Origin: Auanema rhodensis | Taxonomy: Eukaryota > Animalia > Nematoda | DNA: 64,000 nucleotides | Assembly: GCA_964057225.1 (NCBI GenBank) | Contig: OZ059895.1 | Location: 14,446,001 to 14,510,000 of the forward strand | Direction: 5' to 3' | Part shown: in pieces, positions 1 through 64,000 of the stretch | Position numbering within the stretch: the first letter of the stretch is position 1 | Layout of the letters: every line of letters begins with the position of its first letter | Program-made: the position numbers and the translations under genes | The notes under the pieces: model-generated | Database searches by the model: none | What the model was told of the DNA's origin: nothing | Seen by the model: the letters and a program-made list of their open reading frames with translations, nothing else

Positions 1-892
1 GAACGAGAACGAATTCAATTTATGATTGCATGTGAATCATTTGAGAATGATTATTGTGGACTTTCTCCTGAGGAAGCCACCAAAGATGCCTTAGCGTTAT
101 ATGAAAGGTTTGCTCCAGTCATATTGAATATGTGTACATAATCCCATATTATGTTCAGATTTTTCTCTATGCAGTCACCAAATCCGATAGATGTAGGTGA
201 TCGGCGAAGAGTGGCGATTGAAGCCGCTATTTGTTCGGATACTGGAAAGCCGGAGTTGACAGCTTTTCGTGCTGCTTATTCGTGTGTTTATTCAGACTTG
301 CAAAAGGTTTTCATTTTCGAAAATGTCCAATATTATTCCTAATTGTTCTCAGAAATATCTAAATAATTTTATCGATTCGCATAGTTTCCGTAGTTATGTG
401 GATGATCTGAAGTCACAAATTGAGAACACGGTAAGAATACCTTTTTAATCAACCTGCAAATTTTCTATTTTTGTCAAGGTTGAATTTCCTCGTCATATAA
501 AGCATCGTACTGCTAACGGTTCTACGGGATCTTCTGACTCTTTGCCTTCAACCTTCAGAAGGCATTGTCAGCTATTGGAACAAGTTCAATCGTCATCACA
601 ATGTGGTAGTCCTCGTTCACCGAGAACAACGTACGTTGTTTGATAAGTTTTGATCAAAACATTCTTTTTTAGAAATTTGGCCGAGATTGATAATATGGGA
701 AGATATCGCCCTCTTTACGATTACTCTTTCATGCAAGATACTCGTTCGCCAAATAAATTGAAGTTGAAGCTTCGGCAATATCTTGATAAAAGCTCTTTAC
801 GAGAAGAAGAGTTGGCTGAAGAAGTTGCCAAATCTATAATCGCTGATGTACATAGCATGGTGGAAGCAGGAAGGAAAAGGGAGCTATTGTAA
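1..892 (+). CDS. rgs-5: AKAP10/D-AKAP2-like RGS-domain protein, 3' part only (multi-exon, 5' end outside window)
   Basis: Spliced translation ERERIQFMIACESFEND...KDALALYERFFSMQSPNPIDVGDRRRVAIEAAICSDTGKPELTAF...KYLNNFIDS is RGS-like. C-terminal EEELAEEVAKSIIADV resembles the D-AKAP2 PKA-binding helix (QEELAWKIAKMIVSD). TAA at 890-892. Confidence 0.8.
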
Positions 893-1163
893 ATATTTGG
901 TTGGTGATCAGTTTCCATTTCTTTTTTTCTTTTTTTTTTTTACATATTATCAATTTGTATATTCACGGTAGCTCAAAACATAATATATCACTGTTGCATA
1001 ATTGCCATTTAATTAGAGCTCATTTATCATAATTTTATCTGCTGCATTTACACGCATAATTTATGAAAAATCAAATAATACAATAAATATTAAATATGAA
1101 TAGCGAATCGACTTTTGAGACCTGTACTATGAGCATCACTTATAAGTTCAGAAATATATACAT

Positions 1164-2636
1164 CTATACTTGAAGTCTACGATCATTAGAAAACACATCA
1201 AGTGCACCAGCAGAGAAAGGGAATAGCATGTTATCGAATGATGGATTCTAAAAAGGATCATTTGTGTAATATTATAATAAAATTCCTACATAATCAAACT
1301 GATTATTGGTTTGTTCCTGTTTTTTGAATCGTCGCTGAGGAGTTTGCCTTTTTTTCAAATTCTCCACGACAGCCGGATAAGATGAGATGTCACTTTTTGT
1401 TTCAGTTGTTTCCTTCTCTTCCCGTACAGGAAATAATTCTCGTATTGCTCTCACATCATCATCACCTATTATAATGTTTTTAAGGAGTAAATATATAGAA
1501 ATTACTTAATGTGAAATCTGCTATAAAAGGCTTTTTACTAGCAAACATCACTGCTCTAAGATCAGTAGAATGCTCCAATCCTAATAAATGGCCGATTTCA
1601 TGAACAGCTGTCTGAAACGAAATAAGAATATGACATTTAAGTTATGCGAATAGTGGCACGCGGTTGCTTTCTTTTTGAAATTTTTCTCATAATTTACAAA
1701 TTTCATTATGCGTAAATTTCAAAAAGTTTCACCAGATGACATTTGAGAATAGTTTCATATAAATAACCTGAAATAAATTGACTCCATGTTCCGAATTCAG
1801 TGTCCAATCTTCATCTGCGTCGAAATGAAGTCGTCCGTCTCGAGGGTAAAAGGCATGAGCCACAACACCGTCTATGAAATCAAATCGCTATGTAATTATT
1901 ACTTATATATAAATACCTTTTCCATCAAAAGGATAAGGGTCATTGTGTTTTCCCTTTTGAAAGCTGACTGTTAAGTCAGTTTTCCCTTCTTGAAGTTCTT
2001 TGAACTGCACAGATGATACGCCCTTCCATTCATTGAATGCTCGATGTAAAGTATTTCTTCAAATCGTAATTTATCTTTTGTAACAACTTTCATACTTACC
2101 TCACGATGTAAGTATCATCTTCTCCAATATTAATGGGATCAAGCTTCCAGGTAAGCAGGTTTTTATTCCATTTTCTTCTTCGAACAACTGCAATATGTAG
2201 TACAGGATTCGCAAGTTTATAATACAAGTGTTGTTGGAAACATATTATAACTATGTCAAACATGGTGTTACATGTTATCAATTAGAACAAGCATATGTTT
2301 ACTAGAGAAAAAACAAGTCGTTCGCGCCGTTTTCAGTTTTGCATACTTGAGATAAAGAAACTATCACCTTCAACTAGTTTATCTCAATTGTTGCCAATAG
2401 CTTGTTTTCGAGTAAATAAGAAAGAGTATATCTTTGGAACCTTATGATCAAAGCTAAGCTATCAAAATGAAGTTATAATAGAGTAACTAACCATAGCGTT
2501 TTACCCGTTTCGTAGAATATGCAGAGGTATCTAGTATATTCAGCTGAAATGACCTAGAAGATTCTAAGGCATCAGAATGCTGCTCAGTGCAATGGCATGT
2601 ATATATGAATAATAGAAAAATGAATATGAAATTCAT
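1164..2636 (-). CDS. Minimal matrix metalloproteinase (matrixin/zmp family), secreted
   Basis: Signal peptide MNFIFIFLLFIYTCHC, furin site RVKR/[44 protein letters not shown], zinc motif TAVHEIGHLLGLEH and Met-turn AVMF. GT-AG introns. The exact last exon and stop are uncertain. Confidence 0.9.
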
Positions 2637-3371
2637 TGGCAGCCCTGAGGGCTTCATCTACAGTTTTGAAGATAGTCAACGCATTGCGTAATAACATAAA
2701 GCAGAGGCGGGGTCTTTTGAGATGCTTGTTCTTCAAAACCTGCATATCGTTTATGGATGCCAACCAGCCGAGAGGATGCCTTGCGGAAAGTTTAATCCAC
2801 ATGATCTAGATTAGACTGTTGAACGATTGCAGAAGAAACTTCTATATGCATAATATAACCGAAGAAAAAAACAATCCGAATATATACTAGAAGGTCATAC
2901 CTAAAGCTATAAAACCATTTATTGTGTCAATCATTGGTGAACACAAGTGGTTCAGTAAGCTTCAGCTAGTTTTTGACTGAATCGAACCGAAAAACTTACA
3001 TTCCCTTTTTAATCCTACTTTCACTTGTCCTTGGCATCATCGCACTTTTGCCAATTGAATGAGTGTGGTGTTCGTGAGACTTTCACTTTTCAGGAAATGC
3101 GGTATATTTGTGTAAATATTTAATAAATAAGTCCTGAAAACTTCTGTTCAACAAGCAGATCACAATTCCGGAATAATAATCCATAGCTAAATTGCTTATC
3201 TCTGTGATGATCTCAATTATGCACTTGTTTTGGCTAATATTACGACTATTCTGAATGATATAGATCTTCATATTTGTTATAAGCGAACCGAACTGATTCA
3301 AAAAACTGTCAACAATAAATAATACAACAGAGCTATCTCGAAATCCTAGAAATTAAACAACAAAAAACAAC

Positions 3372-4136
3372 TTATGACCAAGTACGAGTTGTATCAATAT
3401 AATCACCATCAGGAGATTCGTAATTAGATATAGGTGGGGTTAAAGAAGGTCCTTCGAGAGTATAAGGGAGATTTTCACATGGTTGGATAGCCTAAAAGTA
3501 TCAAAATCGGTTAAAAACGTCAAAGCAATTTTTATAGTATTCACCTTTGACCACAATTCAGGTGAAATTGCTTTTAATTCATCCAAAGCTTTCTTCTGAG
3601 CTTTCAACGCCTTACGCACGTATTCATCATCAAGGCGTTGCAAAGCGTTTCTACTTTTGTTATATTCCTATGAATATCAAAAATGGTATTTTGAAGTATT
3701 TTAAATCAAACCTTTAAAATGACAGCTCTTTCATCTATAGTTTCGTTTGATAATAAAGTTTCTGCACGGTATCGCTCACTGAAACAGGATATTATATTTC
3801 TAGACTATAAAAAAAACATACTGAATATTTTTGGCTGATTTGATATCCAACGTTAATTCATTAATTGGTTTTGGTTTCTTACTATGCTTTTGCATTTGCC
3901 TAATTTCTTTTTCAAGTCTTTTTCTTCTACGAGCTTCTCGTTGTTTAGCAACCTAGAAAAAATGCACTTTATATTATATTATATTATTCTAAAATACCAA
4001 CCTCCGGATCTATTTTCTTCTGTCTTTTCATGAAAATTGAATATGCAGATGTAGTTGTATGGATGGTTCTAATATTTGAAACATCACATGATAAGCTTAA
4101 TTTGCCAACAAGTCGTGAAAGCGAAAGAAGCGACAT
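3372..4136 (-). CDS. mrpl-40: Mitochondrial ribosomal protein mL40
   Basis: Presequence MSLLSLSRLVGKL..., then KRQKKIDPEVAKQREARRKKRLEKEIRQMQKHSKKPKPINE, AQKKALDELKAISPELW, GPSLTPPISNYESPDGDYIDTTRTWS*. ATG sits 4 nt after a TTTTAG acceptor. Confidence 0.92.
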
Positions 4137-4527
4137 TTTACTAAAAATATTCTTTTAGATTCACGTATACTTCAGGAACAAAGAAAAAATGAGAACTTGT
4201 TTACGATAATACAAAATTTAAGTTGGACTGAAGCGCGCTACAATTATAATATCCTGCGCTGTTCCTAAAGTCCCCCTCAATTCCCAACAAACCAAACATT
4301 TTTACACCCTGCGACAACGTTATTTGGTAAAAAACGTAGGTTTTCAAATTATTGTTTCATCTATTTAACTGACGATACATCAAATAATTAAGCTGTAACG
4401 GATAAGACGGTTAGGTATAAACATGGTGAGAAATCAAAAATTCCAAAAATATGAATATGATTTAAATACCCAACATAATCGCTTGATTCTCTGCAGAGTT
4501 GACAAGTGTTAGCTTGTGGGGCCGATT
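4137..4527. promoter_or_regulatory. Probable bidirectional promoter between mrpl-40 and the C2H2/MULE gene
   Basis: About 390 bp between divergent ATGs, with CG-containing motifs (AAGCGCGCT, CCTGCGC, CCTGCGA) in an AT-rich background. Confidence 0.55.
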
Positions 4528-7500
4528 ATGCCTCGTTCCACAACACAATTAAATGTAGAACCTTCATCATCATGCTTAACCGAACAAGGAAGATCGCACA
4601 TGCTAACTTGTTAGTTTTAAAGGTCTAAGAAATAGCTAAATTTGTCTTTACAGTGAATGAGAGCGCGAATGTTTCCATTGATTCGGATAGTAGGGTAATG
4701 AAATCTTATATTATGTATATATATGTACAAAGATATTTCAGCCTTCAAATTCGGACTATGCTAATGATGGCAGAAAAAGGCGTTCAGCGGCTTTGTTAAG
4801 ACTACCTATTGAGTAAGTTACCTTGATGACTTATAGGATGATTACCTTTTTAATTTTAGTGATGAGGGTGCACATTATTTTCCTTGTCCAGTGAAACATT
4901 GTGATTCTGTGGCTAGCACCAGGTTAGAACGGAATCATCACATGAGAACGTACCATTCCGGCTATGTATATAAGGATGGTGATGGTGCGAATAAGGCTAG
5001 AAAAATAGATACTAGATATAGTAGAAGAGTAATTATTGCATGAACTCAGTATATTTTAGTTTTTTTTATTTAGAACAATATGGAACAATCATTAGATAGC
5101 AAAAGTAAAATAGAAGATGTCGATGATGATGACTTGGTTCATGTTACATGTGATTTACCCAGTGAACGTATTGGTAAAGCGCGTGGTGGTTTGTTAGATA
5201 TGTGTGACCAAGAGCCTAACTTAGATGAAGATATTACTACTTTAACGAAACTAGTGGGTTTTGACTTTTTCTTTAAATCTGATTTTGTTTATATAGAACA
5301 GCGCTGGAAAAGAATCCACTCGAGAAACGAAACGTCGACGAGGGCGTCCTCGTAATCCACCCGGTACTGAGCCGGGACCAAATTCAAAAGTTCGAATTAG
5401 CGATCCTGAAGGTATATACCGGTGCTATGTTCCGGAATGCAACTGGAGAGGTGGCTATCGTTCCATCCGAGCTGATCATATGAAATGGTGTCATAAGGAC
5501 TGGACTCTACCTCCACGCTATATTTTACACGTAATAAGTGTTGATGGGATATATGTATATTTAAGTATTACTTTTCAGAGAGTTTCAAGAGAAGGTGCCT
5601 ATTTAGATCCTGCCCAGTTTGAGCCCGAATATTCTTGTTTAGTTGAGGGTTGTCCCTGGAAAGGAAACTTTAGGTATTTTGTTAGTTTTCTTGCCCATTC
5701 AATTTGAAATTTAGAGCCTCGCGTTCCACTCATATGAAGGTGGCTCACCCGGAATTCCAACCTATGCGTAAAAAAGCTCCTGCTGGAGGTTTCATGCCTG
5801 ATGGAAAATATGTTTGCCATGAGCCATCGTGTGGATGGAGAGGAGCTTCACGATCCACGAGAGCAGCTCACATGAAACGACAACATCCAGGCTATATTAA
5901 TCCCGTTTACACTCAACGGAATGTAAGAAAACCTGCTGGTCTTCGATTGAATTTTCTGATTTTAGCTCCCATGTTGTGATTGCAATGTTCAATGTCCATC
6001 TCACAAGGCTTTTGTTGATCATATGGTGTGCGAGCATAGAATCGGTGGAATTGTTCAAAGGGAATTCACTGATGTTCGAGATTACGAGGTATCAATACTG
6101 TTAATTTTTGTTCTCACAGAATATTACAGGAATGGTTTGATGCTGTACAAGAATCTTTTTCTGTTGAGTACGTGAAGAGAATGGGCATAAAGCAAACTGA
6201 ACTCTATCAAGTTTTATATTTGTACTGTTCACGGAGTGGTGGATATCGTCCTAAACGAACAAGATCTTCAATACCATATGTATCGGAGTATACAAAACGG
6301 AGGTGTTTCAGAACTCTCAATAAGTGTGGAAGGAACTGTGCAGCTTTCTTACGCGTATAATGCAATTCTTTAAAGGAAGTTATCTTTATTTTTGAAGGTT
6401 GTTCACTGGACTGATGGAAGATTGACTGTTGTGGGTTGTGTTGAACATACTGGTCATCGAATGGGAACAGCTCTCTTGCGGCTATCCCCTTCGGAACGTG
6501 AAGTAATGGATGAATATCTTTACATTCAAGATGATGATACTCCCCTGGAATTGATGATTGATCGCTTGAGAGGTAATAACAGAAAAGGGAGTACATTTAT
6601 TAACCATTAGTCACATTTAGATATGGAAGGGTATACTGCTGATGGATTTGGAGTTATTCCACGGTCATCACCCCAATTGGAGCAGTTTATTCTTAATGCT
6701 GAAAGTGAACATCATTCACTCAATGATTTAGTTAAGGTATTTTAAATTTTTCAGTGTGAAACTAATTTTTGTTTTCAAATTAAGAATTCTAATATGTTCC
6801 AACCCGAATCATTTTTCAATGTGAATCTGTTGGATGATAAAGGAAATCCTTGGCCCGATTGTTTCTCTATAGGCATAATGACAGAGGAAATGAAATCTCT
6901 GTGGACTCAATATAGTAATAGAGCTGTGTGTATAGAGGAGGTAGTGTTCATTTCTATGTTATTTTTGTAAAATTATTTTCTTAAGGTTCGATTAATGATT
7001 TCAAATTGGGATGTTAGTTTAAGCTTTGTTCTTGTATTTGATATAACTGATACTCCTCGGTGTGCCTGCATATACATTTCTCAACATCCGGATAAATCTG
7101 CTCTTCTTCGTCAATTAGCTTCTGTGTAATTTTTTAAATATATGTACATTTACAAAGTTTCAATTTTCAGTAGAAAAGGACCCATTGAAACCTTCGTAAC
7201 AGATTGTTCACCTGAGTGGCCAATTCTTATTGATCAAATATTTGGAGAAAATTCTTATAACTCTGATATCCAAATCGCAGAATGGCATCTTTTATTGGAT
7301 TGGGCTAATCAAGTAGATCAAATGGTTGTTAACCGAGTGGATAAATTTTCTATTTTATGTGCTCTGCGTCGTTGGCTTAGGTATGCTCAAGTTTTCTTTG
7401 AAAACATGTATGTTCTTTCGATTCAGAGCTTCTGATCCCACATTATTCGAAGCAATGATTATTGATTTGTTCGAGGCCTTCCGGGAAATGGAATTAGATG

Positions 7501-8744
7501 AACTAGCACAATCCATTGATCTTCAGCTGACTGACCCTGAGTATTCTAAAAGGTTGTTTTATATTAAACATTATTTTATTAATTCATTAACCAAATTTAG
7601 ATGGACTCCTTTAATTCGAAACCCTTTAACCGCTCATCACAATCCCATTTTAGAAATTGCGTCTCGGTAAGTAAAATAAAATTTTCTATAATCTCTGTTA
7701 TAGCTCCGTTATTTTATAAATGTTTCTATAAACTGATATCACAACCGTACTGTAATGTTATTTGAAAAGTAAATAGCAATACCGGTTTTTTCATACTTGA
7801 TGCTCAAAATACTAAATTTGTTTTTAACCATAGTAATTCACTCTTATGAGTATTGTGAGGGAGCTTTGAGACAACTGTTATCAAGCTAATACGATAAATT
7901 TAGTTTTTCTTTATAGAATGTTCCGGGAACGTTATTTAAATTGTGAAATATGCTCAAGAATTGACGAATATGTTGGTCTGATTATTCAACGGATTGCAGA
8001 ATTCAATAATGTTGCTGTAAGTTGATTGCTTATTAACATCTCTAATTGTTCTTTGTTAAAGATGTCTGATGTATACTCAACAGGAGCAGTCGAACCAATG
8101 CGAGTCGTTCCTCCTTTATATGAGGATGTGTATGTTTTATGCCTTTTATAGTTTGTTTAACAACAAAGTTACAGAGATCCAGGTAATGTGATGGCAGATG
8201 GTTCACTTGTTGGTTCTTGTCCTACCCAGTATGCTAGATGATTATGGTTGTGGTATTAATTTCTGATTTTTCAGGATTGTGGATCAAGATAGTAGTTTGG
8301 GAGGTATAAAGTTGGGGGAAGAATTTCCACCTCATCGCGAAGAAGAAATTGTTGAAGAGGTTATAATAGAAGAACAAATAATTGAAGGTCCCGAAGCAAT
8401 GCAGGTAATGGTATTACAAGAGATAAATACAATGTTATATTGTTCTCAGATTGTGGAGGAATCTTTAACCAATCTTCATTATCCTTCTACATCTTCTAAT
8501 GTTGAAGATGAAACGGAATGTGACCGGAAGATTCGAATAAATCAAATGATGCAGGTAGGCATTTTTAATAAAGTTTAGTGCATAATATCAGCTTCAGAGG
8601 TTAAAAGAAAAAATGGAGACTTTATCAGATGACGGTGCTATGGAGCTAATGGAGTCAAGTTTATCTCAGGTTGTAAGCCATTTAGATCGTTCCATCCCTC
8701 TTGGCGTGAAAGAGGAACAGATATCAAATTCATCTAATGAATAA
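4528..8744 (+). CDS. C2H2 zinc-finger protein fused to a Mutator/MULE transposase-like domain (probably domesticated)
   Basis: Five C2H2-type fingers (CPVKHC..HMRTYH, CYVPEC..HMKWCH, CLVEGC..HMKVAH, CHEPSC..HMKRQH, CCDC..HMVCEH). MULE N-terminal YCSRSG...C.AFL.V...V..C..HTGH module. Core FSIGIMT..AVCIEE..FVTD..IAEWH..RWTP..HNPILE..RERYL..RID. Acidic tail. Roughly 20 short introns, open frame to TAA 8742-8744. Confidence 0.82.
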
Positions 8745-9075
8745 TATGTAAAATTTTTGCTGGTATCATGAAAAATCTTAATATTATCATTTCTAATTCA
8801 TTCTTAGATGATTTATGCCACTTAATTAAATTTCTTTTTTTCCTTGTTTTAGGCGACCTACTCTTTATCCGAATTATGTTAAATTACTCATTCCCGTTAT
8901 TTGCGAATAATTTGGGCAACTAGATGTAGTATAAGCTTTAAATTATCAGGTGTCATTCTAAAAATTTTTGACTGTAAATGTTTCAGGATTTATTGTTTGA
9001 TTTTATTAATGGTTGAGCAACCACTTGTTTTTTTGATCCTTTTTTATTTTTTGTTGTGATTTAATTTGTTTTTAG

Positions 9076-9161
9076 ATTAAGTTTAACTTAAGGACCGTAG
9101 TTCGTTTTGTATTGTAAAGAACTGTGCCTGATTGGTGTAGTGTGTGTGGGATATAAATCAG
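9076..9161 (+). other. spt-4: Non-coding 5'-UTR exon of spt-4
   Basis: TTTTAG acceptor ending 9075 and CAG|GTAAGG donor at 9161/9162. The intron ends at TTTCAG 1 nt before the ATG. Confidence 0.55.
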
Positions 9162-9192
9162 GTAAGGGTTCTTGGTTCAATTCCTACCAGTG

Positions 9193-9323
9193 TCGCGGAC
9201 TTTCAACACGACTTTGCACATCTGTGGCGATTTCGTCTGTATGTTTCCGCAATAGTGAATCCTGGTGGGATTCGCTAGCACCGCGTCTCGTGACCGGAGT
9301 TTGATAGTACCCCATCAACAATT
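9193..9323 (+). ncRNA. Intronic box H/ACA snoRNA, predicted guide for LSU rRNA pseudouridylation
   Basis: Hairpin 1 GCGGA...TCCGC, hinge AATAGTGA, hairpin 2 TGGTGGG...CCCATCA followed by ACA+3 nt. The hairpin-2 pocket strands TTCGCTA and TAGTA pair with the conserved LSU sequence UACUA-UC-UAGCGAA. Confidence 0.8.
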
Positions 9324-9337
9324 TTTTTTGTTTCAGA

Positions 9338-9792
9338 ATGTCTGTTGAAACCATTCCACGTGATCTTCGTGGCTTGAGAGCTTGCTTGTTATGTTCATTG
9401 ATAAAAACAATTGATCAATTCGAGCGTGATGGCTGTGAAAACTGTGAAAGAGCTCTTCACATGAAAGGAGATGCTGATAAAGTATACGAATGCACTAGGT
9501 ATTGGGGATACTTCATTGAATGAAAAAATTAAAACATTTTCTCTTTTTAGTCAGAACTTTGATGGAATGATATCAGCAATGCAACCTGATGATTCTTGGG
9601 TCTGCAAATGGCAGGTATTTGAACAATTTTTAAAATTCAATATTAAACAATTTTTTTAAGAAAATAAACCGAAAATGTAAAGGAATGTACGCGGTTTCTG
9701 TTTCTGGATCTCTTCCTTCTTCTGTTGTTTCTGACCTTAAAAGCATGGGTATACGATACACTCCTTATATGCGCGAAACTGCTACCAAGTAA
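9338..9792 (+). CDS. spt-4: Transcription elongation factor SPT4 (DSIF small subunit)
   Basis: [36 protein letters not shown]...[26 protein letters not shown]...[12 protein letters not shown]; 3 coding exons. Confidence 0.97.
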
Positions 9793-10103
9793 AACACAAT
9801 TATGGGTATGATTATCAATGATTTGTAGTAATTTGTTTTGTAAGTTAATTGTTTATTATCATTTGGCCATAAATAGCCCGCATAAAATATTAAAATTGAG
9901 CACGTTTAAACATATAAATGCTGTAAAAAGTTATAAGGCCACACCATTTTGAGTCTTGCAAGTAGCACCGAAAAAATAAAAAATATTAGCAATTGGTCTC
10001 CTACTGAGTAGAGTTATGGTAAGACTAAAGGTAATTTTATGGCAATTTGAATTATTTACAAAAAAATTAAAGCATAATATAGGGAGGAAGATGAATAATA
10101 CCA

Positions 10104-11988
10104 TTATTGAATCATTTTTTCCAAAATCGGAATGATTTGGTCAAACATGGGTCGTCGTCCAGGATCTTCATTCAAACAAATATGCATCAATCTGCTCATA
10201 TTACGAGCTATTCCAGGAGGAATAGTAACTCTCAATCCTTCTAAGGCAATCTAGAATACAGTCATAAGTAAGGCTTAGTCTTATATAAACAAACCTTCAT
10301 TCCGCATTCCATAGGTGGTAAATCTGAGAAAGGTACTTCTCTGGTGTTAAGTTCCCACAAGAGAATTCCAAAACTCCACATATCAGCAGCTCGCACATTC
10401 AGTTCTTCTGGAGCTCGAGCAAGTGCTAAACGAATACAGTATAATTCAAAGAAGAATCTGGTGAGTAACCTTCTGGACTCATCCAAGCTGGTGAATAGCA
10501 TCTTCCGACTTCTTGGAATGAGAACTTAGTGTCAGCCATAGAAATCTTGGCAGTAAGTTCTTCATCAACAACAACATGCTTTGATGAGAGGTAATATCTA
10601 AGAAGATTAATATGAGATAGATTCCAAAAACAATAGCATACCGAAGAATGGCAGGATCCAAGCTGTGCAAGTAAGACATTCCACGCGCAATGTCAATTGC
10701 AAAACGAAGAGCTTGATTATGATCGATAACGACAGCTGAAATGAGTTTAATTGAAGTATGTATACTGTTAGATGAAACTTACAGCTTTGTTCGTGCAAAA
10801 CATTATAAAGACTTCCGAATGGCATGTACTGGCTGATTACGACTAAAGATGGAGGCTGGTTAGCTGCAGCAAGAACTGGGCAGATGTTGGAGTGAGCAAA
10901 GATACTTAAAGCGTATGATTTAGTTGTAGCATTCCATTTTAAAATACCGAAGAGCTGGGAATTCCGTTTGGAAATCGCGGGAGATTCGAGGAGTAACTTC
11001 AGCCACGGAAAGAATTCGAGCAACGATTTCGCTGCCTTGCCACTTTCCTCTCCATAATTCACCAGAATGAGACTCAGCAATCTGAAAAACCAGGTTGATC
11101 ATTCAGAATTACGCAAGATTTTTTTACTTTCGTGGCCAAGTGGAGTGAGCTAACGTCAACTCCAGTATAACGACTGAGAGTAGCATCACGAGTTCTAGCT
11201 CTAGTACCACGCCATGCCTCATCCTTGAATGGAATACGTTCGTTAGCGTTCTGGCCATTTTCCTTAGCAATTTCTGGAATATTTTTAATTTTCAAATATA
11301 TTAAGTAACACGATTATACCAATAATATTGGCACGGCATTGTGGCTGGCAAACATCCAAAGGCGTTTGACCACGCTTGTTGCAAGCACCAATCAAAGCAC
11401 CTGACTGAATTAAATCCTGAAATATCAGAATGAAAGGAAAATTCAAATACGTTATATTTTCTGTCAAGGTATAATGTACTACGCTTTAACTAACCTCAGC
11501 AATTTGTTCATAGCCCCAGAAACAAGCATAGTGCAATGGAGACATTCCGTGTTCGTTCGTTGCATTAACATCAGCTTTACGTCCCAACAGCTTCTACAAC
11601 AAAAATTTCAAAGGACGTTATTTTCTGACTACTTACGAAGACGATCTGACGGTGGCCATGTGCAGCAGCAAGATGAAGACTAGTGTCATCTCCCATATTT
11701 GTACTATTCACGCGTGCTCCACGAGACAAGAGCATTTCTACGATGCTTACATGTCCTTCCTTACAAGCCCAATGAAGCAATGAGAAAGCATGGTCGTCAC
11801 TGAAGATATATTTTCATTAAGAAGGTTAGGAAAATAAAATAGATCTACCCAATGTTCAAGTCATGTTCGTGATCATCCAGCCATACACGAACTTGAAAAG
11901 CATTACCCTCACGCACCCATCCAAACACATCCTCCATAATAATGGGAACATTGGGTTTATGCTGATGATAACGAGCCGAAAGAGCCAT
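10104..11988 (-). CDS. pat-4: Integrin-linked kinase (ankyrin repeats + pseudokinase)
   Basis: [109 protein letters not shown]. Confidence 0.97.
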
Positions 11989-14740
11989 GTTTAATGAAGT
12001 TTTATCCTCGTTAGAGGTTGAATTTCCAAGTGAGACTAAGTGTTATTGAGAGAGTAGACTAAAAAAATAATTTTAGTTCTGGTTTTCGTGCTAAAGAACA
12101 TAATTAAATAGAAAAAATAATTAAAAAGGTTAAGCAAAGTTAATTAAATTTAAAATTATTTCAATTAATTTAATTTGTAACACATTATGCATAATCCAAT
12201 TAACTGTATAATTAGGGATTACATGCTCAGATATTTCGATACTCACATCAATTAATGGATTAAGAAATTAAATATTTAAATAAAAATAGAAGAATAATAT
12301 TAAATAATTTAAAAAAGTATAAATTTAGAAATAATAATATGCAAATTATATAACCGAACGCCGTGTAAAGTTCTTATATGGTTTATTGCGGTGTGTGGGG
12401 TGTGGTGTAAGGGGTTATGGGTTAGTTGGTTGTATACATTGTACGAGATGTGTGGTGGTGTGTGCATAGCTAGAGATGCAAATCAATACTAAAAGAAACA
12501 TACGACATGACAAGTCAGCTCATCTTTATTCACTTGTTGCATAAAACTTTTATAGATCTAGCTCATATTGTATGTTTTTTTTACAACTATTGATTATTAG
12601 GAGAATAGAAATTTATTTTTTTAATCAAAAAATACAGTTTTTTAGGTTATTCTTTTTTGTTTCGAAAGGAAAATGAAAATGTAGGAAGGCATTTAACTTG
12701 TATCCGCATCCTTCATTACAAATTCAATGGAAATTGAAAAATTACAAAGACAGATGTGGTTTCAGTTGGCTTTCAATGCACCTAAGCTGTACGCAAACTA
12801 CAAATTCAGCCAATAAGCCATTTGATTCTTGAAAACAATGACACATACAAGATAAGAAATGAAAATGGGAACTGTATGAGGAGGAAAATTGGTATTATTC
12901 ATAATTTGTTCATTATAAATTTAAAATCAATAACAAAAAGAAAAATCTTTTGGTATAGTCAGTAGAATGCGTTGGCATCGGACAACAGGCGCGTAGTGAG
13001 GGGGAGAGATTCTTAGTGTAAAAGCAATAGAAAGATGAAGAACATGATGAATAGTACAGGAAATGAAGAGATTTTAGCTATATGATCAGGACTGAGAAGG
13101 TTGGGGGACAGCAGCAAAGAAGTTGTCTATTTCTCTCTAATTTCTTTATATTTTATATTATGCCTAACCAAAAGTTAAATATCTTAAGGGATCAACAACC
13201 TCTTCATCAGATAGAGAGATGAAACAATGGTTTTAAAGGAAATTCAGTGGAAAACTTGGTTCATTCTTCTGTAATACTATATGATCTTGAAAAGTAAAGG
13301 CAAGCAATCAAAGATGAATAACAGGTTCAGGTTAAGCTTTTTCGATGAAGCTTCGAATAAGGCAAAGATCTGCTTAAATCTTAAGATTTCGCCCACCGAT
13401 ATAGATATATCTGTCTGAAATCTTGCGATTCCTGAAATAGAACTTCCGGTTTCACCGATGTGACTCATGATGTGATATGTGCTCTTGACGGCAATTTCAT
13501 CGATACGATACGGCCACAATCCAATCTAAAATTTTCGATATTTTCCGATTTTTCATTTTCATTCAACTTCTAGTAGTTTAAGTTAATTCTTAATATCTGA
13601 TAAAATTTGGCATTATTTTTATAGTTAGTGCTAACTACAATACAATGTTTTTTCATATTATTTCATCACTAAGAAGTAAACAGTATTTTTTTGTCCAATA
13701 TTGATTTTTTTTCTTGAAAAAAGAGCTTTATTGTTGTTGTCAATTAAAGCATTCAATCTTTTCTCAAATAAATTTCTTTTTCAGCTAAATTAATTTATGT
13801 TACTAAGCAACGTTCAAATTTAATAAGTGAAATTAATATTAATAAGTGCAATGTAGTTTTCACTTAAAATATTCAGTAAAGTCTCTCTCTAATGTGTTAC
13901 TGGCTTTTACAGAAGAAGATATCTGATCGCCTCCACACATTATTGATGAGTAGTTACGATGACGAGGCATTCCCCTATATTTCGAAATATTCTGTTTTGA
14001 TTATGTACCTTATTGGATTTATTTTGCTATACATACCAAATCTCCAAATTACATGAAATAATCTAAAACGTTAAATTAAGTTGCGTAATCGTGCACATCT
14101 GCACAGCCGATTTCACTGTCCTTAAGAGATTGAAATGAGATTTGAGTGAACAGCTTGCTGCGCGAGGTAAATACAGTTCAAACTTAAAAAATGCTTTTTT
14201 TATGAAAGTAGGAATGTTTTTTATTCTTGAAAATTCTTAAAGAAGACTTCAATACAGTGCAAGCTTTTTTTTATTCTTGTCTACTAATGCATTCACTTAT
14301 TATAGTAAAATATAGAAACTATATCACTGTCAATAATATAATGAAACCTCTGATTTGAAACAAATAAGAATTAACATTTTGTATTATGAGAGTAGTAATC
14401 ATAATCGTTAAAATATATAATTTATCAAGTTTATTTTCAAGTTTGTAAACAACGAGACTTCTGTAGTTTCGTATATACGCAATTGCGGGCCACATTTTCA
14501 ATTTTTCTTGTACATGATTATCCAAGTTAACAGGTAATATGTTTATTAACTATATTCATTTGTTGTTTTCGTAATGTTTATTTTATTTATGTCTTGATAG
14601 AGAAATTTGACTATTGATTGAAGCATGTGATGATTATTATCTCAAGTTTAATCTTATTGATTTGACATTCATGTAGTCATGCTATTTTTCAACTTTATAG
14701 TTAAATTATATAGGGTACTACCGCTACTATAGCACATTAT

Positions 14741-15316
14741 ATGTCTGCATCAGCCATGGAATCTACTCAAGCTAAAGTTAAAACTGCTGTTGATGAGATG
14801 ATTGATGATTTGGACAAAAAATATCTTAGAGATATGCAAAAGAAAATGTTTGTATGTTCAGCTAAGTATGGTTTTTCTTCATTTTATAGTTCTTATTTTA
14901 AAATTTGTAGTTGTGTTGATAACAAGAAGAGTACAAGAGAAGCGGTTGAAAACTGTGTTGAAAATTGTAATACTGGAATGATGACTGCTCAAAGAAAATT
15001 GGAGTCCGAGTTGGCTACTTTACAGGTTTGGTTGCAAACATTTTCGTAAATCGAACAGTTTTTTTGTTATAGGATCAACTGTCTCGCTGTGCTATGACAT
15101 GCTATGATAAGCTCGTACAGCAATTTGGTCCTGATAGCAGCAAGTATTCTCAAGCTCAGGTTTGTTTTTTCAATAGTAAAAAAAACTGTTTGCTTTATGA
15201 TTATTTTTTAGACTACCTCGTTCCATGATCAATTAGACAAATGTGTTGCAACTTGTGCCGATGACCATATTAAGCTTATTCCAAAGATCAAGGAACGATT
15301 TGGTCGCGGTCTGTAG
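14741..15316 (+). CDS. FAM136A/DUF842 family protein
   Basis: MIDDLDKKYLRDMQKKMFVCSANC...VENCVENC...QDQLSRCAMTCYDK...LDKCVATCADDHIKLIPKIKERF; twin CX3C pattern; 4 exons. Confidence 0.92.
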
Positions 15317-15525
15317 ATTTTTTTATTTTAGTTAGTTATTAGAACCAATTTTAAAGTTATTTTTCGCATTGTTATTGTTACTGTTAATTTTATTATGTTT
15401 TTTTCCATAGAAATAATTTACAATGTGGCTTCGTTTTTTTGATTTAGCGTTCAATTCGCTTAACTACTATTATTTAATCTTAATTTCTTTATTTCAATTG
15501 TGTATTATTTTTCAGTAATGCTATT

Positions 15526-17860
15526 ATGCTTTTAATAGCATTTTTATCAATCCCTTTAATTTTTGCCAAAAATATTCCATCAAATCCCGGTAGAGTATGC
15601 GGATTTGGCGACTTCAATAATGATAGGAATACTGATATAATTGTTCAACGCGGAGAAAATTTAACAATTTTACTCCAAGAAGATAAAATACTAACTGTGG
15701 TACGTTTTATTTATAAAAAAAGTTTTTAAATTGTTTATTTACAGATCGAAGAGGGAACATTTAGGAACTCTTCGTCATTTAGAGTTGGACATCAAATTGT
15801 AGAATGCTCGCTTGGTGATTTCAACGGAGACTCACGTCTCGATGTTTTGGTATTTTTGTTTGGCTATTTTGTTTAATCTTTTACTCTTGGACTCAGGTGT
15901 CATCCAAAGCGAGTGAAGGATACAAACATTCAGTTTGGTTTGGAAGTGACTCAGGCTATTATGAAGTTGTCCTTGATACATTGAGTGCTCAAGCTATGGT
16001 TTGCAAACATATTTACTTTGAGTTCTCTGTTTTTCTTTAAGGCAGTAGATATTGATGGGGATGGTTTTCATGATGTTTTTGGATTCTATGACAATGGATC
16101 CATGTATTGTCAGAAGTTCGACAAATCGGGAACTAAAGATGAAAGTTGTTCCAACCTTTTCTCGTAAGTTTAAATTATTTTTATTGCCCTAATTGAATTT
16201 ATATAGGAGATTTGAACCGATTACTCCTTATGAAGGAATTCCTCATTTGTTTGTTGACTTATTCGGTACGTTTTTGCCTTTAAAAGCTAGTAATTAATTT
16301 TAAAATTTCAGGTGCTGATTTATTTGCTGAACTCGTCTTAATGCTCAAAACAAGTGAGGGTTTCTTGAAAATGCAGGTTTGGAGGAGAGTTAAAAGTGGT
16401 TGGCAGTTATATCCTAACATTATTCCATCGTTAGGCTCTTCTTCTACATTCAAAGTATTATCGTTTATTTCTTAGCTTCAATTTAATTGCGTATTCTTAA
16501 GCATATTGGAGCTCCAGTTCCTGCTGATTTTGATGCAGATGGAATAATCGAACTCCTTGTTCCAATCTGTGAAACCGAAGATTGTACATCAGTTGGTGAA
16601 GTGTACATATGGCAAAGTGGTAAGAATTGGACCCGACACCCTCTTGACATATCGGTATATCACTAAATGAAGTTCATATGGTCATTTACACTTTTAGGAT
16701 TTGAAAATAGTTTCTGATAAAGATTCTAAAGTTCTCTTCCGTGTTGGGGATTTTTCAATGGACGGCTATCCTGACTTACTTGTCACTGCTATTGAAAAGG
16801 GAAAAAATCCTTTGCCACGAGTTCTTGAAAATCAAGCTTGTTCTAACTGTGAGAGAAATGGAACGAAGTAATACTTCTATTGACTTTATTTTTAATATCG
16901 GACGTTTTGTAGAAAATTTGAAGTCAAGAAGCCTTTATTCATCCAACCAAAGGAAATTGCTCTGGGGACTATAACTATGACTTCATTCTTCGATTTAAAG
17001 GTATATCTTCTTCAGTGATCTTATAGCTAATTTGTATTTGCAACTTTAGGAGGATGGAAGCTTTGATATTCTCGTTGAATATAATACAACAGAATGGGAC
17101 GAATTAAGGTTCAGTTTTATCCCTTGTGATTATAAAGGAGATACTACTTTCTTGAAAATTCAAGTTTTTACAAGTGTCTGTGACAAGAATTGTAACCCAG
17201 ATTCTACTGAATTAGGTATGCGCTATTCAGAAATTCAATTGAACTTTGTTTATTAAATAGGTTCTGGTATTTCCTGGGGAGGGAGTTGTATGTCATTTTC
17301 GATGTCTGATGGATGGGGTGGATCTTTGAAGTCTGCGGCATGTCAACTTCCTGCAGTAACGCATAGGTTGAAATGGTTTTTTTTGTATCAGTAATCAGAT
17401 AATATATTCAGATCACTGATGGCTCCTTTCGTGTTATTCGGCCTTGGAAGAAGCCCTAATTTCGTTGATGAGGTTTTGTTAATTTTTATTTCATGACATT
17501 ATTCGTTAATTTGCAGTTAACGATTGGGGTACCTCGGTATTCCCCAAGAATTTACGGCCCATCGAGACAACATGTTCTCAAACAAATTGTTCCTAATTCT
17601 CGATTAAGTATTATGCCACCGAGTGGTGAGGGTACCCATTGGCAGAATAGGTTATATGTCACGCCATCACAGTTGATTTTACAGGTTTGTTCATCGAATA
17701 AATTCTTTCTTGATGTTTAGAATTGCAGAGTATTCTGGTCATCGTACTGGTGTGTTCGTTACTTCTTTTGGTCGTAGCTTTGCTTCATTACCGAGAGAAG
17801 AAAGAAGACCGAATGGAACGACAACAACAATCTCAACGCTTCCATTTTGACGCAATGTAA
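15526..17860 (+). CDS. lnkn-1: LINKIN/ITFG1 (TIP) FG-GAP repeat single-pass membrane protein
   Basis: Signal peptide, FGDFNNDRNTDI, GDFNGDSRLDV, ADFDADG, VGDFSMDGYPDL, FFDLKEDGSFDI, FGLGRSPNFVD, transmembrane helix, C-terminal QRFHFDAM*. Confidence 0.95.
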
Positions 17861-18532
17861 AATTCGGGCGAAACCGTGTTATAATCTGATTATTAGTTAG
17901 CACATTTGCCTTCTTGGGTACAGGTGATTATTCTCTTTTTTTACTGTTTTGACCTCTTTCTTCTTTATTGTACATTTTTCACAGTGAAAACAAATAAGAC
18001 ACATGTCCTACCCGGTAGACGTTGTGCATATTTATGAAAATTGTAGTATGTAATCGGGTTATATTAACTTAACGACATAGTGCTTTATATGGCTGTATCC
18101 TTTTCCGCTTTCGTGATCACTCCTAGTTTCTACGACCTTATATTAACTTGTTAATTCTGTGATATTCTATTGGGCAAATCATGTTTTGCAATATATTTGC
18201 CTCAACCTTTTTTTGTTCGAAAAGGTAATTTTCTGCTTTCATTTTTGCCTTTTGCCACATAATATTTCTTCATTTACCTTCCGAAACATATAAAAACATA
18301 AGAACGAAAGCTCCTATATAAATCATCTTGTGTACGTGCTATTACTCAGCCAATAATTTATATTACAATCTTATTCTTTTTTGTTTTTATGAAGAGCATA
18401 ATTTGAATTCATGAAGAGATAATAAATTGTTATTTATTCTTAATTGTTTTTATTTTTTTATTGCTCGAGTTCAATATCTCTAGATTATTTAAAGTCAATT
18501 TTTACGTTTAGGGTGCAAATTTATGTGTTTAG

Positions 18533-19884
18533 ATGTCTGGGGAAGAAATGGAGCCATCTTTAAAGAATGTCATTGAACAAAAGACCTTAAAATGGATTTT
18601 TGTTGGGGGTAAAGGAGGTGTAGGAAAAACTACTTGCAGGTAAGAGCAACTATTTTCATATTTAAAATTATTTTTGTTTTGTTTAAGTTGCTCTTTGGCC
18701 GCTCAATTAGCTAAGGTTCGCAGAAATGTTCTTTTAATTTCTACCGATCCTGCCCACAATATTTCTGACGCTTTTAATCAAAAGTTCAGCAAAAACCCTC
18801 AATTAGTTAATGGGTTTGAGAATTTGTTTGCTTTAGTAAGTATTTTGTTACAGAACTCTGTACGAAACTATTTTTTTTTCAGGAAATCGACTCTACTTTT
18901 GTTGCTGATGCTCCTGGTATTCCAGCTTTGAACAATCTTTCTGACAATGGAGGTGCTCTCTCGGGCATGGGTAAAGAATTCCTCCAAAATGTCATGGGAG
19001 GTCTTCCTGGCATTGATGAAGCCATGAGTTTTTCTGAGATGATTCGATTAATTAACTCAATGGATTTCGATGTTGTTGTTTTTGATACTGCACCAACCGG
19101 ACACACCTTACGATTACTGCAGTTCCCAGCACTTATTGAGACTGCTTTCTCTAAAATTATGTCTCTTTCTAGTTCACTTGGACCAATGGTCGGACAGGTT
19201 AGCTAAGTTTTGAAATTTTTGTTTAAGAATTCTTAATTTTGCTAAACGTTGAATAGCATACGTGAACTTACATATATGTGAGACAGCCAATATGATTTTC
19301 CTAGTTGATAACAAATATGCGGTTGCGTTTGAACAATTTTATTTGTTTTACAGATCTCTGGATTACTGGGTATGGGAGAAATGAATGTAGATGAGACTAT
19401 GAAGAAAGTTACTGAAACCATGGAATTAGTTCAAAAGATCAACGTTCAATTCAAGGATCCTGTAATACAAATTGCTGATTTTTCATTATTATATTATACT
19501 TATGCAGGATATGACAACCTTTGTTTGTGTGTGTATTGCTGAATTCTTGTCACTTTATGAGACCGAACGTCTCATCCAAGAGCTTACTAAACAAGGAATT
19601 GACACACATAACATCATAGTCAACCAACTGCTTTATCCGGATAAGGATGATTCTGGTTGTGTTCAATGCAAAAAATGTAATTCGCGATACAAGGTGCAAT
19701 CGAAGTATTTAGAACAGGTACGATCAATCTTCATCATAATTACAAGTTAACTATTTTCTAGATTGCTGATTTATATGAAGATTTCAACGTAACTAAGCTT
19801 CCGTTATTGGAATGCGAAGTACGTGGATCTGAACAGATTATCGATTTCAGCAAAAATCTTTACCATCCTTACGTTCCACAATAA
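18533..19884 (+). CDS. asna-1: GET3/TRC40/ASNA1 ATPase
   Basis: [66 protein letters not shown] motif, [12 protein letters not shown]. Confidence 0.98.
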
Positions 19885-21176
19885 AGATTTTATTGAATTT
19901 TTATTGAATTTGCTTTTGTTTCTCGTCATCTTAAATCTTATAATTTACTTGAGCTAGTGTTGTAAATTTTAGATTTGGTTATATTGGGGCCTTGCATCTC
20001 TTGTTAATAAATATAGTTAAATTATTACTTTCGCTTATTTCTTTAATGTGTCCGTGTATTCCGAACAGTATAAACTAAAGATATTTCAATCGCATGTGCA
20101 ACTATTCAAATTGATTCTGAATATTGAAGTATTTGGTTGGTATCCTAATCTAAATAGCATATTCTATAACCATTTAATAATAAAATATTTTGAAATATAA
20201 CATTGAATGTGATTTTTTAATAGATTTCAATGATTTTTGTCTTCTGAAACCTGACTTTTTTATCAGTATCAGACATTCAAGAAGGAACTATTCTCATATA
20301 AAGCAGTTTCTGATCAACTTGTAATTTTAATTAATTGGAAATGACGGATAATCTGTGTGATCTTTCGCAAATTTTAGAAGATAAATATAAAGAATTATAT
20401 ATTCATGAAATAAAACAGGCAATTATTTTCAAGACAACGAAGAAGATTTAATGATCAATGAATGCTTCAAATTTTGAATTTCAAGTTTATTAAAACGCTT
20501 AATAGTCTAAAAACTTCTAATTCTACCTTATAATGAGCATTTGATATCTGATGCTTGGATATATATAATACTTAAATATGAATATATTAAGAGATAAAAG
20601 AATATCTTATAAGTAATCATGAAAGGAAGGCGGAAAATATACAATTAAGATAGAGAATTGTCTGTACTCATAAAAAATATCTGAAAAAGCTTCTAGGCAG
20701 ATCTCCTGATTTTTGAACATTTTGGACGATGCAAGCGCTTCTTCTTTAACCATCTCATTTGAAGAACTATAATAATACAAGACCACAAATTTCGTTATTA
20801 TTTGTTTCACCAACTATATATTATTCATTTTTTTGCAATTCTACGTAATAGATAAGATATATATTTATGTATAAACTATAATTTTTATTCTTTTCATCAG
20901 CTGCATCTGCTTCTATATCACCGTTATCACAAATGCTGCAATCTGATCTGGTGGATAGAATTTAAATATTCGACCATTTCATTAATTATGAAATAAAATT
21001 ATTTATTAAACATCTGTCTACTAAGATTGAATTGATGTTTTTGAATATCTCTAATCTTTTATTAAATGGTTTGATGTACTTTTATATTTAAATCTTAACC
21101 ATATATATATACCCATATAGGTATATTTCAGTTGTATAGTAGTATTGATGATTTAACTATTGATATTTCCACAAAA

Positions 21177-22979
21177 ATGTGTACTAATCTAATGCATTAT
21201 AACTCAAATACATATGTATTATTACAAAATATATTATTTGCTATTAATTTAACTTTAACTATAATAACATTATATATTGTTATTTATCATTCTTCACCTC
21301 AAATGACGCCATATAAATATTTATTAATAGCTCATCTTGTATGGTATGTTTTAAGTTCATTTTATTTCAATCAATATATAGTAATTTATCTTTTTTATTT
21401 GTTTATTTTAGTTTTATACTTCATGATTTTTTTTTTAACGTATGTATAGCATTTCGTTCATATCCGGAATTTTGGGGATATCGTCAACTAGGCTTAGCTT
21501 CAAAACTTAAGATTCCTATACAATATGCTATACATATAGCTTTAGGATTTGTGGGAGGTAATTAGCATATTTTTGTTTTTTTTATGTTATAAAGTCACGT
21601 AAGCATTAACACCACGTGTATTAACACTTATTTATTTAAAATATGGTAATAAAGTAAATGAAATAATTTATTTTTTCAAATTTATTAAATTTTGAAAAAT
21701 AATATATTATTTAAATATAGTTATATATAGTTTTTAATAAAAATATTACCTCTTATCGGGTTTGTGTTACCATCCCCCCTTTATTCTTATTTCGCGCCCT
21801 TTATGAACCTTATTTTTCAAAATTTAATAACCTTTATCAAGTCTAGTATATCAGAAGATATCTAGTACCATTTGAGACCCAGACTTCGGCTTATCCACTG
21901 CCGAGAGTTTATGGAGACTCAGGGTACTTCATGAAAACTCAGAGTACTTTACTTTTTTTTTGAAAACCTATAAATTCATACAAGAGCGCTTCACCAAAAT
22001 AAAGGTAATGAGGGAAGGGGGGGGGGGGTGACGGATAAAACGGATAAGAGCAGCAAAAATATTTTAAAATATATAATTGAACTGATCATAATTGTTAATT
22101 TATTATAGAAGTTGTTATGGTTTATGTTCATATGATACATTATCGTACACGAGCTATCATAACACATTCACATCCATGCTATTTGCCCTCAAAATTGAAT
22201 TTTTTATTTCATTTTACTATTTATCAAGTATGGCTACCTGTATCTATTTGCATTTATATTTTTGGTACAGCAGATTATCAAGATAAATATAATCAATTAG
22301 AGGTATTTATTATATATATATAGTTATGTATATTATATTATATTATATTATATTATATTTGAAGGTATATAATATATGTAAATCTGATTATAGTTCTATA
22401 TTAATGAATGAAGATATAATAATATTTCGATATCAACGTATATATATCTTATTTACTTTTGTTGCTTTAGCACTTTTCCTACTTATAACAGCTATTTGTT
22501 CATTATTTTTACTTTCCATATATAGTTTATACTGCACACAAACAGTTTTATCGAAAAAAACAAGAAAACTTCAAAAATCCTTGTTATTTGCCTTATTTCT
22601 TCATGTAAATACAATGAAAAGTATTATTCTATAAGCTAAAAGTTCATATTCTAGATAGTTATTCCTGTTATGTTAATGCTTGTGCCTATACTAATAACAG
22701 TATTTGGCCATTCTCCAAGTACGTAATAATTTATATTATATATTATATTTTATATAATAATCAATTTAAATAATTTTAGTTATTGAAAATGCTGCACTGT
22801 TATTATATGCTTTTCATGGAGTAGCTAATTCAGTTGTTTTGATATTGGGTCATAAGGATTATAGACTAGCTATACGTAAATATGCTCGAATGATAGTTAT
22901 ATAAGCATATGTTATATCCATAACTGTATCGATATTCTTTCAGAATATTCTGTCGACAGAAACATCAAGAAATCTATAA
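21177..22979 (+). CDS. Serpentine 7TM chemoreceptor, Srh/Str superfamily-like
   Basis: YIVIYHSSPQMTPYKYLL, QLGLASKLKIP, LSKKTRKLQKSLLFALFLHIVIP, AFHGVANSVVLILGHKDYR; multiple hydrophobic segments. The final exon is uncertain. Confidence 0.8.
21750..22050. mobile_element. Degenerate MITE-like element in the large intron of the chemoreceptor gene
   Basis: Imperfect terminal inverted repeats: left CTCTTATCGGGTTTGTGTTACCATCCCCCC versus reverse complement of right end CTCTTATCCGTTTTATCCGTCACCCCCCC. About 300 bp, non-coding, more GC-rich than the flanks. Confidence 0.55.
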
Positions 22980-24520
22980 AGATCCAGTCTTTCTCATCAT
23001 CATCATCATCCTGAATGCATCTTTCAGCAGCACAATGAAACTGTGAACGAGAGACATCTGCATGTAAACATCAGCTACATATCCATGTAGTTCTAGATTT
23101 CTCTTTATATAGCAGCATCCAACAATATTTTATTGTTATTTAGAAGAAGTCACAATGAATTCAGTCACTTATTGTACAAATCGTTTGAATTGTAAATTAA
23201 GATATATGAACTTCAATGAATAAATATCTTAAAAGTATAAAATATTGCATAATATGAAAACTATATATAATAATATCTTGATTCATCTGAATTAATATAA
23301 TATAGTTGATTATATGAACACATAGTTAATAATATTTTATACAAAACATGTACATATACATTTATAAATATTTCCTTTTTCTCTGTATGATTATAATTTT
23401 TTTCTTAAAATGTTTTTCTTTTTCCTTTATGTCAGTTTCTTTTCTTCTGATTATTATCTATTCATTATATATATAGATAGATAGATATATATACTATATA
23501 GTATAGTATAGTATAGTATAGTATAGTATTCAATCTACCCATTTCTTATATTTTGTCATTATGGTTAAAGATCACGTTTACATTCGAAATGAAGGAACTT
23601 AAGAACATTAATAGCAAACGACTCAATGAGAAATCAATCGTTTTCATTGAAAAGAAAATGTTCTGATTGAACATACATACACATTCATTCATATTCTTCG
23701 AAATTGATGAAAAGACTGTTTAGCCATATGACTTTTCATTAGAACATACACAACATTCTATTACAAAAAGTATCAAATACAACATCAACACTTCTTTTAC
23801 GTCATCATTAAACTCATAAACTATATGTATATAGTTAGAAGAATTCATAAATAAATACAAAATGTTTAGTGTATGTATACATATATGAAGTATTAACCAG
23901 TTTTCTACCTCTACAAAACTCGCCGTCATACAACATCTTTTTCAATTTCCTTCCTCGACATCATCATCATCATCATCTCCCACCCCCAACCCTAATAAGA
24001 ACTTTTAAATTTATTTCTTTCATAAAAAAGTTTTATTTTCACATAGTTAGTATATATTAAAATTAATTTATATACATATTCATCACAGTAATCCTTTATT
24101 TCAATTACACATATGCATAGGATATGTATTGAAGTCTATTATTTATTCATTTTTTGCTTTAACTATTGCACGTTCATTTAGAAAATTAATCGATTATTTA
24201 ATAATTTATATGAATTGAAATATTTTTATAATAATCTCTCTCTATCTTTTGAATTCGTTATATTTCTCTCTATTGACTGTCTGGCAAAGCACTAAAAACT
24301 GTTTCTATTTTAGTTCACTTTTGGAAGAATCGGTTTAATATCATCGATTTTAAAAATATAAATTGGCGCCTAGTCAGAAAGATGCATACGTTTAAAATTT
24401 TATAAAAAGAAAGCGGTTGTATTCAGGATGTATAGAAGATTATTCCTAAACCTTGTTGCTTTGTCAGACAGTCTATGTCTCGTGAAGAGAGGCAATCTCT
24501 ACGCTGTGTTAGAGGCAGAC

Positions 24521-24545
24521 ACAGCACCCCAATGGGATACGGCGC
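24521..24545 (+). promoter_or_regulatory. PSE-like snRNA promoter element of SL RNA copy 1 (equivalents precede copies 2 and 3)
   Basis: ACAGCACCCCAATGGGATACGGCGC at -62..-38 is identical before copy 2 and variant before copy 3. CACTGGGAGGTGACACT is conserved just upstream of all three starts. Confidence 0.55.
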
Positions 24546-24582
24546 TTACATTAAAGGCACTGGGAGGTGACACTGCTTCATC

Positions 24583-24677
24583 GGTTTAATTACCCAAGTT
24601 TGAGGTACTTTCCTGATTCAACCAGAAACATTCTGTGTTCGAATTAAATTTTGGAACGCTCTCCACTGGAGAGCAAC
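24583..24677 (+). ncRNA. sls-1: Spliced-leader SL1 RNA gene, copy 1
   Basis: Exact 22-nt SL1 exon GGTTTAATTACCCAAGTTTGAG, GT donor, stem II (GATTC-AAC-CAGAA/TTCTG-GTT-GAATT), Sm site AATTTTGG, stem III GCTCTCC-ACT-GGAGAGC. Confidence 0.96.
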
Positions 24678-25060
24678 ATGAATCGAAAATCTTTAGATAA
24701 ATCAGTTCGTTTGATTTTTAAAATAGAAAAGTCAATGAGGATGAAGATCATTTTTGGATTTGGGGTTGAGATGAGCGGTTGTATTCAGGTTGTTCGCAAA
24801 TCTAAGTTGTAAGTTGCTCAGGCTCACATCGTTTAAGAAGAAAACCGTTTATTTCTAAAATTTCAGTAGGAAAGAGCGGTTGTAGTCAGGTTATAAGAGA
24901 AATTATCGCAAATCTAGGCCGCTTTCTGGTTCAGGCTCTTTCGCAGTAGTTACGCTCTCGTGAAGAGAGGCAATCTCTACGCGGTGTTAGAGGCAGACAC
25001 AGCACCCCAATGGGATACGGCGCTTCGATTGACGGCACTGGGAGGTGACACTACCTCTTC

Positions 25061-25155
25061 GGTTTAATTACCCAAGTTTGAGGTACTTTCCTGATTCAAC
25101 CAGAAACATTCTGTGTTCGAATTAAATTTTGGAACGCTCTCCACTGGAGAGCAAC
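25061..25155 (+). ncRNA. sls-1: Spliced-leader SL1 RNA gene, copy 2
   Basis: Identical to copy 1, 478 bp downstream. Confidence 0.96.
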
Positions 25156-25400
25156 ATGAATCGAAAATCATTGGATGAATCAAGTTCTTTGGAATTTTAA
25201 AATTGAAAAATCAACGAAGATGATAATCATTCTGGGAATTATAGTTGAGATGAGCCAAGTTCGATGTAGCCTACACGTGTGCAGGACCCATGGTGTCTAG
25301 TCAAGAGAGACGGTCTTTATCATGTTGGGGGGAGAGATACAGCACGTCTATGTGATACGACACGTGCATTGATGCCACTGGGAGGTGACACTGCTTCGTC

Positions 25401-25495
25401 GGTTTAATTACCCAAGTTTGAGGTACTTTCCTGATTCAACCAGAAACATTCTGTGTTCGAATTAAATTTTGGAACGCTCTCCACTGGAGAGCAAC
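25401..25495 (+). ncRNA. sls-1: Spliced-leader SL1 RNA gene, copy 3
   Basis: Identical to copies 1 and 2, 340 bp after copy 2. Confidence 0.96.
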
Positions 25496-26334
25496 ATGAA
25501 TCGGAAAACTGTTTTGTCAGGTTTAAGCTTTGTTCATCATTGTTGTGAATGATTATTGAGGAATATTACAGTAGAATTCATAATTTTTGAAATTAGTAGG
25601 ATTATATGTTAAAATTGGAAACCTATCTAGCTAACATAGCAAACGACACGAGTGTTGATCACTGACTTTGTCGGTTATTCAAGGGTAGAATGTAATTGCT
25701 CATTCCTTTTAATGAAAATATATTTGAAATGTTTATAGTTGGCTTATGTATGTTTTAGGCAATAAGAAAGGTTTTATAACAAAATATTTAATAAGTTAAG
25801 TTTCAAGTTTTTTTTAAGTTTCTATTTTTCTTTTCATCCAAATCTTAACTATTCATAAATATTTAACTGAAACAACCACTTTTTTGGTCAAAGATCATTT
25901 CATTTGTTAAAGAATGTTCCTTTTTTTTCTTTTCAATAAGGTTTGAGCACGTTCTTTGCTTCACTTTTCTTTAAAAATCTACTTTTATTCATACAGCTTG
26001 TCTATCATCTATCTCTGAATATGTATACTCTATTTCACATTAATTATAGATAACAAGGAAAAATGTCAATTTTTAAAGTTTTTATCTTATAAGCATCTTT
26101 TAAACTTACTTATGGATATATTCCTTGGTTCTTCATTTTCTTTTTCTCTTTCAAGCTTCATCTTCTGGCTTTTCGTTCAATTTTCTCTTTTTTTTTTGAA
26201 AACCAAAATTAGTCATTCTTTCTCACTTTTTGTCACATTTTGGCTGTTGCAAGTTCATCTTCTTGTACTTTGTTTTCATAAAAAATATTATTTATCTCTC
26301 TTGTCCTTTACCACCTCTTTTCTTGGATTACATA

Positions 26335-26338
<4 letters not shown>

Positions 26339-26404
<66 letters not shown>
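26339..26404 (+). repeat. (CT)n microsatellite, representative of many between 26 and 42 kb
   Basis: About 33 perfect TC units. Similar tracts near 28087, 34142, 34997, 39755, 41339. Confidence 0.95.
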
Positions 26405-26408
<4 letters not shown>

Positions 26409-28083
26409 ACTTTGATATCTACATATACTCACGCTTTTAGTTCATCTCTATATCAGCTGTCTATTCTTCAATTTCCTTTGATTGTCCGAAAATTGAAATT
26501 AATGAACGCATGTCATGCCATAGGTCAGATGAGACCTTTCTCTCTGGGGGTGATTCCATATGATCTGTAAGCTTGAAAGCTCAACCAATGTAAGAAAAGA
26601 GAAATAGAGGGAACGAGACATAAAAAGAAAGCAAGAAGGAGGTAGAGAGAAGAGATGAAGAGAGAACATGGAATTCGATTCGAAAGTCAAGCACCGAGAG
26701 AGAACAGAAGCTATGAGAGAATCAGGCACGAGTGGCGGAAGGATGCTATCCTTTCAACTAAGCATACCCTCTCTTGCCATCTCTCTCTCACACAATTCCG
26801 TTTCCCTCTCAATTATCCTCTTTCTCTCTTCCATTCCCTCTCTTCCTATCTCTCAAATTTGCAATGTGATTTCCTTATTTCCTTAATAAATCCGTTCAAC
26901 TTCAATAATTTGCTCTGGCATGCTCTCAGTTCAAGCTTTGGCTGAAACAACTTGAAACAGAGCTTGTAACTTATTCTTATTTTTTTCACTTCCTTCTTAC
27001 TTATTCATTGAAATTTGTAATTTTCAATATAATATACTATTTTTTTTTAAATCAAAGCTCTAAAAGATACCTGAATCTATACTATAGACGTCATTGATTC
27101 ATTCATTTTTCTATTTTTCTCCCTTCAATTTCCAATGAGAAATACAATTTTATTAACAATTGTTTATCCAATATTGCTGTTTGTCCTATAATTTTGAAGT
27201 AAAAAATTCAGGAACTTTCAAATAAGGCATTTGGCCGCATCGCAACCGCATCGCGCCATTGAAATCGAAGAGCTTTTATTGCGGGAACACAGGAGAGTAA
27301 TAAGGAGGGAAAGAAGAAGAGAAATGAAACAGAGAGTTTAGAGAATAAAGGAATGATAGAGAAAGAGAGTTTGTAAAGAATGAACGTAAGAAGAGAGAAA
27401 AATAGCGAGAGTGAGAGAGAAAGATAGAGAGAGGGAGCAGAAGAGACAAAGGAAGAATAGCAGGGACCTAAGGTTGTACTTGAGAGCTTCCTTCAGAAGC
27501 CTCATATAGCTTCAGCTAGGTTTCGACATTTTTTCTTTTTTTTTCTTCCAAATATTCCCATATTCTATAAAGGAAAAACATATACAAAGCTGTTTTTCTC
27601 AATTACTTTACTTGACTCAGTTAACGACCTTATCTCATGGATTATAAGAACACGAAAATTAATTTTTCCTTTTCGTCAAGCTTATACTACAACAGCATTT
27701 TGCTGTTCGTTGCCGTTCCTTCCTCTTCACTTGTCCATTACTTCCCCCTTTGATGTTATCCCTCCATTACATACATCTTCCTAACTTGATTGAATCTATT
27801 CAAATTCTTTTCGTCTTTTTCTTCTTCGTCGTCGTCAAAATTTCAAATATTTTCGCTTGAAAACGCCTAAAAATTTAAAACTTCCATCAAGCTTGATGAT
27901 AACACATAAGCAATCATGAGCTGTATTATCTCGCCTGCCAGCTACAACCACACTTCCTATTTTCTTTTCTTTTTTTTCTTTTTATTTTGAATAAAAAACT
28001 GGATTCTCTCGCTTCGAACAATGTACCTATTGCATTCAGTGCTTCTCTGTTCTGCTAATAATATGATTTCGTGCTCAGTTCTA

Positions 28084-28132
<49 letters not shown>

Positions 28133-29229
28133 GTAAGCTAGTTGCTCGAACACCTTCTTTCATTTCAGGAAAAACGTGTTCACTCCCGTAAGATACCCAT
28201 CCCACTTCATAGCTTTACTCTTTTCCTTCAAATTTGTTGTTTTTTGTCCATTTTGTCTTAACTTTTCCCTCGCTTTCCTTCCTCTCTCTTTCTCTCTCTC
28301 TTTTTCTTTTTTTTTTTGGCTCATTCCCTTGAGTTTTTTCTTCATGCTGGTTCAAAATGCTGCGTTCTTGTGCGATATTATATGTATACGATGAATAATT
28401 TTCTCACAATGCTTATATTTCAATAATTTTAAACTATATTAACTATATCTATAGATATACTACATATATCTATCTATACTATCTAGCAATTGTTCTATAA
28501 CTATAGAAGAGATATACTGTTTAATTCATATCTTTAACAATTTCATTTGAACTTATTTTGTATTTTAAAGTTCAGCTCAACTTCACACACGCACACACGC
28601 ACAGCTGACCTGATACCGAATGTTTCAGCCTCCCCCCCCTTCCTTCTCCATTCTTATTTCGTACATTTTTTCCGTACTTTCAATATTTTTTCTCATTTCC
28701 ATTCAAACTATTTGACTATATTATTCTTTTCTATTCATATTCATATATATCTTCTTTTCTTTCAATGTTTTCTTATTAATTTCTTATAATTTATATATAT
28801 AAATCTCTTTTGAATATTTCTTAATATTCTATTTTTATAATAAAAATTATAAATTAATTGAATATTATTAAAATAGTTCAAAAGAATAATCAATAATAAG
28901 AAAGTTACTTAAGTCTTATTTCTTTGTATTGTTTACTTCGTCTTTGTTTGTTTGTGCTCATATAAGCCTAAAAACATAAACTTTTCAACTTCAATACCAC
29001 TAAAATAATACAAAAATATCTTTTTAATCAAATAAATGTATATATTCCTATAGATTATCTATATCTAATATTATTATATTTTATCTTTTTAGAACTTTTT
29101 ATTTTTCTTTAAAATAGAATTCATATATGTATATATATACACATATTCTCCGTTTTACTTTATAATTAGTATAAATGTACTTTTATGCTATTTCATGTGA
29201 TTTTGACCAAAATTATTTCAGACCAAATT

Positions 29230-32200
29230 ATGTCTGCTGGATTAGCTGTTAAACGACCTCAAGCTGGTATGCAAACAAGTTATTTATAAAAAATATTTAA
29301 CATAATTAAAATTTTTATATATATATAATGAGACAAAGAGGTTTTGAACTCATGCTGTATGTCATAAATCAAAAATCATTTGAACTTTTTCTTCTATTCT
29401 CGTGTTTTCTTTGGAATATATCAACTGACTTCACGTGGTATGCTAATCATCCATTGCATTCAATTCATACGTACATGTGACGTACGTCATACGCGTTAAT
29501 GTTACAGTTTATTTTAAAACGAAACTATCAGATGATCGGTTGTACTTCAATTGAATGAAACCTTTTGTGAGCAATTAACTTAAATAATTTCAGGCAATTT
29601 ATCAATTTACAACACATTGAACGATAAACTCATATCACATTCATCAACTATATCAACAAATGCTGAAAAAACAGCAGAAAATGTTGCAAACGATGATCAA
29701 CAAAAAGCTTTACTGGAAAAGGTCAGATTTCTACCATATTAACCATTTATTTTATTATTTTGCTACTAATATATACACATAATATTCAAATTTTATTTTA
29801 TGCGGTAAATACAATTATTATGAAATATAAGTTTCGTATAAAATGTTTTGTTTTGTACGCTTTCGCCGTGGTCCACATTCTCTGTATCTTTGCACTGGTC
29901 GCATGTGCTTTGAGCTTCTCTTTTCTATAATTAACCTTTGCTCAATTAGCATGAAGTGACCTCCCACCACCCTCCTTGTCCTTGAGGGTGACATTCAACT
30001 TCAACAAGTTCATATATCCGATTTATTCGAAACATAAAATTCAGTTGTTAAGTTCAAGCATCATTGAATTTCTCTCAAAGTTTTTTTTTCAAATATCACT
30101 CACCTCATTATTTGAAAAGTTCAAATATCTCCAGTCAGCATGTAATGAATGTCACAACAATAATGTTGATCAACGTATATTAGTGTATAGATATAGCACA
30201 TTATCGCTTTCATATACTTGAAGATGGTGTCATTCTATTATCTCAAATCATATGATCAAACCCATATATTTCTTTGAACTCTTGTTATATGGACTACACG
30301 TATCTTTGCGGATTATTTGACTAAATTTCATTTTTTTTTCTCTCTCGAGTTTTCAGATCCAAATGCAATTTCTCTTTTGTACACAATCCAATAATCGACA
30401 ATCGAATAAATCTTTTTTGAGACTAAAATTTAACAATTTTTCTTAATTGAAACCATGTTTCCAAGAGAAATAAAGTATTCAGAGCATACTAGAGCATGTT
30501 TCTCATTTCTCATCACTCACCTTCCTCCCTCCAGACGTTTTTTTTTCAAATAGTTTTTCTCTTCAACTTGATCTCCTTCAAAGCCTTTCTCTCTCTCTTT
30601 CTCTCTCTCTCTCATTCTCTCTTTGTCGATCTGTTTCTTTCTGTCTAATCACTTTTCTTTTTCTTTCATTTTTTTTTGAAAATAGTCTTAATGGTCTAAC
30701 TTCATTTACTTTTTTTCTTGAATTCTCTTCAAGATGTATAATATTTCATTTTGAAATTTCTCTCTACATTTCTCTTCAAATATCATTAACTTTCTCCTTC
30801 TCATCTAAATTCAGTCAGTTGTTCTTCTATGCTTTTCGGATTCACGGACACCCTTCATCGTAATCTTAAAGACTTTAAGGAAATCTTTCAATATGCTACT
30901 CATTTTAGACAAAAATATGTTTTTTCTTATTTTTTCTATGTCTCTTTATACAATATTATATTCTTAATACTTGTTTCTTTTGATATATTTCACATGAAAT
31001 CATTTGAAATTCAGATTTTCTATTGAAATACACGGATTTACATTTCTCATATAGGTGTAATATCTTTCTTTTAAAACGTTTTGCTGTCAAGCTTTAAGCA
31101 TTTCACAGCATTAAAACACTTTTTTTCGATTCCTACTAGTACCTTGATAAATCATTTCAGTGTCAACAATTTACTTCTTCATTGATACATCTGTAGTTCA
31201 TAGATTTCCATAAAAAACATGTTCAGACATTTTCAAAGAAAAACTTAAAAAGTTTGAAGCATTTGAAGCATTTTAAGCTTAATTTAGAATTATATTATTA
31301 TATAACATAGTATACATGTAACTATATAATTTTCAAGTAATTCTTCTCATCTATTTATCTGTTGTTATTGGCAAACATCTCGATTTCAAATAGCCGAACC
31401 CCCACAATTATCCATCTCGCGTCGGCAAGCCCTGGTCACATGTTGCTCACAAATGAAAGAGAATGTTGAAAAATAGCTTAATGCTTAACATATCTTGTAT
31501 TGACTCTCATTTCATCTTATATCTTATATTATCAAAATAAAAATAAATTTTTTTATTTATTTCGGTAAGTAATATTATGAGTTCAAGTTCATGTCATTGT
31601 GTTTACACATCATACTTCACTAAAAATTCTGTTCTTTCAACTCAATAACTTCCTCTGTTGTTGAAGCTTGAGCTTTAGTTTCAAAAAAGTTTCTTTTTCT
31701 TATATTAACCTTGATCCATTCCCCTCTCTCTCTCTCTCTCTCCCACTCTCCCACTTGATCTTTCTCTTTACCTTCCTTGAATAAGAAATATACGAAAAAC
31801 CTATATGATATACGTATTGTAATATGGTTATATTTTATCTCCAACTTGTAGTTGATTGGTTCTGGATCCAGACTTTCATAGGAAAAAATTTCAAATTATA
31901 ATTCAAAAAAAAAATTTTGTTAGAAAAGGCTTTGCTAAAACTCGAAATTCTGATACTTAGTGCCTGTTGAGTCTTCAAGCTTTATACCCTCAGCAGCTTA
32001 AAAAAAGTTTAATCTTTAACGTTATTTCTCGTTCAAATTTCTTAGTTCCTTCAAAGCAACATGATAGCTTTTCTCAAATTTTCACTCATTCTACCATGTC
32101 CGATTATCGGAGATTATTCTGCACACTTCTGTCCCGGTTTTTCCGATTCAGATTAGTTTCTCTACACTAGCATTCACCCAGTTTTAACAGTATTATACCC

Positions 32201-33882
32201 CTCCACCTGGTATTGAATTCATTTTTCCATCTTTGTTCGCCATCCAACAGTATTATTTTCATTTTTAAAAAACATTTCAATTTTTGAAATAGATTATTCA
32301 ATTCAATATGAACATGTTTCAGTTATCAGCAAGTGCATCACAATCATCAGATTTAGAAGGTCGTCTGCGTACAGCTTTACGTGAGCGTGACGAACAGTGG
32401 AGAAAACACGAAAAAGTAAATATTTTGGTTCAAATAACATTCATAATATTCTGATTTAAAGGCTCAAATATCATTCTTACAACAAGAAAGTTCAAATATG
32501 CTCAAAGGACTTCATAGCGAGATTGAACGATTAGGACATCAGTTGAGAGGTAAGGACAAGTCTGATAAGCCGACTTAACTTGATCTTCAGATGCTAAGCA
32601 TAAGCTTCTGGTAACTGGCACAGAATCCGTATCCATTTGTGATCATACAGAATTGGAAAAAACAATTTCACAACATGAAGAAACAATACGCTTACTTGAA
32701 CAGGTTCAAACTTAACAAACTTGATTGTACTGAAGCATTTTTTATTTCAGAAATTGACACGAAAAGAAGATCAAGCACAGAATATTGAAAAGACTGTCAC
32801 AGCTACAATTCATAAACTTCAAGAACAAATTCATTTACAGGTTAGTACAATGAAAGATATATCATCTGGCTAATCATAAAGTTCCTTCTTAATGCTCTAA
32901 GCCTATCAAATTGCAAAATTAACCTCTTGTAAACAATGTGATACTCTGCAAATCACTATTCCAAGTATTATTCTATTTTCGTCACGTATATCGTATAATT
33001 AAATCGAAATATATTAAAATCTACTTTTGTAAAGTTTCAAGTTTTCTTTGTAGGCTGATAGAATTCGCCAGTTATCATCTGAAATGAATGATAGAAATCA
33101 AACTGTTGCTCATCTTAGTAGCCAGGTAAACGATCCTTTTTTTGCTTTTTTTTGTTGAAAAAGAGAATAAAAAAATTTCTTTTCAATAGAATTTCTTTGA
33201 AAAAAATTTTTTTTCAGCTGAGAGCCTATCGTTTGAGAGATGCTATGGCAACAGCTCAACAAAGACGTCGAGCTTCACATGGAAGCAATAGTCCATCTTC
33301 ATCTGAATTAGTTTCTCCAACTTCACCCTTCAGGTAATTTTTGAAGTAAAAATGCTGTTAACAAACGACTGCCCTTCGAATCTTACAACCTATTCGATCT
33401 CTATGTGCTACTTGGACGCCCTTGCATTGTTGTACAAGCTTCAAGTTCCTAGTACAAGCATTACCACGTGTTATGAAACATGTTGAGCATGTCACCCGAA
33501 TTGAGTGTTGGGTGTTTGTATTATTTTCAATAAACTATATCATATAGTAAATAATATTTTCTAAAGATTTATTTTTATTTTTGTAGAGTATTTCCCCCAG
33601 CTAAAGGACTTGTAAGTGCATCTGTTACGGTTAGTTATCCCGGAAGCCGAAGTGACATGCAAAGGTTGGTTCAAGTTCTTATAATTGTCGCAACTTACAA
33701 GATATTTTTAACAATTCCTATAGAAAAAAGTGCTTATTATTCAGTTTCCCGATCTGAGAAAAAAAAACTTTCTTTTTCCTTCTAAAAATCTTTTCATTTG
33801 CAGTGACCAATCATCAGAAGGGCCATGTAGCATTGAGAGACCCAGACGCCGAAAGTCAACTGGAATAGGATTTGGAAAATAA
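29230..33882 (+). CDS. CCDC92-like coiled-coil protein
   Basis: MSAGLAVKRPQA... AQISFLQQESSNMLKGLHSEIERLGHQLR (CCDC92/74 N-terminal motif) ...IRQLSSEMNDRNQTVAHLSSQLRAYRLR... RRRKSTGIGFGK*. About 10 exons in consistent phase. Confidence 0.75.
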
Positions 33883-34133
33883 GTTCAACATTAAAGTTTC
33901 AAAATCGCATCATATCTGATTTTGAGCTTTTCTTCTTCTTCTTCTTCTTTATTGAAACATTATTATTTCCTCTTCTCTTCTTCATAATAATCATATCAAA
34001 ATATATATTTATATATATATATATTATGTGTGTGAAGCTGCTATGTATTGGACTATGTGTGATGATTATTTAAATATCCAAATTTTGGAATATTTCAATC
34101 ATCAGCTCTTATTCATGTGAATCTCTGTCCCTT

Positions 34134-34187
<54 letters not shown>

Positions 34188-34992
34188 CTTTTTTCTTTTT
34201 CGAAAGAAAATATTCAATAATAATTTGTTTTTTGTGTTTGCTCAATTAACATCAACTCGGTACTATTATTCTCTTTATTTTCTTTTTTTTTTTTGGATTT
34301 TTTTCAAAAAAAAAAAATATGCGTTTGATATACTGTATATACCATATAAATATATGTACAATGTATTATATAAATATTATAAATTATCCGATTAATTTTT
34401 GATTTTTTAACGAAATAGGTATGGTATTCGGTGATGTAAGTGTATGCATGAATAGGAGTTTTTCTCTTTAGAAAACCTGATAATATGTGTATAATTAGTT
34501 AAAATATAATACATTTTATAGTAATGAATAGCATTTATTAAATAAATACATATCTATACATTAAATAAAAAAAAGAAAAGAAATTAATGTCTATTTATAT
34601 AATTTTAATACAAAAAAAATAGCTGATTATGCTGTATAGTTAAGAGATTCTTTTCATTCATCCATCACCAATTATTATATTCAAATTAGCATATAATGGT
34701 GTAATAAATGAAATACACGTGTATACACGTGAACGATTATAATTGCGTCAAATTCTAATTTTGAACTTCTTTCTTGAATTTTTCAAAACGGTTGTATTTG
34801 AATATGCTCTAATCTTAAATCTAATTATTTATCATCATAAATCATATTACTGTATTGTTTTTTGGTCTTAAAAAGATAATTTAATTAATATTTTTTCTTT
34901 ATTTTACTTGAAATAATGTACTTTACATGAAGATAAAAGGAGATTTTGAGTAGAATTGGATTCTATAAAGTTTAAAAGAAATTGTTCTTCTG

Positions 34993-35036
<44 letters not shown>

Positions 35037-38000
35037 CTCTCTCTCTATCTATCTCTCTTATCACAAGCATTTACCCAATTATATGTTCTCTCGCTTCCTT
35101 TTCAAGTCAACGGTCAGGATACAACAATCTAGGTTAGTGTTAGAAGAGGATAAACGCTTGTCTTGTTCTCTCTGTCTCACCTTTTCTCTCTTATTCCCCT
35201 TCTATCTCTTTTCTAATATTCCTCCTATTCATTACTGATAAACGTTGATTTTGGATTTATTCTCTCACCAAACTCTTTTAATCTCTGGAATTCTCTATCA
35301 TCATGTTATCTAAGCGATTGACTTAACGCTACATTCATTACTCTTCAATCTCTTCTTCCCCCTCTCCCCCCCCCCCTCTACTTCTCCCGCTTTCTCTATT
35401 GCGTTTGAATATTATCACTTGTATTCATTTAGATCTAGCATTAAATGAGTCTTTTTCATTAATTCTTAACATTTTCCATACAAGACGAATAAATTCAACT
35501 TTGATCATCTAATATGATGAGCATAAGCTTATATGCTTGAACGAAGATAAAAAAGAGGAAAAATTAAAAAAAAAAAAGGAAATATGATAGCTAATTTGAT
35601 GATTTGATAACTCATGCTGATTTAATGAAATTTAGTAAAAAATTTTTTTTTGTTTTTTTTTTTGCTTTCATGATGAATTTCAGCAAATCACAACTTTCAT
35701 CCAACAGGTTACTTAGCGATAACGAACAAGCTGTCTCTCTACCTCTCTCTCTTTCTCTCCCTCCCTCTTTCTCTCTCTCTCTCTCTCTTTTACTATTATA
35801 CATATAATATAATATACAATATGTATTATGTATATCTTGGTAGTTTTAAATGAAAATATTTTTTATTTTTAATAGAATAATATATAAATTTCTCTGTCTT
35901 CCAACATCTTATGATACTATTTTTTCTCTTCTGTCTTTCTTTTCTCTTTTTCGTTTTTCTTTCTTTTCATTTCGTTTCGTTTCTTCCCTTTTTTTGGCTT
36001 CTGCTTTTGAACTGTAAATATATATATTTCATGTGAAAATTCACTATTTAAGTCTTGATATGTAAGTCAAGATCTCCTTTTCTATTTTGTTATAAAACGC
36101 CAGTTTTCTCTTATCAATGCATATATAGATATATGAAATTCTCAGAAAATAGATCATTCACATGCAATACCTTCTGAAACATTTGCAATTCGAATGCTGC
36201 TGAGTAATCTTTTACAAAACTCTTCAACATGAGATTATATTCTTTTATATAATTCTTACTGCTTCAACAACCTTATATCCACGAATAGAAACGATTGAAA
36301 GAGAGAGAGAGAGAGAGAGAGGGGCGGGGAGGGGGGGGGCGGATAGAGAGAAGAGGGATATCTACGTGGACAGAGGAGTTGAGGAAGAGAGAGAGAGAAA
36401 GAGATAAGTGACAAGGATTATTCACGGGGACGAAGTAAATGTTTTTGATATCATGAAAGGGGCTGGAAGTTGTTCGGGATGTGAGTGGGGGAGGAGAGGG
36501 GGGGGGGACAAGTGGGAGGAGTAGAGAGAAATCTCTATCTGTTCGTGACTTCTCAAGGAAGTAACCATGTTTGACATTACCATCATCATCTACTTCTAGA
36601 ACTATAACGCTTATTCTACTGAAATTCGAGCTTAATTTCAATATTTCTCTTCTTCTTCTACGCCTGATATTGTTTTTTGAGAACCAAAAAAATTTTTTTT
36701 AATTTTCTGGACAACAAGGATGATGATCAGTCTTATTCAGTAGTAGTATTGGCCTTGTATTTGTATATAAAAGGAATAGAGAGAGATTGAGAAAGAAAGA
36801 GAGAGAGAGACAGAGAGAGAGAGAAAGAGAGAGAAAGGGGGGGGGGGGGTAGATGATGATGACCCCGTTTTCGATTAATTTTCATTCCAATTCATCCTTA
36901 TCAATATTTCATTTCATTTGTTTCTTTTCTCCTTTTGCAAACAAAATCGTTTCACACAATTCAATATAAACAACATGTTTTTCAATACAATATCGTTATT
37001 ACTGAATTTGTGTTTTTTCTCACATACCTTCAGAATTCACAAACGACGACGACGACGACAACGACGACGACGACGTTGACGACATTCATGATGACGACTT
37101 GTTATATCAATCCCCCTCATCTAACCTTTCTACTATTACCATCATCATTTCATTTCTCTCTTTTTTCATTTTATATTTTTCCATTCGAAACCAATAAGCA
37201 AAAGCAAAAAAGAAAATGCTACTGTGCTACAGCTACGGTTATTGCGAAGGCTACTGTGACACTTCTTCTTCTTCTTCGGCTGCTGTTCATGATGATGATG
37301 CTGCTACTGTTGTAGCTTATTCTGATATTCTGATTCTGAAGTTCAAAGGATTTGAAGAATAAAAACCAATATAATTCCATTTAAAAAGACGAACGAATGA
37401 CTTCTACGATTGATATCCATCTCCTTCCATAACTTTTTTTTTTCTCATCGTATTTCTTCATTTGTAATCTCGCTAAGGGTCAATTGACCCCAATCTATCT
37501 TCAACTCTCTCTTAATCATCGTCTCAATTTCTTTTACCCCCCTTAGCTATTATCATTCAATTTCTATCATCATTATAACCTATTTGACTACTTTTAATCC
37601 TTTCTCACACTATCATATCTCCTGAATTTCTTTTCCATTTTTTTTTCTTTCTTTAACATCATCTATCTTTCAAAAAATATTTTACTGATTTGAACTCAAT
37701 CTATGTATGTGTCTGTGTCTTTCCTCCCTACTCACCATCGATACAAGACAACGTGGTTCAATCTTGTTCATCAGTAATGTTGACGTCATCATCTAATGAA
37801 TACATCACTTTTCATTACAGCTTCTCACTCGATATGATCTCTCCTCTCATCTCTCCTATTCTCACCTTCATTCTCTTTTCCTTTTTCTCTCCAACTTACT
37901 TTTTATAGTTGAAGATCAAAAAATAAAAAAAAAATAAAACAAAGTTATCATCTCAATTCATCAATTCATCTTCAATCTCTCCCTCTGCTTCTGCCTCTTC

Positions 38001-38301
38001 CTCTCGTTTTTCCTTAATCACCACTTCTTCTTCTTTTTCTTCGTAGCTACCATCATCTTCATCATATTGCGTAACATTTACAACAAAAAAATATTTGAGA
38101 AATTGCAATAAAAGCCTATCTTATCACCACAGAAATTTTGTCTCATCCAATATTGAATTTGAATAATAATAATTGAATTTTCTCTTCATATTTCTAATTC
38201 ATTATCTCGATTTCGATACAGAATGTTGTTTTCAAAGTCCCACCACTACCACAAGCACCAGCCCCATACACAGAGAGAGAGAAAGAGAGAGAGAGAGAGA
38301 T

Positions 38302-38334
<33 letters not shown>

Positions 38335-39749
38335 TATGTACATACACATTTCCATTTTCATCCACACTTCCCGAACACTTGGCTTTGTTTCTTTTCTCAG
38401 ATATTTCTCTTATTTTTACGATAATAAGAAGCATTTTTCTTACTTTTTCAATCATTTTTTATAAAAAATTTGCAACTAGTTCACATCAATTATTTCACTG
38501 AATTTCACATTTTTTTTGTGAAACAGAAAAAAAAATTTCTTTTATTCTATGAAAAATCGTTGAAACAAATTATTTTCTTTTTCACCAAATCTCATCGTAT
38601 TTGATCTCTGCTGCATCTTTTGTTAGTCTTATGTAGCTTCTATCTTATGAATCATGTACTTTAAGCATAATCTTCAAGAATGAGCTTTATTTCTTTTTTT
38701 TTTGGAAAGGATGAAGACGAAAAAAAGATTTTCCTCTTTGCCTCCCACACTCCTCCTCCATTTTTGCTAAGCTCCAACATGAGACACTGAGCACTTATCT
38801 CATTTCATTCATAAGATATTGTACTCAATTCATTGTGATCTTCATGAAACCATCTATATTTAGATTCTGATGATGATGACGACGATGGATGAAGGCTACA
38901 ACGACAAAATTCATGAAAACGATGACGACTAAGCTGCTGATTCTCCATTTACAGTTTGAGCTTTAACCTTCGAAGAAACTTGAACCTATCCACGTCTACT
39001 CTGGTTTCAAAGGACATAATCAAGATTCAAATGACTTCCTTACATCATCAGCATCATCTTTTCCATCCTCTTCATCATCATCATCATCTTCGTCATCATC
39101 TTCATCGTGAAAAATAACAGCAGCATTGTCGTCGTCGTCGTTGTCGTCGTCGTCGTCGTTGTTAGCATCTGCATCTGCATTTGCATCTGCATCCTATTCA
39201 TAACTGAAACATGAGATTTATTAAATATAAAAAAACATTATTCTATTAAAAATTCATTCATCACAACATGCAAATTCCAAAAAAAAATTTTTTTCGAAAA
39301 GTGCTCCTATCCTTTTTGAGAAAAAAAAAGATTTCCATTTCAGTACAATTGAATAATTTCCTGATTCAAATTATTATTTTTTTTCTTTAAATTCTTTCTT
39401 CTAATCTTTGATTTTAATGAGCTCTGACTCTTCTGTCACTCCCTCTCTCCCTCCCTCTACGACATCGTGTGTGCCTTATATAGCTCAGATGCACATCAGT
39501 TGAGCTCACCTATATATTAGTATGTATCTTCATTATGAAAATCTAAGTTTTTCCTGTTTCAAATTTCATATTATTAACTATATATAGTATAGTTAGTTAG
39601 TAATCTTAATCATTATCTCATTTATAATTCTGACGTCAAATGTTTGCGATATCAATTCAAACTTATTTATATAACTCATTTGAAGTCAAAAGTCTTCAAG
39701 TTATTTTCGTTAATTTTTTAATTTTTGAAAAGAAAAAAGGAGGTTTCCC

Positions 39750-39795
<46 letters not shown>

Positions 39796-39909
39796 ACATC
39801 ATTGTAATATACACAAATACATATACTTAACTAGTTTTCAACTCTATATAACTCGCACAAATGTCATTACTATACGTATAGATTATGTTGGTACTGCAAC
39901 CTTTTTACC

Positions 39910-39914
<5 letters not shown>

Positions 39915-39974
<60 letters not shown>
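39915..39974 (+). repeat. (AG)n microsatellite
   Basis: About 30 AG units. Further AG tracts at about 38270, 43250, 44710-44800. Confidence 0.95.
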
Positions 39975-39977
<3 letters not shown>

Positions 39978-40781
39978 GTTTATAATTTCATTCGAGATTT
40001 TACAGTCATCATCCTCATCCTGAGGCTCATCAGTCTCATCAACGTCATTTCCACAGCTTCATCGTCATGATCTTCAATTCAAGTGATCATTAAATACTAC
40101 ATATAGTATAAGATTCATTATCAAAATTATCTTTTTTTTTCTCCCAAAGGAATTTTTAATTTCCAAATTTCTACATTCTCCTCCTTCTTCTCTTGTTTCT
40201 TCTCATCATCATCATCATCGTTGTCGTCGTCTTCTTCTTCTTCTCAGGACTATTTTCCATCGTTAATGGATGGATTTCCTACATAAATTTTCTAAACTAT
40301 TACTATATAATCTATAATGTAATATATCATTTATTCAATCTTTTCATTATTCCTTTCAAGCTTTAATCTCTATATCTCTCAAGCATTAATTTTTCTTTTT
40401 TTTCTCTTAATTCTCTGTATATCTCAATGTTTTTCTCTCAACTCTCATATTCTTTCAATCTTCTTCTTCTTCTCCTCCTCCTCCTCCTCCATTTCTCTCA
40501 TCTACTACTACTACTACTCCTTCTCCTTCTTCTTCTTCTTCTTCTTCTTCTTCTTCTTCACATATGAGACAACAATTATCCAACAGCAATTAGTCTCGAA
40601 GTCGTCAGCCGACAACTATTTCCAACCTAATCTTAAGCAAAAACTTTTTTATTCCTCACCCAATCCTTTATCCACTACCTATCTCATCAAACATCATTTT
40701 TTCGCGCATTATTATTAAACTTCCTTATTGATATGCTATATATATTCTAATTATATGATATAGTTATATTATATTTCAGTT

Positions 40782-41350
40782 ATGTTATTCTTGGCATTTC
40801 TCCTAATAAGTTATACATATGCATATCCGAGATTGGAACGTCAAGCTACAGGTAAGCTACAACTTTCATATTAATCCTTTTCATCTATGTAGTCTTTGTT
40901 TCAAATTACTAATTATGCTATAATAGTTAATATGTTTAACATTATACTAATCAGCTTCTTAGTTGAAACTATTTAGTTTTTTTTTCTTTTCTTTTATTTT
41001 TTTATTTTAAAAAGAACAAATTAACATCCATAGCCGCTTCAGATGACAGAATGCCTCGTTTATTTTATCCACATAGAGAGCCTGAACGTCCTTGTAAGTC
41101 TCAATTGGTGTCATCTTTGTGCTTCTACCTCTTACCTCAAATCCTCTCCAATGTTCTCTCTCACTCACTCCCTCTCTCCCCCCCTCCTCCCTCTCTCTTT
41201 CCCTCTCTTTATTTTCTTAATTCAACTCGACAGTTCCTAGTTATAGTTACAACTATTTAAGTTTATTCTAACATATTTTAATTATTTTAGTCGTATTTAC
41301 AATTATTTTTAGTTATTGTGACTTTGTTTTCTTTATTTTCTCTCTCTCTC

Positions 41351-41382
<32 letters not shown>

Positions 41383-43244
41383 AATCTCTCTCTCATATCT
41401 CATCTTCAGCGGCTTCAATCTTTAGTTCATCTATGTATGTGCTTTCATTTCATCATTACTTTCTGATTTAACCCATTACTGATGAGTAACTCTTCTAGCT
41501 TTCGTACGACCACTTCATTCCGCTTCTATCTTATCACAATCTTTCATCGAACCACTCGTCACTACCGTAAACCCGGATCACACTATTCACAAACCAGGTT
41601 TATTCCAAGAAAAGTATTTTGAAAATAAAAAATATTCATAATTAAACCTGATTATCACGTACTATGTCGTTAAAAATTTTCATGTTTATCTCATATATCA
41701 TGAACGTTTGGCTCGAATCACGATGCACGCAAAGGTCAATTATCTTTTCTCGCACTCTTCTTTCAAGCTTTAACCTTCTTTCAAGCTTTTACTTTCTCTC
41801 TCTCTCTCTTTCTTTCTCTCTCTCTCTACATGTATATCTTGTTTTCAATTTCATCCCTTCAAAGAAACACATAATACACTCACATTAGTTATAACTATTT
41901 CACATAGTTAGCAATAGACAATTATACTATTTCAAACATTCAAGGGCCGGTAGATTCAAATGCCGAAAACCTTCGTTCACTGGACAGAACTGTCGATATT
42001 GACGGTGATGGACATCTGTCCTTAGAAGAAGTTCAATATGCAGCCTTTGTACATCATGGCCTTTCCGGCTCTGTTGTCAAAGACATGTTCAAACAGGTAA
42101 TTTCTCTTCTTTTTCTTTTCGACGATACATGCACGCAGCACACTAGCATCACGTGTACTGCGTGACAGGCACGTGTATCTCATTTTGATTTAATGCAACA
42201 CAAATGCGGCTGCATTTTATAATTTATATTATAGTTTATAAGTTAATTATAATATTTTACAGGTTGACACAAATCACGATAATTATCTTACATCTGAAGA
42301 ATTTAATAATATTCGACCATTAGTTATTGAAAAAGCTGAAAATGCTGCTCAACATTATTTACAGGTACTTTTAATTATTATTATTATAGTTAGATATATG
42401 ATATAGTTATTTATATATATATATTATATGTATATCCTTTTTAAGACTGTTGACTTGGATCATAATCAATTACTATCATTGCCTGAGGCACAAGCTTATC
42501 TTCTTCGTGAATATGGAATTGGTAAGTTTACACAATGCATCTTTGAACAACGAGCTTACAGCTTACAGCTTATCATAAATCTCTTTCATATGATCGTTTT
42601 CAGGTTCCCGAGATGTTGAACGAATTTGGAAGCTTGTGAATCCAGATGCTAAAGCTCAAATGGACGCTGCGGACTTTGCCAAGTTACGTCGACGCGTACG
42701 CGGAATGAGCATTCGTCTCAGTCGCCAAATCATGAAGGTCTGCAAAACGTTGAATGTCAATTCCAAATCTTATCCATCACACATTACAGTATGCTGATGT
42801 TAATGCCGATAATCACATTTCATTAGATGAAGCTCAAGCAATTGCTTTTGAACAAGAAGGCATTGGACCAGGTATGTGATGATGTTACTACTTAGCTCAT
42901 TTCATCGACAAATCATTTTTCAATTAACTTTCTAAATGAATGGAAAGAAAGATGTGAGAAATTAGCATAACACACATGTTCTATATGTGGATGTGACGAC
43001 AAAACCATTTTTGAATTACTATTCAAAGCATATTTCACATCATATTCAAAGTTTTCTCATATAAACTCTATGTGAGAAGAAAGTGCGTCATTGCATAGTA
43101 AATCTTCAACCTACCAAGCTGTATGTATGTACATTCCCACAATCGTTTACTTGAATTTTTCATCTATTTTGTCTTTGATAATACGTAAAAAAGGGTATTT
43201 TGATAAGAACTTTCATTCTACTTTACTATTTGAAAATGGAAAAC

Positions 43245-43293
<49 letters not shown>

Positions 43294-44748
43294 TTCATTA
43301 AGTTCAGATCACAACGAAACTATTGTTTTTAAACAATTTCTTCTTAGGAGATGTTGCTGAGATGATGGCCTCCGTTGATGACAACCAAGACGGTGAGCTT
43401 AATGCTCCTGAATTTGCTGACTTTGAGCGAATTGTTCGTGCTCGTGCCATTGAAACGAGCAAGAAAGCGTTAAAGGTTCAGATATATAACAGATCAAGCT
43501 CATATAATCCTCATATCTCAGGTTGTTGATGCTGACGGAAGTGGAACCTTGAAATTGGATGAAGCTAAGAGAATTGCATTCGAACATTACGGATTTGATG
43601 AGACAGTATATTCCTGTTTTGATATAGTATTTATCATTAATCCGCTTAGGTTCTGGCTCCATTTTTCGATCAGGCTGATGAGAATGAGGACGGACAGCTG
43701 GATACCGTCGAATTTGCCGGATTCCGATCTGTCATCCGTAATCGCGCAGTCAGTGATGCTATCCCAGTTCTCAAGGTAAGAACTTGTGATAGTTGTTATT
43801 GTTTCTGCTGCTGCTGCTGATGATAATGATAATGATAATGATATTTTAATAATTTACAGGACGCCGACTTAGACGGTGATGGCGTAATCAGTCTTGATGA
43901 AGCTGCAGAGAAAACCAAACGCGAAGATGACTTAGAAGAATTTGAGACAAAAGCTTTGTTCACATTAGCTGATCAGGTTAGAATATAATATTCGTATAGT
44001 ATATAGGTAATGTCAATTATTCAGAATAAAAGCGGAAAATTGGATAAAGTTGAATTAGCGGACTTCATTCGACTAGTTCGTCTATCAGCAATCAAGTTTG
44101 CTACTGACCATTTCAAGGTAATATCACTATTTGTATTGTTAACTATATCATTTTATATATACTATATGATAAAATAATCAATATTCATATATTATATTTA
44201 AGGAATTTGATACAAATGGTGATAAGATTGTAACATTAGACGAGCTTGCGCAGCTGATCGAAACCAAGTATGGTGTTCCAATAGAGATTACACGCAAATT
44301 TTTCGATAAAGTGGACGTCGATCATTCCGGAGAATTGATTCCAGCTGAAATTGTCGATTTCCGGTAAGTTATTTTACAACAAAAAGCTGGTCAGTATTTG
44401 GCTATCAGATTGCATTCGTCTTCCTTTTACTCAGCTTTCCGTGAATTTTGTTTGAAATAAGAGGAAGTGACGTCAATCATGTTCTTGTGTCATTCATTTC
44501 AAAAGAGATTCAGTAATGAATACTTTGCTTGTAATAGTTTCCTTTGAACTAGAAATCAAATACTAAGATAGAAAGAGAATAATGTTTAAAAAAAGAAAAA
44601 AAATGTTGGAGATCAAACCAACATGATGAACCGTTCAATTAAAGTTTACCCACGTCATTAACACGTGAACAGCAATTAATATGCAAATCAATTTAAAAAT
44701 AGAAAGGAAGAGAGAGAGAGAGAGAGAGAGTGAGAGGGAGAAAGAGAT

Positions 44749-44805
<57 letters not shown>

Positions 44806-47800
44806 AAGATATATGTCGATTATATAAATTGAATTAATTTATAAATTAGTAATTATTAATGAAAAAAAATTAAAAATTATCTATTTTCAGACATGAAATC
44901 CGAAAATATGTTGCTTCTCTGCCAGCCGTCAGCATCGATGATACCACTAGAGATGAAATGAAAGTAAGGCAACTGATTAACTCGCATCTGCAACGAGCTG
45001 TGGTGACACATTAAAAGTTTTTTTATTTATTCTGACCTTACATCGCAATTTCATCATCTAAACAACAACAAAAATCTTTTTTATTTGTTTATTTTTTCAT
45101 AAAATAAAAGAGAAAAAAATAATTTTTTTGCAGAAAAAAGAAAAAGAAAAAGAAAAAAAGTTCTAATAATGATCATCCAAATTGGATGTTTCAAAATGCA
45201 TATACTTGTTTATCCATTTGGATTACTTAAATCCATCATTCGTTTGAAAATAGTAGAAATTCATCGAAGATATAATCTGTATATACAATTAAATTAATAA
45301 ATTGAATTATTCCATCAGACTTCTTTTTTTTTCTTTTCTTTTGTTTATTTTCGTCGTTTTTGTCGTCTTTTTCTGGTCAAGTTTTTATTTTTTTTTCAAG
45401 TTTTCTGGCTTGTCTCCATCCATGCATGCATCATCATCATCACCCTCACGTACCCAGCTTTTTTTCCTTTTATTTTTTCAAATATCAAATATTTTTTCCA
45501 ACTTAATTTGCATCCGTAGAGCATGATTTTACAGACACCATCACCTGTTTCAAGTAGTTCCTCCAGCCACACAGCACTAAACACTGTCTCCACTGCTCAT
45601 GAGAGTACAACTACACAGGTTCACTATTCAATTCTACTTTAATTCATTTTCTACTGACTCGTTATTAACTATTTGCATGACGTCATATATGTATAATAAT
45701 ACTAATTATATATTTATTTTAATTATATGTATTTATATTTATATATATTTAACTAACGATTTTAATGTGTATGTATGTGTGTGTGTGTGTGTGTGTGTTA
45801 TATTTGGAAACTAGTGTCAGGGACAAGACAAATAGCTTTTTGACTGTAAAATTCATTGAGGTATTCATAACTTCAGGAAAATGGAAAAGCAACTAGACAC
45901 ATATCACCTGCTTTTAAGAATCCTTCTCGCCCATCGAAGGTATTATGAAGAAATGGTTTTCAAAATGAATTAACTTGAATATGGCTGGTTACCAGTCCAG
46001 TGTAATTGAGAATTCGAGAAGACATACATGCATGCATGTGATGATATACGAGTGAGGGTAGTTGTAAGATTGAAGCTTAGATGTTACAACCGATTATTGC
46101 GTTAATTTGATTCAAAATGAAACTTTCATTTGACGTCACGTCAACGAGATATACTATGCTAATTATTATAGTCATCATTAAATATAATCAAGTTAAATGT
46201 GAAGTAAGATGAATGAAAAGTGAAAATTAAAATATTAAAATTTCAAAAATCATGTAAAACCCATTGAATAAACTGTTTCTAATCTTAGGCGCATGCTGTA
46301 ACAACAGAAGTTCATGAGAACGATATTCACTCGCTTAACCAACCAATCAAAACTGCTGTCCAACTCAAATTCCTTACAACTCCTCGTTCATTCAGCGCAA
46401 CTCACCCAACCACAATCACAGAATTACTAACTGACTCACAACAAAATTTCGTAACACCAACAATCACAGTAACAACAACAACAACGACGACACGAAGACC
46501 AGCTAATCCTTGGCGTCACTGGCGTCATCAATTAACTTCGACTGTTGGCGTTGACACTAATAATGATAATCAGCTAACAACCGATACACTAAGCCAAATA
46601 GCTGAGTTAACTGAGCTTAAAACGACAACTTCTTTCACTCCATCTACATCAGCTATTATTGAAGAAACATCAACAGTGGCTACAGAAGCTACGACTGAAG
46701 CTACTTCTAAAGCTACAACCAGGCGTACTACCAGAGCCAGGACCAAGCATACTACTGTAGCAACGACAGAACCTACCACGGTAGCAACAACAGAACTTAC
46801 AACTGAAGCTGCTACAAAAGCTGCTACAGAAGCTACCACTGAAGGTGCTACTGAAGCTACTACAGAAGCTGCAACAGAAGCAACAACAGAAGCAACAACA
46901 GGAGCTATAACAGAAGCTATAACAGAAGCTACTAGTCAAACTGCAACTATAGCCATCTCTGAAGCTACAGCTGAAACTTCTACCGTCGGTACAACTGCAG
47001 CCATCACTACAACTACCAACGAAGCAACAATTCAAGCAACTAGTGAAGTAGTTACCGAAGCAAAAACTGAAGCTGCTACAGTAGAAGTTAAATCTATTCA
47101 ACTAGCAACTACAATAGAAGGTTCAGCTGAAAGTCCATTTGAGAAAGACAACTCATCCGAAGGTTCTGGAGAAGCTATGTTCGAATCTTCTGGAGAGATT
47201 CCAACTGACACTTCCATGCATCTTCTAGCGAATGAATTACTGAGTGAAAATATAATCGGTCCTAATAGCTTAAGTAACACTCAATCAAAGGAATTAAAGG
47301 ATATCGAAGCTTTAAACAATTCCACAGCCTTGTCCGTTGAAAATGAAAACCAAAAATCTGAAGAAATTCAACTGTCACTTGATAATGAAAACAAGAAGAG
47401 AGCCGATGTGTCAATCACCGAGCTTGAAGGTTCCGGAACATTTTTCAATGAGGAAGTCGACAGAAAATCATCTTCTACTACAAGTGTTTGTCTAGATTTT
47501 ATAAAGCTTTATGCTTTCTGCACCTTTGCACTTAACGCAACATTAATCATTTAACTTTCAAAGTTCAAATCTAATCTATTTATTTTCAGCCAACTTCTTC
47601 AACAACTGTTGCTGAAGATATTGAATACGAGGTCATCGCCGTAGAAGTTGATGAAAAGGGTAACGAGATCTCCAGACGACCAATCGATGATGTGACAGAA
47701 CGACGTCGCTTGATCGAAGAGCAAAAGCGTCTTCTGAACATTCCTGCTAGTGCTGAAGTTGAATACTTGGACAGCGATGACGGCGCTGAGTCTGGTGATG

Positions 47801-47985
47801 GAAAATCCAAAAGCAGTATGTTTCATAAAATCTATGACCACGTTACTGAATAATCCAATCTTGTAGCTAGGAGGAAAGTAAGTCGAGCCGATGACGCAGA
47901 AGTAGAAATTGTTGAATACATTGAAGAAGAAGACAATAATTCAACAGCTAAACCATCAACGACGACTGCGCCGACAGAGGCATAG
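40782..47985 (+). CDS. Secreted multi-EF-hand protein with Thr-rich mucin-like region and acidic tail
   Basis: Signal peptide MLFLAFLLISYTYA. EF loops DIDGDGHLSLEE, DTNHDNYLTSEE, DLDHNQLLSLPE, (NPDAKAQMDAAD), DVNADNHISLDE, DDNQDGELNAPE, DADGSGTLKLDE, DENEDGQLDTVE, DLDGDGVISLDE, DQNKSGKLDKVE, DTNGDKIVTLDE, DVDHSGELIPAE. Then a long T/E/A exon (46289-47484) ending ...TTAPTEA*. The link between the EF part and the mucin part is inferred from splice phase. Confidence 0.82.
46670..47085 (+). repeat. Coding 12-nt degenerate repeat (ATTE/AATE/AITE) in the mucin-like exon
   Basis: ATEATTEATSK...EAATEATTEGATEATTEAATEATTEATTGAITEAITEA. Confidence 0.85.
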
Positions 47986-49528
47986 GAGAGATATGCTAAC
48001 AACCTATTCAACTTGTAATAATTATAATAACCCAGAAAAATTAATAAAGAGCAGTGCCATATAAAACAAAAACTTTTTTCTTAATAGTAGTTATAACATA
48101 AACATAGATGCATAATAATCTGAAATTACAATTGAATTCCCTCAAGGAAAGATTAACTGCTAGGGGGGCTAACGGCCTAAAAAAGCAAAAGTAGTAAAGA
48201 AGACGACTTAAAAGCTGGAATAAGAGTATGATGAGTGATGTGCTGGCTTGACACTGCCTTCTGGATCTTCAAAAAGACTGCCCAGCAGTCGCATGCAGCA
48301 ACTGGAGAGCCTACATAGATAGCTATGCACCAGAAGCATAAATCAGAGTAAAGCCGACAATTATAGATAGAGATATACACAGAAAATAACCATAAAGAGG
48401 GCAGAGTAATATACAAATCAACTATATAGATAGAATACCGGGATTATTCAGTCCATCATGACAACGGGAGAGGTATGGCTTCCAACAACAAACGAACGAA
48501 AGGTGCATAGCTCAAAGAGAGATGAGAAAGAGAGAGATAGAAGGCTTGAGGAGAGAGAGAAAGTGAATCCAACTAAACTATAAATGGAGGCTATAAAATA
48601 AATGGGTTCAAATAGTATAACAACGGGTTTCGGCAAGTCATTGCGGGTAGGTGGGTGGAGATGATGGCTAGAATTGGTGATGAAGTTGCGTTGGATGTGT
48701 AAACGATCAGAAGAAAGGAGTGACAGTGAAGGGAAACTTGCAACTAAAGCCCTGAGAACCATAAGTGGAATTGTAGTTGAGTTTCTATAGTAAAACATGA
48801 ATAGAGCCAGCACACCGGATGAGTGAAGAAAACGTCAGTGCATCAAATTGGGTCACAACTCAACTTCTGGCAAAGGAAAGCTAGTTTCAACTACTTCTCT
48901 AATAAAAAATCTATTTAAAAGTGCGAAAAAGTAATGTGTGAGGTGCAGACTAAAATTCATAGCGTATCTAGAAATATATCTGTAAACTGTTTGCACTTAC
49001 GTGCCAAAAAAAAACAACAAAAAAGGATAACGGTAAATATCACCACGATAGTGCGCAGAATAATATAAGGATACAAATTTTAAAATAAAATGGAGGAGTT
49101 TACGACAACTACCAATGGAGTTAGCAGTTGGAAAACAGTAACAAGGGAAAACGTATGAAACAGAGTATTCTGTAAGAGAACAAGAGAGACTTTCGGATGT
49201 TGAAATTAGGATATTGCTGATGACGACACGCAAACAACACAATGCCCAAAAAGGTTAGAGACGATAACTTTGTGTCGTAGTGGCGCAAACTTGGTTGAAC
49301 TTGTAGTAGTATAATACCTGGATGAATTGCATGTAAAGAGACCATCGGGACATATAGAGTATATGTATAAGGTGGATGAACAGTGGTTACGGATTCCGAT
49401 TATTCGAGCCTTCGCCTTGACCACTATGGTCAGGACAGGCGATCTTAAAGCAGAATCCGATTAAACACTTGTGCAGTACAGCTTAAACGTTGAAAATTCA
49501 AAATAAAGTAAAATATTGAATTCGAACC

Positions 49529-52500
49529 TTAATCATCCATGTTGGCTATAGCAGCAAATTTATTTCCCGTCAAATTTTTTCCAACTTTCGCAGACTCTTT
49601 CTAAAAGAAACAAAATAATAAACAGATAAATAAAGATATCACCAACCTTAACTTTCTTCTTGTCTTTCTTCTTATTATTGCTATCTTCGGTTGAAACTGA
49701 AGCATCAGCAGCAATGTGAGCGACTGGAGCCTTCTGGATTTCCTTCGAAGGTGCTTCTTTATGCTCATTATGTTGAGGAGGTTGACTTGAGGGAACAGGG
49801 GCTGTTTTCTTTTTCTAAAAAGTTGATTAAGAATCGTTTTTACAGTAAAAATATACATCTTCCAATTTTTCTTTAGATGATTCAGACTTTGGTGGCCTGG
49901 AATGTTGATGATCTTTCGCAAGTCTTGTATCATCACGTGGCGGTCTACCCTCTTCTTTTGTTGAACGATCCTTTGAACAAAAAATGAAAAAAATGCCAAA
50001 ATCAGATCAAAACCTTATGTCCGCCATAATATCCTCCGCGATTACCACCTCTTTCATGTCGCTTGTAACTTCCACGATTACTTCTTAACGAAGCTTGGGA
50101 ACCATGATGATCCTATTACAAACTATGAGAAAACTTCATCACACAAACTCAAACCTTTCTTTCAACCTTCGGTGGATTATGTTGCCCACTGGTGTCAAGT
50201 TTTTCTCTCGAAACATCTTGCTGACTAGAGTAACTACTTCTTCTATCAGAAGGAATACTACCACGTCCATCACGACCTTGATGACCACCCTGATGCCCAC
50301 CTTGATGCCCACCTTGATGCCCACCTTGATGAACACTTTGATGCCCACCTTGATGAACACCTTGATGACCACCTTGATGAACACCTTGATGACCACCTTG
50401 ATGAACACCTTGATGACCACCGCGTCCACCACGTCCACCACCTCTACCACCTCTATAGGACCTGAATAACTAATTATTACAAAAGTATTGTTATCAGAAA
50501 ATTATGTAACTGTGATTAAATATTCAAAAAGAGTGGAAAATGATAGATAGATAAGAAAATAAGTCAACCTGTTATCACTAATTTGATCAGATGTAGCGCT
50601 TTTCTGTAATGTCCTAGTAAAAGTTCTGACAGAGTGCTGAAAAGAAAAACATCTAGTTCTTTTCAAAATATTTGAGTCCTACGCTTTTCTTGGATGTAGA
50701 ATGTTGTTCTCCAGAGCTTGATGGAGGTGAAGCTACCTTATCTTCCTTCTTATGCAACTCTTCACTAGATCCTATTTGTGTTACAACATTCTGAATAAGA
50801 AATTCTAGAAATGAAGGAGTTAAATAGAGATACTTACGTTATGGTTCTCATTATGATCGCGAGGTTGTTCTGGTATTGAGTCTTTTACCTTTTCCTTATC
50901 TTCCCGTTTCATGATTCTACAATAAGAATTCAATTAAAATTGCTTAAAGCTTGAAATCAGCATACGATATTGATCCTACAATTCCTTCATACTTGGCTGT
51001 TGGCTGTGTTACAACAATAGCCTGATACGTTGGGGCACGTGCATACTGAAGCATAGAACTTAATGAGCAGAGGTTTAACTTAAATCAAAACATACAGCGT
51101 GTTGGTACATGAAATCATGTGGGGGTGGCTTGGTTGGGTCAAAACCACCAGCATGAGCGGGATAATGAAGGTTTTGCTGAGAAGTGCTGGGATGAGGATG
51201 TGGCACAGCTTCGCGCTCTTTTTCTTTTTCACGAGACGTCTGAAACGAAAACGTTCCAAATAAGCACAAAAAAAATTAAAATAACAAACCCGTTCGCGTT
51301 CGGCCGCTAATTTCTTTTCTCTTTCTTGCTTCTCTTCAATTTCTCTGATTTTGTCTGCAGTGTCTACCGGCTTAGCATCACCGAAAATGTCACGAGATGT
51401 TGGTTTCCTAATAGCTTGTTGAGGCTGAAGAAAGTCCTTAGAGTAAAATAAAAAAATTCCGCATTCTTACTCTTTCATCCTCAAAATTATTAATACTTAA
51501 ACGAGAGGAAGTGCGCGACGATAATTCTACACGCCGACGATCTACTTGTTCTGATGTGGTTGATTCCGTCCGAGAACGACTACAAAAATAAAAATGAATA
51601 GAAGAAACATTAGTTAAAATTACTTGATTGCGGCAGGTTTGTCATATTCATAACAGTAGCTATCGCTCCTTTTGTAGTCGTTATTGTGACTAGGTCGTGG
51701 CCGATCTAATGAGTTCCTATAACTTCCCCGGTTTTGATATCCTCCTCGGGAGCCCTAAAAGGTTTCATATTTTAGTTACGTATTGCATGAAAAATATAAT
51801 TTACATAGTTCTGACCACCTCGGAAGTTTTGATTTCCGTATCTATCATCATGATGCCTACCGCCTCGTCCATCTAAAAGAAACATGTCATTTAATTTGAA
51901 AATGTTCACTTTCACATACTTGAATGTCGAGGTAGAGTTGAATAGTTCGGTCGTTGATCGAATGTTCTGAAATACAAAGTATTGCCGGTCCAAAAAAAAG
52001 TTAAACGTACCTTGCATCGTTGCTATACACCGAATTTTGGCTGCCATGATGACTAGCGCGGCTGAATTGTTCCTAAATTGGCGTCAATAAATGATTATCC
52101 ATGAAAAAATATTGTGTACTCTATAATCTCGTTGATCCCTGCTTGATCTTCCACCATAACTATCTCTCGATTCACGTACTGAACTTCCACGATCAGACCT
52201 ATCGATAGGGGCGGGTCTTCTCTCTCTCGAAGCATCAATCACATAAACCTTTAAAAAAATCAAAAATAACCAAAAGAAAAACAACACAAAACAAAACAGA
52301 AGGAAGAAAAAGATATGACTTACCCTCAACTTATTATTGCAGAATTCCGCGCCATTCTTTTCAATTGCTGAAATGAGGCCGGCCTTATCGCTAAATACAA
52401 TTTCTGCATTTCCTGCTGCCGCGTTCACCTGTATACTAAGAATCTGAAACCAAAAAGCGATGAAAAAATGGTTTCAAACATCAAGAATTTACCGTTTTAT

Positions 52501-52926
52501 CTCCACCAAAGAGGTAATATAAATCATGGGGGTCAGACGTTGAAGCAACATTAGTTACCTGAAACATGAAAACCAGTTTTAAGCCAAAACCCTTTTGATA
52601 AACCTGGACAGAGAAAGGAGGCTTGTCAGGAAGTTTCTTCCCATCATATTCGGCAGTTTCAGTACGTTCCTGTTCTTCTTCTTCATCTATGGTACTATTC
52701 AGCTGCTGAAACGGAATGAAGCATCAAAATTGCGAAATATATATGAAACTTACACTAACGCTCACATCTTCCTCCATCATTTTTGCCCATGCTCCAACAG
52801 TGTTCATATCTTCAAAGCCCTAGCAAAGCATAAAATGTAAAAAAAACAAGCAAAAATAAAAACCTGCAGATCCTGGTTCAAAGTTACAACACCACCACCG
52901 GAATCCGCAGGTTCCGAAACAGACAT
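49529..52926 (-). CDS. eIF4B-like RRM protein
   Basis: N-terminal GAWAKMME, LPDKPPFSVQVTNV (RRM start typical of eIF4B/4H), AEIVFSDKAGLISAIEKNG..NNKLRV, DRS/RDY-rich region, SRDIFGDAKPVDTADKIREIEEK motif, RGG region, C-terminal GNKFAAIANMDD*. About 17 exons. Confidence 0.75.
50276..50419 (-). repeat. Coding 12-nt tandem repeat, 12 units, (GGHQ/GVHQ)n
   Basis: Minus-strand GGTGGTCATCAA/GGTGTTCATCAA units following GGRGGGRGGR. Confidence 0.9.
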
Positions 52927-54059
52927 CTTGCTTAGTTGTTGGGATAACTGGAAGAAAACACAAGTTAAAAAATGGGACTTGAGAAAAAAACAAACATGAT
53001 CAAAAATATTTTGATAACTCGACGAAAATAAAAAAAAAACAATGAAAGTTCAACAAACGGAAAAATAGAAATAACTAAGGTGAAACTGGATAAGAATTAA
53101 AATGGTAACATGAAATAAAAAAGAATAAAAGAATAAAAGAAAAAATATTGATAATGATATTCGAAGATAGGTTGTATTTTTATATTAGATTGACACTTCA
53201 AAGCTTCAAATCTCTCCAAATAGTGCCGTTGGGTAAAGATTACGCAATTGGTGAAAAAAAATGGTAAACGAAAGAAACAAAATCACATGACCGACAGATA
53301 ACTTCAATTATCAGTAAGGACATAAAGGACATAAAATTCCAGATTTGGAATGCAATGAAGAGATGGAAAGCACGAAGCTTGCGCTTTGCTCAGTTCAGGA
53401 TTGTTGTTGGCAGGGCAGTAGTGTATGTATGTGTGTCTGTTCGTCGGTTCCCGTCGAGGCTAAGGGCCTAGCAAGAGAGAGAGAGAGACAACGGCGGAAA
53501 GAGCAAACACGTGAGAGATGGAGACAGTGAGACAAAATGAAATAGAGTGTAAAGATAGGAGATAGTTAAAGAGACGAGAGAATAGCCCGCAAACGGCTGC
53601 CGCCTGCGAGAGGAAAACGCTGAGGAAGCTCTCGTCTACTCGTCATATCGTTTCTTCACCAACACTAGAGTTGGCAAACAGCCCGCAAAAATGCGGGTCG
53701 GGCAACCCGTAGCGGTTTTTACAGATTTTCCAGCCGTAATAAAGATAAATCGTCGGTTTTTAACCAATTTTACGGAAAGTAACGAAATAAATGCAAGAAA
53801 ATACTTTATTTTATTTAAATATGTTTATTTCTTCTTCATAAATAAACTAGCAGTTATCTTATATATGAGAATCAGTGTAATACGGAATACATACTGATTT
53901 GGTATCACTTCGCCGTATTCATTGCTGCAAATACTAATTTAATATTAATTGGTATTCCTACACTTCAGATACACCTCACATACTATCTATTTCATATATT
54001 AATGTAATAATATAGTATACTATATAAAGAGAATATATATATATATTGTTTTCCCATAC

Positions 54060-54990
54060 TACATTCACCTTTCACCTTTGCTTCGTTTTCCTCCGAACTT
54101 TTCAATTTTTTCGGCGCTCAGTGGGCAAATAGTGATTTCACTCTTTCAAAGAGTACCAATCAGTGTAGGGTTTGAACCATACTGTGAATCCTGAAGAATA
54201 TCTTATTTACAGGAACGAACTCAAATACATTACTATGAGTAGTTCCAATTTCCCTTCAAATCGTCGAACACTTAGTAAACTTATATAAGAATCCGACGAC
54301 AAATTACTAACTGCTTCTTAAAAGAATCCGAATGCAATATAGGTTCTAAACCTTGACGACTAACTTCAAACTTCGCTTTGAATTGTTAATCATTCATCAT
54401 TACGCTACATATAAATAGGTGTTTATTATACTAAATCGTAGCCTACCCCATGGTTTTACCCATTAATACATCTTCAACGTTTTGGTTTCGACAATCATCT
54501 CGTTTGAGAGAACCACGACTGCCATTTTTTGCAATTTGTTGAAGAATATTTTCTCTTTTAAAACGTTATTTTAAAACTTGAGCTTTTAAATGTGCTGATA
54601 TTACTTCATAATCTCTTCTTATCTGAAAAATTTTTAATGCTAAGCTACATGTTTTAAAAGTAATATTTCTATAGTACCTGATCTATTTTGGAATTAAGAT
54701 ATAGAAACTTTGTTAAGAATGCTTCTTCATATGACCTAAATCTAATAGGAAGAATCTTGTAAATAAATGGTACTTTGAAATCAAGCAGGGTCTGCTCATT
54801 CTAAAAAAATATTTTATAATAATTTTAAATTGAAAGAGATATAAAAGAAAAAATTAGGAAATACTTAATTATGAAGGAAAAATACAATTCCGGTTTTGAT
54901 TGTTATAAATGTATTTCTGGAAGCATATTATGCGGGAAAGAGCATTGAATATTGAACACCTTTTAGAATTCTATGAACCAGAGTACTAGA
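54060..54990 (-). pseudogene. Decayed multi-exon gene of unknown family
   Basis: Exon-like blocks with good splice sites (NEQTLLDFKVPFIYKILPIRFRSYEEAFLTKFLYLNSKIDQ|IRRDYEVISAHLKAQVLK*RFKRENILQQ...) but in-frame stops in several blocks. Confidence 0.35.
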
Positions 54991-55971
54991 TAGACAGCTT
55001 ACAACAAAAATTGGGATGGTTGATTAATTGGAAACTATGAAAACCGCAACCACTTCATCTTCTATTAAGGAGATTGCTTTAACGGATTGATTTGTCCCAT
55101 TATTTGAAAAAAAACTTTCGTTTTCCTATATTGCTACTACCACTACTACTACAAATACATGTGTAACAACGAAATTGTGATTGTTTTTATAATTTTATGT
55201 GAAATTCATAATTATTATTTAAACTTTATGAACAGTTAGAACTTGAATGTCAGATACAGCATATTGTATATTGACAATAAGAGAGACAATACAGAAAGGT
55301 GTATTATGAAATAGACGCATAACAACCCATATATGTACAACAATTTCTTCATAGACTCAAGAATCAAAAAGCTGAATGAGAAAGAGAGAAAGATCAGGAA
55401 GACTATTTTTGATGGATCCTACCAGCTTGAACAAAGCTTGTCGTCATCCATATATTTCCAATGCATGTTGCCCAAAACTGCTGGTAAGTATTGAGGAGAC
55501 ATATGAATGAACAATACATTTCAATGGATAAAGCATGATCAAATGACAAGAAAATACGTATCAAAGGTGTTTTCAACTATTTCTTATAGTTGGAACTAGC
55601 CACTTTTGAATGTTGTAAGAAGACGATAAATGAAATTATGTAGAATACAACGAGTATGTGAACGAGACATTCAAGAGAAGGAAATTGAAGTTATTAATGA
55701 GAAAAAATACATATTGACTACTATAAACTATAATAACACGAAATTTGCATAAAATTTCATCAAAAATCACAAAATATACAAAAAATGTGAGAAAAGCAAC
55801 AGGAGAACTACGTACGCGGGAAAAATTATTCTTCGACGACTATTTACGTACAAATAAAAATTCAATCTGTTTTATAGTTGGTTATTCTTCTAGCTCTCTC
55901 AGCCACTGAATTTCGGAAGGATAAAACAGGATAAAATTAAAGGAATCCTTTAATCATTCTTCTTTCACTAA

Positions 55972-56380
55972 TCAAATCTCTATAGGAGCTGCCTTTCTTG
56001 GATGGAGTGGCGCTTGACTGAAATAAAACAAGTTCAGCTACGGTTCAAAAACTTTTTCAGATGTTTTCAAATCTGACCAGGTTAAAATAAGAGCTTACCC
56101 TTCATTCTGATACCTTCTGCAACCAACAAAGCAAGCAATTAAAACCAATCCTATCACAAGAAGGATAATTATTATTAGAAGAGTAACAGTTATTCGATAG
56201 ATGCTATCAACAGAAGCTTGTATACGCCTCGTTGTATCATAGTTATCATAGATTATTCCTAGAAATAAGTACATTTTAAGTATTCGATAAAGTATTAAAG
56301 TTAAAGTTACCTAATAACCCATTTAAAATAGCTTTTTGTTCCTCTCTTAAGGAAGCACTGTACGGATCGATCCGTGCCAT
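55972..56380 (-). CDS. 91-aa single-pass membrane microprotein (3 exons)
   Basis: MARIDPYSASLREEQKAILNGLLGIIYDNYDTTRRIQASVDSIYRITVTLLIIIILLVIGLVLIACFVGCRRYQNEGQAPLHPRKAAPIEI*. Canonical GTAACT/TTTCTAG and GTAAGC/TTTCAG introns keep the frame open. Confidence 0.72.
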
Positions 56381-57606
56381 ATTATAAACAGATTGAACAC
56401 ATTATTTGATTTCTTAACTAAAAACAAAGAATAATACAAAGATCAATATGTATAAGTTGAAACATTCTATATATGAAAAGGCGAGAAAAAAAAGAAAGAA
56501 AGCAAGATATTATCTGAAAAAAAGCAAATTAATATGAATGCAACCACTAAGTATTCACATGAGACCAGAAATGATCAGATTCACGTAAATTTACGTGAGA
56601 AACGATTGAGTAAAGATCTTCAATAAATAAATAATTATATTCGAATTTAACTACATGTCAATCATAGCCAGAAGCGTTGCATTTGAGCCAAAAAATTGTT
56701 AAAATAATTTTTTTTTCGAATAATTTAATTTTTGTTTAGAAAATAATAATAAAAATATCAAAAAACAGATTGTTGCAACATGATTGTGTGGCAACTAAGG
56801 AGGTAGCTAGCGAAGCGAAGAGAAATCGGTGGCCGTCAACGGAAATTCGGATATGAATCTAGAAAGCTTTTAAAGACAATATTGCATATAAAAAATATTC
56901 TGTTGGAAATAAATGTTTGAAGTTATTAATTTTTAAACCAAAAGTCAAAAAAAAACTGATAAAAAATGAAAATTAAAGAAAAAATATTATATTTTCTATT
57001 TGATCTAAAAAGAAAATTTAAATTTTCAATTTCGATGAAAATAAACACAAATTTTGAAAAATTAATTAAATAAATGTTTTTTTGTGTAAGTATCTTGTTG
57101 AATAGCCATTATTGATAATGAAAATTGTTTAAGAAAAATAAGAATGGACGACCATCACTTCCAAGCATAAAGCTGCTCTCTGAGCTCAATCTGAGTTTTC
57201 TCACCTCCTGGCTTCTTCTGTTTCCCTTTCTCTCACTCTTCCTTCTCATTTCCATCTTTTATTCTTCTTATTCCATGTTTTCACTCTTCATCTCTTACAT
57301 CCACACCTTTATATGCCTGAAATCCTATGTATTTCCTTCTCTCCCCTACCCCCTCATCATTTCTTCCAAAAGTTCTGCCCGTTTTGGACACGATATGGGC
57401 GGTCTGCAGTTTCCGATATATAGCTGAGATACAACTATTTTCGAGTTTGCTTCAAACATCCTTACCTTGAAGATAGATTATTATGCAAATTTGAAAAAGA
57501 AAAGTGTTAGAAATACGTGGAAAACGTATTTAAACTTGAACTTAGAGCAGTAAGAGAGTGAAAAGAGCTAAACGGATAGGAGAATGAAAGAGGCAGAAAG
57601 AGAATA

Positions 57607-57680
<74 letters not shown>

Positions 57681-60600
57681 GGGGGGGGGGGCAATCCAAT
57701 GGATAAATATCCATACATTATACGTCTATATGAGAGAATATGATCTATGCATGTAGGTGTGACTTCCAAGTAAGGAAACTTTCTAACCTTTAATATCTGA
57801 AACCTGAAAGTTCTCAAGCATTTCAACTATTAGCCAATATAATTTTAAAGTAACATCAAATAAAAGTGTTGCATGAGAATGAGATTTGAGTTAATGAATA
57901 ACGAGAGGACCTTTGGCAACTTTTTTGAATGAAAACCGACGGATTGATGAACAGAATAAGAATAGAAAGAGTCAAGATGTCACATTTGTCTACAATTAGT
58001 TTAGTTTGAAGAAGAAAAGAAAAAAAAGGTTGCCGTTCTTAGAGGCATAGATAATATGATTTAGACGAAAAAAAATAAGCTTTTTTTTCAATTTTATTCA
58101 AACATACACATGTACATGTATAGATAGTCTATTTTTTAGTAAAAAAAGCTATATATGTAACTTCTAATGAATCCATTGATATCTTTTATAATCGTTTTCC
58201 TAATTCATTAGTTATTTTTCATAAATCTTCTGCAGTACGGCAACACATATTTTATTTTGTCTTCTTCACAACAAAAATAAAATAAAAATATATAGTTTAA
58301 AGAACATTCAATAAGTATACTATATTATATGTAAGACGAAAAAAAAATGCGAAAAATAAATATTTTTTATTCGAAGGAAATGAACGAGAATAAATGAGTG
58401 AGATGGAGATGATGATTCCTAATATAGCTAATCCTGCATGATATAACATCAATCTATTCTATATCTCTTTCATATATCTTAACCTATCCAATAACTTTTG
58501 TTAAATCCTCTCTCTCTCTCTGGCTTAAGATGATTAGAATAATGTTTTTTTTTTAAAAATGACAGTCATAAGGGTCAGAAAAAGAAAATATCACAACCGC
58601 ATGTTGACACGTTGATATTCACGTAAAATGAAATACGCAATAGATTTAACGTGTAATTTCATTTACTCTAATTAAGATGTAGGATTGCATACAATACATA
58701 TTTAATGATAAATCTTTTTTTTTATATAATATAATATTTAATTTATATATTTAAATGTATAAAATTATATGAGAACTATTGCGTGAGCTGAATATATGTT
58801 TCGTAGACGACTGACAACCTCGCAGATGGACAGGAAAAAGAAGTTGCAAAATTCGGTTTCTATCGACGGCGTCGAGTAATCAGTAGCATCGTCTCACCCT
58901 ATCCTCCACCCCCCTTTTCGTAACAATCTTCTCACTCTATTCGTTTACTATGCCCCCACCCATCTCATACTCCATCCTCCTTTCTTTCTTACTTTGAACT
59001 TCTCCTTCGCCCTGTCTCTCAATCTCATATCTCTCATTCTCACTGTCTCTCTGTCTTCCTTGATATCCGTCATGCTCATTTCGACAACTTGCTCTTACAA
59101 GCTAGCTAAACGGCACGAAAAGAAAATGGAATGGAAGAAGCAATTTTGGTAACAAGCCAGATATCTCAAATGATCTTCCTTTTCAAATATCCTTTTTGAC
59201 AATGACTTGACATGTTCATATAATGTATTTCAGATTGCATATAAAGTGTAAATGAATAGATTTCGAATAAACAACATAAAATAAACAAATAAACAATATC
59301 ACATACGATTAAGTATTCTTCGTATGTTAGATGTGACGAAAAAGCTTGCAGTCTTACTTAACTTGACAAGACTTTCAATACAAATCAGGGCTGGGACAAA
59401 TTGAAGACTACGGGAATAAGAAGGGAACGTTTAGGAAGAATGCAGGATAAACTATATTTACTCGTATTTCTTTTTGTTAGCTATACATGAATATGTTATA
59501 GTTAAGTTGAGACGAATAAGATAGATGAAAGGTATTAGGTGAGTGAGATTGAGTAATATCTCTAAAATCTTATAAGTAGCCTGAAATGGACATACTCTGA
59601 AATCTATCTTATATATCTCATATATTCATTATACGTATAGATAAAGGAAAAAGAAATTTTAAGTGAAGCTATATATATATATATATATATGAATAATTAG
59701 TATAACTATATACATATAGTAAAAGCATAACATGTATTATAATAATTGTATATATTTGATCCTTCTTTCTTTTCTTCCTGCTCTCATAATAGCCTTTCCG
59801 TTTAGGAATATAGTATGTTAAATGTCAGAGATCAAATAGACACAATAAGATACTAACTATATGATATATGTAACTAATCCACAGATAATTTTCATATATT
59901 TTTTTCTTCAAAAAAAAATGAAATGAAAGGTAATAGCTAACTAAAATTTTTTGAAAATATTTATGCAAAATTTGAGCATTTAACATTGATATGATTACTA
60001 GTCATTTAATCTCAGCTAAAAAATTATATGATATTTATTCAAAAACGTTATATCATATAATATAATTTTTAAAAATTTCTTATTGTAATGCTATAAATAG
60101 ATAAATTATAAATATTATATTTAATATAATTATTGACAGTATTATTGTATATTGTGTCGAAATAAAGTTCACTATATCTTAACTATATGATATAATTATG
60201 AGTCAAATATATACATATATAGATATATACTATATGAATTAATGTACATACTTACTATATACTAATCTATGTTGCTATTATAATATATTTTAACATCTAA
60301 TTAGCATATTATAACATAGAATTAGCATAAAAATATTTCAAACACAAATCAATATAATTTTACGTGATATACGTGAAGATAAAAGCCTAAAAATTAAATA
60401 AAATAAATTCAATTTTTAAAAATATTTAATTATTATTCTTCAAAAAAATAAAATAAATTATATGTATATGATATATAAATATTAATAAAAACTAAAAATG
60501 TTTTCGTTTTATTCTTATTCGTGTAAGTAATCTGATATTGTATCTCATCTCATCATTAGCTTAGAGGTTTAAAACAGAAAAAAATGTCAGAAATCAGGTT

Positions 60601-61864
60601 AAAAATCAAAAATTTGTCGTAATAAAGATATAAATTTACAAGAAAACATCAATCATTTTAACATGTTAATCATATTTAAATGATTGACATAGACATATTT
60701 ATTGATTGATATGATGTAATATGATAACTATATGTATATATAGTTTAATATAAATAAATTATATGATATGAGTTTTAAAAATAAAAATATATTAATAGTA
60801 ATATAAAGATAATTATAAATGAATGTAGTTTATAAATATATATATTTAATATAATCAATATTCATTTATTATTATTTTAATTATCGTTGTTAATGATAAT
60901 GAAACATTTTAAAGAATTTGGCAGAAAAAAAAAGGAAAAACATGAAAAGCGTGACGAAATAATTCAAAAGCTATACATGGACAGATGTGCTGCTGCTTAA
61001 TGCTACTGCTCCAACTACTGGCTAGTTCTAACATAAAATTAGAGAGAAGTAGCTTTGTGAATTGTGATGCGATGATCACTGTCATCATTCATCATTTTGT
61101 TTCGCTCTTTCTTCTTTTTTTTTGGTTTTTTAATTGTTTTATTTAATGAAATAGAATATTGTAAATATATCATATCATATAATATAATTCATAAATATGA
61201 ATAAATTATATGAAATGTGGAAAAAAACAATTCGTAGAATAAGCAGTTCAAACGTCTAATCGAATGAAAATGAAGTTGGGTTGTAAGCTGGCTGTTAAGC
61301 AATATGGCTATTTGAATGCTCAAATTTGAACAAATTAAATGAATAAAAGAGATTTAGTTGATGAAATATTCTCTTATTTGAATGTTGTTCTACATTTGAA
61401 TGTTGTTGGAAGTTTGTGTGTGAATACTGGTGACCAGAAGGCACAAATGCCTAAGCTTAATATTATATACAGCGTGATGTTCGAAAGCTTAAAGCATAAA
61501 CAACAAACAACTCTCAAATCTGAGAATCTGTGTATAGCTCTAGTCTTGTTACCAAATGTAAATCGAACGGATAAGGCAAATCAAGATGGCTAAAAGTGAA
61601 TGAGCAAGCAACGTAGAGACGAAGAATGAATACACGGAGATGTAACATACTGAGTAAAACAGAAGAAAAGCTTGTTATTGAGAAATATAGATGACTAAAT
61701 GGTCAGATTGATGTCAAACATATTGCTTTGAAACTTGATTAGTATGCTGGACGAGCATTAACAAATATTTAATTCATTGTATCAAAACGGAGAGAAAACC
61801 TGAGAAAGTATGAAATCTACCCTAAAAAGAAAGAAAGAATGAGAGATCGAAAAATGAGAGAATG

Positions 61865-61917
<53 letters not shown>

Positions 61918-62388
61918 GAGAGATAGAGAGATACATATATAGATAGATAGATACTTAGATAGCACGAGCAAGAGTATTGGAAACGATGTAGAAAGAAGGG
62001 AGAGGAAAAGTAAATTGGTATAAGAGAGAGAGAGAGATATGAAGGTATAAGCAGGTGAAATCAAAACTATTTTTTGATTTAAGGAAGACAATTAAATATA
62101 CGTATATTCACATAGTTAAATAAACTTTTATGTAACTTTTCTAGTTATCTTGAATTTTTTTTTAAATGTTTGCAAAAAAGAAAATTTCATGAAACGAAGT
62201 TGCAGTTAGGTGTTCATATGGTGTTTTTCTGGAAAATGAGGAAGGTATTGGTAGATTAGATGAGACGACAAAGCTCTTCTTCGTCTTCCGAGTTTTCAGA
62301 GTTGTTTCTTCTGACAGGAAGTAGAAGTGGTTTGTTGAATCTTTGAGTTCGTTATGGAAAGAAGAGATATGGAGCATGAGAAAGATAT

Positions 62389-62390
<2 letters not shown>

Positions 62391-62446
<56 letters not shown>
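62391..62446 (+). repeat. (AG)n microsatellite, representative of tracts at 57.6, 61.9 and 62.4 kb
   Basis: About 28 perfect AG units. Confidence 0.95.
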
Positions 62447-62453
<7 letters not shown>

Positions 62454-64000
62454 CATAACGGATCAGATTATATTCAAATATGAAAAGTTATGCCAGGAAA
62501 GAGGAAGACACGCAAGAGGAAGACAACCTACTTCATCTTTCAAAATTTGCTTATAACGAGTTGATTTAAAGGAAAAAAATGATAAAAGTATGGAAAAGCT
62601 TAGGATAACAAATGAAGTTTGTTCTCTAAATGAAAAACGAAATAAGCTGGATGATGTTGATAAGCTTGTGGTAACAGCGTTATGCTTCAAACCTAAGCAA
62701 TTCTTTCTTGTAGTTCCTTAAGTTGAATATTCAAGAATATTCTCCGTTTGTCGTCGAAGGAATTGCTTTTGAACAAATTTCTCTTTAACAAAAGCCAAAA
62801 AAGGAAATGGATAGAGCGGCAGGATGAAGAAGTGACCAGCAGGTGAAGGTTCGTACTTTGTTTACGAGCGTGCCGCTGAGCATAAGCTTCGAAAAAACGG
62901 CGACGAGGGCAGCAAAGGAACGAAGAATGTCCCTCAGGGCGTGAACGAGAACTTCATCCACGGGAGCAGACGAAGACGGAAAGCAAAGAATTGAGAAAGG
63001 AATGATGTGAAAAGATGAGCTGGACGAAGGAATAGCCTTGCCGAGTAACAAAACCGAAAGACATCCAAACACACATACACACACACGCATACAGACACAG
63101 ATACGAAAGACGAGGACGACACGGAAAACGAGGAAAAAAGACAAATTTGTTGTTTCTTCTGATGCTCATCCAAACAGATTACATGTTGTCATAAAGATGA
63201 AGCTAAGAGAATTCAAAGACAAAATAGCCGCATCAACCATGTTTTAACATTGAAAAAGCAAACGTTCCTCAACATCTTTATTATTTTTTTTTCTGGGAAA
63301 CGAAAAGAGAGATGAAGCAGAATAGTAGATAGAATAGGAGTGACCAGTGAATGTTCAGTGAAAAGAAGGGATAAGCTTCATAGAAGAGAATATGATGTCG
63401 AAATTAAAACTTTAGCCTCATTCAGAATTCATAATCAATTAATCTACTGGAGGGATCTTTTCTCAGCAACTTTTTTTTTATTTTCTCTTCTTATATGTGT
63501 ACAAAGGGAATTAATCAAATATAGTCAATAATAATACAATTTGTTTCTTTATTTATACAACAAAAAAGAATAAAATTCAATCAAAGTCAGTAAAAGAGAG
63601 AGTGAGAGATGATGAGAGAGAGAGAGAAATGAGAAGAGGTGAGAGATGGAACTATAGGTATAATCTTTGAAGCTTTCCATCCAAATAGTTATCTTACAAA
63701 TTAAAAAAAGACATTAAGTAAGTTGAAGAAGCTTCTATTCCCGCATTAGATCAATTCTTCTTCTTATTGGGGGGGTTGGCTATCAACTGCTGTTGAGGTT
63801 CGGCATTGCTCTTTTCAGATTTTCATTCTTCAAATGTATGTAACTCACATATAATTTTCAAAATAATAATCAATACTAATAAATCAAATAATATAAATAT
63901 ATTTAAAACCTTTAATAGAAATACTATTTGATATAAAAGAGCATTCTGAATTGAGAAGTCATTGCGAAAGAGACACTGGTCAGCTATTCCTAACGAATTC

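What the first reader, a model, noticed from the sequence alone, without database searches (positions are those of the whole stretch)
4528..8744. Intron-rich domesticated Mutator/MULE transposase with extra C2H2 fingers, embedded among housekeeping genes
Seen: an intact frame across about 20 introns, five C2H2 fingers, a MULE-type YCSRSG...C...HxGH DNA-binding module and a transposase-like core. No TIRs or target-site duplications were visible. It shares a promoter with mrpl-40 and sits directly upstream of spt-4. Compared by eye with the MULE pattern (VCxD...FMxD...CxWH...TNxxxE), the first Asp reads Glu (AVCIEE), the CxxH Cys reads Ala (IAEWH), the second Asp (FVTD) and the Glu (NPILE) remain, and an acidic tail replaces the SWIM finger. 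Inference: a catalytically dead transposase co-opted as a transcription or chromatin factor, analogous to plant FAR1/FHY3 and yeast Aft1, and little characterised in nematodes.
Basis: partly seen in the sequence, partly recalled or inferred. Interest (0 to 1): 0.78.

Follow-up and report, generated by a model that had tools for sequence, protein, structure and literature searches.

The report
Tamed Mutator transposase gene attf-3
This is a roundworm's copy of attf-3, a single-copy, intron-rich gene whose protein is an ancient Mutator-type jumping-gene enzyme that kept its DNA-gripping zinc fingers, let its cutting residues decay, and probably now acts as a DNA-binding regulator; the kind is known, but this gene had not been recognised as one.

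Summary
Window 4528-8744 (+) carries a 23-exon, 1006-codon gene with 22 GT-AG introns. It sits between mrpl-40 (divergent) and spt-4 (same strand). It is single-copy in its 181-Mb genome and has no flanking inverted repeats.

It is the ortholog of C. elegans ATTF-3 ("AT hook Transcription Factor family"). Named orthologs come only from clade V nematodes: strongylids, Heterorhabditis, Pristionchus, Mesorhabditis, Diploscapter and Caenorhabditis.

Pfam finds no MULE domain in the exons or in 30 full-length orthologs. A confident AlphaFold model of the hookworm ortholog does show the origin:
- The core matches the IS256-family transposase ISCth4, the bacterial relative of MULEs (Foldseek E 7e-7; Z 12.8-13.6 over about 240 residues). 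The next fold scores Z 9.4.
- The module upstream matches the WRKY-GCM1 domain of yeast Aft2 (Z 5.2).

All six zinc-ligand sets are at least 90% conserved. The catalytic positions drift by lineage, and the C/DxxH motif never has C or D.

A role as a transcription or chromatin factor is inferred, not shown. Novelty: a new member of a known kind. The scan has noted other domesticated transposases and a young tRNA-associated MULE family elsewhere in this genome.

The parts
4528..8744 (+). Whole coding region of the attf-3 ortholog: 23 exons (4528-4609, 4654-4694, 4742-4812, 4860-5028, 5074-5253, 5297-5530, 5579-5673, 5715-5922, 5966-6088, 6130-6354, 6398-6572, 6621-6736, 6785-6940, 6986-7125, 7171-7380, 7427-7552, 7601-7666, 7917-8016, 8062-8129, 8175-8228, 8275-8404, 8450-8554, 8598-8744)
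   Evidence: Frame and GT-AG check; colinear tblastn of orthologs; exon-level identity of 55-85% to the Heterorhabditis ortholog in core exons
4885..4956 (+). C2H2-type finger 1
   Evidence: Pattern located; ligands at least 90% conserved in 30 orthologs; pLDDT about 85-90
5339..5350 (+). AT-hook core (RGRP) in a basic stretch
   Evidence: Present in strongylid and Pristionchus orthologs. A weak Pfam AT_hook hit lies at a different place in C. elegans ATTF-3
5423..6037 (+). C2H2-type fingers 2-5 (5423-5494, 5636-5748 across intron 7, 5815-5886, 5972-6037)
   Evidence: ligand conservation; Foldseek local matches to CTCF and WT1 finger arrays, prob 0.95-0.99
6130..6457 (+). WRKY-GCM1 / FAR1-type zinc module with an insert. 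Ligands: Cys at 6226-6228, Cys at 6337-6339, and His-x-x-His at 6446-6457. Spans intron 10
   Evidence: Model residues 392-500 match the Aft2 DNA-binding domain 4lmg_A: Z 5.2, rmsd 3.4, 73 aligned. Pfam FAR1 at E 0.0069 over profile positions 11-87/90 in the closest ortholog, and in 3 of 30 orthologs. Nearest Atlas clusters are FAR1, ZSWIM3_N, ALS2CR8, GCM, AFT and DBD_Tnp_Mut. Ligands at least 90% conserved
6458..6736 (+). Helical linker ahead of the core; its C-terminal part falls inside the ISCth4 structural match
   Evidence: Helices at 509-574 of the model. The ISCth4 alignment starts at model residue 548
6785..8016 (+). RNase H-like transposase core with an all-helical insertion domain (exons 13-18). 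Catalytic-equivalent codons: Glu 6935-6937 (first Asp position), Asp 7202-7204, A-E-W-H 7277-7288 (C/DxxH position), Glu 7653-7655
   Evidence: beta1-beta2-beta3-alpha1-beta4-alpha2-beta5-alpha3 order at pLDDT about 90. ISCth4: E 6.8e-7, Z 13.6 and 12.8. Atlas features: MULE and ZSWIM1-3 clusters at 0.95. Column analysis
8062..8741 (+). Acidic, mostly disordered tail ending in a conserved pair of helices; no SWIM finger
   Evidence: 36 D+E, 11 K+R and 2 Cys in 167 residues. pLDDT below 50 for 874-973, helices at 974-1016 in the ortholog model
4137..4527 (.). 391-bp divergent intergenic region shared with mrpl-40
   Evidence: Coordinates. Promoter sharing not tested
3443..4136 (-). Neighbour (context): 5' exons of mrpl-40
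   Evidence: Pfam MRP-L28 PF09812 at E 2.3e-8 and 5.5e-6
9338..9789 (+). Neighbour (context): spt-4
   Evidence: Pfam Spt4 PF06093 at E 1.3e-13 on exon 1

Best explanation
The gene is this nematode's ortholog of C. elegans attf-3. It is a host gene that arose, no later than the common ancestor of the clade V (rhabditine) nematodes sampled here, from the transposase of a Mutator-like element. That element belonged to the animal sub-type that carries classic zinc fingers ahead of an insert-containing WRKY-GCM1 finger with an H-x-x-H ligand pair.

The protein keeps a composite DNA-binding N-terminus: an AT hook, five C2H2-type fingers and the WRKY/FAR1-type finger. It also keeps the folded RNase H-like core with its helical insertion domain.

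It has lost the transposon ends, the SWIM finger, the C/D of the C/DxxH motif, and any consistent DDE triad.

It most likely binds specific DNA sites as a nuclear regulator. In that reading the dead core serves as an oligomerisation or DNA/partner-binding scaffold, and the acidic tail with its terminal helices recruits partners, much as in plant FHY3/FAR1.

Shown here: gene structure, copy number, orthology, folds and conservation pattern. Inferred: DNA binding, lack of catalysis, and a regulatory role.
For: Structure of the gene and its setting:
- 23 exons in an intact frame.
- Single copy by protein and by DNA in a 181-Mb genome.
- No TIRs.

Orthology:
- One ortholog per species in most taxa. 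Strongylids, Heterorhabditis, Pristionchus (named attf-3), Diploscapter and Mesorhabditis are.
- Ten Caenorhabditis species are, including C. elegans NP_001254828.1, 'AT hook Transcription Factor family'.
- Public predictions in Heterorhabditis, Dictyocaulus, Pristionchus and C. angaria run into Spt4, so the attf-3/spt-4 adjacency is old.

Folds:
- The core is closest to ISCth4: Foldseek E 6.8e-7; Z 13.6, rmsd 4.2, 242 aligned. In a search that did not use Foldseek it is again first, at Z 12.8. Next come integrase cores at Z 9.4, Tn5 8.5, Hermes 7.4, P element 6.3, RAG1 5.7 and Transib 5.3.
- ISCth4 belongs to IS256, the accepted prokaryotic kin of MULEs (PMC7780238).
- The Aft2 WRKY-GCM1 domain matches model residues 392-500.

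Conservation:
- Zinc ligands of all six modules are at least 90% conserved.
- The catalytic columns vary by lineage.

Background and phenotypes:
- The ancestral architecture, and the idea of fixed MULE-derived factors in Caenorhabditis, are described in PMC1702500.
- C. elegans RNAi phenotypes exist: lifespan of glp-1 animals -46% (PMC8753122), and a polyQ aggregation modifier (PMC3248563).
Against: - No Pfam MULE match in the exons, in the six-frame genome scan, or in any of 30 orthologs.
- hhalign against the genome's own MULE transposase found nothing, and a profile search of PDB sequences found only zinc fingers. The link to MULEs therefore rests on predicted structure, language-model features and motifs, not on sequence statistics.
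- The model is of the hookworm ortholog, not of the window's protein.
- The Aft2 match (Z 5.2) and the FAR1 hits are modest.
- No binding, localisation or expression data exist for this species. Nothing measured shows that catalysis is absent, and one Pristionchus species retains D, D and E.
Confidence: 0.78

Rival explanations
1. The protein is domesticated but still catalytic. It would be a site-specific nuclease or recombinase used by the host, as with RAG1, Kat1 or ciliate excisases.
For: Three acidic residues occupy the triad positions in this window (E, D, E). A full D, D, E is seen in Pristionchus fissidentatus. The second Asp is kept in 27 of 30 orthologs, and the fold around the site is highly conserved.
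Against: - No single triad is conserved. All ten Caenorhabditis species lack the Glu, three Pristionchus have Asn at the first position, and two Mesorhabditis paralogs lack the second Asp.
- The C/D of the C/DxxH motif is A, S or T in every ortholog. That motif is reported as important for catalysis in transposases with helical insertion domains (PMC7780238).
Confidence: 0.07
2. The fold is transposase-derived, but the protein's main role is not gene regulation on DNA. It could, for example, be a cytoplasmic scaffold in endocytosis or proteostasis.
For: ATTF-3 is listed among putative endocytosis-related miR-60 targets (PMC5076448) and among polyQ aggregation modifiers (PMC3248563). A preprint reports a CCT-like domain in it.
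Against: Six conserved zinc modules of DNA-binding types plus an AT hook are the best-conserved parts of the protein. The phenotypes cited are equally expected from a regulator.
Confidence: 0.08
3. The core is an RNase H-like domain of some other origin (hAT, P, Transib, integrase, or a convergent fold), not MULE.
For: There is no significant sequence match to PF10551 or PF21056. Identity to ISCth4 is only 8-11%.
Against: - ISCth4 leads both structure searches by more than 3 Z units and covers about 240 residues, including the insertion domain.
- The nearest language-model clusters are all MULE, ZSWIM1-3 or SWIM.
- The upstream finger is of the type found in MULE transposases (PMC1702500).
- Motif order and spacing parallel ISCth4: D175, D241, C262/H265, E348.
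Confidence: 0.05
4. It is a live or recently dead Mutator transposon copy.
For: The same genome does hold a young MULE family.
Against: That family is a different protein: intronless, 95-100% identical copies, and matched by PF10551. This gene has 22 introns, one copy, no TIRs, and orthologs next to spt-4 in distant genera.
Confidence: 0.01

Closest known systems
C. elegans ATTF-3 (NP_001254828.1, UniProt G4S460; from memory F54C4.3)
   Same: Ortholog. Colinear similarity runs across fingers, WRKY module, core and tail, and it lies next to spt-4 in relatives.
   Different: About 25-35% identity in core exons. C. elegans keeps Asp at the first catalytic position but has Gly at the Glu position. 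Databases name it only as an AT-hook / C2H2 protein, with no transposase annotation.
Plant FHY3/FAR1 (and MUSTANG) domesticated MULE transposases
   Same: FAR1-type WRKY-GCM1 finger, then a MULE core kept as a folded non-mobile domain; single-copy host genes acting (in plants) as transcription factors.
   Different: An independent domestication in animals. It has five extra C2H2-type fingers and an AT hook, no SWIM finger, H-x-x-H instead of H-x-H, and Pfam FAR1 and MULE models below threshold.
Yeast Aft1/Aft2 iron regulators
   Same: The insert-containing WRKY-GCM1 DNA-binding domain is the best structural match for model residues 392-500 (4lmg_A, Z 5.2).
   Different: The Aft proteins kept only the finger. 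This protein also kept the whole transposase core.
ISCth4 / IS256-family transposase (PDB 6xg8, 6xgx, 6xgw)
   Same: RNase H-like catalytic domain with a four-helix insertion domain; the same order and similar spacing of D, D, C/DxxH and E positions.
   Different: ISCth4 is an active bacterial copy-out/paste-in enzyme with an HTH N-terminus. Identity is 8-11%, and here the catalytic motifs are degenerate.
Animal MULE transposases with classic zinc fingers ahead of an H-x-x-H WRKY-GCM1 finger (Babu et al. 2006, PMC1702500)
   Same: Same module order and the same H-x-x-H signature. That paper already proposed that fixed derivatives in Caenorhabditis act as transcription factors.
   Different: Those are described as mobile, expanded elements with two fingers, or as solo fingers. 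This gene has five fingers plus a retained core, and is not named in that paper's main text.
Vertebrate and invertebrate ZSWIM1-3 and CARF/ALS2CR8
   Same: Animal host genes with a MULE-type RNase H-like domain and a FAR1-like N-terminal module; they are among the nearest language-model clusters.
   Different: They carry SWIM fingers or an ALS2CR8 domain and match Pfam models. No sequence-level link to them was found here.

Membership tests
Mutator/MULE-IS256 transposase superfamily (by descent) | RNase H-like catalytic fold interrupted after beta5 by an all-helical insertion domain, closest to IS256/MULE enzymes | tested here: met
   AlphaFold model of ortholog P0001, core pLDDT about 90. ISCth4 is first in Foldseek (E 6.8e-7), in VIA (Z 13.6) and in the VIA wide search (Z 12.8 against 9.4 for the next fold).
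Mutator/MULE-IS256 transposase superfamily (by descent) | Significant sequence match to the Pfam MULE domain PF10551 (or PF21056) | tested here: not met
   No hit in the exons, in 30 orthologs at E up to 1, or at this locus in six-frame scans of the genome.
Mutator/MULE-IS256 transposase superfamily (by descent) | N-terminal WRKY-GCM1 / FAR1-type zinc finger | tested here: met
   CCHH ligands at least 90% conserved. Aft2 domain at Z 5.2 over 73 residues. Pfam FAR1 below cut-off (17.5 bits against 28.1) in 3 of 30 orthologs. Coherent WRKY-GCM1 clan among nearest Atlas clusters at 0.76-0.87. Each line is modest on its own.
Active MULE transposase / autonomous element | Intact DDE triad | tested here: not met
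   The window reads E, D, E. Across 30 orthologs the first position is E, D or N, and the third is E, D, S, A, G or L. Residue equivalence was inferred from secondary-structure order and motif spacing, not from a residue-level superposition.
Active MULE transposase / autonomous element | C/DxxH motif at the start of the insertion domain | tested here: not met
   A-E-W-H here. The first position is A, S or T in all orthologs, and the His is lost in Caenorhabditis.
Active MULE transposase / autonomous element | Terminal inverted repeats with target-site duplication | tested here: not met
   Only short AT-rich chance pairs, none bracketing the gene.
Active MULE transposase / autonomous element | Multiple dispersed copies | tested here: not met
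   Exons 10, 11 and 15, and the 4.2-kb DNA, each match only this locus in the 181-Mb genome.
Domesticated (exapted) transposase gene | Single-copy orthologs kept over long evolutionary time with an intact frame | tested here: met
   Orthologs of about 1000-1350 residues in six clade V lineages. Mesorhabditis spiculigera has several paralogs.
Domesticated (exapted) transposase gene | Conserved genomic neighbourhood | tested here: inconclusive
   Adjacency to spt-4 is implied by fused predictions carrying PF06093 in Heterorhabditis, Dictyocaulus, Pristionchus and C. angaria. The mrpl-40 side was not tested in other species.
Domesticated (exapted) transposase gene | Purifying selection (dN/dS well below 1) | not testable with these tools
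   No coding DNA of close relatives could be fetched. Only protein-level conservation is available.
ATTF-3 orthogroup | Full-length colinear similarity to C. elegans ATTF-3 and its named orthologs | tested here: met
   tblastn of P. pacificus attf-3 and C. japonica proteins onto exons 6-18. C. elegans protein identified. Exon-level identities.
Plant FHY3/FAR1 family | Pfam FAR1 + MULE + SWIM architecture above thresholds | tested here: not met
   FAR1 is sub-threshold, MULE is absent, and there is no SWIM finger. It works like this family but is not a member.

The most novel reading that the evidence does not exclude
ATTF-3 proteins still recognise Mutator-type transposon ends through their retained WRKY finger and core. 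They would then act as a host-encoded regulator of resident MULEs. In this genome those form a young family lying beside tRNA genes. Alternatively, in lineages that keep three acidic residues, they would still cut DNA at specific host sites.
Probability: 0.07. Interest if true: 0.7.

Novelty: new member of a known kind. Interest (0 to 1): 0.45.

Why it matters
A gene conserved across clade V nematodes, including C. elegans and hookworms, gains an origin and a domain map that sequence databases do not give it. Databases label ATTF-3 only as an AT-hook or C2H2 protein, yet it shows strong RNAi phenotypes in lifespan and protein-aggregation screens.

Recognising it as a MULE-derived protein makes testable predictions in a genetically tractable animal:
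- DNA binding through the WRKY finger and the C2H2 array.
- Oligomerisation through the dead core.
- Dispensability of the former catalytic residues.

It also adds an old, independent animal case to the short list of Mutator domestications (FHY3/FAR1, MUSTANG, Aft1/2, ZSWIM, CARF).

Tried and rejected
- Exon-by-exon Pfam scans found nothing useful.
- Pfam on full-length orthologs gave no MULE hit and only weak finger and FAR1 hits.
- A profile search of PDB sequences returned only generic zinc fingers.
- hhalign of the family alignment against the genome's own MULE transposase gave probability 0.07 on an irrelevant stretch.
- The word-based protein search seeded with that MULE, meant to build a MULE profile for a profile-profile test, returned no hits, so that test could not be made.
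- Six-frame scans of the own genome with PF03101 and PF21056 did not touch this locus.
- A second AlphaFold job on a naturally truncated ortholog (P0017), meant to isolate the WRKY module, gave pLDDT 35-70 there and was not searched.
- An Rfam scan found nothing inside the gene, including the odd 250-nt intron.
- The joined spliced protein of this window has no reference, so it was not sent to any search or fold tool. Database orthologs served as proxies. The joined translation was used only inside scripts, to check the frame and to convert motif positions to coordinates.
- The live-transposon and pseudogene readings were considered and rejected on copy number, introns and orthology.
Full report
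**What is in the sequence**

Between 4528 and 8744 on the plus strand, three-frame translation plus GT-AG splicing gives a gene of 23 exons and 22 introns. Twenty-one introns are 41-48 nt, typical of nematodes, and one is 250 nt. The joined frame is open for 1006 codons.

Full-length orthologous proteins from public databases align colinearly to exons 4-23 by tblastn. Exon-level identities reach 70-85% to the Heterorhabditis protein in the core exons. Exon 3 resembles orthologs by eye. Exons 1-2 and the start codon rest only on frame and splice signals.

Upstream on the minus strand are exons matching Pfam MRP-L28 (the MRPL40 family). Downstream on the plus strand is Spt4. The two divergent start codons are 391 bp apart.

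Exons were searched singly by reference, and database orthologs stood in for the whole protein. Only scripts used the joined translation, to check the frame and to map motifs.

**Identity**

A scan of 1.84 billion representative proteins with exon 15 gave 15 hits. All the long, named ones are clade V nematode proteins of about 900-1200 residues.

Word-based searches with two of them added more:
- strongylids (Necator, Haemonchus and others), Heterorhabditis and Diploscapter;
- four Pristionchus species, one entry named attf-3;
- ten Caenorhabditis species, including C. elegans NP_001254828.1, 'AT hook Transcription Factor family', UniProt G4S460, on chromosome III.

Predictions in Heterorhabditis, Dictyocaulus, Pristionchus pacificus and C. 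angaria run on into an Spt4 domain. This shows that attf-3 lies just upstream of spt-4 on the same strand in those genera too.

**Not a transposon**

- Exons 10, 11 and 15, and the whole 4.2-kb DNA, match only this locus in the 181-Mb assembly.
- No inverted repeats bracket the gene.
- By contrast, a six-frame scan with Pfam MULE finds at least twelve copies of a different, intronless open frame of 658-701 residues elsewhere in the genome, 95-100% identical to each other.
- That scan does not touch this locus.

**Is the core a Mutator transposase?**

Sequence statistics say nothing. Pfam gives no MULE hit for the exons or for any of 30 orthologs at E up to 1. A family profile finds only zinc fingers among PDB sequences. 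hhalign against the genome's own MULE finds nothing.

Structure does answer the question. An AlphaFold2 model of the Ancylostoma caninum ortholog, built on a 22-sequence alignment, has pLDDT of about 85-95 across residues 390-860. It shows the strand-helix order beta1-beta2-beta3-alpha1-beta4-alpha2-beta5-alpha3, followed by a helical bundle.

| Search | Best match | Next matches |
|---|---|---|
| Foldseek vs PDB | ISCth4 transposase chains, E 6.8e-7 to 6e-5, probability 1.0 | P element, foamy-virus integrase, Hermes |
| VIA-align re-scoring | ISCth4, Z 13.6, rmsd 4.2 Å, 242 residues, model 548-845 | integrase cores, Z 9.4 or less |
| VIA-align vs 48,161 representatives, no Foldseek | ISCth4, Z 12.8 | integrase cores 9.4, Tn5 8.5, Hermes 7.4, P element 6.3, RAG1 5.7, Transib 5.3, piggyBac 5.2 |

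ISCth4 belongs to IS256, the bacterial family long held to be kin of eukaryotic MULEs. It has DDE residues D175, D241 and E348, and a C262/H265 motif at the start of its helical insertion domain (PMC7780238). The order and spacing of the corresponding motifs here are parallel.

A language-model feature search with residues 400-900 of the ortholog returns, as nearest named clusters, only MULE, ZSWIM1-3 RNase H-like and SWIM families. The top score is 0.95, a value that shuffled proteins reach about once in 100.

**The DNA-binding modules**

The stretch ahead of the core has conserved Cys, Cys, His-x-x-His ligands.
- Model residues 392-500 align to the DNA-bound WRKY-GCM1 domain of yeast Aft2 (4lmg_A, Z 5.2, rmsd 3.4 Å, 73 residues, 15% identity).
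- Pfam FAR1 matches sub-threshold in 3 of 30 orthologs. In the closest one it scores E 0.0069 over profile positions 11-87 of 90.
- Its nearest feature clusters are FAR1, ZSWIM3_N, ALS2CR8, GCM, AFT and DBD_Tnp_Mut, at 0.76-0.87.

Each line is modest, but together they agree.

Babu and colleagues (PMC1702500) described animal MULE transposases with classic zinc fingers ahead of an insert-containing WRKY-GCM1 finger whose histidines are two residues apart. They also proposed that fixed derivatives in Caenorhabditis serve as transcription factors. This gene fits that ancestry but is not named in their main text.

The five C2H2-type fingers are confidently modelled and match CTCF-like arrays locally.

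**What selection has kept**

Across 30 orthologs, the ligands of all five C2H2-type fingers and of the WRKY module are at least 90% conserved. So are several residues of the insertion domain.

The catalytic columns are not conserved:

| Position | Residues seen |
|---|---|
| First acidic | Glu in strongylids, Heterorhabditis and this window; Asp in Caenorhabditis; Asn in three Pristionchus |
| Second Asp | kept in 27 of 30 |
| C/DxxH, first residue | Ala, Ser or Thr in all |
| Glu | Gly, Ala, Ser or Leu in every Caenorhabditis |

Different lineages having lost different catalytic residues, while the fold and the fingers persist, is the pattern expected of a non-catalytic domesticated transposase. 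Residue equivalence was read from secondary-structure order and motif spacing, not from a residue-level superposition.

The tail after the core is acidic (36 D+E in 167 residues). It lacks a SWIM finger and ends in two conserved helices.

**Likely function**

The best reading is a nuclear DNA-binding regulator built like plant FHY3/FAR1. The composite finger array would select sites, the dead core would provide oligomerisation or further DNA or partner contacts, and the acidic tail would recruit partners. None of this is measured.

In C. elegans the gene appears only in screens and lists:
- RNAi shortens glp-1 lifespan by 46% at day 19 (PMC8753122).
- It modifies polyQ aggregation (PMC3248563).
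- It is a candidate miR-60 target (PMC5076448).
- It is among regulators flagged in a starvation atlas.

No paper in the searchable library links it to transposases.

**Verdict**

This is a new member of a known kind: a remote-homology annotation of a conserved but little-studied nematode gene. It is of moderate interest mainly because C. elegans genetics can now test it.

Other notes of this scan report further domesticated transposases and a tRNA-associated MULE family in the same genome. I did not rely on them. My own brief look agrees that the young MULE copies lie beside tRNA genes.

Noticed in passing
window 9193-9323 (+): Rfam ceN58 H/ACA snoRNA match (51.7 bits, E 3.7e-8, below the gathering score of 60) in the spacer between attf-3 and the spt-4 start codon. 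It overlaps another first-stage note.
   Followed up: partly
L002-L011, e.g. L005:289-2355 (G000:C6:11316531-11319809): A young MULE family in the same genome: at least 12 loci, with intronless open frames of 658-701 residues, 95-100% identical to each other. Pfam MULE scores 26-31 bits. Clear D, D, C-x-x-H and E motifs are visible by eye. The word-based protein search found no relatives.
   Followed up: partly
L003, L005, L008, L010, L011: Five of seven MULE loci examined have tRNA genes within a few hundred bases of the transposase frame: tandem tRNA-Ser, tRNA-Met, tRNA-Asp and tRNA-Glu. This agrees with earlier scan notes on tRNA-associated MULEs.
   Followed up: partly
G000:C6:11318031-11321717 (+) and 11388895-11392581 (-): Two pairs of MULE copies in mirror orientation about 70 kb apart, suggesting an inverted segmental duplication that carries the tRNA-Ser arrays.
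   Followed up: no
L014, L015 (G000:C4:17585645-17591896 and 16263785-16270006): Broken copies of the same MULE family: frames split into pieces of 241-390 residues.
   Followed up: partly
L016-L019 (G000 C5:15247675, C6:6276470, C7:5677973, C7:15511590): Four weak sub-threshold Pfam FAR1 matches (18-23 bits) elsewhere in the genome. They may be other WRKY/FAR1-type finger genes or relics.
   Followed up: no
window 7667-7916: Intron 17 is 250 nt, while the other 21 introns are 41-48 nt. There is no Rfam match in it.
   Followed up: partly
public proteins P0020, P0026, P0030, P0032, P0038, P0056: Gene predictions in several nematode genomes fuse attf-3 with spt-4 (one also with an Nramp domain). 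UniProt therefore names some of them 'Transcription elongation factor SPT4'. These are likely annotation errors.
   Followed up: no
public proteins P0007, P0008, P0035, P0040: Mesorhabditis spiculigera has at least four diverged paralogs of this otherwise single-copy gene. Two have lost the second catalytic Asp or the fourth finger region.
   Followed up: no
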